The notes below the pieces were generated by a model that saw only the letters and a list, made by a program, of their open reading frames with translations, ran no database searches and was not told the DNA's origin. The translations under genes were made by a program, and so were the position numbers. DNA of 64,000 nucleotides from a virus, in the IMG/VR virus record IMGVR_UViG_3300018059_000012, positions 11,471 to 75,470 of that record. One strand, 5' to 3'. Shown here piece after piece: positions 1 to 64,000 of this stretch. The first letter of the stretch is position 1. Every line of letters begins with the position of its first letter.

Positions 1-209
1 CGGATGTCGTGCTCGTTAAGCAAGAACACTCTGGCTTGGTAACACACAATCACAATGTTGGCAGCATCATGGAACGGGTGGTGCAGAAAGTCCAGGCGCT
101 TCGTGTTGGTGCGGCCAAGCAAATCGGAGCATCATCAACATTAGCCTTGCCAACAGTCAAGAAGAATGGCAAGCCGCACGACCCACGTCCGCCTCGAGGA
201 GGCTAACAC

Positions 210-389
210 ATGCCAGTCAATCCGCAATCTCCGCAGTGCTCGTCGATTCATCTGTTCGTCTGGGGCAATGACAACAACGGACGAGCGCCTAGCGATGGTC
301 CACAGCCGAACGAGCCACCACCCGGTACGCTGTGCGTCTGTAAGGCGACGAGCTGGATCGCTGAGAAGCAAAAGGCTGGCCTCGCGTAG
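210..389 (+). CDS. Hypothetical protein (59 aa)
   Basis: GAGGAGG SD before ATG 210; stop abuts next ORF. Confidence 0.6.
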   Translation: MPVNPQSPQCSSIHLFVWGNDNNGRAPSDGPQPNEPPPGTLCVCKATSWIAEKQKAGLA

Positions 390-637
390 TGGATCCATCG
401 CGTATTGCGATCTTGACCCATGAACGACTCCACTGGCAGGAGGAAGCGGAGCGATTCAACAAGATCGTGCATGCGCAGCGCGAGCGCATAAGAAAGTTGG
501 AGGGGAGTCCGAACACGCTGGTACTCCGGCGGGTGGTCACGTTTCTCCAAGTGATCGAGCCGGTGCTGTTGCGAGCTGATCATCGAGAGGATCGAATGGA
601 TCTCGAGAAAAAGGTGAGGGGGATGTTGGATGTCTAA
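389..637 (+). CDS. Hypothetical protein
   Basis: ORF tiling with neighbours. Confidence 0.65.
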   Translation: MDPSRIAILTHERLHWQEEAERFNKIVHAQRERIRKLEGSPNTLVLRRVVTFLQVIEPVLLRADHREDRMDLEKKVRGMLDV

Positions 638-1061
638 GTTTCCACATGTCGCACAACTTGGGGCTGAAGGCCCACCCTGTACATGCCCAGCGATCGATCC
701 GATTTTGTTTGAGGATCCATCAGCGCATCAGGCTGCTTGTCCACATGGGGAGTGGCTGCTTCAGCGTCGTGAGATCGAACAATCAGGTGACTTGGATCGG
801 ACGACATCGTTCGATCCACCTGAGCAGGATGGGCCGATACATGTTCGTCTGCCACAGCCGGGCGGGCGGTTCATATCTGTGACTGTATGTCCATGCCAGG
901 CGATTCTTGCTGATGAAGCCAAGAGCTTCGAAGAGGAGGCGCAAGGCTATCCGGCTGGGAGTCCTGAGAACACCGCCCTGTTGATGCACGGTGAATTCCT
1001 CAAGCAGCTCGCGTCACGCATCATGGTCAGGAAAAAGTTCACGGCGATGGTGCAGTCATGA
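630..1061 (+). CDS. Hypothetical protein
   Basis: ORF tiling, purine-rich SD. Confidence 0.65.
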   Translation: MSKFPHVAQLGAEGPPCTCPAIDPILFEDPSAHQAACPHGEWLLQRREIEQSGDLDRTTSFDPPEQDGPIHVRLPQPGGRFISVTVCPCQAILADEAKSFEEEAQGYPAGSPENTALLMHGEFLKQLASRIMVRKKFTAMVQS

Positions 1062-1408
1062 TGGAACACTACATGTGCCCACGCTGCAGGCGGTCGATGA
1101 CAACCAGTGAACCACTACCTCCTCCCGTACCACCTGGATGTATCTGGTGCGTAATGCTGGATCACCAAGGTGTCCCGCTGACGCATCTTGGTGTCTCGAT
1201 CGAACCCACTGAAATGGCCAAGCAGTTCCCACCTGGAACAAAGGTCAAGCACATTCTCACGGAGCAGGATATGGTAGTGCTTGAACTTGAAGGTGATGGC
1301 TCGACAGGGTGGTTCACAGCGCGTGACAAGAGTATGGGAACGCACAGGGTCCGCTACGTTGAAGTGACACTCCCGACACCGATGCGTGAGCATGGGCAGT
1401 ATCTCTAG
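1058..1408 (+). CDS. Hypothetical protein with CxxC...CxxC zinc finger
   Basis: CPRC and CIWC pairs; ATGA overlap. Confidence 0.65.
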   Translation: MMEHYMCPRCRRSMTTSEPLPPPVPPGCIWCVMLDHQGVPLTHLGVSIEPTEMAKQFPPGTKVKHILTEQDMVVLELEGDGSTGWFTARDKSMGTHRVRYVEVTLPTPMREHGQYL

Positions 1409-3151
1409 ATGAACAGAAAAGTCTTGGTGCTCGGGGCGAGTGGAATCATCGGGCAGCATCTTCGTCGATGGCAGCCCGAGAATTTACAAGTGACGTATGC
1501 GAGTCGCCAGGAGTTGCCATGGCAGACCAGTGTGCAGGTGGATTTCAAGACTGACGCTGATGTCGAGCGATTCTGTGATCTCTGGGACGCCGATGTCGTA
1601 ATCAACCTGATTGGGGAGAACAGCCCTGATCGAGTAGAGCAGAATCCTGAGGAGTACTGGTTCCAGAACGGTGAGATTCCACTCGCGCTTAAGCGCTGGT
1701 CGGAGCGACGCAAACGCTGGTTGATCCACGTCAGCACGCAGGCGGTGTTCGGGGGACGAATCCCACCGTATCGGGCAGTGTTGCCCCCGGCTGACGTTGA
1801 TCGTCCTGTGAATGAATACGGGAAACAGAAGCTCAAGGCCGAACAGCTCATGATGATGCGGCATCAGGAGACACTGGTGTATCTGGTCAGGCTGACATTC
1901 GTCCTTGGCATTAGACCATTTCCAGGTGTCGGGCGGGCGAATCCACTTGAACAGATGTATCAGTACACGATGCTGGCAATGACTGACAGGGTACATCGGC
2001 AGCGTCAGGTCGCCGATCGCTGGTTCTCACCCTGTTTCGCGAACGATGCGGCGGCGTTTCTCTGGCAGCTGGTTAACACATTCACTCCGATGGATCCACT
2101 CCTGGAGCGATTTATGCTTAGGCGTCGGATCTTTAACGTTGGACTTCCGATGAAAGTGAGTCGGGCTGACATCAACTACATAGCCGCGGCGAACCTGCTT
2201 TATCAACAGGGACGACTCCCAGAAAATTTGCACCGCAACGATGTTATGCTGGAGGTAGGACACGACAGAGCATTTCCAGGACTCGCGCAGCGCCCGATCG
2301 ATACGACGTTTGCCAGTGATGCCGTGCACGATGAAACATGGGATGAGGCCATCAACGTCTGTACAGCGGAGTGGAGGATACGGATGGATCGACAGAGTGA
2401 ACACGACAGAGCATTGGAGATTTCCCTGTTCCTGGGCGTGCGCGAGGGTGAGGCGCGAGTCCAGCTGATGCGCGGATTCGGAGCGTTGCACGGTGAGGTC
2501 GCCAACGATTTCAGGGCGGCGCGGGTGCGGAAGCAGAAGTGGACGGACTTCGATCTGCTGATGTGGTACAAGCAGACCAACGCCTACATCTGGGAGCTGA
2601 GTGCCTACCACCTCAACGAAGGATTCAACTACAGCGGGATGTGCTCAGGGATCTCCCAGCACCTGCTGAAGGAGTACGGGAACGCTGCTACAGTGGTGGC
2701 GCTCGGCGATGGCATCGGTGATCTCACGATCAGCATGGAAGAGCACGGGCTCAATGCGGTGTATCACGACCTGCTTGGCAGTCAGACTGCCCGCTTCGCC
2801 TCGTTCCGGTTTCAGCGGCGTGGATACACGCCACTGCTGATGCTCACCGATGACTGGGCACCACCGAAGCTGCTCGATCCTACGGTTGGCGGACCAATCA
2901 TGGCAGTTGTCGCGCTCGATTTCTTCGAGCACCTAATCAACGTCGAGGACTGGGCAGAGAGCGTGTTCGAGATGCTGGCCCATGGTGGGCAGTTTCTCGC
3001 GCAGAATGCGTTCGGCATCGGTGATGAGGAACACGAAGGCAGCATCCCGATGCATCTCACGCGCAACAACAAGTACGTTACCGAGTGGGAGCCACTTCTC
3101 AGCAAGATCGGATTTCAGAAGTTGCCGAGTGGCTGGTGGGTCAAGCCATGA
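1409..3151 (+). CDS. RmlD-like NAD(P)-dependent nucleotide-sugar reductase fused to class I SAM methyltransferase
   Basis: VLGASGIIG Rossmann motif, HVST, YGKQK (YxxxK), DRWFSP; C-terminal ALGDGIG motif I and LDFFEHL. Confidence 0.85.
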   Translation: MNRKVLVLGASGIIGQHLRRWQPENLQVTYASRQELPWQTSVQVDFKTDADVERFCDLWDADVVINLIGENSPDRVEQNPEEYWFQNGEIPLALKRWSERRKRWLIHVSTQAVFGGRIPPYRAVLPPADVDRPVNEYGKQKLKAEQLMMMRHQETLVYLVRLTFVLGIRPFPGVGRANPLEQMYQYTMLAMTDRVHRQRQVADRWFSPCFANDAAAFLWQLVNTFTPMDPLLERFMLRRRIFNVGLPMKVSRADINYIAAANLLYQQGRLPENLHRNDVMLEVGHDRAFPGLAQRPIDTTFASDAVHDETWDEAINVCTAEWRIRMDRQSEHDRALEISLFLGVREGEARVQLMRGFGALHGEVANDFRAARVRKQKWTDFDLLMWYKQTNAYIWELSAYHLNEGFNYSGMCSGISQHLLKEYGNAATVVALGDGIGDLTISMEEHGLNAVYHDLLGSQTARFASFRFQRRGYTPLLMLTDDWAPPKLLDPTVGGPIMAVVALDFFEHLINVEDWAESVFEMLAHGGQFLAQNAFGIGDEEHEGSIPMHLTRNNKYVTEWEPLLSKIGFQKLPSGWWVKP

Positions 3152-3522
3152 TCCTGAGCAGGGACGAAGCCAGAGACGTGATCAAGGAATTTCTCGAGGA
3201 AATCGCGACAGCGCCGAGCGAAGATGAGGCACATTACGATGTCGAGACTCTCCTTGATAAGCTGTATCTGATGCCAGATCTTGATGTCGTGGTACTCCCG
3301 CTGAAAAAGGTGGAGCAGATCGCGGGATTACTCCATCAAGGGACGATGAAGCTGCTGATGCACACGGATCTCGCCACAGTAGAGCAGGTCCACAACGAGC
3401 GGGATCGGCAGCTGAGTCCGTATCTGGGTGCGCGCGAGCTATACTTTCTCAAGAGCGCGTTAGTTCACAACGCTTGGACAGCTCGCTGGCTCGTGATGAA
3501 CGCGAAGGAGAATCCGACATGA
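3148..3522 (+). CDS. Hypothetical protein
   Basis: ATGA overlap at both ends. Confidence 0.7.
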   Translation: MILSRDEARDVIKEFLEEIATAPSEDEAHYDVETLLDKLYLMPDLDVVVLPLKKVEQIAGLLHQGTMKLLMHTDLATVEQVHNERDRQLSPYLGARELYFLKSALVHNAWTARWLVMNAKENPT

Positions 3523-4412
3523 GCAGGCGTCTCGATATCGGCATCGCAAGCTACGGTAATCCAGCAGGGTTGCAGCGCCTGCTCGAGTCGTTGATGAAGA
3601 CCTGTACAACGGATTGGCGGGCAGTCATCGTAGTGAATTCACATCCTGATCAGGAGCAAAATGACGCTGTGAACCGGATCCTCAAGGGCTGGGAAGATAT
3701 CGACAGCAACGAGGATGGCGAGCGTCAACGGATCAAGCTGATTCGTCCGAAGGGAAACATCGGTTACGTCGGCGCGGTGAATCGGATCATGCAGGAGTGC
3801 GAGAGTGAGTACATCGCCTATTGCGATCACGACGTCGTGCATCACAGCAATGGGTGGGATGAACTGATGGCACTGACACTGGATCGCTATCATGAGTTGG
3901 GGATTGTGTTTCCCAACGGTGGACCATATCCGATTCCTCGGGCGATGTACGTCGAGATCCTCTGGGGTGTCGGGTGTAACTGGATGATGTCCAGGCGTGT
4001 CGCGGCCGAAGTTGGCGGATTCGATCCTGAGATCGGGCATCATGAAGAGGTTGACTACCAGATCAGACTCCGCCTGGCTGGCTATAAGATCGCCGCGCTG
4101 CCGCAGATTCAGGTACAGCACATGGCGGTGGCATCCAGTGATCCAGCTTCGCAGGATCGGATCAGCAAGGGTGTAATCAACTGGGTCAACAAGTGGGTGC
4201 GCTACTTCGGTGGGCAGAATATGTCCTACTTCGCGAGCAATGTCTTGCGCCACGAAGACTGGCCGACTAGTGCGCTCTACCTCGAGGAATACTTCAAGCA
4301 GGCACTCCCGAATCTGAATCTCAATCCGGAAGTGGTAGTGGTCAACGGACAGGAGTTCGATCTCATCAAGGTGCCCAGGCTCAAGGGCTTCTACCGGTCA
4401 CGCATCATCTAG
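3519..4412 (+). CDS. Glycosyltransferase family 2
   Basis: IGIASYG, NIGYVGAVN, YCDHD (DxD), VGGFDP, EEVDYQIR. Confidence 0.9.
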   Translation: MSRRLDIGIASYGNPAGLQRLLESLMKTCTTDWRAVIVVNSHPDQEQNDAVNRILKGWEDIDSNEDGERQRIKLIRPKGNIGYVGAVNRIMQECESEYIAYCDHDVVHHSNGWDELMALTLDRYHELGIVFPNGGPYPIPRAMYVEILWGVGCNWMMSRRVAAEVGGFDPEIGHHEEVDYQIRLRLAGYKIAALPQIQVQHMAVASSDPASQDRISKGVINWVNKWVRYFGGQNMSYFASNVLRHEDWPTSALYLEEYFKQALPNLNLNPEVVVVNGQEFDLIKVPRLKGFYRSRII

Positions 4413-4429
4413 ACAGGGAGAGTTAAGAT

Positions 4430-5290
4430 ATGACCTACAAGCGCGAGGATGTAGCGTGCATGATGCGGATCAGGAACGAAGCCCGCTGGATTCGTGAGGT
4501 AATCAGCAAAGCGTTTCAGGTTGTTGGAACTGTGGTGGTACTCGACGATGGGAGTGATGATCAGACTGTTGCAGAGTGTGTCGCAGCCTGGTCAGGGCAT
4601 GTTGATGTAGTTCCGAATCATGATACATTTGTCCTGAGATCTGATGAAGCTACGTTGCACGTTATTCGTTCGCCATTCAGGCCGGCAACGCGTACCTCAC
4701 AAGCAGTGAGTGAAATCCGGGACAAGAATTTTCTCTGGGAATACTGCAAGAGCAAGGTATTGTTCAGGCACATGCTCTGTCTCGATGGTGATGAGGTCCC
4801 GAGTCAGGTATTCATCAGGGATTTTCATCAGATCATCATCTGGCTCGAGAAGCAAGTAGATGTCGTGAACATCCCATTCATCTACCTCTGGGATGGGAAC
4901 AATCAGCGGCGCGTGGATGGGATCTATGGGAACCTGCCTGATGGGCAACCGCGTCTTCGGTTTCCACGCCTATTCACCATCGATCGGATTACGCCTGATC
5001 AGCTCCACATCATGCGATTCGCCTGGGAGGGGAGCAAGGGTGGCTTTCACTGTGGCTCTATCCCGCAGGAGAACTTTAGACCGAATGGTGGGGAGAAAGT
5101 GATAGCGACATTTGGGCGAGCACTGATTCACTACGGCTATCGTGATGATGCGGATCGGCGTCGGAAGTACGTCTTCTACAACCAGATCGATCCGGGTAAC
5201 AAGTTCGAAGGGGAGTACAAGCACATCATTGGAGAGCCGAACGTGCATGCTCCAGGTGCTGTTGAGTTGATTTCATGGGACGATAAATGA
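4430..5290 (+). CDS. Glycosyltransferase family 2 (LgtF/KdtX-like)
   Basis: RNEARWI, VLDDGSDDQT, LCLDGDE, LIHYGY. Confidence 0.9.
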   Translation: MTYKREDVACMMRIRNEARWIREVISKAFQVVGTVVVLDDGSDDQTVAECVAAWSGHVDVVPNHDTFVLRSDEATLHVIRSPFRPATRTSQAVSEIRDKNFLWEYCKSKVLFRHMLCLDGDEVPSQVFIRDFHQIIIWLEKQVDVVNIPFIYLWDGNNQRRVDGIYGNLPDGQPRLRFPRLFTIDRITPDQLHIMRFAWEGSKGGFHCGSIPQENFRPNGGEKVIATFGRALIHYGYRDDADRRRKYVFYNQIDPGNKFEGEYKHIIGEPNVHAPGAVELISWDDK

Positions 5291-5472
5291 TCTGGATCAG
5301 GCTCGCGATCACAGCGTTTCTGGTGTTCATGATCTACCGAGAGACCGGGATCTGGACCGCGACCGCCTTCGCATTGTTGACGCTGACCATCGAGTTGATT
5401 GTGAAGGTGCTCAAAGAGATCGAACGCTCACTCGATTTGCTCATGCGGCGTGCGATCAAGGGAGATGTCTGA
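5287..5472 (+). CDS. Small membrane protein
   Basis: Two hydrophobic segments; ATGA overlap. Confidence 0.7.
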   Translation: MIWIRLAITAFLVFMIYRETGIWTATAFALLTLTIELIVKVLKEIERSLDLLMRRAIKGDV

Positions 5473-5702
5473 TGCCAGGCAGTGTGCATTCGTGCTCAGC
5501 GCGTCCTCGTGGTGAGCCATCAGCAGTCTTTGCAGATGGGCACTGGATTCTCGGTGATGATATGAGTGGTGAAGTTTTTGTGCGTCATCTCCGCTACTGC
5601 CCGTGGTGCGGAGTGGTACTTGCATTACCAGAGACGACACGTCCATACGCGGGGCCTGTTGAATTCTGCCAGGTCTGCCGTGGTCCGTGTCAAGGTCACT
5701 AA
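5472..5702 (+). CDS. Small Cys-rich hypothetical protein
   Basis: YCPWCG and CQVC; GGAG SD. Confidence 0.65.
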   Translation: MPGSVHSCSARPRGEPSAVFADGHWILGDDMSGEVFVRHLRYCPWCGVVLALPETTRPYAGPVEFCQVCRGPCQGH

Positions 5703-5705
5703 GCG

Positions 5706-5876
5706 ATGAGGTGCTGGTTCAGGCGTCAGCGCTCGCGGCTCGAGTTGAAATACTGTACGTATGCGGAGGCTGATCAGCTCATCAGGAGTACACAGGGGGC
5801 GTGGACGATCGCGCCAGAGGAAGATCAGAATCACGTGTTCGGCATGGTCTATCTTGAACGGTTGGAGGCACGATGA
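5706..5876 (+). CDS. Hypothetical protein (56 aa, below ORF-track cutoff)
   Basis: Fills the gap exactly; ATGA overlap with next ORF. Confidence 0.55.
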   Translation: MRCWFRRQRSRLELKYCTYAEADQLIRSTQGAWTIAPEEDQNHVFGMVYLERLEAR

Positions 5877-6109
5877 TGAGAGTGATGATGCTGGTGTTCA
5901 GTCTGCTATGTCTTGGTGGATGCGCGGATCTCCTGATCCTCACCGCGATCACGATCAAGTGCGGACCAATGCCGATGTCTGCGAGCGATTGTGAAGGCGG
6001 ACGAGGCTGGGGATTCACGCCATCACTGCCGCCACCCAAGCCTATGGAGATTTGTGAAGCCTGGGTCGATTCCCTCATCGCTGATGCGCTCGGGTGTGTG
6101 ATGCCATGA
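5873..6109 (+). CDS. Putative lipoprotein
   Basis: Hydrophobic N-terminus ending in LGGC lipobox; GGAGG SD. Confidence 0.55.
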   Translation: MMRVMMLVFSLLCLGGCADLLILTAITIKCGPMPMSASDCEGGRGWGFTPSLPPPKPMEICEAWVDSLIADALGCVMP

Positions 6110-6489
6110 CCCTACGCGCGGACCTGGAGGCCATCGAGGCCAGAGTGGCGGCGGCGACGAAGGGGGAGTGGCTACCCGGCGATGCGCACAAGCAGTACAA
6201 GCTCCCCTTGGAAGGTCACGTTTTTTGCGATGGACGCCTCGTGGCAAACTGTCATGGTCACCAAGACGGCCACGAGCAGACGCGCCAAGAGAATAACGAC
6301 AACGCACGATTCATCGCCCACGCCCACCAGGACCTCCCACGCCTAGTGCAGGGGCTGCGGCTGGCCATCACGGCGCTAGATCAGACGGCCAAGATCGTAG
6401 ACCGCCGTTATCGCCACGCCGCCACGATTGCTGAGCAGGCCCTGGCCGCTATCGACGCCATCAGTGAGGACAAGGGAGGTGAGAAGTGA
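6106..6489 (+). CDS. Ead/Ea22-like phage protein
   Basis: AAATKGEW...NARFIAHA.QDLPRLV pattern typical of this family. Confidence 0.65.
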   Translation: MTLRADLEAIEARVAAATKGEWLPGDAHKQYKLPLEGHVFCDGRLVANCHGHQDGHEQTRQENNDNARFIAHAHQDLPRLVQGLRLAITALDQTAKIVDRRYRHAATIAEQALAAIDAISEDKGGEK

Positions 6490-6710
6490 TGGACGAACTA
6501 CGAATGGACAAAGGGGATGTGACAGTCGAAGAGATCGACGAGGAATGCGACGCGTGCACGGTCGGGCCGCCCACGCATATCGTGAGGCTCAACATTCGAT
6601 CCGCTGGTGAGGCCCACGAGCTTGGGCGCTATTGCAAGGCGTGCGCGAAGAGCGTCGCTGAAAGAATCCGGGACGGCCTCCCCCACGCGCTGGGCCAGGA
6701 GGGGGAGTGA
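6486..6710 (+). CDS. Zn-finger hypothetical protein
   Basis: CDAC and CKAC; GGAGG SD. Confidence 0.65.
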   Translation: MMDELRMDKGDVTVEEIDEECDACTVGPPTHIVRLNIRSAGEAHELGRYCKACAKSVAERIRDGLPHALGQEGE

Positions 6711-6937
6711 TGGTCTTCATGACGCTCAACTCGGAGTACACGATGGAAGAGAAGTCTCCGGGTGTGTTCATCATCACCAAGACCAAGGAGTTGAAACCCA
6801 GCCGATTCAACGATGTAGGCCAGCAGCGTATGAGCAGTGAGGCGCGCGTCGTCGTGGGTGAGTGCGCGCAGTTTGACTCGTGGCATACCAGCAGGGTTGT
6901 GAGCATCGACACCCCCGGAGGCCCGCTCAATGGATAA
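6707..6937 (+). CDS. Hypothetical protein
   Basis: SD and ORF tiling. Confidence 0.65.
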   Translation: MMVFMTLNSEYTMEEKSPGVFIITKTKELKPSRFNDVGQQRMSSEARVVVGECAQFDSWHTSRVVSIDTPGGPLNG

Positions 6938-7331
6938 GCGCACGGCGCGGCGGGCGGCTGAGTGGGCGCACGAGTGGCTCAATGGTAAAGAGTCGCTGGC
7001 GGAGCTGCTGGGGCGGTTCTCCATTCACGAGATCGCGGTCTGGCGACGGAAATATGAGGCCGACGCCATCGCGCGGGCCGTGTGGGCGGAGAACGAGCGG
7101 TGCATTCGTGCGATCTGTCTTGCGTGTCGTGAGGCTGACGACAGCGAAGGCCCGGAAGCGGAGTATCAAGCTGACCCATCGCCAATGTGGTGGCATGGAA
7201 CGAAAGAGTGTAAGGCAGCAGCCCTCCGCGCGTCGTCGCCCCCGGAGATTCCCGCTGCTATAAGTTGGCTAGCGCACGATAGTCACGGGTGCGCGAAGTG
7301 TTCCCCTTTGCCCCCGGAGGTGACGCGGTGA
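6930..7331 (+). CDS. Hypothetical protein
   Basis: GGAGG SD and ORF tiling. Confidence 0.6.
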   Translation: MDKRTARRAAEWAHEWLNGKESLAELLGRFSIHEIAVWRRKYEADAIARAVWAENERCIRAICLACREADDSEGPEAEYQADPSPMWWHGTKECKAAALRASSPPEIPAAISWLAHDSHGCAKCSPLPPEVTR

Positions 7332-7425
7332 GCAACCCCTCCGGCGGTCATATGGAATGCCTCTTGGCCGGTAAGTGCATGTGTGAACCCTGGAAGAAGC
7401 CGCGCAAGAAGAAGAGGACCCCGCG

Positions 7426-7722
7426 ATGAGCGAGGCGACAAGGACACCAATGGGTATCTCAGGTTATCTCATCACGACAAGTGGGAAGGAGCCGAAAGCG
7501 ATGACGGACCAGCCCCGCGACGCCACAAGACAACCGACCTTCACCGAGCGCAAAGTGTTGGAGCTGATCGCCCTGAAGCAGGATTACGTAGCCGACACGA
7601 TCCACCCGCGCGCGTTCACCGCGTGTTGGGCGGCGGGGTGGATCGCCGCGAACCCGCAGAATGAAGAGTACCCCGACGCGGTGATCTTGACAGATACAGG
7701 TCGGAGGGCTCTTGATGCCTGA
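7426..7722 (+). CDS. Hypothetical protein, possible winged helix
   Basis: C-terminal LTDTGRRAL wing-like motif. Confidence 0.55.
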   Translation: MSEATRTPMGISGYLITTSGKEPKAMTDQPRDATRQPTFTERKVLELIALKQDYVADTIHPRAFTACWAAGWIAANPQNEEYPDAVILTDTGRRALDA

Positions 7723-8500
7723 CCCCCGCGACGCGGGCGTGGAGGCGGCGCGCAAGATTGTCGATAGGTTCATTGTGCTCAGCACGGAGGGTGAAACGAA
7801 CGTTGAAGCACCTGAGACGCTGGTCCAGGCCATCGCCGCCTACACCGACGCCGCCGTGAAGGGGAAGGATGAGCATATTGCTCAACTGGAACGCGAGCGC
7901 AGGAAGGCCGATCAACTCAGTGACGATCACGTGCGTAGGCTGATCGACGATGTTTATGGCTTGACAGTTCGCCTCGCCGCTGCGGAGGGGGAAGTGAGCC
8001 GCCTGTTTAGCGTCCTTGCCAGTAAGGAAGAAGATCGCCTGCATACAGACCAGGAGACGACCAAGGCCATTGAGGAGTTGATTGCTGAGCGCGACACGCT
8101 CAAGGCCGTGCGGGATCAGTTGCGGGTCAACGTCGCGGCGATCACTGAAAAGGTATCGCGTTACGACCGGGAGGTTGGCGAGCTTAAGGCCGCCGTCGAG
8201 CAGGCGCTAGCGCGGATCGACACGACGCTACGCGCCGCATCCGAGGAGCGGTATCAAGAGATGGCGAGGTGGGAGGCGGAGGCGCTAAAATGGAAGGCTG
8301 AAGGAGATATGTACGGCTGGAACTTCTTCCAGGGCATGAAGTCCGGAGCCAACTGGTGCGACATCATCTATCGGCGCATCGGGCGCGAGGTCGCAGCGAT
8401 CCGCGAAGAGCGGGCCGCCCTCATCGCGGTGTCAAGTATCGACATACGTCCAGCGACGTTATCTATGGAGACGTACGAAGGATTCAAGGGGAGTGACTGA
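7712..8500 (+). CDS. Coiled-coil hypothetical protein
   Basis: Heptad-rich E/R/A/L composition. Confidence 0.7.
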   Translation: MMPDPRDAGVEAARKIVDRFIVLSTEGETNVEAPETLVQAIAAYTDAAVKGKDEHIAQLERERRKADQLSDDHVRRLIDDVYGLTVRLAAAEGEVSRLFSVLASKEEDRLHTDQETTKAIEELIAERDTLKAVRDQLRVNVAAITEKVSRYDREVGELKAAVEQALARIDTTLRAASEERYQEMARWEAEALKWKAEGDMYGWNFFQGMKSGANWCDIIYRRIGREVAAIREERAALIAVSSIDIRPATLSMETYEGFKGSD

Positions 8501-8847
8501 TGTGCGTCATCGAATTCGATCCCGTTGAAGTCTGGGAGGAGCATACACGCAAGGCGCGGAAACACCACCGCTGTTCCTGCTGCCGTGCCCCAATTAGATC
8601 AGGTGAACAGTACAGGACCATCTTCGCGGTGGGTGAGGATGGCATGCTGTTCGAGAAGTCCTGTGAGGCCTGCGGGATCGCACGGGATGAGTTCGCCGAG
8701 GCTCACGATGGGAGTAGTCCAAATCCAACATCATTCATCCAGGTCCTCAATGCATGTATCGCCGAGGGTGACCGGGCGAGCGAAGAGCAGTGGCGACCGA
8801 TGCTCAAAGTACTCGAACTGCGAAAGGGGCAGTATGCACAAGGATGA
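8500..8847 (+). CDS. Conserved phage Zn-binding protein
   Basis: RKARKHHRCSCC..I..GEQY...CEAC. Confidence 0.7.
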   Translation: MCVIEFDPVEVWEEHTRKARKHHRCSCCRAPIRSGEQYRTIFAVGEDGMLFEKSCEACGIARDEFAEAHDGSSPNPTSFIQVLNACIAEGDRASEEQWRPMLKVLELRKGQYAQG

Positions 8848-8995
8848 AGCCGAGTGGGCGCATCAGTGCAGACAGTGTGGCAAGCGGTGGGCGTGGATCA
8901 ACATGGAACGTGGGTACGGCGTCCCAGGGCTCATCAGGCTTCTCATGCGCGTCCCACTGCTCGGGATGCACTATTACATTACCTGCCCACGATGA
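8834..8995 (+). CDS. Small Zn-ribbon hypothetical protein
   Basis: CRQC...CP; AAGGGG SD. Confidence 0.45.
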   Translation: MHKDEAEWAHQCRQCGKRWAWINMERGYGVPGLIRLLMRVPLLGMHYYITCPR

Positions 8996-9073
8996 GTGAT
9001 GATGAACAATGATCAGCGTGATGATGAACACCACGGGAGCATGGTGATGAAACTCACTTCAGCATCAAGACTC

Positions 9074-9102
9074 TGGACAGGCTCTCAACACTCTGCTAGT
9101 CT
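9074..9102 (+). promoter_or_regulatory. Sigma70-like promoter
   Basis: TGGACA-17 bp-TAGTCT with extended -10 TG at 9094-9095, in an intergenic gap before GAGGAG SD. Confidence 0.6.
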
Positions 9103-9125
9103 CCACCTCAAGAGGAGCGAATGAC

Positions 9126-9800
9126 ATGGAACTGAAGCTGATGGCCTTGAGTGCTGAGGATCTGAAGTACATCATGGGCAGCATGCAGACACTGCCGCTG
9201 GATCACCTGAACAGAGCGATCGGTCCGTCACTCACTCGACCCACTCGCGATCCGATGCAGGTGGTGAAGGTGCTCAGGCGTGCCGCTGAGCTCGTTGAGC
9301 TACCTGAAGGGTGGTGTCAGGGCACGCACTGTCAAGTGGATGGGCGAGAGATCCTCGGGTATGACACACTCGTCAAGATCGCACAAGCCCTCGCCCATGG
9401 TGCGCACGCGGTGAGTCGGCAGGAAGGCAAACGGCTCTTCGATGCAGCCAGTAAGGTCTGTCTCGAAGGGGCGCTGTACAAGGCAGACCTCGAGCTCTTC
9501 CCTCCACAGCCTGGTGAGCGTGAGTACATTGATGTCAATCGTGCACTGACTGCGATCGGCGTGTACATCAAGCTGCATCAGTACCGGATCGAGCTGGACC
9601 AGCGCGACCTCGACTTCTACGCGCAGCAGAAGAACAAGAATCCGCAGCAGCCGGAGATGATCGAGACACCTGAGGGGATGACGTACATTGTCCCATCCCC
9701 GTACGTCTTCAACGACTGGCGGACGACGACAGCGGAGATGGTGGCAGGACTTCTGCGCGAGGTCGCTGATTACCAGGAGCGCGTCATCACCAACGACTGA
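9126..9800 (+). CDS. Hypothetical phage protein (DUF6197-like)
   Basis: VLRRAAEL..GWCQG...CLEGAL...FND...T.E.VA.LLR pattern. Confidence 0.6.
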   Translation: MELKLMALSAEDLKYIMGSMQTLPLDHLNRAIGPSLTRPTRDPMQVVKVLRRAAELVELPEGWCQGTHCQVDGREILGYDTLVKIAQALAHGAHAVSRQEGKRLFDAASKVCLEGALYKADLELFPPQPGEREYIDVNRALTAIGVYIKLHQYRIELDQRDLDFYAQQKNKNPQQPEMIETPEGMTYIVPSPYVFNDWRTTTAEMVAGLLREVADYQERVITND

Positions 9801-9802
9801 GG

Positions 9803-9991
9803 ATGGATCCCTTGTCACGGGAACAGCGTGAAACACTCGAGGAGTTGAATCGCCGGGCGAAACGTTTGGCACGAGAAGCCCGTCCAGCGTATCGCCTCAA
9901 GCAGGAGCGTCGCTTCATTGCCTATCGCATCATCGCGCTCAGCCTGTTCATGATTCTGCTGATGGTAGGGCTGGCGGCGTACTTTCTATGA
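9803..9991 (+). CDS. Small membrane protein
   Basis: C-terminal transmembrane segment. Confidence 0.65.
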   Translation: MDPLSREQRETLEELNRRAKRLAREARPAYRLKQERRFIAYRIIALSLFMILLMVGLAAYFL

Positions 9992-10242
9992 TGCCACGGA
10001 TGCATTACGAACGGATCATGCTCCATGGGAACAAGAAAGCAATATGCGCAACCAACGCGACGACCGCACAACTGACCGAGCACGTGAACGTCGTGACTTG
10101 CCTCGATTGTATCAAACGTTTGAAACGAGCCGGGAAGATGGCGGGGCTCGTCGTTGCATCATCGTGCCCCCATGGTTGCGGCCCAGCGAGCGCGTGCAGA
10201 CAGAACGGCCGTACGCCTGCCGGTTCTGCCGAACAGGCCTGA
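9988..10242 (+). CDS. Cys-rich hypothetical protein (overlaps alternative ORF 10044-10403)
   Basis: VTCLDC motif; frame choice ambiguous. Confidence 0.45.
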   Translation: MMPRMHYERIMLHGNKKAICATNATTAQLTEHVNVVTCLDCIKRLKRAGKMAGLVVASSCPHGCGPASACRQNGRTPAGSAEQA

Positions 10243-10502
10243 CATACATGACGAGCCCCCATCTCTGCGAGCAGATGGTGATGGCGAGCGAGCATGACGG
10301 AGGTCTCGCAGAGCGTGTTGACTGGTGTCGACGGACACTCAGGCAGGCGTTCAAGAAGATCTTTGATCGCTACGAGATCGAAGATGTGGTGCTGGGGATA
10401 TGACGCCCTGGCATTTGCTGAACAAGCGTGATTGGTTGGCGTCGTGCCGGGAGGCGCTCACACGAGGTCGTATCACTGCTGTCCAACGACACAGGGAGAC
10501 CG

Positions 10503-11981
10503 ATGATGAGCGATCCAACGACGGACAGTCCAGCAGTGCTTCTGAACAGACCAGAGGGCGGATCCGAACTCCAGGGTCGTTCACCTGGCGTGGCAGAGGG
10601 CCAGCCTGAGTCTACCCTTGATCTAGAGGGGAAAGATTCAACCCAGGCCCAGGACGGAGCACAGGCTAGGGGCTGGGAGCGGGGTATCCGGACCCCACCT
10701 GGGACCAGGCTGCTCAAGGTCCTGGTCCCGTCCTGCACTGATCAATTCCTGAATGTCTGTCTCGCGTCGATGGAGCGGAGTCAGCCAGGCTCCACCGGCA
10801 GCGTAATCATCGGGGACAACGGCATCAGTGAGGAGCTGAAGCGGAAGTATCCACAGGCGGTGTACATCCCGATTCCCAAGCCGTTCGTCTTCGCCAAGGC
10901 GGTAAACCTCATGGCGCAGGCGGCGGGGCAGTACCTCACGCAGATCCGCGACGACAACCAGAAAGACTTCATCGGGCCGGATCTCCTGGTGCTCAACGAT
11001 GACTGTGAGGTGGAGAGCATCCACTGGCTGCACATGATTCAGCAGGCGCTAAGTCTGCCTACCCATCAGGACTACGGGATGCTGAGCCTGGAGATCAATG
11101 GCGGGGTGGGCAACGACGAGCAGAAGGTCACACATCAGAATCCCGACGGGCTCACCGAAGTGGAGAAGCCGCTGATGTTCGTAGCGGTGGTGATCCGGAA
11201 CGAGTGCTGGCAGACCGTGGGCCCACTCGATGAGCGCTTCGTCGGCTACGGCTTCGATGACAACGACTACAACGTCAGGGTGAAAGCGGCAGGATTCAAG
11301 TGCGGGGTGATGGGCGCGGCCCGTGTCAAGCACGGGATGGGCGGCTATCCCCATTCCTCCTCATACGCCAGGATCTACGGGCAGGCGGAATGGAACAGAC
11401 TCTACGAGATGAATGGCCGGCTGCTCAAGCACAAGTATGGAGTGAAGGAAGTCACCAACCGGCTCTGCCTGAACATCGGATGTGGAGATCAGCCCAAGGC
11501 GAGCGAAGGCCTGGACCGCTGGTTGAACATGGACATTCAGAACTTTCCTGGTGTGGAGATCGTCAGGGATCTCCGCCGTGGCATCCCGGTGCCTGATGAG
11601 ACGTTCGATCACGTCCTGCTTGACAACGTGCTCGAGCACTTCGAGTCCGAGGATGTGGTCTTCATCATCAATGAGATCGATCGGATCCTCAAGGTCGGTG
11701 GGACGGCGGAGATCATCGTCCCGCACTGCATGGTCGGGCAGGGTGCCTATCAGGACCCGACACACAAGAGCTTCTTCGTGCCCAGGTCAGTGCTGTACTG
11801 GAATCAGGAGATGAGTGCACGCGGTGGGAAGTTCGTGGGGATCTCCGCGAACCTCATCCCCTACCCCGATGCCGCGAAGGGCATCCAGGTCTACGGGGAT
11901 TCGACGCACACCGAGGAGTTCATCCGCTTTATCCTCAAGAAGAAGGCATGGGACAATCCTCGCCCGGTGATCACGTTCTGA
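10503..11981 (+). CDS. GT2 glycosyltransferase fused to class I SAM methyltransferase
   Basis: FAKAVN, VLNDD, GPLDERFVGYGFDDNDY; C-terminal LNIGCG, NVLEHF, RILKVGG, DPTH. Confidence 0.9.
   Translation: MMSDPTTDSPAVLLNRPEGGSELQGRSPGVAEGQPESTLDLEGKDSTQAQDGAQARGWERGIRTPPGTRLLKVLVPSCTDQFLNVCLASMERSQPGSTGSVIIGDNGISEELKRKYPQAVYIPIPKPFVFAKAVNLMAQAAGQYLTQIRDDNQKDFIGPDLLVLNDDCEVESIHWLHMIQQALSLPTHQDYGMLSLEINGGVGNDEQKVTHQNPDGLTEVEKPLMFVAVVIRNECWQTVGPLDERFVGYGFDDNDYNVRVKAAGFKCGVMGAARVKHGMGGYPHSSSYARIYGQAEWNRLYEMNGRLLKHKYGVKEVTNRLCLNIGCGDQPKASEGLDRWLNMDIQNFPGVEIVRDLRRGIPVPDETFDHVLLDNVLEHFESEDVVFIINEIDRILKVGGTAEIIVPHCMVGQGAYQDPTHKSFFVPRSVLYWNQEMSARGGKFVGISANLIPYPDAAKGIQVYGDSTHTEEFIRFILKKKAWDNPRPVITF
10622..10671. 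repeat. Dispersed ~50-bp CTAG element, copy A (inside CDS)
   Basis: TCTAGAGGGG..TCAAC..GGCTAGGG aligns with copies at 41584 and 62511. Confidence 0.6.
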
Positions 11982-12232
11982 TGGCTCAGCGCGTGGATGC
12001 GGAAGGGAAGTATCGAGGGATGTACGACCAGAAGCCGGTGATCGAGCGCTACCGTGACTGGCAATATCGGTGGGGACTCTACACCAGTGGGACACTCACC
12101 GGCCTGGGATTGACGTTCTATCTCTTTGTCTGGGCGATCGGCCTATCACTCGCGCTTCCAGTGGTGATCGGTCCGTTCTCCTGGTTCGTGAGAGCGTGGT
12201 GGTGGTTCTGGGCAGGCGGGACGGTGTGCTGA
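11981..12232 (+). CDS. Membrane protein
   Basis: Hydrophobic Trp-rich C-terminal half. Confidence 0.65.
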   Translation: MAQRVDAEGKYRGMYDQKPVIERYRDWQYRWGLYTSGTLTGLGLTFYLFVWAIGLSLALPVVIGPFSWFVRAWWWFWAGGTVC

Positions 12233-12400
12233 TGGCTGAGTACAGCGTGATGCGGGCGATGTACCTCTGCTACCTGTTCACGTGGGATCGCCCGGCGTAC
12301 GAGCGTGAGATGATGAAGCCATGAAATCGATCATGGTGAGCATTGGGCTCATCATCGTCATGTTGATCGTGGTGCCATTCATCATGAGACTCTTGGGGCG

Positions 12401-12736
12401 GTGGTGGTGATGACCAGGCGTGAGTTGTTCAGGCAGGTGTTAGGGACCACCGCGACGGCGATGATTCCAGTCGGGCTGCGCATGCCGCAATGGTACGGGA
12501 CGCTCGGGCAGTGGATGCATCACAGCGAGTATGGTGTCCGTCGTCTCGAGAAGCTGAAGCAGCTCGTGGAAGTCCCAGGCAGCGCATTCAGCACGATCCC
12601 ATCAACGTTCATCACGTACAACACGCCAGGCTTCACGCGATTCACCGGATGGGTGGGACACTACGAGACTGCACCCGCGCGCATTCTCGGGTGGATGGAT
12701 CAGTCAGGGCGTGTGTGGTGGGCCAAACAACCCTAA
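12401..12736 (+). CDS. Hypothetical protein with twin-arginine-like N-terminus
   Basis: MTRRELF; start uncertain. Confidence 0.55.
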   Translation: MVVMTRRELFRQVLGTTATAMIPVGLRMPQWYGTLGQWMHHSEYGVRRLEKLKQLVEVPGSAFSTIPSTFITYNTPGFTRFTGWVGHYETAPARILGWMDQSGRVWWAKQP

Positions 12737-12750
12737 CAGGAGGACCGATC

Positions 12751-12957
12751 ATGGCCAAGAAGAAAGACGACGAAGAGGGTGCTGAGGGTGGAGCGCCCCA
12801 GCGCGGGTCGTTCGAGTCGGTGAAGGCGGAGCTGGTCCAGCTCGAGCAGGAAGTCAACGCGGCGATCCGGGTCAACGAGATCGGGGAACGGAGTGAGGTC
12901 GATCAGATCCTGACCACCATGCAGCGTCGCCTCCGCGACGTCAACAAGACTGTGTGA
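12751..12957 (+). CDS. Hypothetical protein
   Basis: AGGAGG SD; coiled-coil. Confidence 0.75.
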   Translation: MAKKKDDEEGAEGGAPQRGSFESVKAELVQLEQEVNAAIRVNEIGERSEVDQILTTMQRRLRDVNKTV

Positions 12958-12980
12958 TCTTATACGATGAGTGAGCCGGC

Positions 12981-13310
12981 ATGTCTAGGCAGCGCCATAT
13001 GATCAAGGGTTCGAACGGCGGTGTGACGTGGAAGTATGTTGGTGGTGCCGCGATCGGCCTGGTCATTCTTGGTGGCAGCGGCTGGCTGACATTTCAGCAG
13101 AGTCAACTCGGCGGTGTTTCCGTGGCTGTGGAGAGGACGAAAGAAAAGCTGGCTGAGCAGACGACGGATCAGGCGGTCACCAAGACAAAGGTGCAGGACA
13201 TCGACCGCAAAGTCGATGAGGTGCGGAAGGATGTCGCTGACATCAAGAGCACGCTTCAGCAGATCCTGATCAATCAGCAGATCCAACAACTCCGCGATCC
13301 GAAGCGTTGA
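12981..13310 (+). CDS. Membrane-anchored coiled-coil protein
   Basis: One transmembrane segment then heptad repeats. Confidence 0.7.
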   Translation: MSRQRHMIKGSNGGVTWKYVGGAAIGLVILGGSGWLTFQQSQLGGVSVAVERTKEKLAEQTTDQAVTKTKVQDIDRKVDEVRKDVADIKSTLQQILINQQIQQLRDPKR

Positions 13311-13338
13311 TCATGAACGACACAGGAGGGTAAGCGGG

Positions 13339-13605
13339 ATGGACAGGCGAGGATTCCTCAGGTACTTGCCGATGCTGCCAACATTGCCGGCAGTGGCGAT
13401 GCAGCACATCACTCCGATACAGAAGATCATGACGAGCGAGACCACGAGGCCGACACTCATGAAGGGTGGGCTCTTCAAGACGCGGCAGTCGTGGGAGGTG
13501 CTCGCCAATGGTGGTAAGCGGATCATCGAGCATGTGACCTGGGTGACCGTGAACAACGAAACCATACCCGGTAGTACGCGGTGGATCCAGTATGCAAGGC
13601 GTTGA
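13339..13605 (+). CDS. Hypothetical protein with twin-arginine-like N-terminus
   Basis: MDRRGFLR; AGGAGG SD. Confidence 0.6.
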   Translation: MDRRGFLRYLPMLPTLPAVAMQHITPIQKIMTSETTRPTLMKGGLFKTRQSWEVLANGGKRIIEHVTWVTVNNETIPGSTRWIQYARR

Positions 13606-14329
13606 AAGCGAGAGCGGTGGGGTCATGGTCGCTGTCCCATCCAGCGGTCTGACTCGCTACATCACCTTCGAGATGTCAGTCGAAGGGGTTTTCGTTCCAC
13701 GGCATTCCACGTATGCGCGGCCATCGAGCAGCAGCCCGGCGTGGAACCGGAATGAAATGATCAGGCGGGCCAAGCCGGAGATCTCCCACTTCTTCTTCGT
13801 CGATGATGATCACATGTTCGACCAAGAGCTGATCATGAAGTTGTTGGCGCACAAGCTGGAGATCGTCTGCTGCTTGACCCTGCTGAGCAAGCCTCACTTC
13901 TGGCCGGTGCTCTTCGCGGATGAGGTAAAGGTGAACGGCAAGACCAAGTGGCAGTCCGTGCCGTGGACGGAGTTGGATCACAAGACAGGGCTCTACGGCC
14001 CGGTGTGGGCAGCGGCAGGCGCTGGCATTCTCGTGGCGAAGACACTCACCGATCGCATTCCGGATCCATGGTTCGCGCTCGGGCAGTACTCCAAGGATGA
14101 GTGTCATGAGGATATGTACTTCTACGATCGGGTCCGTGAGGCTGGGGTGCCGATCTACGTCGATGTCGAGGCCGTGCTTGGGCACACGGCGCCATGTACG
14201 GCGATGCCGGTTCGTGGTGATGATGGGCTCTGGCGCGTCCAGCTCGTCTGGGAGAATGGGGAGACGGTCACCCTCGATCGCAAGGACTCGATGCTGAAAG
14301 CACAGATCCTTGCCGGAGCCAGGCCATGA
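13592..14329 (+). CDS. GT-A fold glycosyltransferase (GT2-like)
   Basis: RNEMI, FFVDDD, AGAGIL, DPWF, EDMYF, LGH. Confidence 0.85.
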   Translation: MQGVESESGGVMVAVPSSGLTRYITFEMSVEGVFVPRHSTYARPSSSSPAWNRNEMIRRAKPEISHFFFVDDDHMFDQELIMKLLAHKLEIVCCLTLLSKPHFWPVLFADEVKVNGKTKWQSVPWTELDHKTGLYGPVWAAAGAGILVAKTLTDRIPDPWFALGQYSKDECHEDMYFYDRVREAGVPIYVDVEAVLGHTAPCTAMPVRGDDGLWRVQLVWENGETVTLDRKDSMLKAQILAGARP

Positions 14330-14661
14330 ATCGCTTCATCGAGTTGCGTCTGGATGGACTGCTGCCGGAGCACATGCAGGGTCGGCAGGTCAACCCTGGT
14401 GAGTACCTCGGGCAGATCATGGTGATCAATCGTGCCTCGCACCCACTGGAGCGCGTCGAAGTGATCGATGAGACGCAGCGGATGGATGTCCTCTTCTCCA
14501 GTGTGCGTAATGGCGATGGTGTCCGTGAGCGCTTGCGGCTGGGAACGATCCTGCCTGGTGGGCGGGCTGTTTGCCATGCCAGGCTCTGCAAACAAGCGAT
14601 CGAGGGTCGCTTACAGATTCGCGTTGATGCGCTTGCACCAGTGGAGACGGTGACGGCATGA
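14326..14661 (+). CDS. Hypothetical protein
   Basis: ATGA overlaps. Confidence 0.7.
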   Translation: MNRFIELRLDGLLPEHMQGRQVNPGEYLGQIMVINRASHPLERVEVIDETQRMDVLFSSVRNGDGVRERLRLGTILPGGRAVCHARLCKQAIEGRLQIRVDALAPVETVTA

Positions 14662-14978
14662 ACATCATCTTCAGTCTCTCGCGGTACTTCTTCAAGCGGA
14701 CTAGTGTGTACGAGTGGGATCGTTGGACGATTCAGCTCCTCTGGATCCTGAAGATCAAGATCGATCGGCAGTGGGTGGATGATAAGCAGTACAATCCACT
14801 CTACTGGACGAGTGTGAGGATGTGGCGGTATCGACATCCGATCTGGTTCAGACGACAGATCGGGCTGCGCATTGATCGTTTGATGATCGATCGAAAGGTG
14901 GGCATGTTCTGGTTGAGTCGTGATCGTGGATCACGTGGGCGGTTGCTCATTCCATTCCGTCGTCTCAGGGTGAAGTGA
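14658..14978 (+). CDS. Basic hypothetical protein
   Basis: ATGA overlaps. Confidence 0.55.
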   Translation: MNIIFSLSRYFFKRTSVYEWDRWTIQLLWILKIKIDRQWVDDKQYNPLYWTSVRMWRYRHPIWFRRQIGLRIDRLMIDRKVGMFWLSRDRGSRGRLLIPFRRLRVK

Positions 14979-15238
14979 TGAGCGTCAAGCTTGGGAACGG
15001 CTTGGTGGTGCCGGATGAGGCGATCATCCTCGACATGGGGTCACGTGGGGAGCAGACCGGGAAGGTGGACTTTGCAGTCTGGTGCGTCCCGATGATTGCC
15101 TACAAGGGTGACGCGGCGGTAGTGCTCCAGGTCACGCAGAAGCCGATGACCCCACCGCAGCTCGCGACAGGCGTGATTCTCACCCGATCGATGCTGCAGC
15201 AGATGCTCGTCGACATTCAGATGCGGCCGCGATGCTGA
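14975..15238 (+). CDS. Hypothetical protein
   Basis: ORF tiling. Confidence 0.65.
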   Translation: MMSVKLGNGLVVPDEAIILDMGSRGEQTGKVDFAVWCVPMIAYKGDAAVVLQVTQKPMTPPQLATGVILTRSMLQQMLVDIQMRPRC

Positions 15239-15522
15239 ACGCCGAATCACGATTCAAGTGGGCAATCAAGGATGCCTGGACGAAGGGGATCTATCCCGGG
15301 CCGACGTTCTTGAATGCGCTCATCCACAACAGGAAGAGTGATAACCTCAATAGTCGTGAGACCACCTGGCGGCGTGAGGTGATGACAGAGCTGGGCATCC
15401 CACTCAAGCGCCCAAAGGGGAGCAAGGCGGCGAAGCGGCAGATGACAGGCAGACGTCCACGGGCGATCATCCCCAAGATTCTCTGCTGCATGAACACACC
15501 AGGGTGCCGCTGCTGTGCCTGA
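15232..15522 (+). CDS. Basic hypothetical protein
   Basis: ORF tiling. Confidence 0.6.
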   Translation: MLNAESRFKWAIKDAWTKGIYPGPTFLNALIHNRKSDNLNSRETTWRREVMTELGIPLKRPKGSKAAKRQMTGRRPRAIIPKILCCMNTPGCRCCA

Positions 15523-15733
15523 ACCCAAAAAGCCTCGGCGTCGGCGGATCACCAAGCCACGCTGTGGCTGCTGTGGGGCGACGATCTACGTGAGTCGGCA
15601 GCAGTGCCTGGTGATCATCGGTCACTTCGAGAAGGAGAACGGACAGGCCGAACAGTACGTCATGCCTGTGCATCTCGAGTGTGCGAAAACATCCAGACAA
15701 CTTGCCTTCGATGCGGGGATGCGGTGTAACTGA
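15515..15733 (+). CDS. Small Cys/His hypothetical protein
   Basis: CGCC...HLEC; abuts terminase. Confidence 0.55.
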   Translation: MPEPKKPRRRRITKPRCGCCGATIYVSRQQCLVIIGHFEKENGQAEQYVMPVHLECAKTSRQLAFDAGMRCN

Positions 15734-17523
15734 TGTTCTACCGAACCGGGATGCGCTATCTGGAAGTCCCGCCCGATCTAGAGGAGATCGAGCAGAGCGC
15801 TGAGGTCGAGCAACACCTGGTGAACGTCGCGTCTCGCTGGTTCATGAATCCTGTCGCCTTTGTCTGCGAGGTGCTCCAAGCCCAGCCCGATCCCTGGCAG
15901 TGTGATTTTCTCGATGCCGTTGCGGATCCAGACCCTGAGAGTGAGAACATCGCCCTCAGAGCGTGTCATGGTCCAGGCAAGACCACCACCTTAGCGTGGG
16001 CGATCGACTGGTTTGCGGCGACACACCCGTATGCGAAGATCCCCACCACTGCCCCAACATTCAACAAGCAGGTGCGAGATATTCTCTGGGCTGAGATCCA
16101 CAAGTGGTGGCGCATCGGCCTTGACAACCAGGAGATGCCCGAGGCGCAGTGGTTGCTCAATCAGTTCGAGCTCACCACCACCCGGCTCTACGCCAAGCAC
16201 GCCCCAAACGAGTGGTTCGCGGTCGGCATCGCCTCGTCAGAGCCGCTCAACATCGAGGGTTATCACAGCCCGTATCTCCTTGCGGTCTTCGATGAAGCCA
16301 AGGGCGTGAAGAAACAGATCTGGGAGTCTGTCCAGGGCATGCGCACCACCCAGGCTGCGAAGCTGATTGTGGCTTCTACCCCAGGCGGCCCACTCGGTGA
16401 ATTCTACAAGGTGTTCACGCAGTATCGGAGTACGTGGAAGCGGACGTTCGTCATTCATCCACGGGCGCTACAGGCGACGCTGAAGCGGAAGGAAGCCGCG
16501 CCGTACTCCAAGGGTGGGACGTACTACAGTGACCGCGTCAGGCCGGAGTGGATTCATGAGCGGGCTGAGGAGTGGGGCACTGACTCCCCGGCGTACATCG
16601 CCCGTGTCATCGGGGACTTCCCCACTGTTGAAGGCGATGTGCTCATCCCCTACTCGTGGCTCAGTGAGGCCGAGGATCGTGATGAGGGGGTGGGCGGGGA
16701 TCTCGCCGTGGTCTCCTGCGACGTGGCGCGGTACGGGCGGGACCGGACAATCCTCTTTGCCGGCAGCGGAGGGACGGTGAACTATGGTGAGAGTATCGCA
16801 CGGACGCCGGCGGAAAGCCTGTCCCCCGATGCCACAGAGGCAAACATTGGGGCAAATCCTCGCCAACCTCGGTATCGATCCGTCGACGCGACGGCTGACT
16901 CCTGTCGGCGAGTCCGGCAGATCACTGGTGGCGATGTCATCGTCGTCGACGACACGGGTGTTGGCGGTGGCGTCACTGACATCCTCCGACGCAAGGGTGA
17001 AAAAGTCATTGGTATCAATTTTGGTAGTGCCCCGACCGACCGTCCGAAGGATGCTGAAGAACGCGAGGCTCGCAAGCGCAAACACCTCCTCGACTCCAAG
17101 TTCGTCAACCTCAAAGCGGAGATGGCTTGGGCGCTCAGGGGGGCGTTCGAGTCAGGTCTGATCGGACTCGGGCAACTCCCACCCTCCATCAGAGATGCCC
17201 TCGTCGCGCAGTGCAGCATGGTCAAGTACGAACTGGATCAGTCAGGACGCATTCGCATTGTCGACCCTGATGAACAGGATCAACTCGCGGCGGCTGCTGG
17301 CACGCTCGAAGGCAGGAAGTCGCCTGATCACTTTCACAGCCTGATCCTCTACTGGTGGATCGCCGGGAACCTTGGCCGTGGCGTCAAGCCGAAGTCAGGC
17401 AGTCCGATTCCATCGGGCATCAAACGCTTGGGCTCGTCAGGGCAGGCGCAGCGCAGTATGACCCCGAACGCGCCACAGACACGCGGACCCGGGCAGGCAG
17501 GTTGGGTGAAACGGCGCTACTGA
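15733..17523 (+). CDS. terL: Terminase large subunit
   Basis: PWQ adenine motif, ACHGPGKT Walker A, VFDEA Walker B, STP motif III; nuclease SCDVA, VDDTGVG, KSPD. Confidence 0.95.
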   Translation: MFYRTGMRYLEVPPDLEEIEQSAEVEQHLVNVASRWFMNPVAFVCEVLQAQPDPWQCDFLDAVADPDPESENIALRACHGPGKTTTLAWAIDWFAATHPYAKIPTTAPTFNKQVRDILWAEIHKWWRIGLDNQEMPEAQWLLNQFELTTTRLYAKHAPNEWFAVGIASSEPLNIEGYHSPYLLAVFDEAKGVKKQIWESVQGMRTTQAAKLIVASTPGGPLGEFYKVFTQYRSTWKRTFVIHPRALQATLKRKEAAPYSKGGTYYSDRVRPEWIHERAEEWGTDSPAYIARVIGDFPTVEGDVLIPYSWLSEAEDRDEGVGGDLAVVSCDVARYGRDRTILFAGSGGTVNYGESIARTPAESLSPDATEANIGANPRQPRYRSVDATADSCRRVRQITGGDVIVVDDTGVGGGVTDILRRKGEKVIGINFGSAPTDRPKDAEEREARKRKHLLDSKFVNLKAEMAWALRGAFESGLIGLGQLPPSIRDALVAQCSMVKYELDQSGRIRIVDPDEQDQLAAAAGTLEGRKSPDHFHSLILYWWIAGNLGRGVKPKSGSPIPSGIKRLGSSGQAQRSMTPNAPQTRGPGQAGWVKRRY

Positions 17524-18080
17524 TGCGAAGCAGTGAGGATCTCTTGCTCACGCGGCGGCACCTGAGCATTGCCTGTGTTGGGAACGGGACGCCACGCGTG
17601 GCCAATGGCTCAATGATCGACCGCTTTGATGTTGTGATTCGCTTCAACAACTATCGCCTCGCCCCATACGAACATCTTGTCGGAGTCAAGACAACATGGC
17701 GGTGTACATCGGGATGGGGTGACATCGAGCGTCGGGTGTCGCACCCGGAGTTCAGTCCGTTTCGTGCTGATGCGCCACAATCACTCCATATCCCCTGGTA
17801 CACCGCGCGGCAACCTGAGCACCCACTCCGGACAGCGGAGTATGATATCAGACTGGACTGTCTCAAGCTTGGGATTCAGGCGCCGTCAACAGGCTTCGCC
17901 TGCCTGCTGCTTTGTGCAGCCCTGGCGATGTCGGTGACCATCTTCAATTTCGATGGTTTTCTCACACCACCCTACTGGACGCCTGATGCGCCGGTGATCA
18001 GCGGGCATAGTCGTGATGAAAGGGTGGCACTCAAAACCTTAATTGGGATGCAGCAACCAGGAGCAATGCGGCAAGTATGA
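17523..18080 (+). CDS. GT29 (sialyltransferase-like) glycosyltransferase
   Basis: Sialylmotif-L-like CVGNG...IDRFDVVIRFNN...VGVKTT; motif-S-like PSTGF...IFNFD; downstream H. Confidence 0.75.
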   Translation: MRSSEDLLLTRRHLSIACVGNGTPRVANGSMIDRFDVVIRFNNYRLAPYEHLVGVKTTWRCTSGWGDIERRVSHPEFSPFRADAPQSLHIPWYTARQPEHPLRTAEYDIRLDCLKLGIQAPSTGFACLLLCAALAMSVTIFNFDGFLTPPYWTPDAPVISGHSRDERVALKTLIGMQQPGAMRQV

Positions 18081-18093
18081 AAGGTGGTGCGTG

Positions 18094-19746
18094 ATGGATT
18101 CAGTCGGTAATGGACCGGAATCGAAAGACGTCTTGGCCGTGCTCGATGGGGAGCGGCAGCCAGGATCGGTGCTTGAAGGCAATGGGGTCAGACCCAAGGC
18201 GGGTGCGAAATGGGGGAAGTGGCTGAGCCTCCCGCAGTACGATCCGGATACGAAGTCCGGACCGAACAAGTTCATCACAAGCACCTACGAGTATGCCAAG
18301 CGGTTTGCGATCGTGGATCCGTCAATCGCGATCGGTGAATCCTGGAAGGGGGATGAGGCCAAACACGGTGTTGAGATTCCAGGATTGCCGAGCAAGATCA
18401 TTCCACGTGATGTCGCCGGTGTCATGCTCGTGCCGTCGCGTGAGGGGCGGCGCTGGCGGCCAGTGGAAGTCAGGAACTACGCCGAGCTCAGACAGCTCGA
18501 AGAAAGTCGCTGGGGCCGAGATAAGCGGCAGATGGAATCCTGGGGCCGATTCATGGAAGCGCCAGGGGAGCCGTATACACCATCAGGATTCTCCAACTCA
18601 CCCGGTGGCGATGCGACACGCCTGTGGGATACGGAATTCGTCCCGACGATGGGCGGGCCGTTCTACAAGCAGCTCTATATTCATGATTATCTCAAGATGC
18701 ATTCGACTGCGTTCGCGATGGTGAATCACAACGCGCTTGCCGCCGCGGCGATTCGGATCATGGAGCGGTTCACGATCGGGCGTGGGATCTCCTATGCGAT
18801 CAAGGATGATGAGGTCAGGAAGGTCTGGGACAAGTTCTGGCGGCGGAACAACATGAAGCAGAAGTTCAAGCAGATGGCGCGGGATCTCCCCTGGCAGGGT
18901 GAGCTCATGCTTCGATTCTACGAGAAGTCCAGGGGCGTGACGAACTTCAGGGTGCTCGATCCATCCACCTGCTGGGAGGTGGTGACCGACCCTGAGGACA
19001 TCGAGGAGGTGTACTACTACCACTTTCAGTGGCCGACGCCCTATCAGACCTGGGTAAGCGGGAATATTCCATCGTCACGGTACATCGTCCAACAGGTTCC
19101 GCCCACGAATATCATGCATATCAAGGTGAACATCAGCAGTCAGGAGAAACGGGGCCGCAGCATTCTCCTGGCAGCGATGCCCTGGCTCCAGCGCTTCAAC
19201 GACTTCTACAATGGGCAGACAATCAAGGCGGTGCTCGAAGCGAACCTGGTCTTCAAGATCAAGGTCAAGGGTGATCAGACCGACGTTGATAGCTTCCTCG
19301 AGAATCCGGCACTCACGGAGCTGCCACCCCCAGGTGGTGTCTGGATCGAGAACGAAGCGGTGGATCTGACCGCCACGAGCGCAGTGCTCACCGCCGGGAG
19401 AGGTAGTCAAGGGATCGGGCAGCAGATCGCGAGTATCGTTGCGGCGTCGATGTTGCTCCCGAACGAGTATTTCAACATCGAGTCTGGGGCGGCAGCCCGA
19501 GCGACAGCGCTGGTCAGGACGGATCCGGCGGTCAAGACCATCGAGGATCAGCAGCAGATTCTCAAGGAGACCGGGCAGCAGATCTTCGAGCGTGTCATCG
19601 CCGAGGCGATCAACGCTGGGGTGATTGATCCAAGCAAGGCCAAGCATGCCAACCCGGATACGACCATGGACAATGGGCAGGATGATGAGGATCGTGAGAT
19701 CAAGCCTATGCGAGCCCAGGCGCGGCTAGTCAGGACGGTGGCGTAA
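18094..19746 (+). CDS. Portal protein, main part
   Basis: Follows terL; N.LA.AAI...FTIGRG, QGELMLRF, IMHIKVN...EKRGRS.L. Confidence 0.9.
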   Translation: MDSVGNGPESKDVLAVLDGERQPGSVLEGNGVRPKAGAKWGKWLSLPQYDPDTKSGPNKFITSTYEYAKRFAIVDPSIAIGESWKGDEAKHGVEIPGLPSKIIPRDVAGVMLVPSREGRRWRPVEVRNYAELRQLEESRWGRDKRQMESWGRFMEAPGEPYTPSGFSNSPGGDATRLWDTEFVPTMGGPFYKQLYIHDYLKMHSTAFAMVNHNALAAAAIRIMERFTIGRGISYAIKDDEVRKVWDKFWRRNNMKQKFKQMARDLPWQGELMLRFYEKSRGVTNFRVLDPSTCWEVVTDPEDIEEVYYYHFQWPTPYQTWVSGNIPSSRYIVQQVPPTNIMHIKVNISSQEKRGRSILLAAMPWLQRFNDFYNGQTIKAVLEANLVFKIKVKGDQTDVDSFLENPALTELPPPGGVWIENEAVDLTATSAVLTAGRGSQGIGQQIASIVAASMLLPNEYFNIESGAAARATALVRTDPAVKTIEDQQQILKETGQQIFERVIAEAINAGVIDPSKAKHANPDTTMDNGQDDEDREIKPMRAQARLVRTVA

Positions 19747-20738
19747 TGCCCAAGACACCTGAAGTCATCGACCTGCAGGACATTCGCGACGCGCTCCGCG
19801 ATGAGCGGCCGTCGAGCATCCAGACGTTACTCGCGGAGGACACGAAAGAGCAACCCTTTCAGCTTGATCTCTTCAGGCTTGCGCTTGGCGCACAGCTCGA
19901 GCGGTTCGAAGAGGGCAACAGTTACGGTGGGAACATCAGCGGACGCGATGCCTTCGAAGCCCCATGGACGCCGGTCCCACTCTTTCAGGCCGAGGAGTTC
20001 ATCGCGAGTCACAAGCGGTACGCGCTCGAGATCATCTTCCCCACGGTGTTCGAGGAAGATCGTTCCATCAAGATCAAGGACATTGCGACGGCACAGGGCT
20101 TGGACTACGCGAGCCATCAGTGGGCGGCGGAGCAGGTCGCGAAGGAGTTGGGACGCGAGGATTTCAACTACAAGCAGGAGATCGCGCAGATCAAGGTTGA
20201 GCGGAACACACTCCCGCCACCGCCTGGGATGGAGGAACCGCTGCTGGATCCGAACGCCCCGCCTGCTGCGCCGCCATCAGCGAACATGCCCAAGCCTGGA
20301 TTCACCCAGGGTGGGATTCCACAGGTGCCCAGCCGGTTGCCTGAGATCGCGCCGAGTGATGAGGAAGCCCCAGGCAAGCGTGATCAACTCTCAGGCCCAG
20401 TGGTGGCGGAGTTCAAGCGACAGCAGAAGCAGAGTGAAGCCAGTACGCGCTTGCTTACCTACACGCTGACAGTTCTCGGTGAGACCATGAAGATGATCAG
20501 TGAGAAAATGGGCACGCCACCGCAGCACATTACGATCGAAGGAGCCAGGGTGATTGTCCCGAAATCTGATGCCCCTGATGTCATCGTCAGGAATGATCTC
20601 ACTGTCCCACCGGCACCTGCCCCAGCACCAGTAATCGTCCCGGAAGTTCGTGAGCGGACGTTCGAAGTGGTGGAGCGTGACCCACTCGGGTTTGCCAAGA
20701 GCTTCCGTGAGCGGTACCTGCCGAAAGAAGCGGTCTAA
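19746..20738 (+). CDS. Probable portal C-terminal part with Pro-rich tail
   Basis: LEIIFPTVFEEDR..KIKDIA.A..L...S...AA...AKELG.....KQEIAQI resembles portal C-terminal region. Confidence 0.6.
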   Translation: MPKTPEVIDLQDIRDALRDERPSSIQTLLAEDTKEQPFQLDLFRLALGAQLERFEEGNSYGGNISGRDAFEAPWTPVPLFQAEEFIASHKRYALEIIFPTVFEEDRSIKIKDIATAQGLDYASHQWAAEQVAKELGREDFNYKQEIAQIKVERNTLPPPPGMEEPLLDPNAPPAAPPSANMPKPGFTQGGIPQVPSRLPEIAPSDEEAPGKRDQLSGPVVAEFKRQQKQSEASTRLLTYTLTVLGETMKMISEKMGTPPQHITIEGARVIVPKSDAPDVIVRNDLTVPPAPAPAPVIVPEVRERTFEVVERDPLGFAKSFRERYLPKEAV

Positions 20739-20740
20739 GC

Positions 20741-21181
20741 ATGGCGCGGGTCATTCTGAGCGAGCAAGGCGCCACGCAATTCCTCAAGCAACAGGTGGGT
20801 CTCGAGGAGGCGGAGCCGCTGTGGCTCAGACTCTACGGGAACCCACATCAACCGAATCGCAAAGATGATCTGGCCAACTACACCGAGTGTGGCGGGCATG
20901 ACTACGCGCCGAAGCTGATCAAGGCGTCGGAATGGACGGTGATCAATCTCGAACATGGGCTTGTGGGTGTGATCGCCCCAGCGCAGATCTGGACGTTCGG
21001 GGATGGTCCACCGATGCGGGTGTACGGGAGCTATGCGACAGGTTCACGGCGGTCACGTCTGCTCTACTGGGGTGATGCGCTCGAGGGGAACTACGTCCTG
21101 GTCGAACGACGTGGACAACAGCTCGAAATTCAACCGTGTCTCATCAGGGCATTGGCACCCGATTCAATTGTCGGAGGATAG
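20741..21181 (+). CDS. Virion structural protein (fibre-associated)
   Basis: LRLY.N...P...D....YTE....Y....W...WTF....VYG.Y pattern. Confidence 0.65.
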   Translation: MARVILSEQGATQFLKQQVGLEEAEPLWLRLYGNPHQPNRKDDLANYTECGGHDYAPKLIKASEWTVINLEHGLVGVIAPAQIWTFGDGPPMRVYGSYATGSRRSRLLYWGDALEGNYVLVERRGQQLEIQPCLIRALAPDSIVGG

Positions 21182-21193
21182 AAAGGAAAATCT

Positions 21194-22525
21194 ATGTCAA
21201 CGTTCCCACCGATCCTGTTCAAGTCGACCGATGCCGGCGCCCCCGTCCTCACGGGAGAGGTCGGCAAGCTCATCGGCGTTCTCTCATCCTGCTTGATCTG
21301 CAACTCGATGTTTACCGGGATCAGTGGCGCGTCGTTCGTGGACAACACGGCCGAGGCACGTTTGCAGGGCGGTACCGGCTTCGTCCTGTTCCAGGGCCCG
21401 ACCGTCACCGTCGATGAAGCCTACGTCGGCATGTCGTCGCGCTTCGGCCGCGTCAAGATCGTCTTCGACACACCCGGCGTCCAGAACGCGGCGATCACCC
21501 TTGCATGGGAGTACTGGGACGGGTCAGCGTGGACAGCCCTGTCCGGCGTGGCCGATGGCACGTCGGAATTGACGGCCGACGGGACGGTGACCTGGACGAT
21601 CCCGGGCGACTGGGCGGCGGTCGCGGTCAATGCGGTCACACAGTTCTGGATCCGCGTGCGCTTCACGGCGGGCTCCTGGACGACGAACCCGCTCGTGGCG
21701 ACGCTGAGTGTGACGGGGTGGACCCTCGCCTTCGGGCCGACGGTCAACGTCGCGGACTACCAGCAGGGCGGGGGTAACCAGTTCTACCTCGACGTGAACG
21801 ACAACGGGTCCGGGGCGGCGACCAGCGCCCGCCTGCGCGGGTATGAGGTCATGACGGCCCTCGCGACGGGGACCGGGCCGTTCCCGACCGCGGTGCAGTT
21901 CGCGAACGGGCTCTTCGCCCGCAAGGCGACCGCCGCCAACGCCACCGCGCGGCCGTGGTTCGTGGTCGCCGACGATCGCACGATCTACGTCATTACGTTC
22001 CCAGGTGATTCGTCGCGGTACTTCGGGTTTATGTTCGGGGACATCTATAGCGCCGTTGTGGGTGACGGCTTCCGGACCGAGTTGATCGCCATGACCGTGG
22101 AGGACGGCGCTGGTTCGAGCGAGCATCTCGCCCGGGTGGTCGCCAGTCTCGCGGTTGTGGCCGGGCACTACATCGCTCGACCATACACGGGCATCGGCTC
22201 CGCGCTGAACGTCGGTAAGTCTGCAGATGCCTCGAAGCAGGCGGGTGCGACCACCGAGTTAGCCGGGGCCATCACATATCCCAACGCGCCGGACGGCGGG
22301 CTGTACCTCGCGCCGCTATGGGTCAATGAGGGCGGCATCTACGTGCGCGGGCGCCTCCGAGGCTTCTGGTGTTTCCTGCACGCGATCACGTCACTCACTG
22401 ACGGCGACACGTTCTCCGGCGCCGGGGCGCTCTCCGGCCGGACGTTCCTCTTCCTCAAGCCGACTGCGCCGGCCGGGGCCGGGGCCTTCGTACTTGAGAC
22501 GTCCGATACGTGGGAGACGAACTAG
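21194..22525 (+). CDS. Virion structural/fibre protein
   Basis: STDAGAPVL.G..G.LI.VL..CL N-terminus; RGRLRG near C-terminus; rich in T/A/G. Confidence 0.75.
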   Translation: MSTFPPILFKSTDAGAPVLTGEVGKLIGVLSSCLICNSMFTGISGASFVDNTAEARLQGGTGFVLFQGPTVTVDEAYVGMSSRFGRVKIVFDTPGVQNAAITLAWEYWDGSAWTALSGVADGTSELTADGTVTWTIPGDWAAVAVNAVTQFWIRVRFTAGSWTTNPLVATLSVTGWTLAFGPTVNVADYQQGGGNQFYLDVNDNGSGAATSARLRGYEVMTALATGTGPFPTAVQFANGLFARKATAANATARPWFVVADDRTIYVITFPGDSSRYFGFMFGDIYSAVVGDGFRTELIAMTVEDGAGSSEHLARVVASLAVVAGHYIARPYTGIGSALNVGKSADASKQAGATTELAGAITYPNAPDGGLYLAPLWVNEGGIYVRGRLRGFWCFLHAITSLTDGDTFSGAGALSGRTFLFLKPTAPAGAGAFVLETSDTWETN

Positions 22526-23104
22526 ATGGCCGACCTCGGCGCTATCGCGGTGATCGGGAACCTCACGAGCCAGCTTGACGATCAATCGCCTGACGTCTTC
22601 CCCTCGCGGATCGAGTCGGGCAACCTGGCGAAGGGGCTCTTGGGGCAGGTGCCGGTAGGCTACGCGAGGACGTTACAACTTACAAGCGAACTGGAGCCGT
22701 TGTTCTTCAACTTCACGCCAGCAGCGGGTGGGTTCGTCACGTTCAAGTCGGGACGTGACGACACTGTAGGAAATTCTACACCGCCAAGCCAGAAGCAGAG
22801 TCGCCCCGGGACTCTCAAGCGACTCTTGGTGCCGGTATCAGTGGGGGCGCGGACGATCTCGATCGACGTGCTCGTCGATCATGAAGACGTCGCGGTGCCT
22901 CCGTTCCCGTTGCTGATCGTGAAAGCGACCCCGGAGATTGGGCTCTTTGACGACGTTATTGCTATTGCTGCTGGTGTAGCAGGATGGCAAACGCTGACAT
23001 GCGGATTCACAGCACTCTACTCCGGTGTGGTCGAAGTCTGGCGGGAACAGCCGAGTTTCAGCTTTCAGCGCGACGTCTGGTGGGACAACTTGACTGCTTC
23101 CTAG
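22526..23104 (+). CDS. Putative virion beta-sandwich protein
   Basis: WQTLT..FT...GVVEV...VWWDNL C-terminus. Confidence 0.6.
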   Translation: MADLGAIAVIGNLTSQLDDQSPDVFPSRIESGNLAKGLLGQVPVGYARTLQLTSELEPLFFNFTPAAGGFVTFKSGRDDTVGNSTPPSQKQSRPGTLKRLLVPVSVGARTISIDVLVDHEDVAVPPFPLLIVKATPEIGLFDDVIAIAAGVAGWQTLTCGFTALYSGVVEVWREQPSFSFQRDVWWDNLTAS

Positions 23105-23108
23105 CGCG

Positions 23109-24023
23109 ATGGCTTCGAAAGACTTTGATCTGTGGTTCATCGGAGCGCCAGTCCTCCAGACAGGCTCGACGGGCGACTTTGCGTATTGGTTCATCGGGGC
23201 ACCAGTCTTGCAGTTCGGGGTGGTCACACCCCGCGACCTGGTCCGCGATGAAAGCATTCCTGTTGAGTCTGGCATTGCCCTCCAGAGTCTTGTTCTCGAT
23301 GCCGCCATTCCAATTGATTCACTGGGGGCGGTGGTTGGTCTCATCCGTGATGAAGCAATCCCAGTCGAAGCCGGGCAGGGGATTCAGCGTGATGTCACGA
23401 TTCCAGTGGAGAGTCATGGCAGTCTGCGCATCACTGCGGAGATCCCTGTTGAGTCGCTTGGGAGCCTGGTTCGCGACGATGACATCCCGATTGATAGTGA
23501 ACAGACACGCATCGCTCTGACACGTGATGAAGCGATCCCTGTCGAAGCGGTTACAGGAGTTACCCGTGACGATGAAATTCCGATTGACTCGACTGCTGTT
23601 GCGGTGCTTACTCTGGATCGGGATGAAGCAATCCCGATTGATGCGTCGACTGTTCCAATCACTCCGTCGGATCTCGTCGTCTTCTACGGTGCAGGCGCCC
23701 CGTGGCCACCGTCGTGGCTCGTCAGAGCCCCGCTGCTCAACCGGACCCAGCACTGCGCAGTGCTCTACCTCGGCGGAACAAGCTGGAGTACATTCACCGG
23801 GAGCGAGCTACCCCCACGCCCGTCTCACATGGTCAAGCCCGTTAAAGCGCCCAGGCGGATTCGGAAGCCACATCCGACTCCGGCCCATCCAGGGTATGTC
23901 CGTGCGGGGCATTCGTCGATCATCTGGCTCGGCGGGCGCTCGACGGAAGCGACGCGGATCGACAGAGCAGCCGTGATGAAACAGGATGAGGAGGACTTCA
24001 TGACGCTCCTGGCACTGCTATGA
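23109..24023 (+). CDS. Repeat-containing virion protein (RDEAIPVES/IPIDS repeats)
   Basis: About 10 degenerate 13-16-aa repeats; duplicated WFIGAPVLQ. Confidence 0.75.
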   Translation: MASKDFDLWFIGAPVLQTGSTGDFAYWFIGAPVLQFGVVTPRDLVRDESIPVESGIALQSLVLDAAIPIDSLGAVVGLIRDEAIPVEAGQGIQRDVTIPVESHGSLRITAEIPVESLGSLVRDDDIPIDSEQTRIALTRDEAIPVEAVTGVTRDDEIPIDSTAVAVLTLDRDEAIPIDASTVPITPSDLVVFYGAGAPWPPSWLVRAPLLNRTQHCAVLYLGGTSWSTFTGSELPPRPSHMVKPVKAPRRIRKPHPTPAHPGYVRAGHSSIIWLGGRSTEATRIDRAAVMKQDEEDFMTLLALL

Positions 24024-26806
24024 GCGTGATGATCGAAGCTCGGACGCATGCGGAGTTGTTACGTGATGCAAACACGCATGTGCGAACCTATCTCAATCGC
24101 AAGTTGGATGCTGATGCTGTCGACATCGCGAAGGTGTATCAGGGTTCACGCGACCGCCTGCTCACCAACCTGCGGGGGATTTACGACACGTACCTCGCCG
24201 AAGATCCGACGTATGTCCGGGCCAGGAGCACTGGGGCGTTCAGGCAGATGCAGGCTCGTATCGATCGTGAACTGCAGATGCTGACTGATGAAGTGGGACA
24301 GCGTGCTACGGCGAAGATGGCGGAGCTGCTGAACACACAGCCTGACATCCTGGAACGTCGTCTCGGAAAGATCTTGAATAAGTCTTTCTTCAAGTTACCG
24401 GTTACGGCGCAGAACGTCTTGGGTGAGCTCACCACGAGTGTGATTGGTGGGGCGACGTTCGAGGATCGCATTCTCTCGATGAGCGATGACATGAAGCGAG
24501 TGGTGACCAATGATCTCCGCCGCGGGCTCATCAACGGCGATGACTTCAATACGATCCGAGCCAGGATCTCCAAGACGTTTGGCGTCGACAAGCTGAAGAA
24601 GCCAGCGTACAGTGCCTATGGGTCGGTGAAAGTCTACAAGAATGAAGCCCGTCGGCAGTGGAATTTGTTGATGAAACAACAGGCTGATCGCATGGAATCG
24701 TATATGGTGTGGTTTGCCATGATTGATGATCCTGATGTGACGCCAGGTTGTGTGGCCAGGCACGGACTTCGGATCGATGAGGATCTCGGTGGCGATGCCC
24801 CACCCAGACACTACAACTGTCGGTGTACGATCGCCGTGATTGATGATCGTGATGAGATCACAGAGATGCGACTTGAAGGCTCCGCGCAGCTGAAGGTGAT
24901 GGGGTACTCCAGGGCCGAAGCGAGAATGGAAGAAGCGAATTGGGATCCAGCCGAACATCCACGTGGGCATGGTGGGAAGTTCGGATCCAAGGGTGGGGAT
25001 GAGAAAGGTGGAGAGAAGAGTGGTGGGGCAAGGTTTGAAACACGGATGCGCGATGCCAGTGGTGAGACGTTTGTTGGACCAGATGGCAAGGTGTATTGCG
25101 ATGTCGCCGACAAGGATGGGATGTACGCCGATAATTCGTCGTTTCAGTCTGGTCACGAGACACTAGCCAAGCAAATAAAAGATGGATCGAGCGCTGCTGA
25201 TCTTGTCAAGGATGGATTTGTTCGAGCGCGGATTGACAGCGGTGAGCTTGGTCTCGAGCTTGATCTCTCGAATGAGACAGCGCAGAACAATGCGATTTCA
25301 GTCGTCACATCGCATGCTAAGGGTGGTGATGTCTTTGTAGATTTTCCTACCAAGCAAGGTGGTCTCTCAACGTCAAAGATCGCCGCATTTACTGGACGTA
25401 GTGCTCCTGGGAAAGCGATTCGTTACATCAAGTCAGGCGGCAAAGATCGTTCTGAAACGACTGAATCATGGCGGCCAGCTCGAGAGCGTGAAGCCTGGGA
25501 TCCAAGTCAGCATCCTCGGGACAGCGATGGTAAGTTCGGTGGAACCGGTGGGAGTGTGTCGCCAGAAGATGTTGAGCAGTGGGCAGACGATGCTGGGGCG
25601 AAGTTCGATGGGATTCAATCCTTCCCGAGCATCAAGGCTGATCCACTCGTTCTGATTACGGACAAGGTGTCGCAGTCGACCGGCGTGATTCCACTCAACA
25701 AGATTTCCAAGAAGGCGGTGCAGGACAAGGTCGACGAGATCAGAGCGAAATTCAAGACAGCGGGGTGGGGGTGGGGACATGAGACACTTCAGCCGGTGTC
25801 GACGATTCATGAAGTCATGCATGACGAGAGGACGCAGTACAAGAGCGTGCCCTGGCGGAGTCTCCCACGCGAGACTGCTGGGTACGAGCGTGGGACCTGG
25901 ACGGATCTCCAGGTTGCTGTTGCGACGGATCACCCGGATTCGGTCTTGCTTAGGAAGCGGGAAGGAGAGGACGTTGAAGTCAAGGGCTGGAGCAGCTGGC
26001 GACCAGTGAAGCCGTCGGCCTATCCGATCCAGACGCTCCAGGGACTTGCTGATGATAGTGCGACGATTCAGCCCCCGTGGGATATACGATCGGAACGGCT
26101 CCCGCGCGAGATCATCGCACGCTGGTCAGCACTCCGAAACATCACGTTCCCAGTGGTGCCGGTATTTGCGATCGCACTTGTTGATCAACAGACCGCTGAG
26201 AATCTGACGACCGGAGCTGTGCCGCCGAGTGAGGTACTCTGGCAGAGTGGACTCCCGGCACTGTTCCCGCAGGCACTGATGCAGCTGTTTTGGCGGCAGG
26301 GGCATCCACCGAATCCACACTTCGTCTTCGGTGAAGTGATCGAGAAAGAAGTTCGACCCAGAACGATCGTGAACGTGACGACAGGCGAGGTAATCTATGC
26401 GGCCGACGACTTCGCGTCAGAGATTCTTTCGCCCTATACGCGAGTGGCCGCGGCAGTCCATGAGACTGACGGACGTATTTGGGCAATCATGCCTCGAGGC
26501 CTTGCACGATGGGTCCTGCCTGGTGGGCACATCGACGCTGGCGAGTCTCCACGCGCTGCCGTTGTCCGAGAGATGCTTGAAGAGACCGGGCAGCACATCC
26601 GCGTCCAGCGTCTGATCGGGACGTTGTATCGGCCATGGAGTCGAACGATGGTGTTCCTCTGCGCGAACATCACGAAGCACAAGAACTGGAGTTCAAGCGA
26701 CGAGACGGACGCCGTGCTCGCGATTGACTTCAGAGATCTTGCGACGGACGAGCGACTCTTCCTCCAACGACATGGCATCTCGGCACGCTGGACGGAGGCG
26801 TCATGA
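24020..26806 (+). CDS. MuF/SPP1-gp7 minor head protein with C-terminal Nudix hydrolase
   Basis: PGC...HG...PPRHYNCRC; two WDPxxHPRxxxGKF repeats; Nudix box GGHIDAGESPRAAVVREMLEETG. Confidence 0.9.
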   Translation: MSVMIEARTHAELLRDANTHVRTYLNRKLDADAVDIAKVYQGSRDRLLTNLRGIYDTYLAEDPTYVRARSTGAFRQMQARIDRELQMLTDEVGQRATAKMAELLNTQPDILERRLGKILNKSFFKLPVTAQNVLGELTTSVIGGATFEDRILSMSDDMKRVVTNDLRRGLINGDDFNTIRARISKTFGVDKLKKPAYSAYGSVKVYKNEARRQWNLLMKQQADRMESYMVWFAMIDDPDVTPGCVARHGLRIDEDLGGDAPPRHYNCRCTIAVIDDRDEITEMRLEGSAQLKVMGYSRAEARMEEANWDPAEHPRGHGGKFGSKGGDEKGGEKSGGARFETRMRDASGETFVGPDGKVYCDVADKDGMYADNSSFQSGHETLAKQIKDGSSAADLVKDGFVRARIDSGELGLELDLSNETAQNNAISVVTSHAKGGDVFVDFPTKQGGLSTSKIAAFTGRSAPGKAIRYIKSGGKDRSETTESWRPAREREAWDPSQHPRDSDGKFGGTGGSVSPEDVEQWADDAGAKFDGIQSFPSIKADPLVLITDKVSQSTGVIPLNKISKKAVQDKVDEIRAKFKTAGWGWGHETLQPVSTIHEVMHDERTQYKSVPWRSLPRETAGYERGTWTDLQVAVATDHPDSVLLRKREGEDVEVKGWSSWRPVKPSAYPIQTLQGLADDSATIQPPWDIRSERLPREIIARWSALRNITFPVVPVFAIALVDQQTAENLTTGAVPPSEVLWQSGLPALFPQALMQLFWRQGHPPNPHFVFGEVIEKEVRPRTIVNVTTGEVIYAADDFASEILSPYTRVAAAVHETDGRIWAIMPRGLARWVLPGGHIDAGESPRAAVVREMLEETGQHIRVQRLIGTLYRPWSRTMVFLCANITKHKNWSSSDETDAVLAIDFRDLATDERLFLQRHGISARWTEAS

Positions 26807-27012
26807 CCAAGCTGAAGTTGCCTTGCCTTGTTGTTCATCGTGGGAAGGTCTACCAGTTGAACGAGACTAGGAGAAAGGGGCTCATCCTCCAGGCTGCCGA
26901 CCAGGACAAAATAAGGGTGGACAACACCAGAGGTGAGTGTTGTATACTCACCATCAACAAGCGGGTGGCGCTGAGGAGTCTGAAAGGCTCCGTCGCACAG
27001 CCCGGGAGATGA
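26803..27012 (+). CDS. Hypothetical protein
   Basis: GGAGG SD; ATGA overlap. Confidence 0.55.
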   Translation: MTKLKLPCLVVHRGKVYQLNETRRKGLILQAADQDKIRVDNTRGECCILTINKRVALRSLKGSVAQPGR

Positions 27013-27045
27013 GAAGGCGATCTCATCTCCCGGGCTTGTTGCTTG
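27000..27045 (+). terminator. Perfect 15-bp hairpin, probable terminator
   Basis: GCCCGGGAGATGAGA/TCTCATCTCCCGGGC followed by TTGTTGCTT. Confidence 0.7.
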
Positions 27046-27089
27046 TAGAGTCAGGAGGCCCAGCGCATCAAACGACACAGGAGGGCCGG

Positions 27090-27338
27090 ATGACAACGAA
27101 GAAAGGCGACGCAATGCAGGTAGTCAAACCGCTTCGCGAACCAGTACGCATCCCGACGCAGTGCTGTGAACGTCCGATGCAGAAGCTCTCGCATCCGTCC
27201 AGCACCACGGGGCAGCTCAAGATTGTCATGAAGTGCACGGGCTCATGCTCCCGTCAAGTCGACATCACCCCACCGGATCCAGACCTCGAGAAGAAAGCTA
27301 CCGCCGCGAAGCAGCGGTCGAAGGCGGGGAGGCGCTAG
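27090..27338 (+). CDS. Zn-ribbon hypothetical protein
   Basis: AGGAGG SD; CC..PM...CTGSC. Confidence 0.65.
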   Translation: MTTKKGDAMQVVKPLREPVRIPTQCCERPMQKLSHPSSTTGQLKIVMKCTGSCSRQVDITPPDPDLEKKATAAKQRSKAGRR

Positions 27339-27339
27339 C

Positions 27340-27888
27340 ATGGGACTCGTCACCAACGTCGAAGGGATCGCACGGGAGATGGGCATCCCGATCGGAATCA
27401 ATCCGATGAAGCCCGGCGACATCATGTTGAACAAGAGCTTCCAGTCATTGCCGCCAATGTGTCCGGTCTGCTGGCCGAGCAAGATCCTCATCTATCCCAC
27501 CGATCAGAACTCGCAGACCGGCAATCAGCTTTTCGAGTGCTTGAACGGTGACGGCCACTACCTCGCGGTCTGGCGTGTCAGGGATCAGACCTGGGGTCAG
27601 CGCCCCGGGGCCGAGCGTCCGAACTGGGTCGCACCGATTCAGGGTGGCCGCGCAGCGGTGAAGCCGACCAAGAAGAAGCCGGGGAAGAAGTCGAAGGCAG
27701 CGATCAAGGGTCGGCCTCGCCCGGTGCCCGATGACGGTGAGGAAGATGAGGAAGATGTCAAGGGTGCGCATGAGCTCAGACGTCGCGATGGTAAGCCTAT
27801 CGATCCCAAGGCTCGTTTGCGATTCGATGTCACGGGTCCGGCACTAGCTGCGGCGCACAAGAAGCGGAAGGTCAAGACCCGGAAATGA
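27340..27888 (+). CDS. Hypothetical protein, Zn-finger plus basic tail
   Basis: CPVC...C...H; Lys-rich C-terminus. Confidence 0.7.
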   Translation: MGLVTNVEGIAREMGIPIGINPMKPGDIMLNKSFQSLPPMCPVCWPSKILIYPTDQNSQTGNQLFECLNGDGHYLAVWRVRDQTWGQRPGAERPNWVAPIQGGRAAVKPTKKKPGKKSKAAIKGRPRPVPDDGEEDEEDVKGAHELRRRDGKPIDPKARLRFDVTGPALAAAHKKRKVKTRK

Positions 27889-28424
27889 GCGAGCTGCAAG
27901 TCCTCCACGGAGAACCCAGGCACAAGATCAGCAGCTTCGTTGCTGATCTTCTGGGCCGCCGGAGCGAGACCATCAGGGCGATGCGTCCGGCCCTGGTCAG
28001 CCTCGTCGTTGGCGTCGTCGGACAATTCGAAGCGATGAAAGCCCAGTTCTCCGTGATCGATCTGAAGAAGGTGAAGTTCGCAGAGACGACCTGGACCAAA
28101 GACGGCCAGCTCGTCATTCAGATCGGGTACGGTGAGCTGCCCGCATTCATGGAAGAGCGATATCACATCGACGAGATCGTGCAGGACATCATCGACAAGA
28201 ACGCGAAGATCATCGAGTTGCGCGATGAGTTGGCGCAGTTCATCGCGGCGATGGTCGATCAGTGGGGGATCGTCAAGCAGCGGGAGCCGTTGCTGATTCT
28301 GGCTGGTGTCAGCTACGACAACTTCCGCTGGCTCGACAAGATGTTGATCATCGACACACGCGTTGCTGGAGAGCTGTACGGCTGGAACCGCGGGGCCAAC
28401 GCTGGAGCGCGTGTGATGCTGTAG
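27885..28424 (+). CDS. Hypothetical protein
   Basis: ATGA overlap; phage-like codon usage. Confidence 0.75.
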   Translation: MSELQVLHGEPRHKISSFVADLLGRRSETIRAMRPALVSLVVGVVGQFEAMKAQFSVIDLKKVKFAETTWTKDGQLVIQIGYGELPAFMEERYHIDEIVQDIIDKNAKIIELRDELAQFIAAMVDQWGIVKQREPLLILAGVSYDNFRWLDKMLIIDTRVAGELYGWNRGANAGARVML

Positions 28425-28428
28425 CAGA

Positions 28429-28563
28429 CTTCGACTGTCTCGTCTCCACTCCCATCGGGACGCCAATGAGAGTGTAGGCGGGATTGCTAGATAACAGAGG
28501 CGGAGGACCGGGCCCCGGCAGCTTGGTTTTCCGCCTTTGTTGTTGCAGGCGAGACAGTCGAAG
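28429..28563 (+). ncRNA. Structured intergenic RNA (three-way junction), unknown family
   Basis: 17-bp closing stem, 24-bp inner stem with 7 G.U pairs, and a second hairpin. Confidence 0.7.
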
Positions 28564-28593
28564 GTAGTACACAACGACAGAGGAGGAGCGGCG

Positions 28594-28860
28594 ATGAAAG
28601 CAGAGCAGAGTAGTGGAGCGGTGGTCGAAGAGAAAGCAGCCCCGTCACTCGGGGAGCAGATCAGCAGGCTGGAACAGACAATGGTTCTGGAGGCGTTCAA
28701 CGAGATGAAACGGCGTGGGGATGCGGAGCTACGAATCGCCTCCCGCCGTGATCGTGTCTCCGGACTCATCGAGGTGACCTACATCGGGGTTCACGAGAAG
28801 GCGGACCTGGAAGGACTCAGGGATCTCTACAAGCGCGTCAAGCGGGGGATGAAGTTCTAG
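28594..28860 (+). CDS. Hypothetical protein
   Basis: GAGGAGG SD. Confidence 0.7.
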   Translation: MKAEQSSGAVVEEKAAPSLGEQISRLEQTMVLEAFNEMKRRGDAELRIASRRDRVSGLIEVTYIGVHEKADLEGLRDLYKRVKRGMKF

Positions 28861-30513
28861 ATGCTACAAGCGACGCTCATTGTTCAGAGCTTCCTGCTAG
28901 AGGGTGGGCCGGGCTCTGGTCGACGTGGACATAAGTCGGATCGCGGGACCGTACCATATGCAGACAGGCAAGGCGCTGGACTGGATTCATTCAGTGGAGA
29001 GCCGGTTGATGGACCACTTGATTTCAGTGGTAAACCAGCTGGTAAGTTGGATGATGACTTCGACAGGGCATGGGCAGCACGTGATCTTGGTGCACTTGCC
29101 AAACTGACGCCGGCCAAGATCGAACCATCGACCAAGACTAAGGCACCAGGCACTCGCAAAGTCGGCAAGCGATCTGATGAGAGCTGGGTGGATCAGGGCA
29201 AGAAGAAGCCCGCAGGGATGAAGAGCACACTGCTGTACACTGCGCAGGCGATGCTCTCCCATGCTCCACTGCTCCGCAAGAAGAAAGTCCTCGCCAAGCC
29301 GGTCGATGATCAAGTCCCTGTGGCGAGCTTCGTCGATGATGTCAAGCGGAAGATGAAGCTCAAACACGTGATGCAGCATACGAACGAAGCGCTCCCTGGC
29401 CGCCTCGAGACCAAGGAAGATGTCAACTACCGCTACGCGGAGAACCCGGAACGGTCGTGCGGGAAGTGTACGCACTTTCTCTTTCCAGGCGCGTGCGACA
29501 TGGTCGCTGGGTTGATTCGCTACGTCGATGTCTGCAATGAGTTCGAGGCGAAAGACAATGTCGCCAAGAATCAAGCTGCTCCGACAGTGCAGGCGACATT
29601 CGTCGACAGTGCCAAGAAAGAATCAGCTGTTCCCGGGACTGATGAGCATGCCGCGTTGCTGAGTGGGCAAGGCTGGCAGTTTCATGCGAACGATCACGAC
29701 ACCATTGTCTACACGAATCCCGAAACGGATGAAGAGATCCGCGTCTGGGATTCCGGGAACTGGATCCGCTATACCGCGGATCAGCACGTCGTCGCACAGG
29801 GACAGGGTGTTGAATCACTTAGGCAAGATCTCAGTGCGCATGAAACCGAAGGTGGACCTGGGAGTGGTCCGCAGAAAGGTGGGAAGAAATATCCACTTGG
29901 TCCTGGTACTGGATCGAGAGCGGCGAACAAAGATACGGCACGACAAAGTGAAGAGGGTGGCCCAGGATCAGGGCGTCGCTCAGGTGATGGGAAAGGTGAG
30001 AAGCAAGGCTTTGAGATTCATCTCAAAGATGATACGGGTCGCGATGAAAGTTACACTGTTGTCGCGATTAACAAGAAGGATGCAATCGACAAAGCCAAGG
30101 CTGAACATCGGACCAAGCGACCTGATGCCATGGACGTCAAGCCGACGTTCATTGGAAAATCTTACCGTTACAATCCCGAAGCAGAAGGCGGGCCCGGCTC
30201 CGGACGACGGCCTGGTGGCAAGACGATCTACGCCAAGGCTGAGCCTGCGAGCGATGAGGATCGCCAGATTGGAACGTTCACCCGCCGCGAGAAGCCGGGC
30301 GAGCGTCGCCAGCGGATCAAGGACAGGCCAGTGGATCCGGCAACGGCCAAGGCGATTCAGAAAGCATTGCTTGTCGTCAGAGCGTCACTGGTGACGAAGA
30401 ACGAGGCCATGTCAACGATGGGCTCTCATGTCGCGATCAGCGATGTCCCGGGTAGTGATTCGCAGGACTACACCGCCCCAGGCCTGAAGCATGGACGGAG
30501 AGGAGCAGCATGA
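28861..30513 (+). CDS. Putative internal head polyprotein with four E-GGPGSG repeats and a HiPIP-like 4-Cys module
   Basis: EGGPGSG at 28900, 29848, 29953, 30184; CGKC-x8-C-x12-C. Confidence 0.75.
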   Translation: MLQATLIVQSFLLEGGPGSGRRGHKSDRGTVPYADRQGAGLDSFSGEPVDGPLDFSGKPAGKLDDDFDRAWAARDLGALAKLTPAKIEPSTKTKAPGTRKVGKRSDESWVDQGKKKPAGMKSTLLYTAQAMLSHAPLLRKKKVLAKPVDDQVPVASFVDDVKRKMKLKHVMQHTNEALPGRLETKEDVNYRYAENPERSCGKCTHFLFPGACDMVAGLIRYVDVCNEFEAKDNVAKNQAAPTVQATFVDSAKKESAVPGTDEHAALLSGQGWQFHANDHDTIVYTNPETDEEIRVWDSGNWIRYTADQHVVAQGQGVESLRQDLSAHETEGGPGSGPQKGGKKYPLGPGTGSRAANKDTARQSEEGGPGSGRRSGDGKGEKQGFEIHLKDDTGRDESYTVVAINKKDAIDKAKAEHRTKRPDAMDVKPTFIGKSYRYNPEAEGGPGSGRRPGGKTIYAKAEPASDEDRQIGTFTRREKPGERRQRIKDRPVDPATAKAIQKALLVVRASLVTKNEAMSTMGSHVAISDVPGSDSQDYTAPGLKHGRRGAA

Positions 30514-31007
30514 ACGACGTCGACAGGATTGCTCGGCTGATCGAGCGTCGTCTGCCACTCCGTATTCTACAGCTCGTCGAAGATGATGAGCCCGAGCGCT
30601 CGCCCTTGCAGAAGCTCTGGGATACGGCGACCAGGCATGAGACCTGGAAAGCGTGCATGGCCAAGGCCGTCGGTGAAGTCTCCCCACCTGGCTGGGAGGG
30701 CACGGTCAAGGCGATGAAGGGACATCCTGACATCACCAACCCCTGGGCACTTGCCTGGTGGATGGATGGACAAGGGATGTCCTCGCACAAGCAGAGCGAG
30801 AAGGAAGGTGGTCCAGGCTCCGGACGCCACAAAGGTGGTGGGAGTCAGATCATTGCACGTGGTGAGACACCAAAAGGTGGATGGGCAGGTGACAAACGTT
30901 TAACGCGACCAAGCAATCGTCCGACGTCTCCTCGTCGTGATCGGTTCGATCGACCGAGTGATACACCAAAAGGTGGTTGGGCTGGAGCGAGGAGATTGAC
31001 ACGGTGA
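30510..31007 (+). CDS. Putative internal head protein
   Basis: EVSPPGWEGTVKAMK...NPWALAW; EGGPGSG; duplicated TPKGGWAG..RLTR. Confidence 0.7.
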   Translation: MNDVDRIARLIERRLPLRILQLVEDDEPERSPLQKLWDTATRHETWKACMAKAVGEVSPPGWEGTVKAMKGHPDITNPWALAWWMDGQGMSSHKQSEKEGGPGSGRHKGGGSQIIARGETPKGGWAGDKRLTRPSNRPTSPRRDRFDRPSDTPKGGWAGARRLTR

Positions 31008-32905
31008 CAATAGCAGTCGCCGACAAGAAGTCAGGCGTGACGACGCGCGAGATGCGATTCGTCACGCTCACCCCGTTTCGTGAAGCCGATGGCGTCGGGC
31101 TTGACAAGGTCGCGCGGAAAGCCAAGTGCATCATCATTACCGAGGGCTTGGGCAACCTCCGCGACAAAAACTACTACACGGCGGAAGCGATCGAGTCCGC
31201 GGCGGTGGTGTTTCAGGGCAAACAGTTCTACATCGACCACCCGTCAGAGAGTGAAGAAAGCGATCGCCCCGAGCGATCTATCTACGATCTCGCCGGATGG
31301 TTCGGGGAGTGCAAGCTCGGATTCGTTCCGGATCCAACGACAGGACAGCGGCTCCGAGCTTGCTTCGCGGATCTGCAGTTCGATACAACCGAAGCAGGCA
31401 GCACGGCGATGGGGAAGGTCGAAGCAGCGCTCGCGTACCAGAAGCAATTCCCGAATAGCAAGGATGTGTACGCCGGGATCAGCATCAATGGTGGTGGGAT
31501 CTCTCACCCTGGAACAATACGGGGCATGTCGGTGAATCTGGTGACGGAGATTCAAGAAGCATTCAGCGCCGATATCGTCACGAAGCCCGCCCGGGGTGGG
31601 CGCTTCTTGGCGCTGATCAAAGAGGCTGCGAAGGCGGCGGCCTGGACGCGCTCCCAGACGCGGCAGCGTCGGGAAGCATCGCCCCGGACGGGGGCAGAAG
31701 GAGGGCAGTTCATGGCAACGGCGGTACTCAAGGGCCGTAGCAAGGAGGCAGGGAAGGATCCGAAGAAGGAGAAGCAGAAGGATCCCAAGGCGCTGGAAGC
31801 CCAGGCCGTGCTGCAGCAGGAGACCATCAGCCTGCTCCGCGAGGTCAAGGCACTCAAGCGTTCTGTTCGCGAGGCGGAGGCCCAGGACAATCTGGACGCC
31901 GTCAAGGAAGTCGCCACCGAGAAGCTGAAGGCGGCCGGTGCGAAGTATGCGAAGGCGCAGAAGACCGCCGATGTCGCCGGGGGCGATGTCGCGGACATCC
32001 TGATGGACATCCAGCAGGACATCGGTGAGCTGTCCAAGATGATGGGCATGGGCGGCGGAGCCGACGAGGAGTTGCCCGAGGGTGACGAAGTTCCGGAGGA
32101 AGTCCCCGAAGAAGTACCTGAGGGTGACATGCCTCCCGAGGGCGGTGGTGAGCCGGAGCTGGTCGCCGCTGAAGGCGAAGAGGAAGCGGAAGGGGAGCAG
32201 AAGAAGAAGGAAGGCGAAGAGGAAGCGGAAGGGGAGCAAGAGAAGGAAGGGGAGGACGCCGAGAAGGAAGCCTTCGGTGACGATGACGACGAGGACGATG
32301 ACGAGGGTGATGGAGATCTCGGCATGTCAGACGAGGCGAGTGAGGCCGACCCACAGCGCATGCAGTTCAAGTGCGCCAAGTGCGCGACGGTCAACGAGGT
32401 CGCGCCACCCGAGGGCTATCAGCTCTCGAGGGCCGGCGAAACGATGGGCGAATCCGAGCGGCAGCTGCGCGGTCGAATGATCTTGATCGAGCGGCAGCTC
32501 GAGGCGAAGGAGGGGAGGTTCGTGAAGACCAACCGGAATCTGGCGACGGCACTGAAGGAGAACCAGAAGCTCGCGATCGAGCTGCGCAAGGCGAAGTCGA
32601 AGATCATCGCCTTCGATCGACTGGAGGAGGCGAGCAAGCAGCTGAAGGAGGCCAACATCCCGGCCGACATCCTCTCCGCGAAGGATCTGGTCACGCTGTA
32701 CGAGCCCGAGCAGTGGGAGTCGGCCATCAAGCAGGCGAAGAACATGCTCGCCCGCGAGGCCAAGCTCACCAACCGGCAGCTCTCACCGACCCGGGAAGCG
32801 GGCGGGTTCCAGGGCACCGGCAAGGATGGCGAGGTCACCGCGAAGGATCTGTCAACGAAGTTCCACGAAGCCTACAGCGGCAAGAGCGAGGACAAGAACA
32901 AGTAG
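31004..32905 (+). CDS. Prohead protease fused to acidic scaffold
   Basis: IITEG.GN..D..YY, YIDHP, ERS, GISI, SADIVTKPARGG; long acidic and coiled-coil C-terminus; precedes capsid genes. Confidence 0.85.
   Translation: MTIAVADKKSGVTTREMRFVTLTPFREADGVGLDKVARKAKCIIITEGLGNLRDKNYYTAEAIESAAVVFQGKQFYIDHPSESEESDRPERSIYDLAGWFGECKLGFVPDPTTGQRLRACFADLQFDTTEAGSTAMGKVEAALAYQKQFPNSKDVYAGISINGGGISHPGTIRGMSVNLVTEIQEAFSADIVTKPARGGRFLALIKEAAKAAAWTRSQTRQRREASPRTGAEGGQFMATAVLKGRSKEAGKDPKKEKQKDPKALEAQAVLQQETISLLREVKALKRSVREAEAQDNLDAVKEVATEKLKAAGAKYAKAQKTADVAGGDVADILMDIQQDIGELSKMMGMGGGADEELPEGDEVPEEVPEEVPEGDMPPEGGGEPELVAAEGEEEAEGEQKKKEGEEEAEGEQEKEGEDAEKEAFGDDDDEDDDEGDGDLGMSDEASEADPQRMQFKCAKCATVNEVAPPEGYQLSRAGETMGESERQLRGRMILIERQLEAKEGRFVKTNRNLATALKENQKLAIELRKAKSKIIAFDRLEEASKQLKEANIPADILSAKDLVTLYEPEQWESAIKQAKNMLAREAKLTNRQLSPTREAGGFQGTGKDGEVTAKDLSTKFHEAYSGKSEDKNK
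32171..32238 (+). repeat. 29-bp direct repeat in scaffold (EGEEEAEGEQ twice)
   Basis: GAAGGCGAAGAGGAAGCGGAAGGGGAGCA at 32171 and 32210. Confidence 0.8.
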
Positions 32906-32961
32906 TCTCTTCCAGTCGCGTCATGCAACGCACAGACGCTGAGAGGAGGTAACGAGCAACT

Positions 32962-33465
32962 ATGGGCAGGTTCCCCAACTTCTACACGTACATCAAGGAC
33001 ATCAATCGCGGAACGGGTGGTGCCGGATCTCCGGTTGCCTACCGCTACGACGCCTCAGCTTTCACCACCGATCCACTCGGACAGCCGGGTGCCGGTGAGA
33101 TGGTCGCGTGGGATGTCACGAACCAGCGGATCCTCCGGTTCAACCGGACGGGTGCCAACGGCAAGTACATCGGCGTGCTACGCGAGCCCGGTGACGGGAT
33201 GAACGTCCTGGGCAGCAACCCCGCACTCACTCCGCGGGAGCTGTCGGTCATGACCAGCGGCATCCATGCACTGGTCGGGACCGGTGGTGAGACGTACTCG
33301 CACGGCAACCCGGTCTACATGTCCGGGACCGATACGACGAAGGTGACCAAGACGGCGGCGGGCGGTGTGCAGGTCGGCATCGTCGAGAACCCACTCAACC
33401 AAGCGATCGTCGGGGCGGTCCGCGTCCCGGTTCTGATCGACACGTTCACGGTGACCCAGATCTAG
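32962..33465 (+). CDS. Head decoration/cement protein
   Basis: Between protease and capsid genes; G.PVY...VT.TA.G...VG motif. Confidence 0.7.
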   Translation: MGRFPNFYTYIKDINRGTGGAGSPVAYRYDASAFTTDPLGQPGAGEMVAWDVTNQRILRFNRTGANGKYIGVLREPGDGMNVLGSNPALTPRELSVMTSGIHALVGTGGETYSHGNPVYMSGTDTTKVTKTAAGGVQVGIVENPLNQAIVGAVRVPVLIDTFTVTQI

Positions 33466-33475
33466 TGAAAGGGAG

Positions 33476-34783
33476 GTGATGAACGCAATGAAGGGTCAGA
33501 TGGTCGACATCAACAACATCTCCCGCGCGCTGCAGCTACTCGCCAACGCGGATCCGTCGAAGCTGCAGTCCAGCTTGGGCGGGCTCGCCGAGGTCGATCG
33601 CACGGGGCAGAAGGGTTACACCTTCATCACGGCGAAGGAGCGGAAGTGGTACGGCAAGAAGCTGACCGAGCTGGCAGAGTCGGTCTGCCCGATCTGGAGC
33701 CGGGATGATTTCAAGCCCTCACGCTGGATGGACGCCTGCATGGAGACGGTCCGCGGATTCCGCGAGGCCATCCCCGAGACAGCGCTGGCGTTCCTGCTGC
33801 GCAAGGGGATCCAGACGCTCGCGAACGACTGGTACATCTCGGTCGCGCGCGAGTGGCAGGACTACGCCCTCGCCGCTTCAAGCGACGCGGTGGCGGAGTG
33901 GTACGGTCCGCTCTACGGCAGCACGGTGGCAGGGCGGGTGGCTCGCGGGGATCGCTTCCCCGAGGGTCGCATCATCGGTGAGGACAGCGTGCTCGTCAAC
34001 CAGAAGTTCGGGTTGATCGAGTCGTTCGATCGCGAGCTGTTCGACGACGACATGACGGGGCAGATCCGTCAGCGGGCCCAGCGGCTCGGTCAGTCGATGG
34101 CGATCACGGAGAATGCCTACGCGGCGCTCAGGTTCATCGGGCTCGCGGCGACCTACTCCAACCTCATCGTTCCGGCGTCGAACTACACCACGATCGACAT
34201 CAATGGTGCCGCGGTCAACGGCCCCTTCAGCGCGACTCTGCATGGAACCTTCGGGAACCGGCCGGGCACGTACGTCGCACTCGCGCTGAACCCACTGAAA
34301 CAGGCGTGGAGCGATCTGCTCAACGCGATGGATCCGCAGCAGAACAAGATCATCGTCAATCCCAACACGCTGCTCCACAGCTCGATGGACGCGCTGCACG
34401 CCCCACTGCTGGTCAGCCCACCCGCGGGAGTGCCGTACTACCCCGCGATCACGGGTCCGACCGGTAGCACGGCGGCCACCGCAGCCTCGGGCTTCCCGGG
34501 CGGCGTCTTCGGTGCGAACCCGTTCATGGGGCTCGGCATCAAGCCGGTCCTCGCGCGATTCCTCCCCAACTGGGCGTGGGGTCTCGGTGAGCGGGCGAAG
34601 GGCTTCGTCTTCCAGGAGCGTGATCCGCTGGAGGTCATCCAGGAGGGTGTCACCAGCGGTGCAGCGTTCGAAGTGGATGCCTACCGATTCCGCAGCCGGC
34701 GCCGGTTCGAGGCCGACTGGCTGGGTGGTGGCAGTCGCTTCTGGTGGCTCGGCAACGACGGTTCCATCACCGGGCTGTTCTAG
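33476..34783 (+). CDS. Major capsid protein (Mu gpT-like, HK97 fold)
   Basis: KFG....FDRELFDDD.TGQI......LG.S...TE; position and size. Confidence 0.9.
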   Translation: MMNAMKGQMVDINNISRALQLLANADPSKLQSSLGGLAEVDRTGQKGYTFITAKERKWYGKKLTELAESVCPIWSRDDFKPSRWMDACMETVRGFREAIPETALAFLLRKGIQTLANDWYISVAREWQDYALAASSDAVAEWYGPLYGSTVAGRVARGDRFPEGRIIGEDSVLVNQKFGLIESFDRELFDDDMTGQIRQRAQRLGQSMAITENAYAALRFIGLAATYSNLIVPASNYTTIDINGAAVNGPFSATLHGTFGNRPGTYVALALNPLKQAWSDLLNAMDPQQNKIIVNPNTLLHSSMDALHAPLLVSPPAGVPYYPAITGPTGSTAATAASGFPGGVFGANPFMGLGIKPVLARFLPNWAWGLGERAKGFVFQERDPLEVIQEGVTSGAAFEVDAYRFRSRRRFEADWLGGGSRFWWLGNDGSITGLF

Positions 34784-34806
34784 TCGGTGCAGGGATCGTA
34801 GGGGCT

Positions 34807-34844
34807 GCCCGGTGCTGGGTGATTCAGTTCATCCAGTGCCGGGC
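34807..34844 (+). terminator. Hairpin after capsid gene (no U-tract)
   Basis: GCCCGGTGCTGGGTGA/TCATCCAGTGCCGGGC. Confidence 0.55.
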
Positions 34845-34852
34845 GAACCAAC

Positions 34853-35281
34853 ATGAGTGAGTTTAGCGGGCTGAGCGTCCTTCCGGCTCCCAAAGCGGGA
34901 TGGGCTCGAGGTCCGCTTCGTGAGCGTGATGATGAACCACTCGATCGCTGGACGGTCCGGCAGATCGAGCGACATCGGATCATGCGCGAGATGCAGACGC
35001 TGCTCGGGACCGTGATGCGCGATACGACCGTGCTCACCCGTCCTGGGCTCCCGCACGTCATCGCTTACGATCGGAGCGGGAAGCCGTTGCGGTGGTCGCT
35101 CTGGGCACCGCACAAACTGTTGCTGATCGATGTCTATCGTGTTCAGCTCCCGCCGGTCGCTGAACTTGAAGACCGCGACAAGTTTGCGCAGGCAGAGAAC
35201 TTCCGTTACGGACTCGTCGAACCTGGGAAGCGTTTGACACTCGAGGCACTCCGAGCGTGGTTGACCGGAGAGGAGGACTAA
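34853..35281 (+). CDS. Hypothetical protein
   Basis: ORF tiling in head-neck region. Confidence 0.7.
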   Translation: MSEFSGLSVLPAPKAGWARGPLRERDDEPLDRWTVRQIERHRIMREMQTLLGTVMRDTTVLTRPGLPHVIAYDRSGKPLRWSLWAPHKLLLIDVYRVQLPPVAELEDRDKFAQAENFRYGLVEPGKRLTLEALRAWLTGEED

Positions 35282-35285
35282 CGAC

Positions 35286-35678
35286 ATGTCGCAGGTTGTA
35301 CAGGTCGATCCAGCGGGACGGCTTCACGTCTTCAAGTATCTGCTCAGGGTCAATGGTGTGACATCTGACAAGGGGCAGAACCTTGCCGGCTTTGCACCCA
35401 AGGCATTGCTGATCATTGGAACGTTGACAGCAACGGCGATCACGTTCCAGGGTGCGATCGCGAACAAGGAAGGGAACGATATCAATCAGCCGTACTTCCC
35501 CGTTCAGGACGGCGCGGGATCGGCTGCCACAGTGACCGTCGCAAGCAATCAGTTCGTTGCTTTTCCGGCGGCACTGCAGGCGCTCCTGCTCGGTGTTCCG
35601 TTCCTGAAGCTCGTTCCAGGAACAGTACAGGCCGCGCAGGAAATCGAAGTGTACTTGCTGGCGTCGGCACTACCGTAA
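35286..35678 (+). CDS. Putative virion structural protein
   Basis: GAGGAG SD; TATAITFQ...FLKLV beta-rich pattern. Confidence 0.7.
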   Translation: MSQVVQVDPAGRLHVFKYLLRVNGVTSDKGQNLAGFAPKALLIIGTLTATAITFQGAIANKEGNDINQPYFPVQDGAGSAATVTVASNQFVAFPAALQALLLGVPFLKLVPGTVQAAQEIEVYLLASALP

Positions 35679-35703
35679 CCGATAACGACAGGAGGAATTG
35701 AAC

Positions 35704-36060
35704 ATGGCGCTTCGTACGCGACTCACACTGCAGTCGGTCAGCGCGGTCGGGGGGAATCCTCTCGCCTTCGCGCCGGTCGACACGATCAACGGGATGCAGG
35801 TCCAGAACAGTGGGCGCGTCGCGCTCATGATCAAGACCGGCACAGGGGCAGGCGTGACGATTTCAGTCCCGTCCGTCGCCTGCATCCACGGCCGCCTGGG
35901 CAACATCAGTGCGGTCATTCCGGCCGATACCCTCGAGACCTTCGGGCCCTTCCAGGATCCGACGATCTGGGGTGACGGTCGCGATCAGCTGTTCGCGGAT
36001 TTCTCAGCAGCGATCGGTGGGACGTCGGTCAACACCGTCGCAGCGGTCCAGATGGTGTAG
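35704..36060 (+). CDS. Putative virion structural protein
   Basis: N.GR..L.IK...VT...FGPF pattern; GGAGG SD. Confidence 0.7.
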   Translation: MALRTRLTLQSVSAVGGNPLAFAPVDTINGMQVQNSGRVALMIKTGTGAGVTISVPSVACIHGRLGNISAVIPADTLETFGPFQDPTIWGDGRDQLFADFSAAIGGTSVNTVAAVQMV

Positions 36061-36063
36061 TCG

Positions 36064-36714
36064 ATGGGAGCCTGGCCGGATCTCGCTACCGCGATCTCCG
36101 ATCTTCGGACGTTTCTGAGTGATGGGCCAACAGATCGGCCTGTCAAGCAGAAGAAGCTGGTCGGGGAATGCGATGGTACGAACACGGAGTTCTTCGCATG
36201 GGAAGAGCGCGTGGTGCCAGGCTCGCTCGTTGTCAATGTCGATTTCACTCCGGTGGCGGCGACACTGACGGATCCAGTGATGGGTCTGATTACGCTGGCG
36301 TCGCCACCGGCTGGTGGGTCAACAGTGCGCGCCCGCTACTACTACCAGTATTTTCTGGATGCGGAGTTGCAGCTCGCACTGATGGACGCGGCAACACAGA
36401 TTCAGGGCAGTGACGATGTGACCACCATCGAGTCGGCGATGAAAATCGTCGTCCTGAATTTCGGTGGGTACTTCGGTTACAAGAAACAGGCGATCCGCTG
36501 GGCGCAGCGGATGTCGGACAAGTGGATTCTCAAGGAGTCACCTGAAGAGGGTGACAACCTCTCGAAATCCAATCTGTTCGACAAGCTCGCCCGGACGTTC
36601 ATGGACGAGGCCAGGATTCTTCGCGATGACTTCTACAAGCGGCAGAGTCGTCAGCTTGCGCCGGCAGCGGCGATGATGAAGCCTCGCATTCCACGAGTGG
36701 GGCCACGGTTCTAG
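36064..36714 (+). CDS. Head-tail adaptor (putative)
   Basis: LR..LSD...YF.DAEL pattern; position. Confidence 0.65.
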   Translation: MGAWPDLATAISDLRTFLSDGPTDRPVKQKKLVGECDGTNTEFFAWEERVVPGSLVVNVDFTPVAATLTDPVMGLITLASPPAGGSTVRARYYYQYFLDAELQLALMDAATQIQGSDDVTTIESAMKIVVLNFGGYFGYKKQAIRWAQRMSDKWILKESPEEGDNLSKSNLFDKLARTFMDEARILRDDFYKRQSRQLAPAAAMMKPRIPRVGPRF

Positions 36715-36716
36715 CG

Positions 36717-37202
36717 ATGCACGTGCCCACCCTTGAAGTCGACGACACCGGGTTGCAGAACATGATCCGGGGTGCGACGGCTGCCTTTCAGGATCTTTCC
36801 CCGGTCTGGATCGAGATCCGGCAGATTTACATGGACTTCATCAAGGAACATTTCAACAGTCAAGGCAGTTACACCGGGGAGCCATGGCAGCCACTCTCTC
36901 CGAACTACGCGGCGTGGAAAGCGGCGCACATGCCAGGGGTGGGGATTCTCCGGGGGTTGAGCGACAATCTCTACGGAAGTCTCACAAGCATCGGACATGC
37001 TCAGTCGATCTTCCGCTCGACACCACTCTGGATGGAGTACGGGACGTCAGTGTTCTACGCCCGTATTCATCAGACCGGATCCATCAGAGTGCAGGGCAGA
37101 CCACCAAAGCGTATCGTTATTCCAAAGATGACGCAAGCCGAGGGTGAGCGCGTCGTTGACGCGATGGCCGCGTACCTGCTCAAGCGGATGAGAACGGGAT
37201 AG
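36717..37202 (+). CDS. Virion morphogenesis/tail completion protein (Mu gpG-like)
   Basis: F..QG....WQPLSP.Y..WK...IL...L..SL...GTSV.YARIHQ.G...PPKR. Confidence 0.85.
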   Translation: MHVPTLEVDDTGLQNMIRGATAAFQDLSPVWIEIRQIYMDFIKEHFNSQGSYTGEPWQPLSPNYAAWKAAHMPGVGILRGLSDNLYGSLTSIGHAQSIFRSTPLWMEYGTSVFYARIHQTGSIRVQGRPPKRIVIPKMTQAEGERVVDAMAAYLLKRMRTG

Positions 37203-37203
37203 C

Positions 37204-37764
37204 ATGAGTACGCCAGGACATGCGTTTCCACTCATCAACATCGTCCCAACATCACTTGGGGAATCCGCGCTGCAGGCAGTCGCGTACAACCTCCGCGCCG
37301 GGTTCAATGGTGAGATCGATCGGTTGCTCTTGGCGTACAACGACACAGTCCCGATCGCTCCCAATCAGCGCGTGTCAACGGTCAATCTGCCGAAGATGTC
37401 CGAGAGTGAGTGGTACATGTCCGAGGTGATCGAGCCGAAGACGTTTCCGGCGGCGTTCATTCTCTTGGATACCTCTCGGCAGATGCTCGAGGCCCAGAAC
37501 TTCGAGATGAGTGAGCACACGATCTACACGGTTCTTGTCACCGAGGACGTGGAGATCGGGCGCATGCTCAAGACGGTCTGGCGCTATGGGATTGCAGCGT
37601 GGCGGTGTCTGCACGACAAGAACTTCCACAACACGTATGTCTGGGTGGATGGCTTCGAGTACAGCCCGACGTATACCCGTGGTGGTACGGGTGGGCGCGA
37701 TCGCCAGTTCCGCAAGGACATCACAATGCGCGTCAGGGCCCGGTCGTACGAGCCGTGGTCCTAG
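37204..37764 (+). CDS. Tail terminator (putative)
   Basis: Position before major tail gene; FPA motif. Confidence 0.55.
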   Translation: MSTPGHAFPLINIVPTSLGESALQAVAYNLRAGFNGEIDRLLLAYNDTVPIAPNQRVSTVNLPKMSESEWYMSEVIEPKTFPAAFILLDTSRQMLEAQNFEMSEHTIYTVLVTEDVEIGRMLKTVWRYGIAAWRCLHDKNFHNTYVWVDGFEYSPTYTRGGTGGRDRQFRKDITMRVRARSYEPWS

Positions 37765-37784
37765 CGAGGGAAGGAGTCTAAGGC

Positions 37785-38396
37785 ATGGCGCAGAATCCGA
37801 TTCTCATCCACGTCGGGCGAGGGGACATCTACATCAACGTCCCGATTCCGACAGTTCCGCCGGTCCCGCTGAACGTGGACGGGAGTCCGCAGCCGGGCGG
37901 GCGGTTCATCGGGAGTACACTGGACGCTGCGGCGCTGATCGTCAGCCCGACGACGTTCGACATCGAGACCCAGCAGGACACCGGGAACGTCGGTTACGTC
38001 ACGATCAAAGAGGATGCTCGGATCGAGTTCACCCCTGGTGAGCTCTCTTACGAGAATCTCCGCGACATGACCCTGAGCCGATTGGACCAGGTGACCGGCA
38101 TCAGCTTCGGTGGTGTCATCAATCCTCAGCTCTTCTCGGTTCTGATCGTCGCCCCACGGCGTGCGGGTGGCTTCATCTCCGCAATGCTCTATCAGGCGAT
38201 CTTCGGCGAGGCGAGGAACTGGGCCTTCGCGCGGCAGACGAACATGGCGCCCAAGATCGCAGCCAGGGCACAGTCACTCACGACTCGCAACCAGGGCGAT
38301 CGTCTCGGGTACTTCTTCCCGAACACGCCCTTCGGTACGCCGCCAGCGTACGCGTTCGTCACGCCGGCACAGATCCCGACAGGTCAGGGTACGTAG
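37785..38396 (+). CDS. Major tail tube protein
   Basis: I.VG.GDIY...IG.T...EL..ENL; precedes chaperone and tape measure. Confidence 0.8.
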   Translation: MAQNPILIHVGRGDIYINVPIPTVPPVPLNVDGSPQPGGRFIGSTLDAAALIVSPTTFDIETQQDTGNVGYVTIKEDARIEFTPGELSYENLRDMTLSRLDQVTGISFGGVINPQLFSVLIVAPRRAGGFISAMLYQAIFGEARNWAFARQTNMAPKIAARAQSLTTRNQGDRLGYFFPNTPFGTPPAYAFVTPAQIPTGQGT

Positions 38397-38411
38397 CACT
38401 GCAGTGCCTTA

Positions 38412-38443
38412 GCCCGGTGCCCCTTCATGCAGGGGCACCGGGC
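38412..38443 (+). terminator. Hairpin after major tail gene (no U-tract)
   Basis: GCCCGGTGCCCCT/AGGGGCACCGGGC, 13 bp perfect. Confidence 0.6.
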
Positions 38444-38472
38444 GCAACAACGACATAGATGGAGGCTTGACC

Positions 38473-39003
38473 ATGGCGGGATATGGCAACATCGAAATGC
38501 TCCCACTACCGTCCGGCAACAAGGTCCGCGTCAAACGTGTTTCGCTCCTGACGCAAGTCCGGCTCAAGCAGATCCCACCGAACCTGATCAGTGCAGTCTG
38601 GTCCGTGTTCGGGCGTGATGGCGACGGACCAGCGCCCCCGATCAACATGAACGAGCGGGCGGAGACCATGATCGGCCTGATGGACGCGGCGATCAAGGCT
38701 GTGGTCGTGGATCTCAAGATCGTCGATGAAGGGCTGAGCGAGACCACAGTCGATGCCGAGGGATTCACGATCGGGCAGGTCAACATCCGCGACATTCCGG
38801 ATACGGACAAGGCGCTCATCTTCGGATTCTGTCAGGGGAGTGTGAACGCGAGTCCGATTACCATGGAGGTGGAGCGCGACCTGAAGTCCTTTCCTCCTGA
38901 GCCCGCACGCGAGACTCCTGGACCTAGCGGCGACGCGGTACGGGATACGACCGAGCAGCATGATTCGCCTGAGTCCGAAGTCGGCGTTGGCCCTCGCCTT
39001 TGA
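38473..39003 (+). CDS. Tail assembly chaperone (G form)
   Basis: Between tail tube and tape measure; LPSG.KV.VKR. Confidence 0.8.
   Translation: MAGYGNIEMLPLPSGNKVRVKRVSLLTQVRLKQIPPNLISAVWSVFGRDGDGPAPPINMNERAETMIGLMDAAIKAVVVDLKIVDEGLSETTVDAEGFTIGQVNIRDIPDTDKALIFGFCQGSVNASPITMEVERDLKSFPPEPARETPGPSGDAVRDTTEQHDSPESEVGVGPRL
38887..38893 (+). other. Putative +1 programmed frameshift site TCC-TTT-C
   Basis: +1 frame opens just after TGA at 38882 and reads FLLSPHARLLDLAATRYGIRPS. Confidence 0.7.
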
Positions 39004-39151
39004 TATGGCGCTGGCGCTCAGAGGCACGCTCGAGGAAGTCGCAGCCATGGAAGAGTCGATGCAACGGGCCAATGATCCTGAGGGCAGTGGGAAATACTCG
39101 GTGTTCACGCCTGAGGAGATCGAGAAGCAGGGCGGCTTGCTGAAGTTCTAA
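38891..39151 (+). CDS. Tail assembly chaperone frameshift extension (GT form)
   Basis: RYGxRPS...A..FD motif; ends just before tape measure SD. Confidence 0.7.
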   Translation, partial: FLLSPHARLLDLAATRYGIRPSSMIRLSPKSALALAFDMALALRGTLEEVAAMEESMQRANDPEGSGKYSVFTPEEIEKQGGLLKF

Positions 39152-39164
39152 GAGGAGCGCAAGC

Positions 39165-41528
39165 ATGGGTGGCGGGAATCCTGAACTGATTGTTCGCACG
39201 GGCGTTGAAGGGCAGGCGGAAACGCTTGGCTTCTTCAAGCAGCTCCAGGACGCCGCGGGCAAATTGAAGGATGGATTCAAGAACATCGCCGGCGCTGACA
39301 TCAGTGCGCCGATGATGCAACTTGGGGAGAGCTTCCGTGCTGGGGCGTCTGCCGCCCAAGGCATGGGCGGGATGGTCCAGCTCCTCTCAGGATCAATGTC
39401 GGCGATGACGTCACCGCTTGGCATTGTCGCCGCCGGTGTTGGGGCACTCATCGGGATCATGAACAAGGCGGCGAGTGCGACGGAAAGCGTCTACCGTGAG
39501 ATGCGCTCACTCACGGCGGTCACAGGGATGACTGTCGAAGAGACCAACGTTCTCGCCGATGCGTTCAAGCTGATGGGCTTCGAAGGCGACATGATGACAC
39601 GAACGATGTTCCGGCTCTCGATGGAGATCGAGAACGGAGGCAAGAAGCTAGGAGCCTATGGCGTTGCGATTCGCGATGTCGATGGGAACATGCGCAGTAC
39701 TGGTGAAATCTTCGAAGATACGCTGAAGCGACTTGGTGAAATCAGTAACGCTAGTCAGCGCAATGCGGCGTTGATGCAGTTGTTCGGCCGCGCAGGACGC
39801 GAACTGGCTCCGATGTTGGAACAGGGCGCGGCAGGGTTGGAGAAGTTCAAAGAGAAAGCACGTGACGTCGGGATCATGACCAAGGAGGACATGGAACGAA
39901 CGAAGGAGTTGATTCAGGCTAAGGCTGCCCTGAGTGATGCCTTCGAAGATATGTGGATTGTGCTTGGTCGCTCATTGATCCCGGCACTCAGCGAAGGTGT
40001 GAAGGTTCTGAACTTCTTCATCGAGGGTGTGACTGCGATCATCGGCTTGACTATCGAATGGATCAAGTGGATGATTACATCGAATGAGGCACTTGATCCA
40101 CTTTCGGTCTCGTTGAAGGCGGTCGCGGCAGCAATCTGGGCAATTGGGAAGGGGATCGAATTCATCAAGTCGTTTGGAAAGGTTGTCGCTGATTTTATCG
40201 TTGCTCCAACTGGAGCGCCTGGAGCCAAGTCGACATCGAAAGCGTCGGCACCTGGGGCGATCGTTACACCTGATGATATCAACGAACAGGCGAAATCACG
40301 GGATGCTCAGCTGAAAATCGATCAGAAGTACTTCAGTGATCTGCGATTCATGGAGACCGGATCCAAGGTTGAGCAGCTCAAGATGCAGATGGGGTATAAC
40401 GAACTCATCATTCAGGCCGAGCGTGAAAAGACCGCGGCACTCCTGAAGATCACCAACGATCCGATTAAGATCGAGAAGCTCAATCGTGAGCTGAATGAGA
40501 AGGAGATCGCCGCCGCTGGGGAGCGTCGTCTTGCACTTCTACAGATTCGTCAGGCTGAGGCTGATGATGCCAAGAAGTCAATGGATGATCAGGTCAAGGC
40601 ACGGCGTGATGCGAGTGAGCGAGAGATCAGGGTTGTCGAGATGCAGCGTGACTCCGAGTCTCGCCTGATTGAGCGCGTCGACACGGATGCCAAGACCAAG
40701 ATCGAGGATCGGAAGAATCTCGAGATCGATTCGACGCGGCAGATCACCGAAGCCAAGAAGGGGGCGATCGATTCTGAGATCGCCGCGAATAAGGCGTTAG
40801 CGCTCCAGTACCAGGACAATGCGGTACTTCAGCAGGATGTCCAGCGTAAGCTGATGGATCTCGCCAATCAACGGGCGAACGTTGAGCTGGATCAGATCTC
40901 ACGCGTAGCCAAGGCTCGCGATGACGCGGCCAAGGCTGAGCAGGATCGCCGGGACAAAGAAGCCGGTATGCTCGGCCAGCTCATCAAGATGGCTGAAGAC
41001 TACGCCAAGAGTCAAGGTCGGAAGACCATTACGAGTGGTGATATTGGACAAGCTATGCAACAACAGGAGAAGCAAACAGGCAATCAGTTTGCGCAGTTCT
41101 TTGGTGGTGGGGCGGTGGATCCCGCGAAGATGCGGCAGGCGATGGAGTTTCAGCAGTTCCAGCGTCAGATGCAACAGCAGGGCAGTACGCCAGAGAGTGT
41201 ACTCTCATCGTCATTTGGGCAGGCGCAGAAGACAATGGGTCCGGGACTTGGTTATGATGCCGCGACAGCCGCATACAATCGTGGTGACATTGGAATGGGT
41301 AACATCATGTATCAGCAGGCGCAAGGACAGGCTGAGATCGAACGCGCCGGTGGTGGCATTCCAAAAGACAGATCCGGTGTCGGGAACATCGTACAGGATC
41401 TGAAGAAGTCTGGTGACCAAGCGATTCAGGACATGCTCGGGAGAATTCCACCGATCATGGGCGATTGGTTCACCAATTTCTCGGATGGTCTCATCCGCAA
41501 GCTTGAGGAGGAGGCCGCCAGAATATGA
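39165..41528 (+). CDS. Tape measure protein
   Basis: Long helical A/E/K/Q-rich ORF after chaperone; LFGRAG.EL.PML. Confidence 0.9.
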   Translation: MGGGNPELIVRTGVEGQAETLGFFKQLQDAAGKLKDGFKNIAGADISAPMMQLGESFRAGASAAQGMGGMVQLLSGSMSAMTSPLGIVAAGVGALIGIMNKAASATESVYREMRSLTAVTGMTVEETNVLADAFKLMGFEGDMMTRTMFRLSMEIENGGKKLGAYGVAIRDVDGNMRSTGEIFEDTLKRLGEISNASQRNAALMQLFGRAGRELAPMLEQGAAGLEKFKEKARDVGIMTKEDMERTKELIQAKAALSDAFEDMWIVLGRSLIPALSEGVKVLNFFIEGVTAIIGLTIEWIKWMITSNEALDPLSVSLKAVAAAIWAIGKGIEFIKSFGKVVADFIVAPTGAPGAKSTSKASAPGAIVTPDDINEQAKSRDAQLKIDQKYFSDLRFMETGSKVEQLKMQMGYNELIIQAEREKTAALLKITNDPIKIEKLNRELNEKEIAAAGERRLALLQIRQAEADDAKKSMDDQVKARRDASEREIRVVEMQRDSESRLIERVDTDAKTKIEDRKNLEIDSTRQITEAKKGAIDSEIAANKALALQYQDNAVLQQDVQRKLMDLANQRANVELDQISRVAKARDDAAKAEQDRRDKEAGMLGQLIKMAEDYAKSQGRKTITSGDIGQAMQQQEKQTGNQFAQFFGGGAVDPAKMRQAMEFQQFQRQMQQQGSTPESVLSSSFGQAQKTMGPGLGYDAATAAYNRGDIGMGNIMYQQAQGQAEIERAGGGIPKDRSGVGNIVQDLKKSGDQAIQDMLGRIPPIMGDWFTNFSDGLIRKLEEEAARI

Positions 41529-41583
41529 ACAGAGCTAGAAGGAATTGGAGGATGTCCAGCGTGGCAATATGGATCTCTCCCCG

Positions 41584-41633
41584 TCTAGAGGGAAAACTTT
41601 CAACTGGGGTCAACCTCTGCCTACTGGGTAGGG
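41584..41633. repeat. Dispersed ~50-bp CTAG element, copy B
   Basis: TCTAGAGGGAAAACTTTCAACTGGGGTCAACCTCTGCCTACTGGGTAGGG, intergenic. Confidence 0.75.
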
Positions 41634-41651
41634 ATCTGAGGGGGGTCTAGC

Positions 41652-42089
41652 ATGGCCCAATTGAACATCCCGACTCCCCCAATCGGGGCACCATTCCCGC
41701 TTGGGGGCGTGTACCTGGATAACGTCCGGTTCACGACGAACCCGAAGACGTACAAGCCAGTTCAATGGAAGAAGCGCTATTCAATCCAGGACGCGATCGG
41801 TGGGAAGGTGACCATCCAGGACTTCGGGACGTTTGCGAAAGACTGTGAAGTCGTGTTGGCGAGTGAGGACAAGCAGTTCCTTGATGAGCCAACGACGATT
41901 ACGATTCACGAGAAGTTCAGGATACGTGGCGCGACCTTCGAGCTTCGGGACTGGATGCTTAACAACTTCACGATCTTCATGATGGAGTTCGAGCCGATCA
42001 ACTTCAGGCCGAACATCTATCTGTACAACGCGAAGTTCAAGGTTGTCGCAATCAATACCTTGTGGGGCGTCACCTACGTGGGGACATAG
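41652..42089 (+). CDS. Distal tail-like protein
   Basis: First gene after tape measure; GG.V.IQDFG. Confidence 0.6.
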   Translation: MAQLNIPTPPIGAPFPLGGVYLDNVRFTTNPKTYKPVQWKKRYSIQDAIGGKVTIQDFGTFAKDCEVVLASEDKQFLDEPTTITIHEKFRIRGATFELRDWMLNNFTIFMMEFEPINFRPNIYLYNAKFKVVAINTLWGVTYVGT

Positions 42090-42092
42090 CCT

Positions 42093-43160
42093 ATGTCAGC
42101 GACCGTACAGTTCTACGATAGCGATGGCGCGACACAGATCACGAGCTTCGACTTTGGTGACATTGACGGGGGCGAGCATATTCGGCCAAAGAAGTTTGGG
42201 GTCCGATCAACATCTGATCGTGTCCTGAACGGGGTCAATCAGCTCCTCGAAGCGATCGCTGGAAACGATGGTATCGACATGGTGTCCCATGCCGCTGATC
42301 CCGTGACCATCGGGACGCCCTACGGTCCATCGGGACTCGCGGCACAGGCGACACTGTCTCCCACGGCATCAGGCGGTGTCTGGAGCGCGATAGGTCCGGT
42401 GGGCTACAAGGTCACCTGGACTAACGCGCTTGGTGAGACCATTGGCTCGGCTGAAGTTACGATCAACGTCGATGATGTCACCAAGCTTGTCACGCTGCTC
42501 TGGAACAGTGTCCCGGCAGGAGCAACAGGGGCGAAGGTCTACCGGACGTCACTGCCAGGGACGTACAGTGGGACCAACCTCCGTGCAACACTTGGGGCCA
42601 CGAACACCTATGTCGACAATGGTGCTGCGACGACAACAGGTGTCCCGCCATTGCTGAACACAACGGCGGGGTTCAATCTCGCTGCCGTGCTCTCGGCTCC
42701 TGCTGCTGGTGGGATCTGGCCAGTTATCGGGGCGCGATTCTGGCGCGTAGTCGGCTATGATGCTGATGACATCGAGCTGGGCAATAGTTTTGAGGCCACG
42801 GTCACTATCGATGATACAACGAAAACTGTGGCCCTCTCTTGGGCGGCGGTCACTGGCGCGAGTAAGATCCGAGTGTGGCGGAGCACAACGACTGGGGTAT
42901 ATGCCACACCGGCACTTGTCATCGAGCTGGCTGGTGGCGCTACTGCCTACGTCGACATCGGTACCGCGGTCACGGCCGGCACGTTGACCTCGACACCATC
43001 ATACGGAATTCCTCCGACCGTGTTCGCCAGCGGTCCGATCAGCGAAGGACAGGTTGATATCGGAGAGTGGTACTTCATTTGGGTGCTCATCGATGTCCCA
43101 ATCAATGCGCCAGAAGTCGGCAACCCCCGTCTCGTTTTTGAGACGGCACAGGAGAGTTAG
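42093..43160 (+). CDS. Tail protein with two tandem FN3/Ig-like repeats
   Basis: Duplicated ~100-aa unit GG.W...V..DD.TK.V.L.W..V.GA...VYR...YVD.G. Confidence 0.75.
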   Translation: MSATVQFYDSDGATQITSFDFGDIDGGEHIRPKKFGVRSTSDRVLNGVNQLLEAIAGNDGIDMVSHAADPVTIGTPYGPSGLAAQATLSPTASGGVWSAIGPVGYKVTWTNALGETIGSAEVTINVDDVTKLVTLLWNSVPAGATGAKVYRTSLPGTYSGTNLRATLGATNTYVDNGAATTTGVPPLLNTTAGFNLAAVLSAPAAGGIWPVIGARFWRVVGYDADDIELGNSFEATVTIDDTTKTVALSWAAVTGASKIRVWRSTTTGVYATPALVIELAGGATAYVDIGTAVTAGTLTSTPSYGIPPTVFASGPISEGQVDIGEWYFIWVLIDVPINAPEVGNPRLVFETAQES

Positions 43161-43162
43161 CT

Positions 43163-44176
43163 ATGTCGGTCACACTCGCAGATCTCAAGCTTTACTACGC
43201 ACAGGTCGATCCGGACGACGATCTTGTCTCCCCAATTGGGGGCCCGATCGATCGAACCAAGCGTCCGGCGTTCATCGATGCCGCTGGGCTCATGCAGATC
43301 GTCAGCTCAACGACGGTCGACACCACGCAGCAGGTGACTGTGTTCGGACGTGATGTCACCGGTCTGATTATCAGCGAAGCCAAGATTCTGATCGGGGTGA
43401 CGCCGGTTGTCATGTCCAGCACGTTCGAGCGGTTACTGAAGTCGATCAAGAATGCGCTGACTGTCGGTGACATCGCACTCGAGGGGCAGACCGGGCAGCT
43501 CTCTGGGCAGCTCGCCGGCGCGACACTCTTCGACGTCACGCTCCCTGTGGGGTTCTCTGCGGTCGATGGGGCGTTCAATCAGTGGGTGCTCCGTGGGACT
43601 GGGACCAGCAAGTCGATCCGGCGCGTCATCAACTACCGCGGTTTGGATCGGCTGGCGACAGTAGATCATCCCTATACGACACTCTTTCCAACGCCGGCAG
43701 TCGCCGGGGATAACAGGAGCGGAAGCGGCGAAGCCTTCGTACTCTCGAAGGGCTACTTCTTCGAGCGCAATCCGTCACAGGTTATCGAGATTCGGCGTCC
43801 GTTCTACAATTCGGCGGCAGACACACCGGGTGGCGCGATCAGGACGTACTACGCGAAGATGTTCTGGGATAACACGAGTCCGCAGGGACTCGCACTCCTC
43901 GCCGCACAGATCGCCGAAGCGAGTGACCCTAACGCGGACATCGCCTTCGCGCTCGGGACGACATTCAACGATGCCTTCTTCAACGCGGGCAACAGACAGA
44001 CCGCCCCGGTGACTGGCGTTACGGCATTCGATTCAGCGACCAAGGCTGTTCCGGGTGGCAGCGGAGATCTCAAGGCAGGATCCAACATCGCAATGTGGGC
44101 AGAGCTGACCCTGCTTGCCGGCGCGGCAGCGCAGAATTCGATCTGGACCCCGAGGCTGACCGGGCAGACGGTGTAA
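43163..44176 (+). CDS. Minor tail protein
   Basis: DLKLY....D.....GG.I N-terminus; tail module position. Confidence 0.7.
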   Translation: MSVTLADLKLYYAQVDPDDDLVSPIGGPIDRTKRPAFIDAAGLMQIVSSTTVDTTQQVTVFGRDVTGLIISEAKILIGVTPVVMSSTFERLLKSIKNALTVGDIALEGQTGQLSGQLAGATLFDVTLPVGFSAVDGAFNQWVLRGTGTSKSIRRVINYRGLDRLATVDHPYTTLFPTPAVAGDNRSGSGEAFVLSKGYFFERNPSQVIEIRRPFYNSAADTPGGAIRTYYAKMFWDNTSPQGLALLAAQIAEASDPNADIAFALGTTFNDAFFNAGNRQTAPVTGVTAFDSATKAVPGGSGDLKAGSNIAMWAELTLLAGAAAQNSIWTPRLTGQTV

Positions 44177-44177
44177 C

Positions 44178-45113
44178 ATGACGACAGAGAAATTTACCAA
44201 CCTCGGCGAGAGCACACTCGCCGCGCCGTATACGAGTGGTGGGTCGTCACTCACCGTCGTCTCGGCGGCGGGATTCCCGACGACAGGCGTGTTCCGCGTC
44301 TCACTCGGAAACGTGGCACGGACTGTCTGGCGCGTTGACAGCGTCGCCGGCGCTGTATTTACGGGTGCCGCTGAATTCAGTGATGGCAATGCCGCGAGCG
44401 CTGACACGGTCAAGATTGCCGCGAGTCGTGGCGTTGCGGAACGGTTTCTTCAGAGTCCTGAAGTCGACGAAGTCCGTGCTCCTACCGGTGTCTCAGCGGG
44501 TGACTTCTTCGGACCACTTTACAAACTCATTGCTCTTGATCAGTCAGGATGGACATGGGATAATCAAGGCACCAAAACGGTTGTTCAAGCTAACGGAATT
44601 GTGTTTCTGTCAGGACCGGCAACCGGGGCAGGGACCAGCGTGGGGATGCGGCATACTAGTGCACCGGGTTCTCCCTATGTAATCACGGCCGCTATCCGAC
44701 TATTGCAAGCTGGCGATGATGATGTCACCGCTTCCGCTGCATTGATGTTCGGAGGTATTGGGTGGCGATCCGGTGCGGGTGGTCTGAGACTGATTGTTGC
44801 GGCAGCGAATGGTGGGATCTACCTGTATCAGTACAACAACACTACGTCTTTTGATTTGATGCTGGTCGGTCGCCTTCCCGGATACAGTGGTGGACCGATT
44901 TGGCTGCAAATTGAAAATAACGGTGTCAATCACTTTGCCCGCTATTCCCAGGACGGCGTGAACTTCACGCTGGTCCGTCAGTCTGTTATTGGTGAATTCA
45001 CCGAGACTGATGTAGGAATTGTGGTTTCCACAGAGGGAGCGCTAGCCTCGTTTCCTATTGACGGACCATTCGGTGTTGCCGGTATGAGTGTTCTGTCATG
45101 GCTTGAGACATAA
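44178..45113 (+). CDS. Tail fibre/receptor-binding protein with lectin-like C-terminus
   Basis: STLAA.....LTV.SAAGFP; C-terminal WLQI...G....YS.DG.NF. Confidence 0.7.
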   Translation: MTTEKFTNLGESTLAAPYTSGGSSLTVVSAAGFPTTGVFRVSLGNVARTVWRVDSVAGAVFTGAAEFSDGNAASADTVKIAASRGVAERFLQSPEVDEVRAPTGVSAGDFFGPLYKLIALDQSGWTWDNQGTKTVVQANGIVFLSGPATGAGTSVGMRHTSAPGSPYVITAAIRLLQAGDDDVTASAALMFGGIGWRSGAGGLRLIVAAANGGIYLYQYNNTTSFDLMLVGRLPGYSGGPIWLQIENNGVNHFARYSQDGVNFTLVRQSVIGEFTETDVGIVVSTEGALASFPIDGPFGVAGMSVLSWLET

Positions 45114-45119
45114 TCATCC

Positions 45120-45680
45120 ATGGCACCGACCTCAGAATGGGGTCTGTTTGAATGGGGCGAGGCCGAGTGGGGGTCGGGCGAAGATGATGCCGTTGTTGTC
45201 ATCGACCTTGCTCTCGATTGCCTCATCCCAGTCGAGAGCACTGGCTTCTTCGCAATCCAGCCACTTGATACTCCGATCCCTGTTGACAGCACTGGAGTCA
45301 AACCACTCTCGATCGATATGCTTATCCCGATCGACAGCGTGGGTTTGGAGACACTCAACCGTCTTGACGCTATCCCAATTGATGCCCTCCTCGGAGGCAT
45401 CCCGCTCACCCAGTATGCGGCGATCCCGATCGATAGTACAGGACTTGATCCGAACAAGTTGCTCCTCATCTGGAGCGTCAGGCAACCGCTTGATACACCA
45501 TTCTCGATTCGCTGGCGAGTCGTCCAGCGTGGGCTCATCGCCAAGCTCCAGTTGCGGTGGACAATCAGACAACATATCATGCCATTCACGCTTCGCTGGA
45601 ATGTTGTCCCTGACATCCTCTCGCCGCTCATCAGCATCGATGTCCAGAAGCCATTTGGGTCGATCACGAAAACGCCATGA
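45120..45680 (+). CDS. Repeat-containing virion protein (IPIDS repeats)
   Basis: EWG repeats, about five IP(I/V)(D/E)S units, RW repeats. Confidence 0.7.
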   Translation: MAPTSEWGLFEWGEAEWGSGEDDAVVVIDLALDCLIPVESTGFFAIQPLDTPIPVDSTGVKPLSIDMLIPIDSVGLETLNRLDAIPIDALLGGIPLTQYAAIPIDSTGLDPNKLLLIWSVRQPLDTPFSIRWRVVQRGLIAKLQLRWTIRQHIMPFTLRWNVVPDILSPLISIDVQKPFGSITKTP

Positions 45681-47452
45681 CCAGTGAATACGCGTCATTC
45701 AGTATCGACTCAACGTTGGAGCTGGTTGCCGATGGCTTCAACGCTGAGATCAACGATAGTGAGCTGTTCAGGCAGGCATCACCAGCCGATCGAGTTTCAC
45801 TCGCGCTTGGATTGCTTGATGGGACCCAGCTGAAGACGATCTCACAGATTACACTCGGGATCATCGACGAATACGAAATCACGATTAGTCCGAATAATGT
45901 CAATGGGCGAATTCGTGGGCGGGATCCATCAGCACTCCTGCTGGACTCGTACTTCAAGAAGCGGTACATCAGGCTGCCAGCACCCCCGACAGTTTCGACA
46001 TTCGTCCCGCCTATTGGGGCAATCCCTGAAGTGAAGGGGCGATTCACGGCCTCGCAGATCGCTGCTGAGGTCGTGGCGAGCGTGGGTCTGACGCTCTCCT
46101 ATGAGACCATCGACTATGAACTACAGGCGACGTTCGAAGCGGTTGGGCGTGTTATCGATATTCTCAGGAACCTCATTCGTCCCTGGACATTCGTTGAGCC
46201 GTTTCGCACAGACATCTTCATCATGGGACAAACTATAGTTCTGCGACAGCGCCCGTTTCCGGTGACAACGCCGACGTACTTCCTCACGCTCAACGAAGTT
46301 CGGCGGAAACAGGTCACGATCCGCAAGCGCAAGACCAAGAAGGTAGGGATTCTCACGCTTCGTGGCGCCAAGATTGCCGAGTCACTCACCATCGATCCGG
46401 ACAATGTGACGACAGGTGGATTCAACAATCTGTTCATCTCTGGCGAGCAGACCGAAGATGATATCCAGGAGAACTTTGCCCCACCTGACGTCTTACAGAG
46501 CATTGTCCACACGACGTCAGTGTTCCAGATGCCGGCACATATCTTGCTTCGCTCGACCAAAGAAGAATTCATCAAAGATCAAACTGGCCTGATTATGAAA
46601 ACGCGAGAAAAGATTAACAACCGATGGTCGTCGGTTGCCTTCGATTCATCCGGGCAAGTTGGACAACCCAAGCAGGAAGAGTCACTGATCACACGTGAAC
46701 GTATTGATAAATCGGATGAGTCAAAAGTTTTTCGCGTATGGGATATTGAATCAATTGGTTACTCATACAATAGCAGTGGATTTCTGACCGGTGAAACCGA
46801 TGTTACCAAGACGCTTGATCTGCAGGAAAATGTACCGGTTGGTTTCTCGGAGCAGCTTGGGACACTTTTTGGCACAGCAGGAACTGGGCAATTCATCAAT
46901 GCGACACAGACAGTTAAAACGCTTCGACCAAAAGGCAATCAGCTCGTCGAACAGATTGCCACTGATTACATCTGGAACAGTGGCGACAATGATTGGGATT
47001 TTCTCATGCGTCGAACACAGACGCAAGGTGGGTTTCAACCTGGTGGACCAGGACGAGCCGCCCCCATCTCACGGACCAATACTGCTGATGGGCAGCCCGG
47101 CATCGGTGGCTCCCGCCAAATCGAGCTCACGATCGTGCTCTCGACAGACAATGATGCGCAGGACATCGAGATCGGCGACGAGAACCTTGACATTGGGGCG
47201 CTCCAGCAATTGCAAGCGCAGTTCGTGGCGGTTCAGGGGATGTACGAGTATGAAATCATCTTCGATGGGATCGGGATGCCGTTCGTCCAGCGCGGCAAGA
47301 CTGTTGCCTTCGTTGGGATCGAAGTCGAGGATGGAAGTCTCTTGAATATTCCGCCCGTGATCATTACGAGCGTGCGGAGCAAGTACGTGGAGAAGGATGA
47401 TAAGTCAGAGTATGTGCTCAACGCCACCGGCTTTGGGTGGCAGGCTGCCTAA
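45677..47452 (+). CDS. Baseplate hub/Tal-like tail protein
   Basis: GIIDE...IRGRD...LLD; position. Confidence 0.65.
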   Translation: MTSEYASFSIDSTLELVADGFNAEINDSELFRQASPADRVSLALGLLDGTQLKTISQITLGIIDEYEITISPNNVNGRIRGRDPSALLLDSYFKKRYIRLPAPPTVSTFVPPIGAIPEVKGRFTASQIAAEVVASVGLTLSYETIDYELQATFEAVGRVIDILRNLIRPWTFVEPFRTDIFIMGQTIVLRQRPFPVTTPTYFLTLNEVRRKQVTIRKRKTKKVGILTLRGAKIAESLTIDPDNVTTGGFNNLFISGEQTEDDIQENFAPPDVLQSIVHTTSVFQMPAHILLRSTKEEFIKDQTGLIMKTREKINNRWSSVAFDSSGQVGQPKQEESLITRERIDKSDESKVFRVWDIESIGYSYNSSGFLTGETDVTKTLDLQENVPVGFSEQLGTLFGTAGTGQFINATQTVKTLRPKGNQLVEQIATDYIWNSGDNDWDFLMRRTQTQGGFQPGGPGRAAPISRTNTADGQPGIGGSRQIELTIVLSTDNDAQDIEIGDENLDIGALQQLQAQFVAVQGMYEYEIIFDGIGMPFVQRGKTVAFVGIEVEDGSLLNIPPVIITSVRSKYVEKDDKSEYVLNATGFGWQAA

Positions 47453-47468
47453 AGAAGGAAAGAACGAC

Positions 47469-47771
47469 ATGGCATTCAGACGAATGGTGAATCAGTACAC
47501 GACGCTCATGCAGAACGGTGACGTGCAGGGACTCCGAAATCAGCGCATTACGATGGTCGGTAAGACGACGCCGAGCGATTCTGATGAGGCCTTCTTTGAC
47601 ACCGCGACCATGACGGCAGTCTCCACGACTGCCGGTGGGACAGCATTCTTTCGCGGACGCACTGTCCAGGCCAGACAATCGAATGACGAACCACTGACCG
47701 CCGGGCAGGTGGTTTTTATCACCAAGACTCGCGACGGTGAGTTCGTCATTGATGGATCCGTCAAGGGCTGA
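47469..47771 (+). CDS. Small tail-tip protein
   Basis: L.AGQVVF OB-like C-terminus. Confidence 0.6.
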   Translation: MAFRRMVNQYTTLMQNGDVQGLRNQRITMVGKTTPSDSDEAFFDTATMTAVSTTAGGTAFFRGRTVQARQSNDEPLTAGQVVFITKTRDGEFVIDGSVKG

Positions 47772-50122
47772 TGCCGATCGAGTTCACCCCGTCTAGGCGT
47801 CTTATCGACGCATATCTCAAGCTCAGGAAACGTCTGCGTGGCGAGAACCCTGAAGCCAATCAAATCAAGAGCGAAGCGATCGAAGCTGTGAATGAGGATG
47901 GGACGTACGTCGTTAAGGGTGCCAACATCCCGGCAAGTGGAAACGTGAAGCTTTCGTCAGGACAGCGTGTTGATGTTGTCTTCAAGAATGCCCGCCCACG
48001 TGTGATCGTCGGACACAATGCCCGCCGGGCACACTTTGGTCCTGATGTTGTGCCGATTGGAAATGGTGTCGTCGAAGAATTGTTGATTTTACAGAATCAG
48101 ATCTACTTTCGGAATGACAGGCAGTTCACACAACTAAAGATCAACAATCTTGATATTGAATTCGAATCCCCACCACTTGGTGTCCGCTGGGGATTAGATC
48201 GGCAGCACTTCCATGTTGTCATGGAAAATCACATCTACAACATCTATAAGATCACGCGTGATCCGGCGAAGGTACTGGCGGAGAAAACACCTGTCGTCAA
48301 GTTCATCAAACAGATTGCGCTCGAGACAATGCTCACGACCCTGCTGTTCGAGTTCTTTACATTCTCGATCACAGAGAGTAAGACGTATACAGTTAAGTGG
48401 ATGGTCTTTCCGATTGGCTTCACGACTGATCACGACACGTTGATCTCAGGACCGCATACCTTGGGCACGGCGGTATCTGGAACGTTTACTGTGACACCAC
48501 AGCACTTCATGCACCTCAGTGGTCCTGACATCGGGCAGTTCAAGGAGCTGCTTGGGAACCAGATGATTGTGCGGATCGCCGTTACCGATGTGATCGTCAA
48601 CGCTGATGGGCATCTGATTATCTGTCTCTCGCTTGTGTGCGATACGTGTCCAGGCGATACAGACATTGATCAAGAGCCGTTCGTCTGGGCTCGTCTTGGG
48701 ACACCACCAGGGCCGGATGGGTTCTTGGCGCCAGTAAATCAAGGTCCAGTCGGTGAACCGTTTCTTCTTCCGACGCCACCGATTGATCTGTCTATTGCAT
48801 CGGCCCCAGCATTCGAGCATCATGCATTTTTTATCAATGCGACACTCGAACAAGTCTTGTGGCGGAGTCTACCTCTGTCGTTCACAGCATCACGGTTGGA
48901 ACTCAAAACTGTTTCGGGTCCTGGACACAATGCCTTCAATGTGTTCAATCCGGCGATTGCACTGATTGATCCAGGGTTCGTTGATCCTCTTGCAATCCCG
49001 CCGGACTACTACAGGATTGGGGCGGCACAGTTGGCCATCGCCTCCTCAATCATGTTCAATGTAGGATCGATCAATGATGAGTGGCTCATTGCAGAAGCCT
49101 TTGCCGAGTTTGCAGATTCACCAGCCTTTGAGAGCGAAACGTTTGAAATCAGCACTCCATTGGGGTATACGTTTTTTAACCCAGTGTTGACGCCAGTGAC
49201 TCCGCTTGCCTTGACAGTGCTTGCTTCGTCAGATACTGAGATGGTGTTGGAGCAAGGAATTTGGATACCAACACTACAAGCAGCCACCTATCGACGTATC
49301 AATGTTTCTTCATCGGAGGCGTACGCGGCCCGATATCAGTTGCGCATACTTCGTCTCCTCCGCTGGGACGCGGATCCACTCAAACAGCGTCTTGTGATTG
49401 TGGTGACAGCTGATGTAGCCGACGAACCATTTGTCGGGCAGGTGACACGCCCGGAACGTGTTTGGATCTACATCATCGATGGACAAGGAAAAATTGTTCG
49501 TACCGTACTCAACAACAGGGCTGTGTTCCAGGACTTCCGGTTTACCGTCGAATCGATCACGCCACGACATGTCTTGCTTCAGATCATCTGCACAATCTCT
49601 GATGTCATCAATGATAATCAGTCGTTCCTGTATCTCATTGATCTTGAAACTGGGCTGAACTCAACGGTGACAGGGAACGCTACAGATACTGAGCCAGCAG
49701 TGCTGCTCCAACTCTACGCGTTATGGCCACGCTTTGTCTATAGTGCGGCAGAACCAAAGCGACGATTTCTTGCAAGCGCGTTCAATAAACTTGGCGCGCC
49801 GATATTAAAGTTGACAGCGGCAACAGCAAGCATGACGAATAAACTGATGCCGCCTGCTGATGCCCGACTCAAGCAGGCTGGTGTGTTGATTGACGTTCCA
49901 AAGCAGTTTGTTGCTGAACGGCAGAGTCGATGGGATGCCTGGTTTCAAATTGTTTCCCAGAATATCGAGCTGCCATCGTCCACTGATCTGACAACCTATC
50001 AGATCTTCGAGTGGCAGAGTATGCCACCAATGGATGTCCAGTTGATTACAGATACGCGTTTCATCGGTGTCAGAGAAGCTGGCAAAGCCTTTGACTCTCA
50101 GGTGAAGGTACCGGCAGCATGA
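47771..50122 (+). CDS. Large tail-tip/central fibre protein
   Basis: 783-aa beta-rich ORF at end of tail module. Confidence 0.65.
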   Translation: MPIEFTPSRRLIDAYLKLRKRLRGENPEANQIKSEAIEAVNEDGTYVVKGANIPASGNVKLSSGQRVDVVFKNARPRVIVGHNARRAHFGPDVVPIGNGVVEELLILQNQIYFRNDRQFTQLKINNLDIEFESPPLGVRWGLDRQHFHVVMENHIYNIYKITRDPAKVLAEKTPVVKFIKQIALETMLTTLLFEFFTFSITESKTYTVKWMVFPIGFTTDHDTLISGPHTLGTAVSGTFTVTPQHFMHLSGPDIGQFKELLGNQMIVRIAVTDVIVNADGHLIICLSLVCDTCPGDTDIDQEPFVWARLGTPPGPDGFLAPVNQGPVGEPFLLPTPPIDLSIASAPAFEHHAFFINATLEQVLWRSLPLSFTASRLELKTVSGPGHNAFNVFNPAIALIDPGFVDPLAIPPDYYRIGAAQLAIASSIMFNVGSINDEWLIAEAFAEFADSPAFESETFEISTPLGYTFFNPVLTPVTPLALTVLASSDTEMVLEQGIWIPTLQAATYRRINVSSSEAYAARYQLRILRLLRWDADPLKQRLVIVVTADVADEPFVGQVTRPERVWIYIIDGQGKIVRTVLNNRAVFQDFRFTVESITPRHVLLQIICTISDVINDNQSFLYLIDLETGLNSTVTGNATDTEPAVLLQLYALWPRFVYSAAEPKRRFLASAFNKLGAPILKLTAATASMTNKLMPPADARLKQAGVLIDVPKQFVAERQSRWDAWFQIVSQNIELPSSTDLTTYQIFEWQSMPPMDVQLITDTRFIGVREAGKAFDSQVKVPAA

Positions 50123-50616
50123 TCAAGACAATGACGAGCATTATTTCATTCGACGAACGGGATGAACTTGAAGCATGGATTACACGGGATTGGCAGTGGG
50201 CAATGGGTGGTGTTCGCCCACCACATGGATGGCGACCATCTCAGAAATGGAAAACACCACCGCCATTGTTTGATGCGGTTGGTGAACGTGTTCGGATATG
50301 GTTGGGCATTGATGAATGGCAGCCCGAGCCACGCTTTGGGTGGACTGCAAACTATCAACCAACGTTGACATGGGTGACTGAACATTGTGATCCAGAGATT
50401 GCAGGGTTCATACATCTTCGGGCAAATGTACTGGTGACTCGTCCACCATCTGGCGGCATGCCTATTGTCGGTGGACGTAAACTGTCATTGATGCAACGCG
50501 ACGCCTGGGCGTTGAATACAGCTGTGCTTCATAGCTCGACGCGCAGTGTTGGTGGTCCACGGCTGCTCTGTTCGTATGGATTTTTAGTCCCGAGTAGCAG
50601 TCCTGCAGTTTTGTGA
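50119..50616 (+). CDS. 2OG-Fe(II) oxygenase-like protein
   Basis: HCD (HxD), NVLV..P..GG, distal H, R...SYGF. Confidence 0.7.
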   Translation: MIKTMTSIISFDERDELEAWITRDWQWAMGGVRPPHGWRPSQKWKTPPPLFDAVGERVRIWLGIDEWQPEPRFGWTANYQPTLTWVTEHCDPEIAGFIHLRANVLVTRPPSGGMPIVGGRKLSLMQRDAWALNTAVLHSSTRSVGGPRLLCSYGFLVPSSSPAVL

Positions 50617-50626
50617 AGGAGACGAT

Positions 50627-51145
50627 ATGGCATCATTTGTTCTTGCATATCCGGCGGTCCTGAAGATCGAAGCTGGCTATGTCAACGACCCTAACGATCC
50701 GGGGGGCGAGACAAACTTTGGCATCACGAAGCGGGATCATCCGGATGAGGACATCAAGAACCTGACGAAGGAGCGGGCTATCGCCATCTACAAGGCGAAG
50801 TACTGGGATCCACTTCGCCTTGACTTCATCAACGATCAGGAGATCGCCGACAAGCTGCTCGACATGTCAGTCAATCTAGGAACGGAAACGACTGCTATGC
50901 GGTTGCAGCGTGCGTTGAATTACACGCTCGTCGGTCGTCCAGTCATCATCGATGGTGACATTGGTCCACAGACTCTTGCCGCGATCAACGCGCTGGCGAG
51001 AGTAGCTGCGATCGGCCCAGACCTGGAGACCCTGGGCCTCGCACTCCGCGCCTATCATGCGGCGCGGTATATCGAACTCGTCGAAGGACCAGACCCTCGT
51101 TTCGATACGTTTGCAAAGGGCTGGCTCCGGCGTGCGATGAAGTAA
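50627..51145 (+). CDS. Endolysin, GH108 with PG_binding_3
   Basis: EAGYVNDPNDPGGETNFGIT; LQRAL..IDGDIGPQT; F.KGWLRR. Confidence 0.95.
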   Translation: MASFVLAYPAVLKIEAGYVNDPNDPGGETNFGITKRDHPDEDIKNLTKERAIAIYKAKYWDPLRLDFINDQEIADKLLDMSVNLGTETTAMRLQRALNYTLVGRPVIIDGDIGPQTLAAINALARVAAIGPDLETLGLALRAYHAARYIELVEGPDPRFDTFAKGWLRRAMK

Positions 51146-51168
51146 ACCCGAACAAGAGGGAGGGAATC

Positions 51169-51981
51169 ATGTTCAGCAATCTCAGTCCAACGACGACCCT
51201 GACCATCGCACTGGTGCTCGGGGCCGTGCTCGGGGCTTTCTTCAGGCTCTGGGTCAGTCCGGCATTCGTGACATTCTCCAAGCAGCTCGTCACCGAGATC
51301 GCCTTCAACGGTCTCGCAGCGGTGCTGATCCCACATGCCGGGGCCATCATTCCAGGTCTCGACGTGACCAGCTTACCACCGCTGGCGGCGTTCGCCGTGA
51401 TGGCGTTCATCGCTTCAGGCAGTGGTGACTTCGTGGGGAACATCAGGAAGCTATTCAGTGGTACCAGTACCGGTCTTGCCGGCAAGATCGTGTCATGGAT
51501 CCTGATTGGATTCCTGGCGATCGGGCTGACCACCGCCTGTGCGAGCAGTGGTGTCGGCAAGGCTGTGCAGGCTGCCGATGCGCAGAAGCAACTCGTCGAA
51601 CGAGCAGCGGTGGAGTTCGTCAAGCTGAAGCTTCGGGGTGATCCGCGTATCACACCTGCGGTGTACGAGCAGGGGCGGGCCGCCTACGAGAAGTATCAGG
51701 GTGCGCAGGCAGGTCTTGCGGAGGCCCTGTCATCCTGGAAGGTAGTGAGCAATCCGGAGAACGAGAACAAGCTACAGGCGGCGCTCGCCGAGGTTACGAA
51801 GAACATCGACTTCTACCTCGCTCTCGTCGGCAAGTTCGTCAACCTGGAGGATCTGAAAAAGAAGATCAGCGCTGGGGCGGTGGAGGAAATCAAGACCACC
51901 TCTGCTGCTCCGACCTGGTTCGAGATCTACTACAGCGCGAGCACGGAGCATTTCACACTCGCCGCGCAGGGGAGGTACTAG
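51169..51981 (+). CDS. Holin-like multi-TM domain fused to lipoprotein-like domain
   Basis: Three hydrophobic segments, then KIVSWILIGFLAIGLTTAC and a helical domain. Confidence 0.6.
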   Translation: MFSNLSPTTTLTIALVLGAVLGAFFRLWVSPAFVTFSKQLVTEIAFNGLAAVLIPHAGAIIPGLDVTSLPPLAAFAVMAFIASGSGDFVGNIRKLFSGTSTGLAGKIVSWILIGFLAIGLTTACASSGVGKAVQAADAQKQLVERAAVEFVKLKLRGDPRITPAVYEQGRAAYEKYQGAQAGLAEALSSWKVVSNPENENKLQAALAEVTKNIDFYLALVGKFVNLEDLKKKISAGAVEEIKTTSAAPTWFEIYYSASTEHFTLAAQGRY

Positions 51982-51984
51982 ATC

Positions 51985-52272
51985 ATGGGAGCGGAAGCGG
52001 CAGCAGGACTCATTCTGCAACTGATCGGGCAGGCGTTCGGGGCAGCAAAGAACGCCGGTCTGGTCGGCAACCCCGACTGGGTGAAGTACGTGGAGGCTGG
52101 ACTCTACATGGCCAGCAAGGCGAAGGACATCCTCGGGGACATCTTCTCGAACCCGTCGAAGTACGACAACATGACGCCGGAGCAGATCAAAGCGTTGCTG
52201 ATGCCGAAGACGTGGGACGAGATCGAGATGCAGGCGATGGCAGAGCTGGCCGCTGAAGGCAGTGGCGGGTAG
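51985..52272 (+). CDS. Lysis-cassette accessory protein
   Basis: GGAGG SD; amphipathic N-terminus. Confidence 0.65.
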   Translation: MGAEAAAGLILQLIGQAFGAAKNAGLVGNPDWVKYVEAGLYMASKAKDILGDIFSNPSKYDNMTPEQIKALLMPKTWDEIEMQAMAELAAEGSGG

Positions 52273-52289
52273 CAGGGCAATCCACGACG

Positions 52290-52321
52290 GCACCGCCCGG
52301 TGATGTCAGGCCGGGCGGTGC
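52290..52321 (+). terminator. Intergenic hairpin
   Basis: GCACCGCCCGGT/GCCGGGCGGTGC. Confidence 0.5.
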
Positions 52322-52331
52322 ATGGGAGAGC

Positions 52332-52736
52332 ATGATGGGAAAGAAAGTGGTTGTAGCACCGGTCCCACCCAAGGCGTCGCTCTCTGATCTGTGGGAGCAG
52401 TTCGGATCCCTCGGGCAGGGCATTGTTAAGATCGGCGTGGCGGTCGCGATGCTCTACTCGCTGTATCTGTGGGGATCTGGCAAGATCGTTTGGGCTGATG
52501 AGCTCACCCAGCTTGTCGCGGATTTTACCTGTCAGTTTGCGGATATTAAACGGACGCAACTCGAAGGGCAGGCCGCTGATCTGCAATTCCGTATCAATCA
52601 GCTGAGTGGACGGAAAGCGTTGACAGCTGATGAATCGCGCGACATCGCACTGCTCAACGTGCGACTCAGCAGCATTCAAAATCAAATCAACAAACTTCCT
52701 GATTGCGCCCGCGGATCACAGCAGCAGCGTCGCTAG
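52332..52736 (+). CDS. Membrane-anchored coiled-coil protein (i-spanin-like)
   Basis: One TM then heptads with two Cys; in lysis cassette. Confidence 0.55.
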   Translation: MMGKKVVVAPVPPKASLSDLWEQFGSLGQGIVKIGVAVAMLYSLYLWGSGKIVWADELTQLVADFTCQFADIKRTQLEGQAADLQFRINQLSGRKALTADESRDIALLNVRLSSIQNQINKLPDCARGSQQQRR

Positions 52737-52741
52737 TTCTC

Positions 52742-52772
52742 TCCCCTAGACTCCCCGTCTAGGGGATCTCTT
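52742..52772 (+). terminator. Hairpin ending the late operon; overlaps partial CTAG element copy D
   Basis: TCCCCTAGAC/GTCTAGGGGA followed by TCTCTT. Confidence 0.6.
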
Positions 52773-52806
52773 CAAAAACCCCTGATTTTCAGCGGGGAGT
52801 GTGTTG

Positions 52807-52819
52807 TAAGTGCTTGATA
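52807..52819 (-). promoter_or_regulatory. IHF consensus site
   Basis: TAAGTGCTTGATA is the reverse complement of a WATCAANNNNTTR match. Confidence 0.6.
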
Positions 52820-52848
52820 TATTCCACCAAAATGGACACACTTAGAAG

Positions 52849-52878
52849 TGGACATCATGTATCCTTATATGGGATGAT
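52849..52878 (+). promoter_or_regulatory. Candidate early promoter overlapping an inverted repeat
   Basis: TGGACA-18-GATGAT with TG extension; ACATCAT/ATGATGT dyad; AT-rich context. Confidence 0.35.
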
Positions 52879-52889
52879 GTTTCCGTAGG

Positions 52890-53523
52890 GTAGCAAAGGG
52901 ATCTAGGAAAGTAAGCCTGGTAACTCCTAGACAGCCTGGAACTAAGACCGGGGCAGCGAGTCGGAGGAGAGAACACGAAGTCAAGACACTCTCCCCGAAC
53001 AAACCGAGATCAGTACCGCGATGGGGCCAGCACAAGCCGACTACTCTCCGAGTCAGGGAGACAGGCGAGTCGAACCCCAGGAGATAGTAGGCGACGACCC
53101 AAGATCTTCGAGGCCCCAGGCGGGGCGAGTCGGAGAAGGGCACGCGGGGGAAACGGGCGGCAGCCCAAAACCAGCTACTCGGGATCGAGGACCCTAGCCG
53201 GGGCCGATCAACTGAAGGATCCGATACGGCAGCGGTAGCGCCGCCGGGTAGTCCTTCGGGGAGCATGACCACACTGGTCGGCTTCGTTCTCTCTTCGCGA
53301 TGGGGACATCGCGGAATTCTTCCGACGCATCCTACTGACGATAGCGACACCGCCTCCGACAGCCGCAGCACCTCACGCCATCACGGCGACATACCCTCAC
53401 ACTCGCTCAGACCGATCGCTACGGACCTTGAAGCCGGGCGACGTTCAGGACTGGAGTAGTCGGCGGAACGCAGAGAGGACGACTCCGACGCCGCGATGAC
53501 AAGCGAGCGTGGTCATGATGGTC
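52890..53523 (+). ncRNA. Large structured ncRNA or leader (~640 nt), unknown family
   Basis: Nested long-range helices and many hairpins including a GGGA tetraloop; no credible ORF. Confidence 0.7.
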
Positions 53524-53576
53524 TCAGGGTACATCCCTGACTGACGAGGGCCTCAGCAAGGCCGAAACCAAACCAC
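53509..53576 (+). ncRNA. Type III hammerhead ribozyme, predicted cleavage after C53523
   Basis: UGGUC^ UCAGGG-uacau-CCCUGA CUGACGA G GGCCU-cagca-AGGCC GAAA CCA; full core present. Confidence 0.9.
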
Positions 53577-53599
53577 TCTATCTGAGGAGGATACACATC

Positions 53600-53869
53600 A
53601 TGGGTAAGCAGAACCGCAATCCAGCTCGCAAGTACAAGGCGCTCACCGACAAGCAGAAGGCCGATGTGGCCAAGCAGTTCGAGAACCTGATGTTCAGGTT
53701 CTTGCCGATAGGTAACACCAAGTCCGAGTGCCTGCTCTCCCTTACGCAGGTCGAGTCGATCGTCAACGGATGCATCAAGATCGAGCGGGCGGAGATTCAT
53801 GCCGAGTTCGAGCCCGAGCCGCTGACCAGGCTCAAGCGCAAGGCCGGGGCGCTGCTGAGCAATAGATAG
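53600..53869 (+). CDS. Early hypothetical protein
   Basis: GAGGAGG SD directly after the ribozyme. Confidence 0.75.
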   Translation: MGKQNRNPARKYKALTDKQKADVAKQFENLMFRFLPIGNTKSECLLSLTQVESIVNGCIKIERAEIHAEFEPEPLTRLKRKAGALLSNR

Positions 53870-53873
53870 AACG

Positions 53874-54134
53874 ATGCAACTCAAGTGTTTCGTCTGCGAT
53901 CGTCGTCTCGGCCGCAACCCAGCACGAGCCGAATGTGAAGATGATCAGGTTGTACTCGTTGGAAGCGAGTGCTTCAAGCTGATCAAGGCAGCGGGCGACG
54001 CTGGGTATCAGCCGCAGAGTGGTGGTCCCAGGCTCTACCTGCTGGGGCTCGGCTACTCCAAGACTCATCCGGAAAAATCCTGGTTTCATACCAACGCGCC
54101 TGAGTACTGCAAGTGCTCAGCGCATAGCAAGTAG
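53874..54134 (+). CDS. Zn-binding hypothetical protein
   Basis: CFVC.R.L...VGSEC motif. Confidence 0.7.
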   Translation: MQLKCFVCDRRLGRNPARAECEDDQVVLVGSECFKLIKAAGDAGYQPQSGGPRLYLLGLGYSKTHPEKSWFHTNAPEYCKCSAHSK

Positions 54135-54181
54135 ATCTCATGCAGTACGACCACTACTCAACCAATCAAGGAGACAACACC

Positions 54182-54532
54182 ATGAAGCTGACCAAGGCGC
54201 AGATCGAGACCCTGAACAACGCGGAGCAGAACAGCAGCAAGGCAGGTCGAGTCTGGATGCCGACCTGGAACCACAAGACGATCGCGATCCTCCACGAGGC
54301 TGGGTTCATCGAGGAACTGGATGACATGAATCACATCCAGGTTGCTGAAGCGAAGGCGCTCATCCTCAAGAGTGCTGAGTCGATCGTTCGGATGACGGAA
54401 GAGAATCGCTACATGATGGTGCAGTCCTCGGCCCGGGCGATTCAGGGTCTCACGCAGGACATTCTCTCGCGGAGCTGGTATATCACCGAGGCTGGACGAC
54501 AGGCGCTCATCCTCGCGAACGGGGGTGCATAG
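54182..54532 (+). CDS. Hypothetical protein, winged-helix-like
   Basis: MKLTKAQ...L..AGFI...ITEAGR. Confidence 0.7.
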   Translation: MKLTKAQIETLNNAEQNSSKAGRVWMPTWNHKTIAILHEAGFIEELDDMNHIQVAEAKALILKSAESIVRMTEENRYMMVQSSARAIQGLTQDILSRSWYITEAGRQALILANGGA

Positions 54533-54534
54533 TC

Positions 54535-54723
54535 ATGAATAGAGTCGAGCGCGAGGCGTATAACGCTGGACGGCAGTGGGTACGGGACAACAAGGAGAGT
54601 CTGACGCCAGGGCAGGATCTCCAGTCGCAGGCTATGGACCTGGCGCAGGGGAGTGGGATCGACGCTGACTGGGTCTATGAAGGGATGACCGACGAGCAGG
54701 ATCACATGGAGGGCAAGCGATGA
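54535..54723 (+). CDS. Hypothetical protein
   Basis: ORF tiling. Confidence 0.65.
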   Translation: MNRVEREAYNAGRQWVRDNKESLTPGQDLQSQAMDLAQGSGIDADWVYEGMTDEQDHMEGKR

Positions 54724-54911
54724 TGGGAGCACTGATCACGACCCTGCTGCTCACCACGTTCTTTCTCTGGGCTGTCCTCGGGCACTCCACGGAGGCCGAG
54801 CGGCAGCAGGTGGTGGACAGCTCCTGCGCAGTGAAGGTCAAGCAGGTCCGCTACCCTGACGGGATGCGGACGCCAGTCTGCAATCCGACCGGCGTCGCCT
54901 GGAGGAACTGA
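54720..54911 (+). CDS. Small membrane or secreted protein
   Basis: N-terminal hydrophobic segment. Confidence 0.6.
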   Translation: MMGALITTLLLTTFFLWAVLGHSTEAERQQVVDSSCAVKVKQVRYPDGMRTPVCNPTGVAWRN

Positions 54912-55129
54912 TGAAGCGTTACGGAGTGTGGTCAGGTAATCCGCGTGGCATTGCTGAAGATACGATCAAGTGTATTGACTCGGTTTATCCGGCGATCGAT
55001 CGCGGAATGATCGAGGCTCAGTGCTCACGCAAACGTGGGTACGGTGAGCGGGGCTTGTTCTGCAAGCAGCATGCGAAGCGGAGCCGCGAGTACCAGCTCG
55101 AGCGGATCAACAGGAGAACAAACGGATGA
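54911..55129 (+). CDS. Cys/His hypothetical protein
   Basis: QCSRK.G.G..GLFCKQH. Confidence 0.7.
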   Translation: MKRYGVWSGNPRGIAEDTIKCIDSVYPAIDRGMIEAQCSRKRGYGERGLFCKQHAKRSREYQLERINRRTNG

Positions 55130-55311
55130 ACGAAGAGCAGGCGCAGCAGAAGATCTTCATGCGGCGCGCAGCAATCCTCTGTGTCATGGGGATGCAGAGC
55201 AAGCGCTACCACATGGACATGGACTACAGGGATGCACTCAACCATGTCTGGGAGATGATCCCGGAACCAATGCAGCTCATCCTCAACATCAAGCCAGGAG
55301 AACGTCAGTGA
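55126..55311 (+). CDS. Hypothetical protein
   Basis: AGGAG SD; ATGA overlap. Confidence 0.6.
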   Translation: MNEEQAQQKIFMRRAAILCVMGMQSKRYHMDMDYRDALNHVWEMIPEPMQLILNIKPGERQ

Positions 55312-55562
55312 TGACGATCGACATGGAGATCATCGACCTACACAATCCGCATCGTGGTCCGGCGTTCCTGATCGGACTCTGCGGCGCTCGATTCAACGGG
55401 ATTCAGCAGACCGCGACAGGCTGGCCGAACGTCGTTCTCTTTACCGATCCGGTGACCAGCCTGACCATCGCGATGAACGAGAACGACGTGACCATCGGAA
55501 ACGTCTGGCGTGTACTCAGGCAGCACCGCAGCACGCACTTCGGGATTCCGCAGTCGGCCTAA
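55311..55562 (+). CDS. Hypothetical protein
   Basis: GIQ.....VLFTDP.T..T motif; SD. Confidence 0.65.
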   Translation: MTIDMEIIDLHNPHRGPAFLIGLCGARFNGIQQTATGWPNVVLFTDPVTSLTIAMNENDVTIGNVWRVLRQHRSTHFGIPQSA

Positions 55563-55599
55563 GCGGTATCAACCACTCTCAATCAAGGAGACCACCACC

Positions 55600-55851
55600 A
55601 TGATCCAGTTCACGCGTTCCAATCGGACCGAGATCTTCATCGAGCCTCAGTTGCTGGAGCAGTTCTCTGACGAGCTGGTCAACGAGGGCCCGCGCAACCT
55701 GCCAGTGCTCCCGCTCGAGACCGTGCTCAAGAACGTCGATACGATCCACGTGGCATGCAACGGCACTCACGTCTGCGGTCTGCCGGTTCACCTGCAGGTG
55801 TTCGACCTCAACTCCTATCTCAAGCTCGCGCGGTCGAGCCGGAGGGCATAA
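55600..55851 (+). CDS. Hypothetical protein
   Basis: AAGGAG SD and ACCACT leader. Confidence 0.7.
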   Translation: MIQFTRSNRTEIFIEPQLLEQFSDELVNEGPRNLPVLPLETVLKNVDTIHVACNGTHVCGLPVHLQVFDLNSYLKLARSSRRA

Positions 55852-55852
55852 C

Positions 55853-56239
55853 ATGAGCGAGCACGTGATCACGACCCTGACGCTGTTCCAGCAGGAGAAC
55901 GTCGAGGCCAAGTACAAGACCACCAAGAAGGTTGATGTGGTGCTGACCAAGGATCTCAAGGGTGTCGAGCGTGTGCAGTGCGCGCATTGGTCCAAGGGCC
56001 CACGCGGCGGTTACACCAGTAGCATGTCGATCGGATTCAGCATGCAGGAGTTCGACGAGATCTACGCGGCAATCACGATCCTCAACACCGGGCTGATGAA
56101 TGGCACCTATGCAGCGGTGCTCAACATCGACAAGCCGTGGGACAGCGTGATCCGCTGCACCAAGTGCAACGAGACGATGTCAGTGACGCACATGATGTTC
56201 CACAGGCAGAGCCCGCTGCACATCAAGCGTTGCGCCTAA
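55853..56239 (+). CDS. Hypothetical protein with C-terminal C2H2-like finger
   Basis: CTKC...H....H; GGAGG SD. Confidence 0.7.
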   Translation: MSEHVITTLTLFQQENVEAKYKTTKKVDVVLTKDLKGVERVQCAHWSKGPRGGYTSSMSIGFSMQEFDEIYAAITILNTGLMNGTYAAVLNIDKPWDSVIRCTKCNETMSVTHMMFHRQSPLHIKRCA

Positions 56240-56269
56240 CCACTACCAACCAAGAGGAGATCACACACC

Positions 56270-57169
56270 ATGGCGTACGTCAAGAGCATGCGCGTCGTTC
56301 ACATCAAGGGCGTCGATGATCCGTTCACCCTGACTGCCATCGTCAAGGCGGCGATCGATCGTCGAGATCTGCAGCAGTTCAACGAGGAGCACAAGGCACT
56401 GACGAGCTATGCCGAGCTGGTCGCGCTCTGCGGCAAGTTCGTTCTGCTCGACGACACAAAGGAGCGTGGGAGTGAGCCGGAGTTCGGTGAGCATCGTGAG
56501 ATCTATAACGATGTGACCGTGCCTTGGCGGCAGCGGGTGTGGGACACGGCGCAGTTCCTCCTCAACGATGCGCGGGTCACGAAGAGCTGGACAGTGATCG
56601 TCGCCGAATATCATCGGGAGGTCACACTTCATCTCTCACACAAGATAGCCTCGGGCGTGCATTCGCCGTCGGTCGGACTCGAGGCTGGTAAGTATAGCAA
56701 CACCGAGAGCACCGTGAAGATCCGGACCTATCCGGGGCTGGCGATGAATCTCTCGTTGAGCAAGGCGACGCCGAGCAAGATCGCGATGAAGCTGATCGAT
56801 CATGCTGAGAAGGCGCTGACGACCATCAAGGCTCGGCAAGATCGAGATACCTCTGCGCTCCAGAAGCGGGAGCAGAGCAAGAAGTTGGTCGCCGAGATCG
56901 AGCAGGTGTACGGCATCCCACGGTACTACGTGGGCTCCGGCAATCTCCAGATCCGGACCGATGGCGTCGAGCTGACAGTGGAGCCGAGTGAGTATGGGAA
57001 CGCGTACCTCACCCTGAAGCTGGCGATCAGCGCCGAGACGAAGAGCATGCCGGCAGCGCTCGGCGCGCTCGTCGACTTGGTAAAGGGACTCAAGGCGGCA
57101 GCCGATCACGAGAAAGCCAAGCAGGTAATCGATGAGAAGCGGAAGTTGAAGCTCGTCCAGAAAGACTGA
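56270..57169 (+). CDS. Hypothetical protein
   Basis: 299-aa ORF with GAGGAG SD. Confidence 0.8.
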   Translation: MAYVKSMRVVHIKGVDDPFTLTAIVKAAIDRRDLQQFNEEHKALTSYAELVALCGKFVLLDDTKERGSEPEFGEHREIYNDVTVPWRQRVWDTAQFLLNDARVTKSWTVIVAEYHREVTLHLSHKIASGVHSPSVGLEAGKYSNTESTVKIRTYPGLAMNLSLSKATPSKIAMKLIDHAEKALTTIKARQDRDTSALQKREQSKKLVAEIEQVYGIPRYYVGSGNLQIRTDGVELTVEPSEYGNAYLTLKLAISAETKSMPAALGALVDLVKGLKAAADHEKAKQVIDEKRKLKLVQKD

Positions 57170-57221
57170 GCATCACAGGAAGAGGGAGAGTACCATCAAC
57201 CACTCAGCACCCAAGGAGAAC

Positions 57222-57539
57222 ATGATGACCGATCAGGCGAAAGTGAACGCGCTCGAAGCGCAGCTGGGATTCAATCTCATGGCGGGCGGGCGACACTTTG
57301 GAGAGATGAAGCTGACCCCGATGGCAAGCGGGAAGGTGTTCATGGAGATGCCCGGCTCACTCGTCACTGTCGAGCAGGCATTGACGATCTCGGCGGTGCT
57401 CAAGAACGACGACCCGAACTGCTGCACCGGATGCTTCGTCACATCCGGGGCGACGCATGCGGATCTCTGTCCGGTATATACGATGCGCCTGCGGAATGAT
57501 GGCGATGGAGAGAACAAGCCAAAGCGGAGGAAGCGGTGA
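57222..57539 (+). CDS. Hypothetical protein
   Basis: AAGGAG SD; CTGC...H...C. Confidence 0.7.
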   Translation: MMTDQAKVNALEAQLGFNLMAGGRHFGEMKLTPMASGKVFMEMPGSLVTVEQALTISAVLKNDDPNCCTGCFVTSGATHADLCPVYTMRLRNDGDGENKPKRRKR

Positions 57540-57721
57540 TGCCCAAGAACTTCAAGCACAAGAAAGACAAGATACGGGTGACCATCGAGACCCGTAACGG
57601 GAAGTTGGTCAAGGTCACGACGCTGATGCATCGAAAGGCGCGGGATCGTGAGGAGGTTGTTGAGCCCTACAATCCATTGTCGAATGTCAAACCGCCGCGT
57701 TCGATCTGGGATCAGCGCTGA
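57536..57721 (+). CDS. Basic hypothetical protein
   Basis: ORF tiling. Confidence 0.6.
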   Translation: MMPKNFKHKKDKIRVTIETRNGKLVKVTTLMHRKARDREEVVEPYNPLSNVKPPRSIWDQR

Positions 57722-57945
57722 TGGCCAAACAGCGGGAGCCGGAACCGCAGGCGCACATTCCGTTCAAGACCTGGCTACTCCACAAACACAGCGAGAACAT
57801 CTTCATGGTGACCAAGGTCATGGCGCTCCATGTCGAAACAGTGGATCTCGAGGATGGGCGCAAAGGCTCCGCCAACAAGTATCTACTGGCTCGCGACATC
57901 GCCCTGGGCGAATACGTCGTCGATCCGAAGGGACCAGACGCATGA
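57721..57945 (+). CDS. Hypothetical protein
   Basis: ORF tiling. Confidence 0.6.
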   Translation: MAKQREPEPQAHIPFKTWLLHKHSENIFMVTKVMALHVETVDLEDGRKGSANKYLLARDIALGEYVVDPKGPDA

Positions 57946-58160
57946 GCGAGGACAGTCGCGTATTCAAGCAGATCGGCGCAACGCTTGATGGACTCTTTGC
58001 ACTCGACGAACAGGGCGGTGTCTGGCGGTACTATCCGGCGAACAAGGGGAAGGGGACATATGCCGCCTGGTATCGTCTGACCGATTACCGCGTCGACAAC
58101 ACTGGACCACGCCCCAAGCCCGCTGACAAAGCACAGGTCGTCGTCGACGGCAACATCTAA
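57942..58160 (+). CDS. Hypothetical protein
   Basis: LFALDEQG.VW.Y motif; ATGA overlap. Confidence 0.65.
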   Translation: MSEDSRVFKQIGATLDGLFALDEQGGVWRYYPANKGKGTYAAWYRLTDYRVDNTGPRPKPADKAQVVVDGNI

Positions 58161-58175
58161 CGAGGAGACCACCAC

Positions 58176-59711
58176 ATGCATTTCATCGAGACTCTCGAGC
58201 AGTATCGCAACGCACGGTACCCGCTGCTCTACGTCAAAACCTACGAGGAGCAGCGGCTGATGGACGCGCTCGCAGAGATCCAGCCGAAGATCTACTGGTC
58301 GTCCACGCTAGGCTGGCATGGCGCGGAGAATCCGAAGGGCAAGGTCGCCATCGAGGCGATGCTCTCGCAGGTCAGCGGACTCCCCAAGGGGATGCTGATC
58401 GTGCTCAAGGATTTCCACGGCAACCTCGGGAATGGGACCGTAATCCGGATGCTGCGGGATCTCATTCCGCACCTGGAGCAGGAAGGCAAGTGCATCATGT
58501 TCACCGGTCCGGTCGTGAACATCCCGACCGAGCTGGAGAAGGACATTGTTCTATTGCCCTTCGCGCTCCCGACGCCGGAGCAGCTCGGGATGATTCTGGA
58601 CCGCATCGTGCATGACACCGAGGAGAGCAGCAAGACTACGCTGGATGTCTCCGAGCGTCAGGCGGTCCTACAGGCCGCGAAGTCAATGACGATCAGCGAG
58701 GCGAAGAATGGATTCGCGTTAGCACTTGCGAAGGAAGGCGCGTTCAACAGCGAGGCTGTCAGGATCGTCCTGCGCGAGAAGGCGGGTATGCTCAGAAAGT
58801 CCGGGCTGCTCGACTGGATCGAGACAACGAGTGGGCTCAACAACGTCGGTGGACTCGGTAACGTCAAGCGGTATCTCGAGACCATCGCACCGGTGTTCTG
58901 GAATCCGGACGAGGCGCTGAAGTACGGATTGCTCGTGGAGGACTTCCCGCGGACGATCTTGCTCAGCGGTGTCCCGGGCTGCGGCAAGTCGGAGATGGCG
59001 AAGTCGATCCCGACCTATCTCAAGGTTGGGTGCGTCAAGACCGACTTCGGCCGGATCTTCTCGCAGGGTGGATCCAAGGTCGGCGCGGTGGAGGGGAACA
59101 TCGAGGAGCGCAACAAGCTGGTCGAAACGATGGAGCCGATCGTCGACTGGTGGGACGAGGCAGAGAAGGGGCTGGCTGGATCCAGCGGACAGAGCACGGC
59201 GAATCCCTGGGAGGCCAGGATGACGGGCTCGGTGCTGACCTGGTTGGAGGAGCACCGGAGTCGGGTGCTCACCGTCGCCTGCGTCAACAAGCAGGATCAG
59301 CTCCCACCTGAGATGATCTCTAGATTTCAGAAGGCGTTCTTCGTCGATCTCCCGACGCCGGTGGAGCGTGAGGAGATTTTTCAGATTCACTGCAGCAAGC
59401 GGATGCCGTTCAAGAACTTCGATCAGGATGCCTACGTCGAGGCCGCAGAGTACAGCGAGGGCTACAACGGTCGTGAGATCAGGAACGCGATTCAGTTCTG
59501 TTCGGCCGCGAGCTTCAGCGCTGGGAGCAAGGGTGCGACGATGACCTTGCTTAAGAGGGCAATCAGGGGAATCAAGCCGCTGTCAAAAACGCGGCCTCAG
59601 GACATTGAGGCGTTCCGTCTGTGGGCGCGAGAGCATGACATCGAGCCTGCGTCTGCTCCGGTTGCGATCGAGGATGGCAAGCGCGTCGTCAACATCAAGA
59701 AAGGTAAGTGA
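58176..59711 (+). CDS. Ycf46-like AAA+ ATPase
   Basis: YP.LY..TYEE.R, LKDFH, P.ELEK; VGGL, GVPGCGKS Walker A, WWDEAEK Walker B, LPPE...RF. Confidence 0.9.
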   Translation: MHFIETLEQYRNARYPLLYVKTYEEQRLMDALAEIQPKIYWSSTLGWHGAENPKGKVAIEAMLSQVSGLPKGMLIVLKDFHGNLGNGTVIRMLRDLIPHLEQEGKCIMFTGPVVNIPTELEKDIVLLPFALPTPEQLGMILDRIVHDTEESSKTTLDVSERQAVLQAAKSMTISEAKNGFALALAKEGAFNSEAVRIVLREKAGMLRKSGLLDWIETTSGLNNVGGLGNVKRYLETIAPVFWNPDEALKYGLLVEDFPRTILLSGVPGCGKSEMAKSIPTYLKVGCVKTDFGRIFSQGGSKVGAVEGNIEERNKLVETMEPIVDWWDEAEKGLAGSSGQSTANPWEARMTGSVLTWLEEHRSRVLTVACVNKQDQLPPEMISRFQKAFFVDLPTPVEREEIFQIHCSKRMPFKNFDQDAYVEAAEYSEGYNGREIRNAIQFCSAASFSAGSKGATMTLLKRAIRGIKPLSKTRPQDIEAFRLWAREHDIEPASAPVAIEDGKRVVNIKKGK

Positions 59712-59938
59712 TGGACGAGCTGTACGGTCAGCATTACGGATGCGGTTGCATCGCGTATATCAGTCACATCGTGCACTGCAAGCTTCACGTAGCAGCACCG
59801 AAGCTACTGCAAGCCCTGAAGGTGTTGCTCACCAATCACGAGCTGGGTGAGTACGAGAGTCAGCAGCGTGGGCTGCCTCGTCTCATCGAGGCTTGCGATC
59901 TCGCACGGAATGCAATCACTCTAGCCGAGGAGGTCTAG
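59708..59938 (+). CDS. Hypothetical protein
   Basis: C.LH.AAP.LL.AL common phage motif. Confidence 0.7.
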   Translation: MMDELYGQHYGCGCIAYISHIVHCKLHVAAPKLLQALKVLLTNHELGEYESQQRGLPRLIEACDLARNAITLAEEV

Positions 59939-59943
59939 ACCCA

Positions 59944-60924
59944 ATGCCGACCAAGAAGAAGAGCACGAAGGTTTCTGTCGCGACCGTGATGAAGTTCGTG
60001 GAGCAGAGCGCGCCCGTCACGGCGAGCGTCTTCGACAAGGGACTCTGCTTCCAGTTCACGTTCGGGATGCCCGGCTTCCGGGCCAGGGTCGATAAGGATC
60101 AGATCGATGCTGGTGATGCCGACAAGGATATGCTAAGCGTCGGCAAGAAGCTCCTGGAGTGCGATGAGTACGATGCGATCCGGAGCCTGTACGGAGACAT
60201 CAAGAAATACCTCGGCAGGAAGGCGATCCCGACCACGCTGAGGAAGTCGTACTACCTCATCCCGATCGAGATCGCCGAGGAGGCGATGCAGAAGATGTTG
60301 GAGTACGAGACCGAGCTGGGCGTCAGGGTGGATACGTTCATCGCCGTCTACTCGGCGACGAAGGAGAATGCCAAGAAGCGACTCGGCAAGCTGTACCACG
60401 AGGACGACTACCCGGCGGCGTCCGCGCTGAAGGGCTCGTTCTACATGGAGTTCAGCCCGAGCGAGGAGCGCGTCCCTGGTCGACTCGAGGCGATCAACAA
60501 GAAGTTGTTCGTGAAGTACAGCGAGGATCTGAAGAAGAAGATGATCGAGGCCGCGGGCGACATCCGGATCCTACTCCGCACGCAGCTCCACGAGATGACG
60601 CTCCACCTCAAGGAGCGTCTGTCCGGGACCAATAACAAGGGTGAGAAGAAGGTGTTCAGGCAGACCGCGATTCAGCACATCATGGAGTTCATCGAGAACT
60701 TCGAGCCGAAGAATGTCACCGACGACAAGGATCTCACCAAGGTTGTGGGCACTCTCCGGAAGCTGATGGAGGGCGTCGACGCCGAGACGCTGCGGGACGA
60801 CGAGAAGTTTCGGGCGCGGGTGGCAAGCGACTTCACGGCGGTGGTCGCCGATCTTGATGTCCTGGTAACCGCACAGGCTGCGCGAGCGGTGAAGCTCCCA
60901 ACCAAGAAGGAACAGGCAGCATGA
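59944..60924 (+). CDS. DUF3150-like protein
   Basis: KKLL...YL....YYLIP...F...Y......LG.LY...DYP....L...F; next to AAA ATPase. Confidence 0.65.
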   Translation: MPTKKKSTKVSVATVMKFVEQSAPVTASVFDKGLCFQFTFGMPGFRARVDKDQIDAGDADKDMLSVGKKLLECDEYDAIRSLYGDIKKYLGRKAIPTTLRKSYYLIPIEIAEEAMQKMLEYETELGVRVDTFIAVYSATKENAKKRLGKLYHEDDYPAASALKGSFYMEFSPSEERVPGRLEAINKKLFVKYSEDLKKKMIEAAGDIRILLRTQLHEMTLHLKERLSGTNNKGEKKVFRQTAIQHIMEFIENFEPKNVTDDKDLTKVVGTLRKLMEGVDAETLRDDEKFRARVASDFTAVVADLDVLVTAQAARAVKLPTKKEQAA

Positions 60925-61196
60925 ACCCGATGAGCGTCGGGCAATTCATCGAAGCTGGGTGTCAGTGGACGAAGTCGCTTGCAGTCTTCAACTACATCCA
61001 TGCATCGACGAGCGGCAACCCCTGCCAGACCGGCTGTGCGTACTACGAGGGCGGGAAGTGCGAGGCGTTCCGCCAGCTGTTCCCGAACGCGCAGATCAAA
61101 CGTCCGCCGATGACGAAAGGTACGCAGCCGGTCTCTAAGAGTGCCTTTCGGACAACTGGCTACGTTGCGCCGAGCAAGAAACCATTCAAGTGGTAA
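60921..61196 (+). CDS. Cys-rich hypothetical protein
   Basis: ATGA overlap; C..GC.....C. Confidence 0.65.
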   Translation: MNPMSVGQFIEAGCQWTKSLAVFNYIHASTSGNPCQTGCAYYEGGKCEAFRQLFPNAQIKRPPMTKGTQPVSKSAFRTTGYVAPSKKPFKW

Positions 61197-61210
61197 GAGA
61201 GGATCACACC

Positions 61211-61396
61211 ATGACAGCCCAATGCACGGTCCGCTGCCGCAACACGGTATGCGAGCAGGTCAGCAACGTCGACATGCAGCAGGGTGGCTCGCTCGGTGGG
61301 AACTTCCCTCGCTTTCTCCCACCGCTGAGCTGTCCGAAGTGCAACAGTGAGAATATGCAAATCATCGAGATCAGAGTGAAGGAGATTCCCAAGTGA
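61211..61396 (+). CDS. Zn-ribbon protein (HypA-like C-terminus)
   Basis: CRN..C...CPKC.S....I. Confidence 0.6.
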   Translation: MTAQCTVRCRNTVCEQVSNVDMQQGGSLGGNFPRFLPPLSCPKCNSENMQIIEIRVKEIPK

Positions 61397-61635
61397 ACAA
61401 CGACGACAAGCCAAGCAGCACGTGGTTGGAGATGCAAGAGCGGAAGGCGCAGATCGACGTCTGTCTCAACCGTAAAGACTGGATGACGGGCAAGCTGCCG
61501 GAGCCGGTGCTGACCCAGGTCGATCCTGAGGATCAGCGGCCTGGTGCACCAGTGGTCTACCTGATTTGCCTGCTCGCCATTGCCCTGGTCGGTGTTCTGG
61601 CCTGGGTGATTTACAACGGACATGGGCTTCGGTAG
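61393..61635 (+). CDS. Membrane protein
   Basis: C-terminal TM; AAGGAG SD. Confidence 0.65.
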   Translation: MNNDDKPSSTWLEMQERKAQIDVCLNRKDWMTGKLPEPVLTQVDPEDQRPGAPVVYLICLLAIALVGVLAWVIYNGHGLR

Positions 61636-61671
61636 GATCTCAATCACAACGAAAGCGAGGAGATCAACGAC

Positions 61672-61893
61672 ATGGATCGAGACGCACAGAACCTGCTGGA
61701 TACTGTTACAGACGAGTTGAGACACAACAGCGAGGACATGCACCGTCTCACTCGGCGCAGGCGTATTCTCGAGCGTGCTGCCACGTATCTCCGGACCGGC
61801 AAAGCTGCCGGGCTTGTCGAAGCTGAGCTAGCCTGTGAGCTGCCACAACATTCCAATCTCATCACCCTGAACCGGACCACGAGGAGGACCTAA
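61672..61893 (+). CDS. Hypothetical protein
   Basis: GAGGAG SD; RR.ILERAAT.LR.G. Confidence 0.7.
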   Translation: MDRDAQNLLDTVTDELRHNSEDMHRLTRRRRILERAATYLRTGKAAGLVEAELACELPQHSNLITLNRTTRRT

Positions 61894-61895
61894 TT

Positions 61896-62351
61896 ATTTC
61901 ACATATCGTGAGGACCACCGCAGAGATCAAGAGTCGGGAACAGCTCGAGCGGGCGCTGAGCAGTCTCGGCTGGACAGTGAATGAGAACGCCAAGCCCCGC
62001 TACTACTACAGCGGCAGCGGCGTATACGGGAACGAGTCAGTGCTCTGCGACTACGTCGTGGAGCTGCCAGGCAAGTACGACCTCGGTCTCAAGCAGGATC
62101 TCGATGGCAAGTGGCATTTCATCTGTGACTCAGAGTTGCTGCGAGGCAACTACGGCCGTGGGTCACAGGGTCGAGCGATCGTCGGTGAGGAGGCGGTGAA
62201 CCTGACTCAGGCTCTCGGCGAGGTCGAGGTCGAGATGATGCTGGAATCGAAGGGCATCAGCTACAACAAGATCATCGTGAACGGGCAGACGGAGTACGAG
62301 ATCGACACGGAGTCTCAGCAGGTACGCGATCAGGTCGCGCTCAGCGCCTAG
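61896..62351 (+). CDS. DUF1257 (Ycf35-like) protein, probable ATT start
   Basis: (M)SHIV....EIK....L..AL..LG...YDLGL...G......D. Confidence 0.8.
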   Translation: MSHIVRTTAEIKSREQLERALSSLGWTVNENAKPRYYYSGSGVYGNESVLCDYVVELPGKYDLGLKQDLDGKWHFICDSELLRGNYGRGSQGRAIVGEEAVNLTQALGEVEVEMMLESKGISYNKIIVNGQTEYEIDTESQQVRDQVALSA

Positions 62352-62393
62352 GAGATCTCCTAGGACTCTCAGGAACCCCCAGAAAGTGTGTCC

Positions 62394-62483
62394 TAAGTAG
62401 GTGATTTTATAGGTCAAAAACGGCTCATCTAGAGGGGGGTGGGAGACCCTCAGGCTAGGCAGCCTTGATAAATCAGGTACTTA
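62394..62483. promoter_or_regulatory. Pair of IHF-like sites in CTAG-rich intergenic region
   Basis: TAAGTAGGTGATT (62394) and AATCAGGTACTTA (62471), in opposite orientation. Confidence 0.5.
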
Positions 62484-62510
62484 TACGGCACTCCTGGGGT
62501 ATCCCCTGAG

Positions 62511-62559
62511 TCTAGGGGAGAACGATCAACCTGGGTCAACCTCTGACCCCTGGCTAGGG
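62511..62559. repeat. Dispersed ~50-bp CTAG element, copy C
   Basis: TCTAGGGGAGAACGATCAACCTGGGTCAACCTCTGACCCCTGGCTAGGG. Confidence 0.75.
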
Positions 62560-62605
62560 CGGGTAGGCTCCACGCTAGGGCCATAGACGACTGGGAGAGA
62601 ATCCT

Positions 62606-62794
62606 ATGGGCAGCAAAGTCCGGATCACGGTGAAGGGCGGTAAGATCGCGACGGCGGCGGAAGGGTACGTCGGCACCGGCTGCGAGAAGGATGTCGAGTT
62701 CTTCGCGAAGTCACTCGGTGGTGAGCAGCGCGAAGCAACGCATACGCCGACGTACTACGAGACGCCGGAGCAGTCGCAGGAGAACGAGCGGTGA
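62606..62794 (+). CDS. DUF2997 protein
   Basis: I.V..G.I....EG..G..C......K.LG.......P.YY. Confidence 0.8.
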   Translation: MGSKVRITVKGGKIATAAEGYVGTGCEKDVEFFAKSLGGEQREATHTPTYYETPEQSQENER

Positions 62795-63040
62795 AAAAGA
62801 AACCGCGGGTGGCACAATGCTGGCAGTGCAAGAGCAAGCTGGTCAAGGGCGTCTGCCCAAAGAACTGCGGGCCGAAGGCGCTCGGTGATCTCCTGAGAAT
62901 CGGGTGATGAGCATCAGAGCAGGTGTGACCATCATGTTCCTGGTAGCCTGTATGGCCATGATCGTTGATGGGACGAAGGTCGCGGGTGTCTTCGTTCTCA
63001 TCGTCTACGGCGGTGCCTATCTTATCAGACGAGGTCAGCG

Positions 63041-63277
63041 ATGAAACACAAGATCGTCGTCAGAGCTGGTACGATCACGACGCGCTACACGGAGTCCCTG
63101 CCCGTCGCGGATCTCGGTGGGCAGGCGGTGATCGAACGCGCTGCTGAAGTGGAGTGGTCACCAGTGGCGAAGGGCTGGACCGTTCAGCTGGTCGATGGGC
63201 CGGTACTCCCCGGCGCCTGGACGAGTCGGCAGCAGGCGCTGGACGCCGAGATCGAGGCCGTCGATGCCCGCCTCTAA
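63041..63277 (+). CDS. Conserved small protein of AAA/DUF1257/DUF2997 clusters
   Basis: Y.E.L...DLG....I.RA..VE....GW.V....GP.L......R..AL.AE. Confidence 0.7.
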   Translation: MKHKIVVRAGTITTRYTESLPVADLGGQAVIERAAEVEWSPVAKGWTVQLVDGPVLPGAWTSRQQALDAEIEAVDARL

Positions 63278-63329
63278 GTTCACCCGTGCAGACTGTCGCG
63301 GCGGTAAGGCGTGCATCAAGGAGGACATG

Positions 63330-64000
63330 AAGCACGCAATGAAAATCGTCAAGACGGAGAAGATCAAAAATATTTTTCCCAAACGTTGCTCGGCTACATA
63401 CTGCTCTTCAAAACCTTCTTCCAAAAATTTATATTCAAACGGCATCGCCGGCGCAAATGCCTTCCAGTCGGATTCCAACAGCTTAATGCTGCTTTCCAGA
63501 TCGGCGCGCGGAACGCGAACGACGATGCAAGAATTTGGAATTTCGTAAGATTGCGATTTGTGATGAAACAACGCAAAAGGTGAAATCGGCGAATGCAGCG
63601 TCACGAAATTGAAGTCTTTCATCACACCGATGACTTTATACTCTCGATTGTCGCCGCCGGGATAAGTGAGAATTTTGCCAAGTGGATCATCCCAACCGAA
63701 ATACTTCATCGCCGATTCATTCAAAAGCACGCCATCGACATCAGTGGAAAATTGTTTTGAAAAGCCGCGGCCTTTAACGATCTCGATACCGAGCGTGGCG
63801 AGAAAATCATTGTCGGCCATATAAGAATTCAATTGAATATCGATTTGCTCTCCGCCTTTGCCCTCGGCATTGTAAGAATCCTCAAAACCAAAATACGGCG
63901 GGACGGCGGTGGCAATCGAGGCGTTGATAAAGCGGGAATTGCTTTTCAGTTTTTCCTTAAATGCCTCTGCTTGATTGCCCAGCCGGTGATTTTCATTCGA
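63330..64000 (-). pseudogene. MacB/FtsX-family ABC transporter permease, bacterial; 3'-truncated at the junction and running off the window end
   Basis: GRGFS, LLNESA...GW.DPLGK, VIGVMKDFNF..LH..I.P, PFEY.FL, FSVLTIFIAC; expected LGL continuation is lost; lower GC. Confidence 0.9.

Follow-up and report, generated by a model that had tools for sequence, protein, structure and literature searches.

A conserved non-coding leader with a predicted terminal hammerhead ribozyme ahead of the first early gene of a phage

What is specified by a gene-free gap of 860 bases that separates the lysis genes of a phage from its small early-type genes and that ends in a motif expected of a self-cleaving RNA? 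The locus that raises this question was analyzed within a window of 64,000 nt, corresponding to positions 11471-75470 of an IMG/VR virus record of 75.5 kb (IMGVR_UViG_3300018059_000012). All genes in the window are oriented rightward, and its late genes encode terminase, portal, head, tape-measure, and tail functions. The endolysin gene (50627-51145, + strand) is followed by three small genes without an assigned family, the last of which ends at 52736; downstream of the gap are many small early-type genes with shared leaders, the first one starting at 53600. The gap (52737-53599) is, as had been claimed before, the biggest gene-free stretch of the window. Cultured phages showed no more than 34% identity in the terminase, and blastn and tblastn searches of phage GenBank sequences for homologues of the region returned nothing close. 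Our preferred reading, to which we assign a probability of roughly 0.55 as a whole, is that the gap comprises a promoter and an untranslated leader RNA of ~640 nt belonging to the early operon, with a hammerhead that would cut this leader from the early mRNA.

A search of IMG/VR with the region recovered a single relative, IMGVR_UViG_3300037424_000553 (97 kb; G001 hereafter), together with chance matches (L005 and L052-L054). At the upstream side of the gap, an inverted-repeat and terminator scan placed two terminator-like hairpins on the + strand (52742-52766 and 52780-52797) after the last late (lysis-region) gene, and both were retained in G001 with changed sequence. The CTCCCCGTCTAG word of the terminator-like hairpin (52738-52766) recurs after the tape-measure gene (41574-41588) and at 47787-47797, and these repeats may represent a repeated terminator or intergenic element. 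AT-rich composition was found within the gap only at 52798-52880, and this conserved block likely harbors the early promoter on the + strand, with a putative start site, as judged from composition, a promoter-like match, and conservation. Within the block are TAAGTGCTTGATAT (52807-52820), a pair of TGGACA repeats, and a sequence (52849-52878) that matches the sigma-70 type, albeit not well; the block was conserved in G001 and, for the 52807-52837 part, in L019, a metagenome contig that is more distant. No sigma-70-like site was placed inside the leader core by the promoter scan. Downstream of the block, a 5' hairpin (52902-52931, + strand) carries a 16-nt loop (AAGUAAGCCUGGUAAC) on a 7-bp stem that reads TCTAGGA/TCCTAGA in the window and GGCTAGA/TCTAGCC in G001, indels having rebuilt the stem around an identical loop.

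Sequence comparison marked the leader as a non-coding RNA region that is conserved and rich in hairpins. Its identity to G001 was 85-96% per 100 nt (53001-53577), compared with 72-86% between the window and G001 genomes elsewhere and 70-75%, with many indels, in the spacer at 52701-53000. The upstream coding genes (51200-52700) were 86-99% identical and the endolysin gene (from 50600) 56-74% identical, and the resulting block of high identity spans 2.4 kb (51200-53577), coding genes included. Within the leader, every frame is shifted by indels (4, 1, and 1 nt), and the two phages do not share the same open frames; long spurious frames are expected here because a T content of 13% makes stop codons rare. 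No Pfam or PHROG family was matched in the leader, and small conserved open reading frames (ORFs) were rejected as candidates, with no frame kept and no Pfam match. A distant relative in the ATPase (L051) had neither such a gap nor a ribozyme, and the metagenome search yielded a 2843-nt contig that ends ~140 nt past the upstream gene. The protein encoded by that upstream gene also has relatives (P0002, P0004, and P0005) at 59-78% identity, the latter two on contigs of 14.6 and 5.2 kb.

At the downstream side, the homology between the window and G001 runs as far as 53577, just past the ribozyme and an ACCACU box, and the gene that follows is unrelated in the two phages. This box opens the short leader of the first early gene (53572-53602, + strand), where it is followed by the SD GAGGAGGA (53583-90) and the ATG at 53600. 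ACCACU is shared by five early-gene leaders (53572, 54150, 55572, 56239, and 57199), in which it is followed by 8-17 nt, an AAGGAG-like SD, a CA-rich spacer, and ATG. A further 36 nt of homology to G001 lie at the second box (54139-54174), and because homology stops at the first box and returns at the second, the boxes look like junctions at which gene cassettes are swapped.

The mosaic character of these genomes bears on an alternative in which only the hammerhead matters, the 600 nt ahead of it being a passive 5' leader with incidental hairpins that owes its similarity to the recombined 2.4-kb block. Recent exchange may contribute to the high identity of the leader, given that high identity continues over the coding genes at 51200-52700 and that breakpoints lie at the leader boxes. 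The overall fold stability of the region was likewise not above that of shuffled sequences (minimum free energy [MFE] z, -0.97 for the + strand and 0.0 for the - strand). However, a single recent transfer leaves the diverged spacer unexplained, because 52701-53000 (70-75%) and 53001-53182 (99%) lie side by side inside the same block. Moreover, the substitutions in the leader fall in loops or are compensated, and a useless 600 nt would seldom be kept by phages. We therefore consider a passive leader unlikely and retain the reading of a promoter, a conserved leader RNA, and a terminal hammerhead.

Support for a shared fold of this leader on the + strand was modest, suggestive rather than decisive, as drawn from two sequences that are ~93% identical. 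The RNAalifold consensus contained three compensatory pairs (52961/52999, 53186/53206, and 53284/53482), and two stems, the 5' hairpin at 52902-52931 and the tip of hairpin D, had been rebuilt by indels. Against a null model with random placement of the same substitutions on the + strand, the consensus energy gave a z of -4.2 (0/150), with a P of 0.49 for the compensatory pairs. Under a null that preserved clusters, the + strand consensus energy gave a z of -1.8 (P, 0.04) with 3 compensatory pairs versus 1.06 expected (P, 0.13), and the - strand gave a z of -1.2 (P, 0.125). Local hairpins reached z values of -2.3 to -4.3, equal in both phages wherever both were folded.

The individual elements, all on the + strand, begin with hairpin A (52960-53000; z, -2.3 in both phages), which extends a GGAGAG/CUCUCC core and keeps its stem in G001 with a variable loop, the pair 52961/52999 having changed from U-A to C-G. 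It is followed by the most conserved core block in the alignments (53001-53182), which differs from G001 by 2 substitutions and one 4-nt insertion in 182 nt. Of the three GCGAGUCG copies, two lie in this block, together with predicted small GC-rich hairpins. All five differences in hairpin C (53183-53209) are compatible with the hairpin, two of them forming the compensatory change at 53186/53206 (C-G to U-A) and the other three lying in the loop. Hairpin D (53212-53259), formed by CUGAAGGAU/GUCCUUCGG, contains two G.U pairs and is extended by a segment with a GGUA tip; it has a z of -3.2 in both phages despite a rewritten tip (53224-53244), with a pairing probability of 0.82. A 3' domain is predicted at 53264-53517 from pairing probabilities of ~0.74. 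Its predicted interior holds a 15-bp helix (53277-93/53473-89) in which 53284/53482 changes from U-A to C-G, a hairpin with a GGGA loop (53294-53315; z, -4.3), and a C-rich stretch. Because the consensus puts the closing helix of this domain (53264-75/53506-17) beside stem III of the hammerhead, the 3' domain may be closed, with the ribozyme at its base. The C-rich, G-poor stretch (~53345-53415; 25 C and 9 G in 53350-53399) belongs to untranslated RNA, is predicted to be mostly unpaired, and resembles a Rho loading site.

The original prediction had cast the gap as a large non-coding + strand RNA of nested long-range helices ending in a hammerhead, and its parts fared differently. Every sequence motif that it quoted was present where it had been placed, and the local hairpins at 53212-53259, 53294-53315, and 52960-53000 proved real and stable by their z scores. 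The G.U pairs that it took as a sign of the + strand number three in the two best hairpins and would read as A.C mismatches if the other strand were the RNA. The absence of a protein-coding signal likewise held, with no frame kept between the two phages and no Pfam or PHROG match. Neither a tRNA nor a transfer-messenger RNA (tmRNA) was found by ARAGORN, in agreement with the claim that tmRNA, RNase P, and group I/II introns are missing, and the proposed cmscan check against Rfam showed no family matched by the large RNA, whether at the gathering score or at an E value of 10. The models left unmatched at the gathering score or at E values up to 10 were those of GOLLD, ROOL, HEARO, OLE, raiA, RNase P, tmRNA, and group I/II introns. 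What stands is a conserved, non-coding region with a complete hammerhead motif at its end; what found no support is the nested-helix architecture. The three long-range helices (53036-46/53454-64, 53086-91/53331-36, and 53129-34/53321-26) each had a pairing probability of 0.00, and enforcing them cost +14.4 kcal/mol. A perfect 11-nt inverted repeat such as the longest of them appeared in 6% of dinucleotide shuffles (P, 0.06), and arms of 6 nt are to be expected by chance.

It is accordingly quite improbable that the region is a GOLLD/ROOL-type RNA built on these nested helices and released by the hammerhead as a scaffold, sponge, or decoy. The arms do exist and are perfectly complementary, and the size, phage origin, and non-coding nature of the region resemble those of known large phage-associated RNAs. 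All arms (53036-53464) are also invariant in G001, the sole homologue, and hence offer no variation in which covariation could appear. Nevertheless, the RNAalifold consensus pairs them with other partners, in one case with a compensatory change, no large-RNA model in Rfam was matched, and neither GGA nor SD-like sponge motifs were enriched. A sponge for CsrA or ribosomes was rejected as a separate candidate with GGA, GGAG, and AGGA all unenriched. Three further structural candidates were discarded: helix I13 (52960-67/53353-60) was broken in G001, and neither an 11-nt GAAA receptor nor a kissing interaction of the loop at 52909-24 with 53116-21 was conserved or above chance.

The repeats of the leader could also be read at the level of DNA. 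The leader (52940-53523) is G+C-rich and strand-asymmetric, with 13% T versus 19% in the window, only 9% T in 52950-53250, and 24% A; as RNA, a leader so poor in U would present few RNase E sites. In the stretches 52956-53146 and 53320-53491, the GCGAGTCG motif occurs in three copies versus 0.03 expected, its partial complement TCCGAC in three copies versus 0.4 expected, and a 22-nt segment is duplicated (52956-77 and 53125-46). Two of these repeat copies are altered in G001. The repeats may allow alternative pairings or mark binding sites. No tandem repeats were found in the leader.

If GCGAGTCG and TCCGAC were protein-binding sites, the gap might instead be a DNA element, such as a replication origin, a packaging site, or an operator array at the junction of late and early genes. 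The excess of both motifs, the internal duplication, the strong conservation of a non-coding primary sequence, and the position between operons are in line with such an element. Yet a G+C-rich, T-poor sequence with more A than T is unlike origins or promoter arrays, the G.U pairs fit RNA, as do the better statistics of the + strand, tandem repeats are missing, and the block is contiguous and co-conserved with the ribozyme. The ends of the two contigs also point away from the gap. The G001 contig is circularly permuted relative to the window, with its break near window position 61990, and the window record stops at 64000; because both fall there, a physical genome end or repeat may lie near ~61950-64000 rather than at the RNA gap. 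A DNA-level function thus has a low probability in our judgment, and the leader is treated in the following as the RNA portion of a promoter-leader-hammerhead unit.

The end of the leader is formed by a type III hammerhead motif (53519-53570, + strand) with a predicted cut after C53523. It is built from stem III (53519-22/53567-70, 4 bp), U16.1-C17 at the cut site (53522-23), stem I (53524-29/53535-40, 6 bp), CUGACGA (53541-47), stem II (GG(G)CC/GGCC; 53548-52/53560-63; 4 bp with one bulged G), and GAAA (53564-67). The consensus core is present throughout, with C3 U4 G5 A6 N7 G8 A9, G12 A13 A14, A15.1-U16.1, and H17 at the cut site. The pairs next to the core are standard (1.1-2.1 U-A, 10.1-11.1 G-C, and 15.1-16.1 A-U), and stems I and II are closed and stem III is open. 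These are the features by which hammerheads were accepted in an earlier survey (Perreault et al. 2011, PMC3088659), and all of them were found here. The order given in the original prediction, a complete hammerhead followed by a strong SD and the first early gene, was likewise confirmed, with the complete core at 53519-53570, GAGGAGGA at 53583-90, and the ATG at 53600.

A descriptor scan detected one full hammerhead in 128 kb, against a chance expectation of 0.0075 under loose limits, and none of 400 shuffles gave a hammerhead match at the strict (observed) stem lengths. At the Rfam gathering score, nothing in the window matched; in E-value mode, Hammerhead_3 matched 53522-53567 with 15.5 bits versus a cut-off of 48.5, a level at which 7 of 14 control genomes also scored hammerhead matches, and the G001 copy was not reported at an E value of 10. 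The motif of G001, the one homologue, has C replaced by G at N7 and four changed positions in loop II, is otherwise identical, and folds as a three-way junction at the MFE. A 3-bp UAC/GUA contact between loops I and II is possible in G001 and not in the window copy, and in the ensemble of the full-length RNA the probability of stem III was 0.03. Bacterial genomes, when scanned, yielded 29 partial matches to the core, about the chance number, none of which was a complete hammerhead or a homologue. The window (64 kb) and G001 each gave one motif only; a second candidate at CTGACGA (53335-41) was rejected, its A9 being changed in G001 and GAAA being absent.

Taken together, the motif is a credible hammerhead that is predicted to cut itself. 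That it is inactive or a chance look-alike, so that the leader would stay on the early mRNA, is very improbable: a score below the Rfam cut-off and at the level of control genomes, the bulged G of stem II, the 4-bp stem III, the loop contact that is not conserved, and the low stem III probability in the full-length ensemble would be in keeping with such a view, but the full consensus core with correct neighboring pairs, the rarity of matches in shuffles (0.0075 per 128 kb), the failure of any of the 29 bacterial partial matches to complete the motif, the restriction of G001 variation to two freely variable places, and a position directly before a gene that is the typical phage context (PMC3088659) argue against it.

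In the mechanism that we propose, transcription would start in the AT-rich block at ~52800-52880, proceed rightward, and pass through a U-poor, G+C-rich RNA of several stable hairpins. The type III hammerhead at the end of this leader would then cut after C53523. The 5' product would be the leader with a 2',3'-cyclic phosphate end, and the 3' product would be an early mRNA with a 5'-OH at its start, followed by the compact fold of the ribozyme, two tight hairpins that lie ~30 nt ahead of the first SD, GAGGAGGA. Because the complete core directly precedes the first early gene, cleavage into a leader and a 5'-OH early mRNA is the natural expectation, although transcription, cleavage, and promoter position are each something that we infer from the DNA sequence. 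Among the 55 non-structural ORFs, no member of an RNA ligase, kinase, or RNA-binding family was found.

As to what the leader would do, a constitutive ribozyme would sever the leader from the downstream message at once, and the leader sequence is strongly conserved; for these reasons, we consider it more plausible that the leader would act after its release, as a free RNA, or would modify the polymerase co-transcriptionally than that it would control the downstream mRNA. A bolder proposal, which we advance tentatively and hold to be possible rather than probable, is that the leader represents a distinct class of ~600-nt phage RNA that is made from the strongest early promoter, is released by the hammerhead, and binds a protein or modifies the polymerase during host takeover. 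Phages may also use this arrangement, in which a long conserved leader of the first early operon ends in a hammerhead, as a recurrent strategy.

For the question of what bacterial and phage hammerheads do, this locus offers one at a defined site, between a conserved 600-nt non-coding RNA and the first early gene. If our reading is true, a single promoter yields both a free RNA and a 5'-OH mRNA. Should the freed leader be stable and functional, it would join the very short list of large phage non-coding RNAs and would do so with a link to a ribozyme; should it be passive, the locus would hold an ordinary phage hammerhead.

Hammerheads in phage intergenic regions are an arrangement that has already been described, and those of phages and prophages process polycistronic transcripts (Perreault et al. 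2011, PMC3088659; Rfam RF00008, clan CL00010). The motif reported here resembles them in its consensus core, its three helices, its intergenic phage site upstream of a gene, and its presumed cutting of a long phage transcript. It differs from the described clusters (PMC3088659) in being a single ribozyme rather than one of several that flank genes, and it ends a conserved non-coding RNA of 600 nt instead of separating two genes, with a score below the Rfam gathering threshold. In the VIPR ribozyme-vrRNA arrays, a phage non-coding RNA has its ends set by hammerheads (bioRxiv 10.64898/2026.04.26.720920). The leader shares with the vrRNA a phage origin, a non-coding nature, and an end that would be set by a hammerhead, but it is ~6 times longer, and a Vipr-like gene was not noticed nearby. 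A vrRNA of this kind was rejected as a candidate with no run of at least 4 YNNGG units on either strand, the VIPR tracts having 9-16 repeats.

With GOLLD and ROOL in Rfam, the leader has in common its size of ~600 nt, its phage origin, and its non-coding nature. Unlike those families, it matched no covariance model at an E value of 10, gave no evidence of a complex conserved fold, and has two known members. To our knowledge, no ribozyme is part of either family.

The early leader of phage T7, where the RNase III site R0.3 lies ahead of gene 0.3, offers a parallel in arrangement. In both cases, a long non-coding leader lies between the early promoter or promoters and the first early gene, with an endonucleolytic cut (predicted here) before the first SD. 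Here, however, the RNA would cut itself rather than be cut by the RNase III of the host, and the leader is conserved and without recognizable internal promoters. In the RiboJ-type insulators used in synthetic biology, a hammerhead placed between a 5' leader and the SD leaves a defined 5'-OH and a hairpin on the mRNA. The phage locus has the same arrangement, a hammerhead between a leader and a ribosome-binding site, but it is natural and phage-borne, and the part that would be discarded is a conserved RNA of 600 nt.

Follow-up and report, generated by a model that had tools for sequence, protein, structure and literature searches.

The stretch of DNA analysed here, which we call the window, is a 64-kb segment (positions 11471-75470) of a linear IMG/VR phage record of 75,470 bp, derived from an uncultured phage. 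Every long open reading frame in the window lies on the + strand, and a search for tRNA genes across the 64 kb found none. A lysis module with an endolysin gene is followed, after a gap without genes at 52737-53599, by a run of small genes of no known function that begins at 53600; a hammerhead ribozyme site occupies the 3' end of this gap and so stands between the lysis module and the small genes (Table 1). The promoter-like site in the 5' part of the gap suggests that a transcript may start there and cross the non-coding stretch into the ribozyme. No relatives of gene 53600 or of the flanking proteins were found among cultured phages, and none of gene 53600 or of the protein encoded at 54140-54532 in IMG/VR. 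The reading-frame starts of 54140-54532 and 55510-55851 are probably placed too far upstream; the in-frame ATGs at 54182 and 55600 have good Shine-Dalgarno (SD) sites and an ACCACT box.

Table 1. Features of the intergenic region and its borders, in window positions
Feature	Position	Strand	Remarks
Endolysin gene	50627-51145	+	Lysis module; three further genes follow, ending at 52736
Perfect 10-bp hairpin	52742-51 with 52757-66		Directly 3' of the last lysis-module gene (stop 52736)
Terminator-like hairpin	52780-97		After the 10-bp hairpin
Promoter-like site, duplicated TGGACA	52849-78		After the terminator-like hairpin
Conserved non-coding stretch	52990-53500	+	90.9% identical to L004; leader, non-coding RNA or DNA-level element
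Small hairpin ATGAC/GTCAT	53496-53516	+	Arms 53496-500 and 53512-16 pair over 5 bp around an 11-nt loop; ends 2 nt short of stem III
Stem III 5' strand UGGU and GUC triplet	53519-53523	+	UGGU 53519-22, GUC 53521-23
Stem I hairpin	53524-53540	+	UCAGGG 53524-29 with CCCUGA 53535-40, 6 bp, loop UACAU
Core CUGACGA (C3-A9) and inserted G before G10.1	53541-53548	+	CUGACGA 53541-47, extra G 53548
Stem II hairpin	53549-53563	+	GGCC(U) 53549-53 with (A)GGCC 53559-63, loop CAGCA
Core GAAA (G12-A15.1) and stem III 3' strand ACCA	53564-53570	+	GAAA 53564-67, ACCA 53567-70
ACCACT leader box	53572-53577	+	Also before four other early genes; follows the L004 and L015 hammerheads
SD GAGGAGG and start codon of gene 53600	53584-53602	+	SD 14 nt past stem III
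First small gene after the lysis module	53600-53869	+	89 aa, without known family

The segment 53519-53570 on the + strand is a complete and genuine type III hammerhead motif. Three helices surround the core, stems I and II being capped by loops and stem III being open. A direct re-reading of the letters bore out every position given in an earlier, sequence-only reading of this DNA, for the GUC triplet, the stems, the core, the extra G and the GAAA as well as for the GTGGT/ACCAC and ATGAC/GTCAT arms. CUGACGA matches the core strand C3 U4 G5 A6 N7 G8 A9, GUC agrees with the N-U-H rule for the cleavage triplet (H not G), and the A15.1-U16.1 pair is formed here by A53567 opposite U53522. Stem III, in which UGGU pairs with ACCA, has 4 bp; stem II consists of four G-C pairs and one U-A pair, the latter absent in the close relative described below. 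Loop I begins with U and loop II ends with A. The sTRSV hammerhead has a 6-bp stem I, a loop I that starts with U, a short stem II and a small loop ending in A. With only 5 nt, loop I is 2 nt shorter here than the loops of about 7 nt (UGAUGCU-like) in the phage family, so that the loop-loop contact may be weaker. In thermodynamic folds stems I and II pair with a probability above 0.85 in all contexts folded (0.85-1.0 for stem I), and stem III is weak, with a probability of 0.001 in long precursors; weak stems III are common according to the literature on hammerheads. Four observations together lead us to regard the hammerhead as genuine: the motif is complete, it occurs once in the genome, a family model built independently fits it, and the changes in a relative spare stems and core.

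How readily would such a motif arise by chance? A descriptor that required stems I and II of at least 4 bp and a stem III of at least 3 bp, and allowed no or one inserted base and loops of at most 40 nt, identified a single site on both strands of the entire 75,470-bp record. In 400 dinucleotide-preserving shuffles this loose descriptor yielded 0.0075 matches per genome, none of them as good as the real site. The analytic estimate for an equally good match is ~2e-6 per genome, which corresponds to ~0.5 chance matches over ~250,000 windows, and the motif alone is therefore not proof. Against Rfam RF00008, the alignment spans the core, stem I, stem II and GAAA and scores 15.5 bits, below the gathering threshold of 48.5. 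At that threshold Rfam also matched none of nine related phage loci (L006, L013 and L017 among them, L043 and L098 not), though these hold related hammerheads. An exact pattern of stem I and its core junction found just two chance matches in viral contigs, neither with a hammerhead.

The first line of comparative evidence comes from a contig of a 97-kb record, here called L004 (the contig of L007 and L037 as well), which was found via the protein encoded at 52332-52736 and is 87.5% identical to the window over 51014-53602. Its ribozyme differs from that of the window at five positions, namely N7 (C to G, so that the core reads CUGAGGA) and four bases of loop II; all stems and conserved core bases are kept, including the four G-C pairs of stem II. 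This is the substitution pattern that would be expected of a working hammerhead, though it reflects two mutational events at most. The two sequences are identical across 53489-53544 and 53558-53577, and their homology runs through the SD and ACAUCAUG up to the start codon. From the homologous ATG, L004 encodes an unrelated protein of 85 aa, as against 89 aa in the window, and similarity resumes at ~54139. A mosaic junction thus falls exactly at the start codon (window 53600, L004 5235), with the non-coding stretch, ribozyme, SD and ACAUCAUG common to both phages. The other homologues of the protein at 52332-52736 are four more, which are 59-78% identical to it, plus one on a metagenome contig that stops ~185 nt past the gene, short of the ribozyme.

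The second line comes from more distant phages. We searched IMG/VR with a pattern that fixed the core and stem II but placed no requirement on stem I, the GUH triplet or stem III; the 12 loci recovered were L004's contig, nine complete type III hammerheads and two of type I. A covariance model, R1, was derived from nine of these phage hammerheads with the window and L004 left out; its score for the window site is 50.9 bits (E ~1e-14), which is at the low end of the family and is the sole significant match in the record. A further search, anchored on the loop I sequence UGAUGC, the core and CGAAAC, returned at least 120 stretches, and 29 distinct full type III hammerheads parsed cleanly. In an alignment of 40 members, which was fitted to the model and for which most members had been picked by descriptors that require pairing, 98.2% of cells are paired as against 34-46% in slid controls, both partners vary in 11 of 14 pairs, including all six of stem I, and the A15.1-U16.1 pair is invariant in 40 of 40 members. 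This covariation is that of the family; the window copy has L004 as its one close relative, in which the stems are unchanged. Because of this fitting and selection, the parts left unconstrained in the first search are the cleaner evidence. Together, L004, the family model and the 40-member alignment settle the doubt about a chance match. The stem II pattern gave 18 matches in bacterial genomes, one of which is a full type III hammerhead (in a Gemmata MAG).

Among the 29 matches listed, the triplet is GUC in 25 and GUA in four, and stem III has 3-5 bp in 22. An SD-like motif and start codon lie 11-36 nt past stem III in 24 of the 29 matches listed, compared with 16% of random same-strand positions, and a hairpin of at least 6 bp on the 5' side of the ribozyme ends at most 7 nt from stem III in 45% of these listed matches, compared with 14% of control positions. 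The cleavage site precedes the AUG by 57-78 nt in 11 family members and by 76 nt in the window. With a small hairpin, the ribozyme and then a 29-nt leader that carries ACCACT and GAGGAGG before the ATG, the layout in the window is typical of the family. The genes downstream of the family's hammerheads mostly encode proteins of 66-89 aa without known families, and no common family was found among the proteins encoded there. Several unrelated phage contigs carry two or three type III hammerheads of the family each (L017 1742-3023, L098 6652-8060, L043 1795-2740, L006 and L013), with copies within 0.5-5 kb, each before a small gene.

What is to be made of the extra G in the core? G53548 sits between A9 and the GGCC/GGCC helix; owing to the GGG run the bulged G is not uniquely placeable, and it may lie two pairs into stem II. 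In the 29-member sample, which was chosen regardless of insertion, one extra base between A9 and G10.1 is present in 15 of the matches listed (8 U, 6 G, 1 A) and none in 14. On this comparison of sequences, the extra core base is a common variant of the family. Two later papers (PMC1636495, PMC3705267) describe an extra A10 between A9 and G10.1 in the CChMVd(+) hammerhead, after De la Pena and Flores (2001), and the second states that in CChMVd(+) trans-cleavage the extra A slows the reaction only moderately, that G is strongly detrimental and that U is beneficial (PMC3705267). The CChMVd(+) ribozyme thus resembles that of the window in having a single extra nucleotide at the same core position; it differs in that the viroid has A, whereas in the phage family both U (8) and G (6) recur among the matches listed. 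By our own reading, the complement of a published oligonucleotide for A. tumefaciens HH3 reads CUGAUGA-U-GG, that is, with an insertion at the same place, and cleavage of the A. tumefaciens three-ribozyme array has been reported in vitro and in vivo (PMC3088659).

The ACCACT box next to the ribozyme is found elsewhere in the genome. It occurs on the + strand at 53572, 54150, 55572, 56239 and 57199, in each case 17-26 nt before an SD-preceded ATG (53600, 54182, 55600, 56270 and 57222), and the last four of these ATGs have the box but no ribozyme. These five leader copies are among 15 on the + strand of the window, and overall there are 48 copies against 22.6 expected. ACCACT also follows the hammerhead in L004 and in an unrelated phage, L015. 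From this distribution, ACCACT appears to be a leader motif in its own right; it could serve as a translational leader or as a processing signal. Cleavage in trans at the other ACCACT boxes was considered and rejected, since the boxes have the sense of the ribozyme's 3' strand and not of its substrate, and a loop closes stem I.

In conjunction, these comparisons lead us to the following model. We think it probable that 53519-53570 encodes a type III hammerhead that acts in cis, belongs to a phage family resembling sTRSV and cuts ahead of the early-gene message. Once transcribed together with the + strand genes, the RNA is predicted to cut itself between C53523 and U53524, 76 nt before the AUG. 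The upstream product would comprise the RNA of the 52990-53500 stretch and the small 3'-proximal hairpin and would end in a 2',3'-cyclic phosphate; the downstream product would carry a 5'-OH at U53524 and open with the structured stems I and II, followed by ACCACT, the SD and the AUG. Hammerhead cleavage is known to leave these two kinds of end (PMC6155905). Because the type III arrangement leaves nearly the whole ribozyme downstream of the cut, the early message would start at 53524 with two stable hairpins. Cutting would separate the conserved non-coding stretch 52990-53500 from the early-gene message, whose 5' end would become fixed, independent of context and probably more stable. Points against the model are the short loop I, the model score at the low end of the family, the inserted G, which is the detrimental base in CChMVd(+), and the low probability of stem III in long precursors. 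The sequence-only reading had likewise proposed that the ribozyme frees the leader of gene 53600, and in so far as a type III hammerhead does lie on the transcribed strand directly before that leader, this part stands; the conformational gating that it attached to the proposal is unsupported, as discussed below.

Perreault et al. (2011, PMC3088659) reported that polycistronic RNAs are cut by hammerheads of phages and prophages, both in vitro and in vivo, and proposed that phage hammerheads divide long transcripts into gene-length messages. In HF1/HF2, the hammerhead termed HHphage precedes the ORF that opens the early, polycistronic transcript, and a 5' end has been mapped no more than 3 nt from the site (PMC3088659). 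HHphage resembles the window element in being a cis hammerhead encoded on the coding strand, immediately ahead of the gene that opens an early block, and the role proposed for it is the cutting of long phage transcripts into defined messages. Unlike the window element, it has insertions near C3 and stem I, belongs to an archaeal saltern virus and has its 5' end mapped, whereas the window element has the consensus core except for one base after A9.

A second point of comparison is the engineered insulator RiboJ, which by cleaving itself gives transcripts a uniform 5' end. Genes insulated in this way show higher expression, and the authors suggest that the leftover hairpin may stabilise the mRNA (PMC6206723). 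The sTRSV(+) ribozyme in RiboJ and the window element share the type III topology and a position between an upstream leader and the ribosome-binding site (RBS), with a structured 5' end left on the mRNA; in the window 76 nt separate the predicted cut from the AUG, and 14 nt separate stem III from the SD. RiboJ, a synthetic part, contains an additional 23-nt hairpin behind the ribozyme; in the natural element of the window the ACCACT box stands in place of that hairpin, loop I measures 5 nt and the extra G is present. By analogy, the window element is likely a natural counterpart of the RiboJ insulator.

It is conceivable that the hammerhead mainly matures the RNA upstream of it, producing the 3' end of a non-coding RNA of ~500-600 nt, with any effect on the mRNA being secondary. 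We hold this to be a possible but unlikely account, and one compatible with the definition of an mRNA end. It draws on the stretch 52990-53500, which is 90.9% identical to L004, while the adjoining 52737-52989 is only 71.6% identical. The indels that separate the two sequences within 52990-53500 measure 1, 4, 1 and 1 nt, and substitutions show no codon-position (third-position) bias; the three upstream genes, by comparison, have 8/7/51, 1/1/8 and 7/2/30 substitutions at the three codon positions, and the third codon positions of the neighbouring genes differ from L004 by ~8-22%. From its identity, its non-triplet indels and the lack of codon-position bias, we conclude that the stretch is non-coding and constrained. 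ORFs 53021-53197 and 53265-53459 were examined as genes and ruled out by the frame-breaking indels and the lack of such a bias. The same account is also favoured by the succession of hairpin (52742-66), terminator-like site (52780-97) and promoter-like site (52849-78) behind the last lysis gene.

The constraint could, however, equally act at the DNA level, on an origin or on packaging or regulatory sites. No Rfam family matched 52990-53500, its fold energy is unremarkable relative to shuffles (z -0.97), and the long inverted repeats, except for an 11-mer, are within chance for a 921-nt region by an estimate that is partly our own. A pattern search with the 52990-53500 block found L004's contig only, and neither Rfam (E <=10) nor R1 detected a second ribozyme able to excise the upstream RNA. 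Moreover, the constant neighbour of the family's hammerheads is the RBS downstream and not an RNA upstream. We regard as improbable an elaboration in which the ribozyme would be the hinge of an early-region RNA in two parts, releasing a functional non-coding RNA of 500-600 nt on one side and, on the other, making translation of gene 53600 dependent on the cut, 53514-20 masking the start codon until then, so that the module, made up of the non-coding RNA, the ribozyme and the leader as far as the ATG, would be a portable expression head. If it were true, the non-coding RNA would have a function of its own, for example in host takeover or in the control of replication or packaging, and different first genes would have been recombined onto the module exactly at the start codon, as seen between the window and L004.

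Very doubtful, in our judgement, is the proposal that the ribozyme is gated or deliberately slow, so that competing pairings would determine cutting and translation would be restricted to cut RNA. The pairings that come into question are GUGGU/ACCAC versus the hairpin 53496-516, or CAUGAUG 53514-20 with CAUCAUG 53596-602 over the AUG. The minimum-energy fold of 53490-53580 does include the GUGGU/ACCAC helix, but the hammerhead by itself folds at -19.0 kcal/mol, a value that falls to -22.3 once the hairpin is included and to -24.1 if the extension forms instead: the hairpin adds -3.3 kcal/mol, and the extended form is only 1.8 kcal/mol better than the form with the hairpin. The sequence-only reading held that stem III can extend through GUGGU 53509-13 and ACCAC 53572-76, and had this extension compete with the hairpin. 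The letters are as it described them; the need for an extension is not borne out, a 4-bp stem III being normal, and the extension is unnecessary given that stem III has 3-5 bp in 22 of the 29 matches listed. Nor does ACCAC call for explanation by pairing, since the ACCACT box, an independent leader motif, also precedes four early genes that have no ribozyme. The supposed competition fails as well, for the hairpin shares only the bases 53512-13 with the extension and touches neither stems I-III nor the core; it leaves the ribozyme untouched and is compatible with the active fold.

Covariation cannot test the extension or the hairpin, because L004, the sole relative, is identical over 53489-53544 and 53558-53577; a competing GUC/GAC extension predicted for stem I requires C at N7, and the G that L004 has there removes it. 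Longer precursors are predicted to fold 53514-20 onto the start codon and to lose stem III, but this AUG-masking helix (53514-20/53596-602) was rejected as a specific feature: 43% of shuffled upstream sequences and 39% of genomic 40-mers do as well or better. Predicted accessibility of the RBS (TIR) rises on cleavage from 0.40 to 0.60 in the window, as gating would have it, but the change is inconsistent across 11 family members, so that a family-wide mechanism in which cutting exposes the RBS was rejected. Pairings of this kind arise easily here, as is seen from GUGGUCAUG at 53509-17, which has a longer complement upstream, at 53264-72. Perfect 9-bp complements link 53051-59 with 53534-42 (the 3' strand of stem I) and 53264-72 with 53509-17 (GUGGUCAUG), and 9-mer complements are about as numerous in the region as chance would make them. 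Cutting could be slowed by the extra G and the short loop I to the point where competition takes effect. With modelled support that is no better than chance, gating is possible, and we regard cutting as essentially constitutive and not switched.

It is highly improbable that the site is a chance match or the inactive relic of a hammerhead, for although the Rfam score is far under the gathering threshold, the core has a non-consensus insertion and ~0.5 equally good matches are to be expected over ~250,000 windows (our own estimate), the motif is kept in L004 with changes at free positions only, an independent family model gives it 50.9 bits, it is intergenic, on the sense strand and at a family-typical distance from the RBS, the core insertion is a common natural variant, and the A. 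tumefaciens array that contains the hammerhead with CUGAUGA-U-GG is reported to cleave fully.

What, then, is the relevance of a probably constitutive, cis-acting hammerhead ahead of the early genes of this phage? The element is an ordinary further member of a widespread and known family of phage ribozymes, in a known type of context, and its kind has been known since the work of Perreault et al. (2011). In the literature, what the many phage hammerheads do biologically is still treated as an open question (PMC6155905). Apart from the behaviour of Rfam, whose gathering threshold found the hammerhead in none of the nine tested loci of this phage subfamily, the result is one at the level of annotation. 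The window copy is a clean example of the commonest layout measured, in which an optional hairpin is followed by a type III hammerhead and, within ~30 nt, by a ribosome-binding site.
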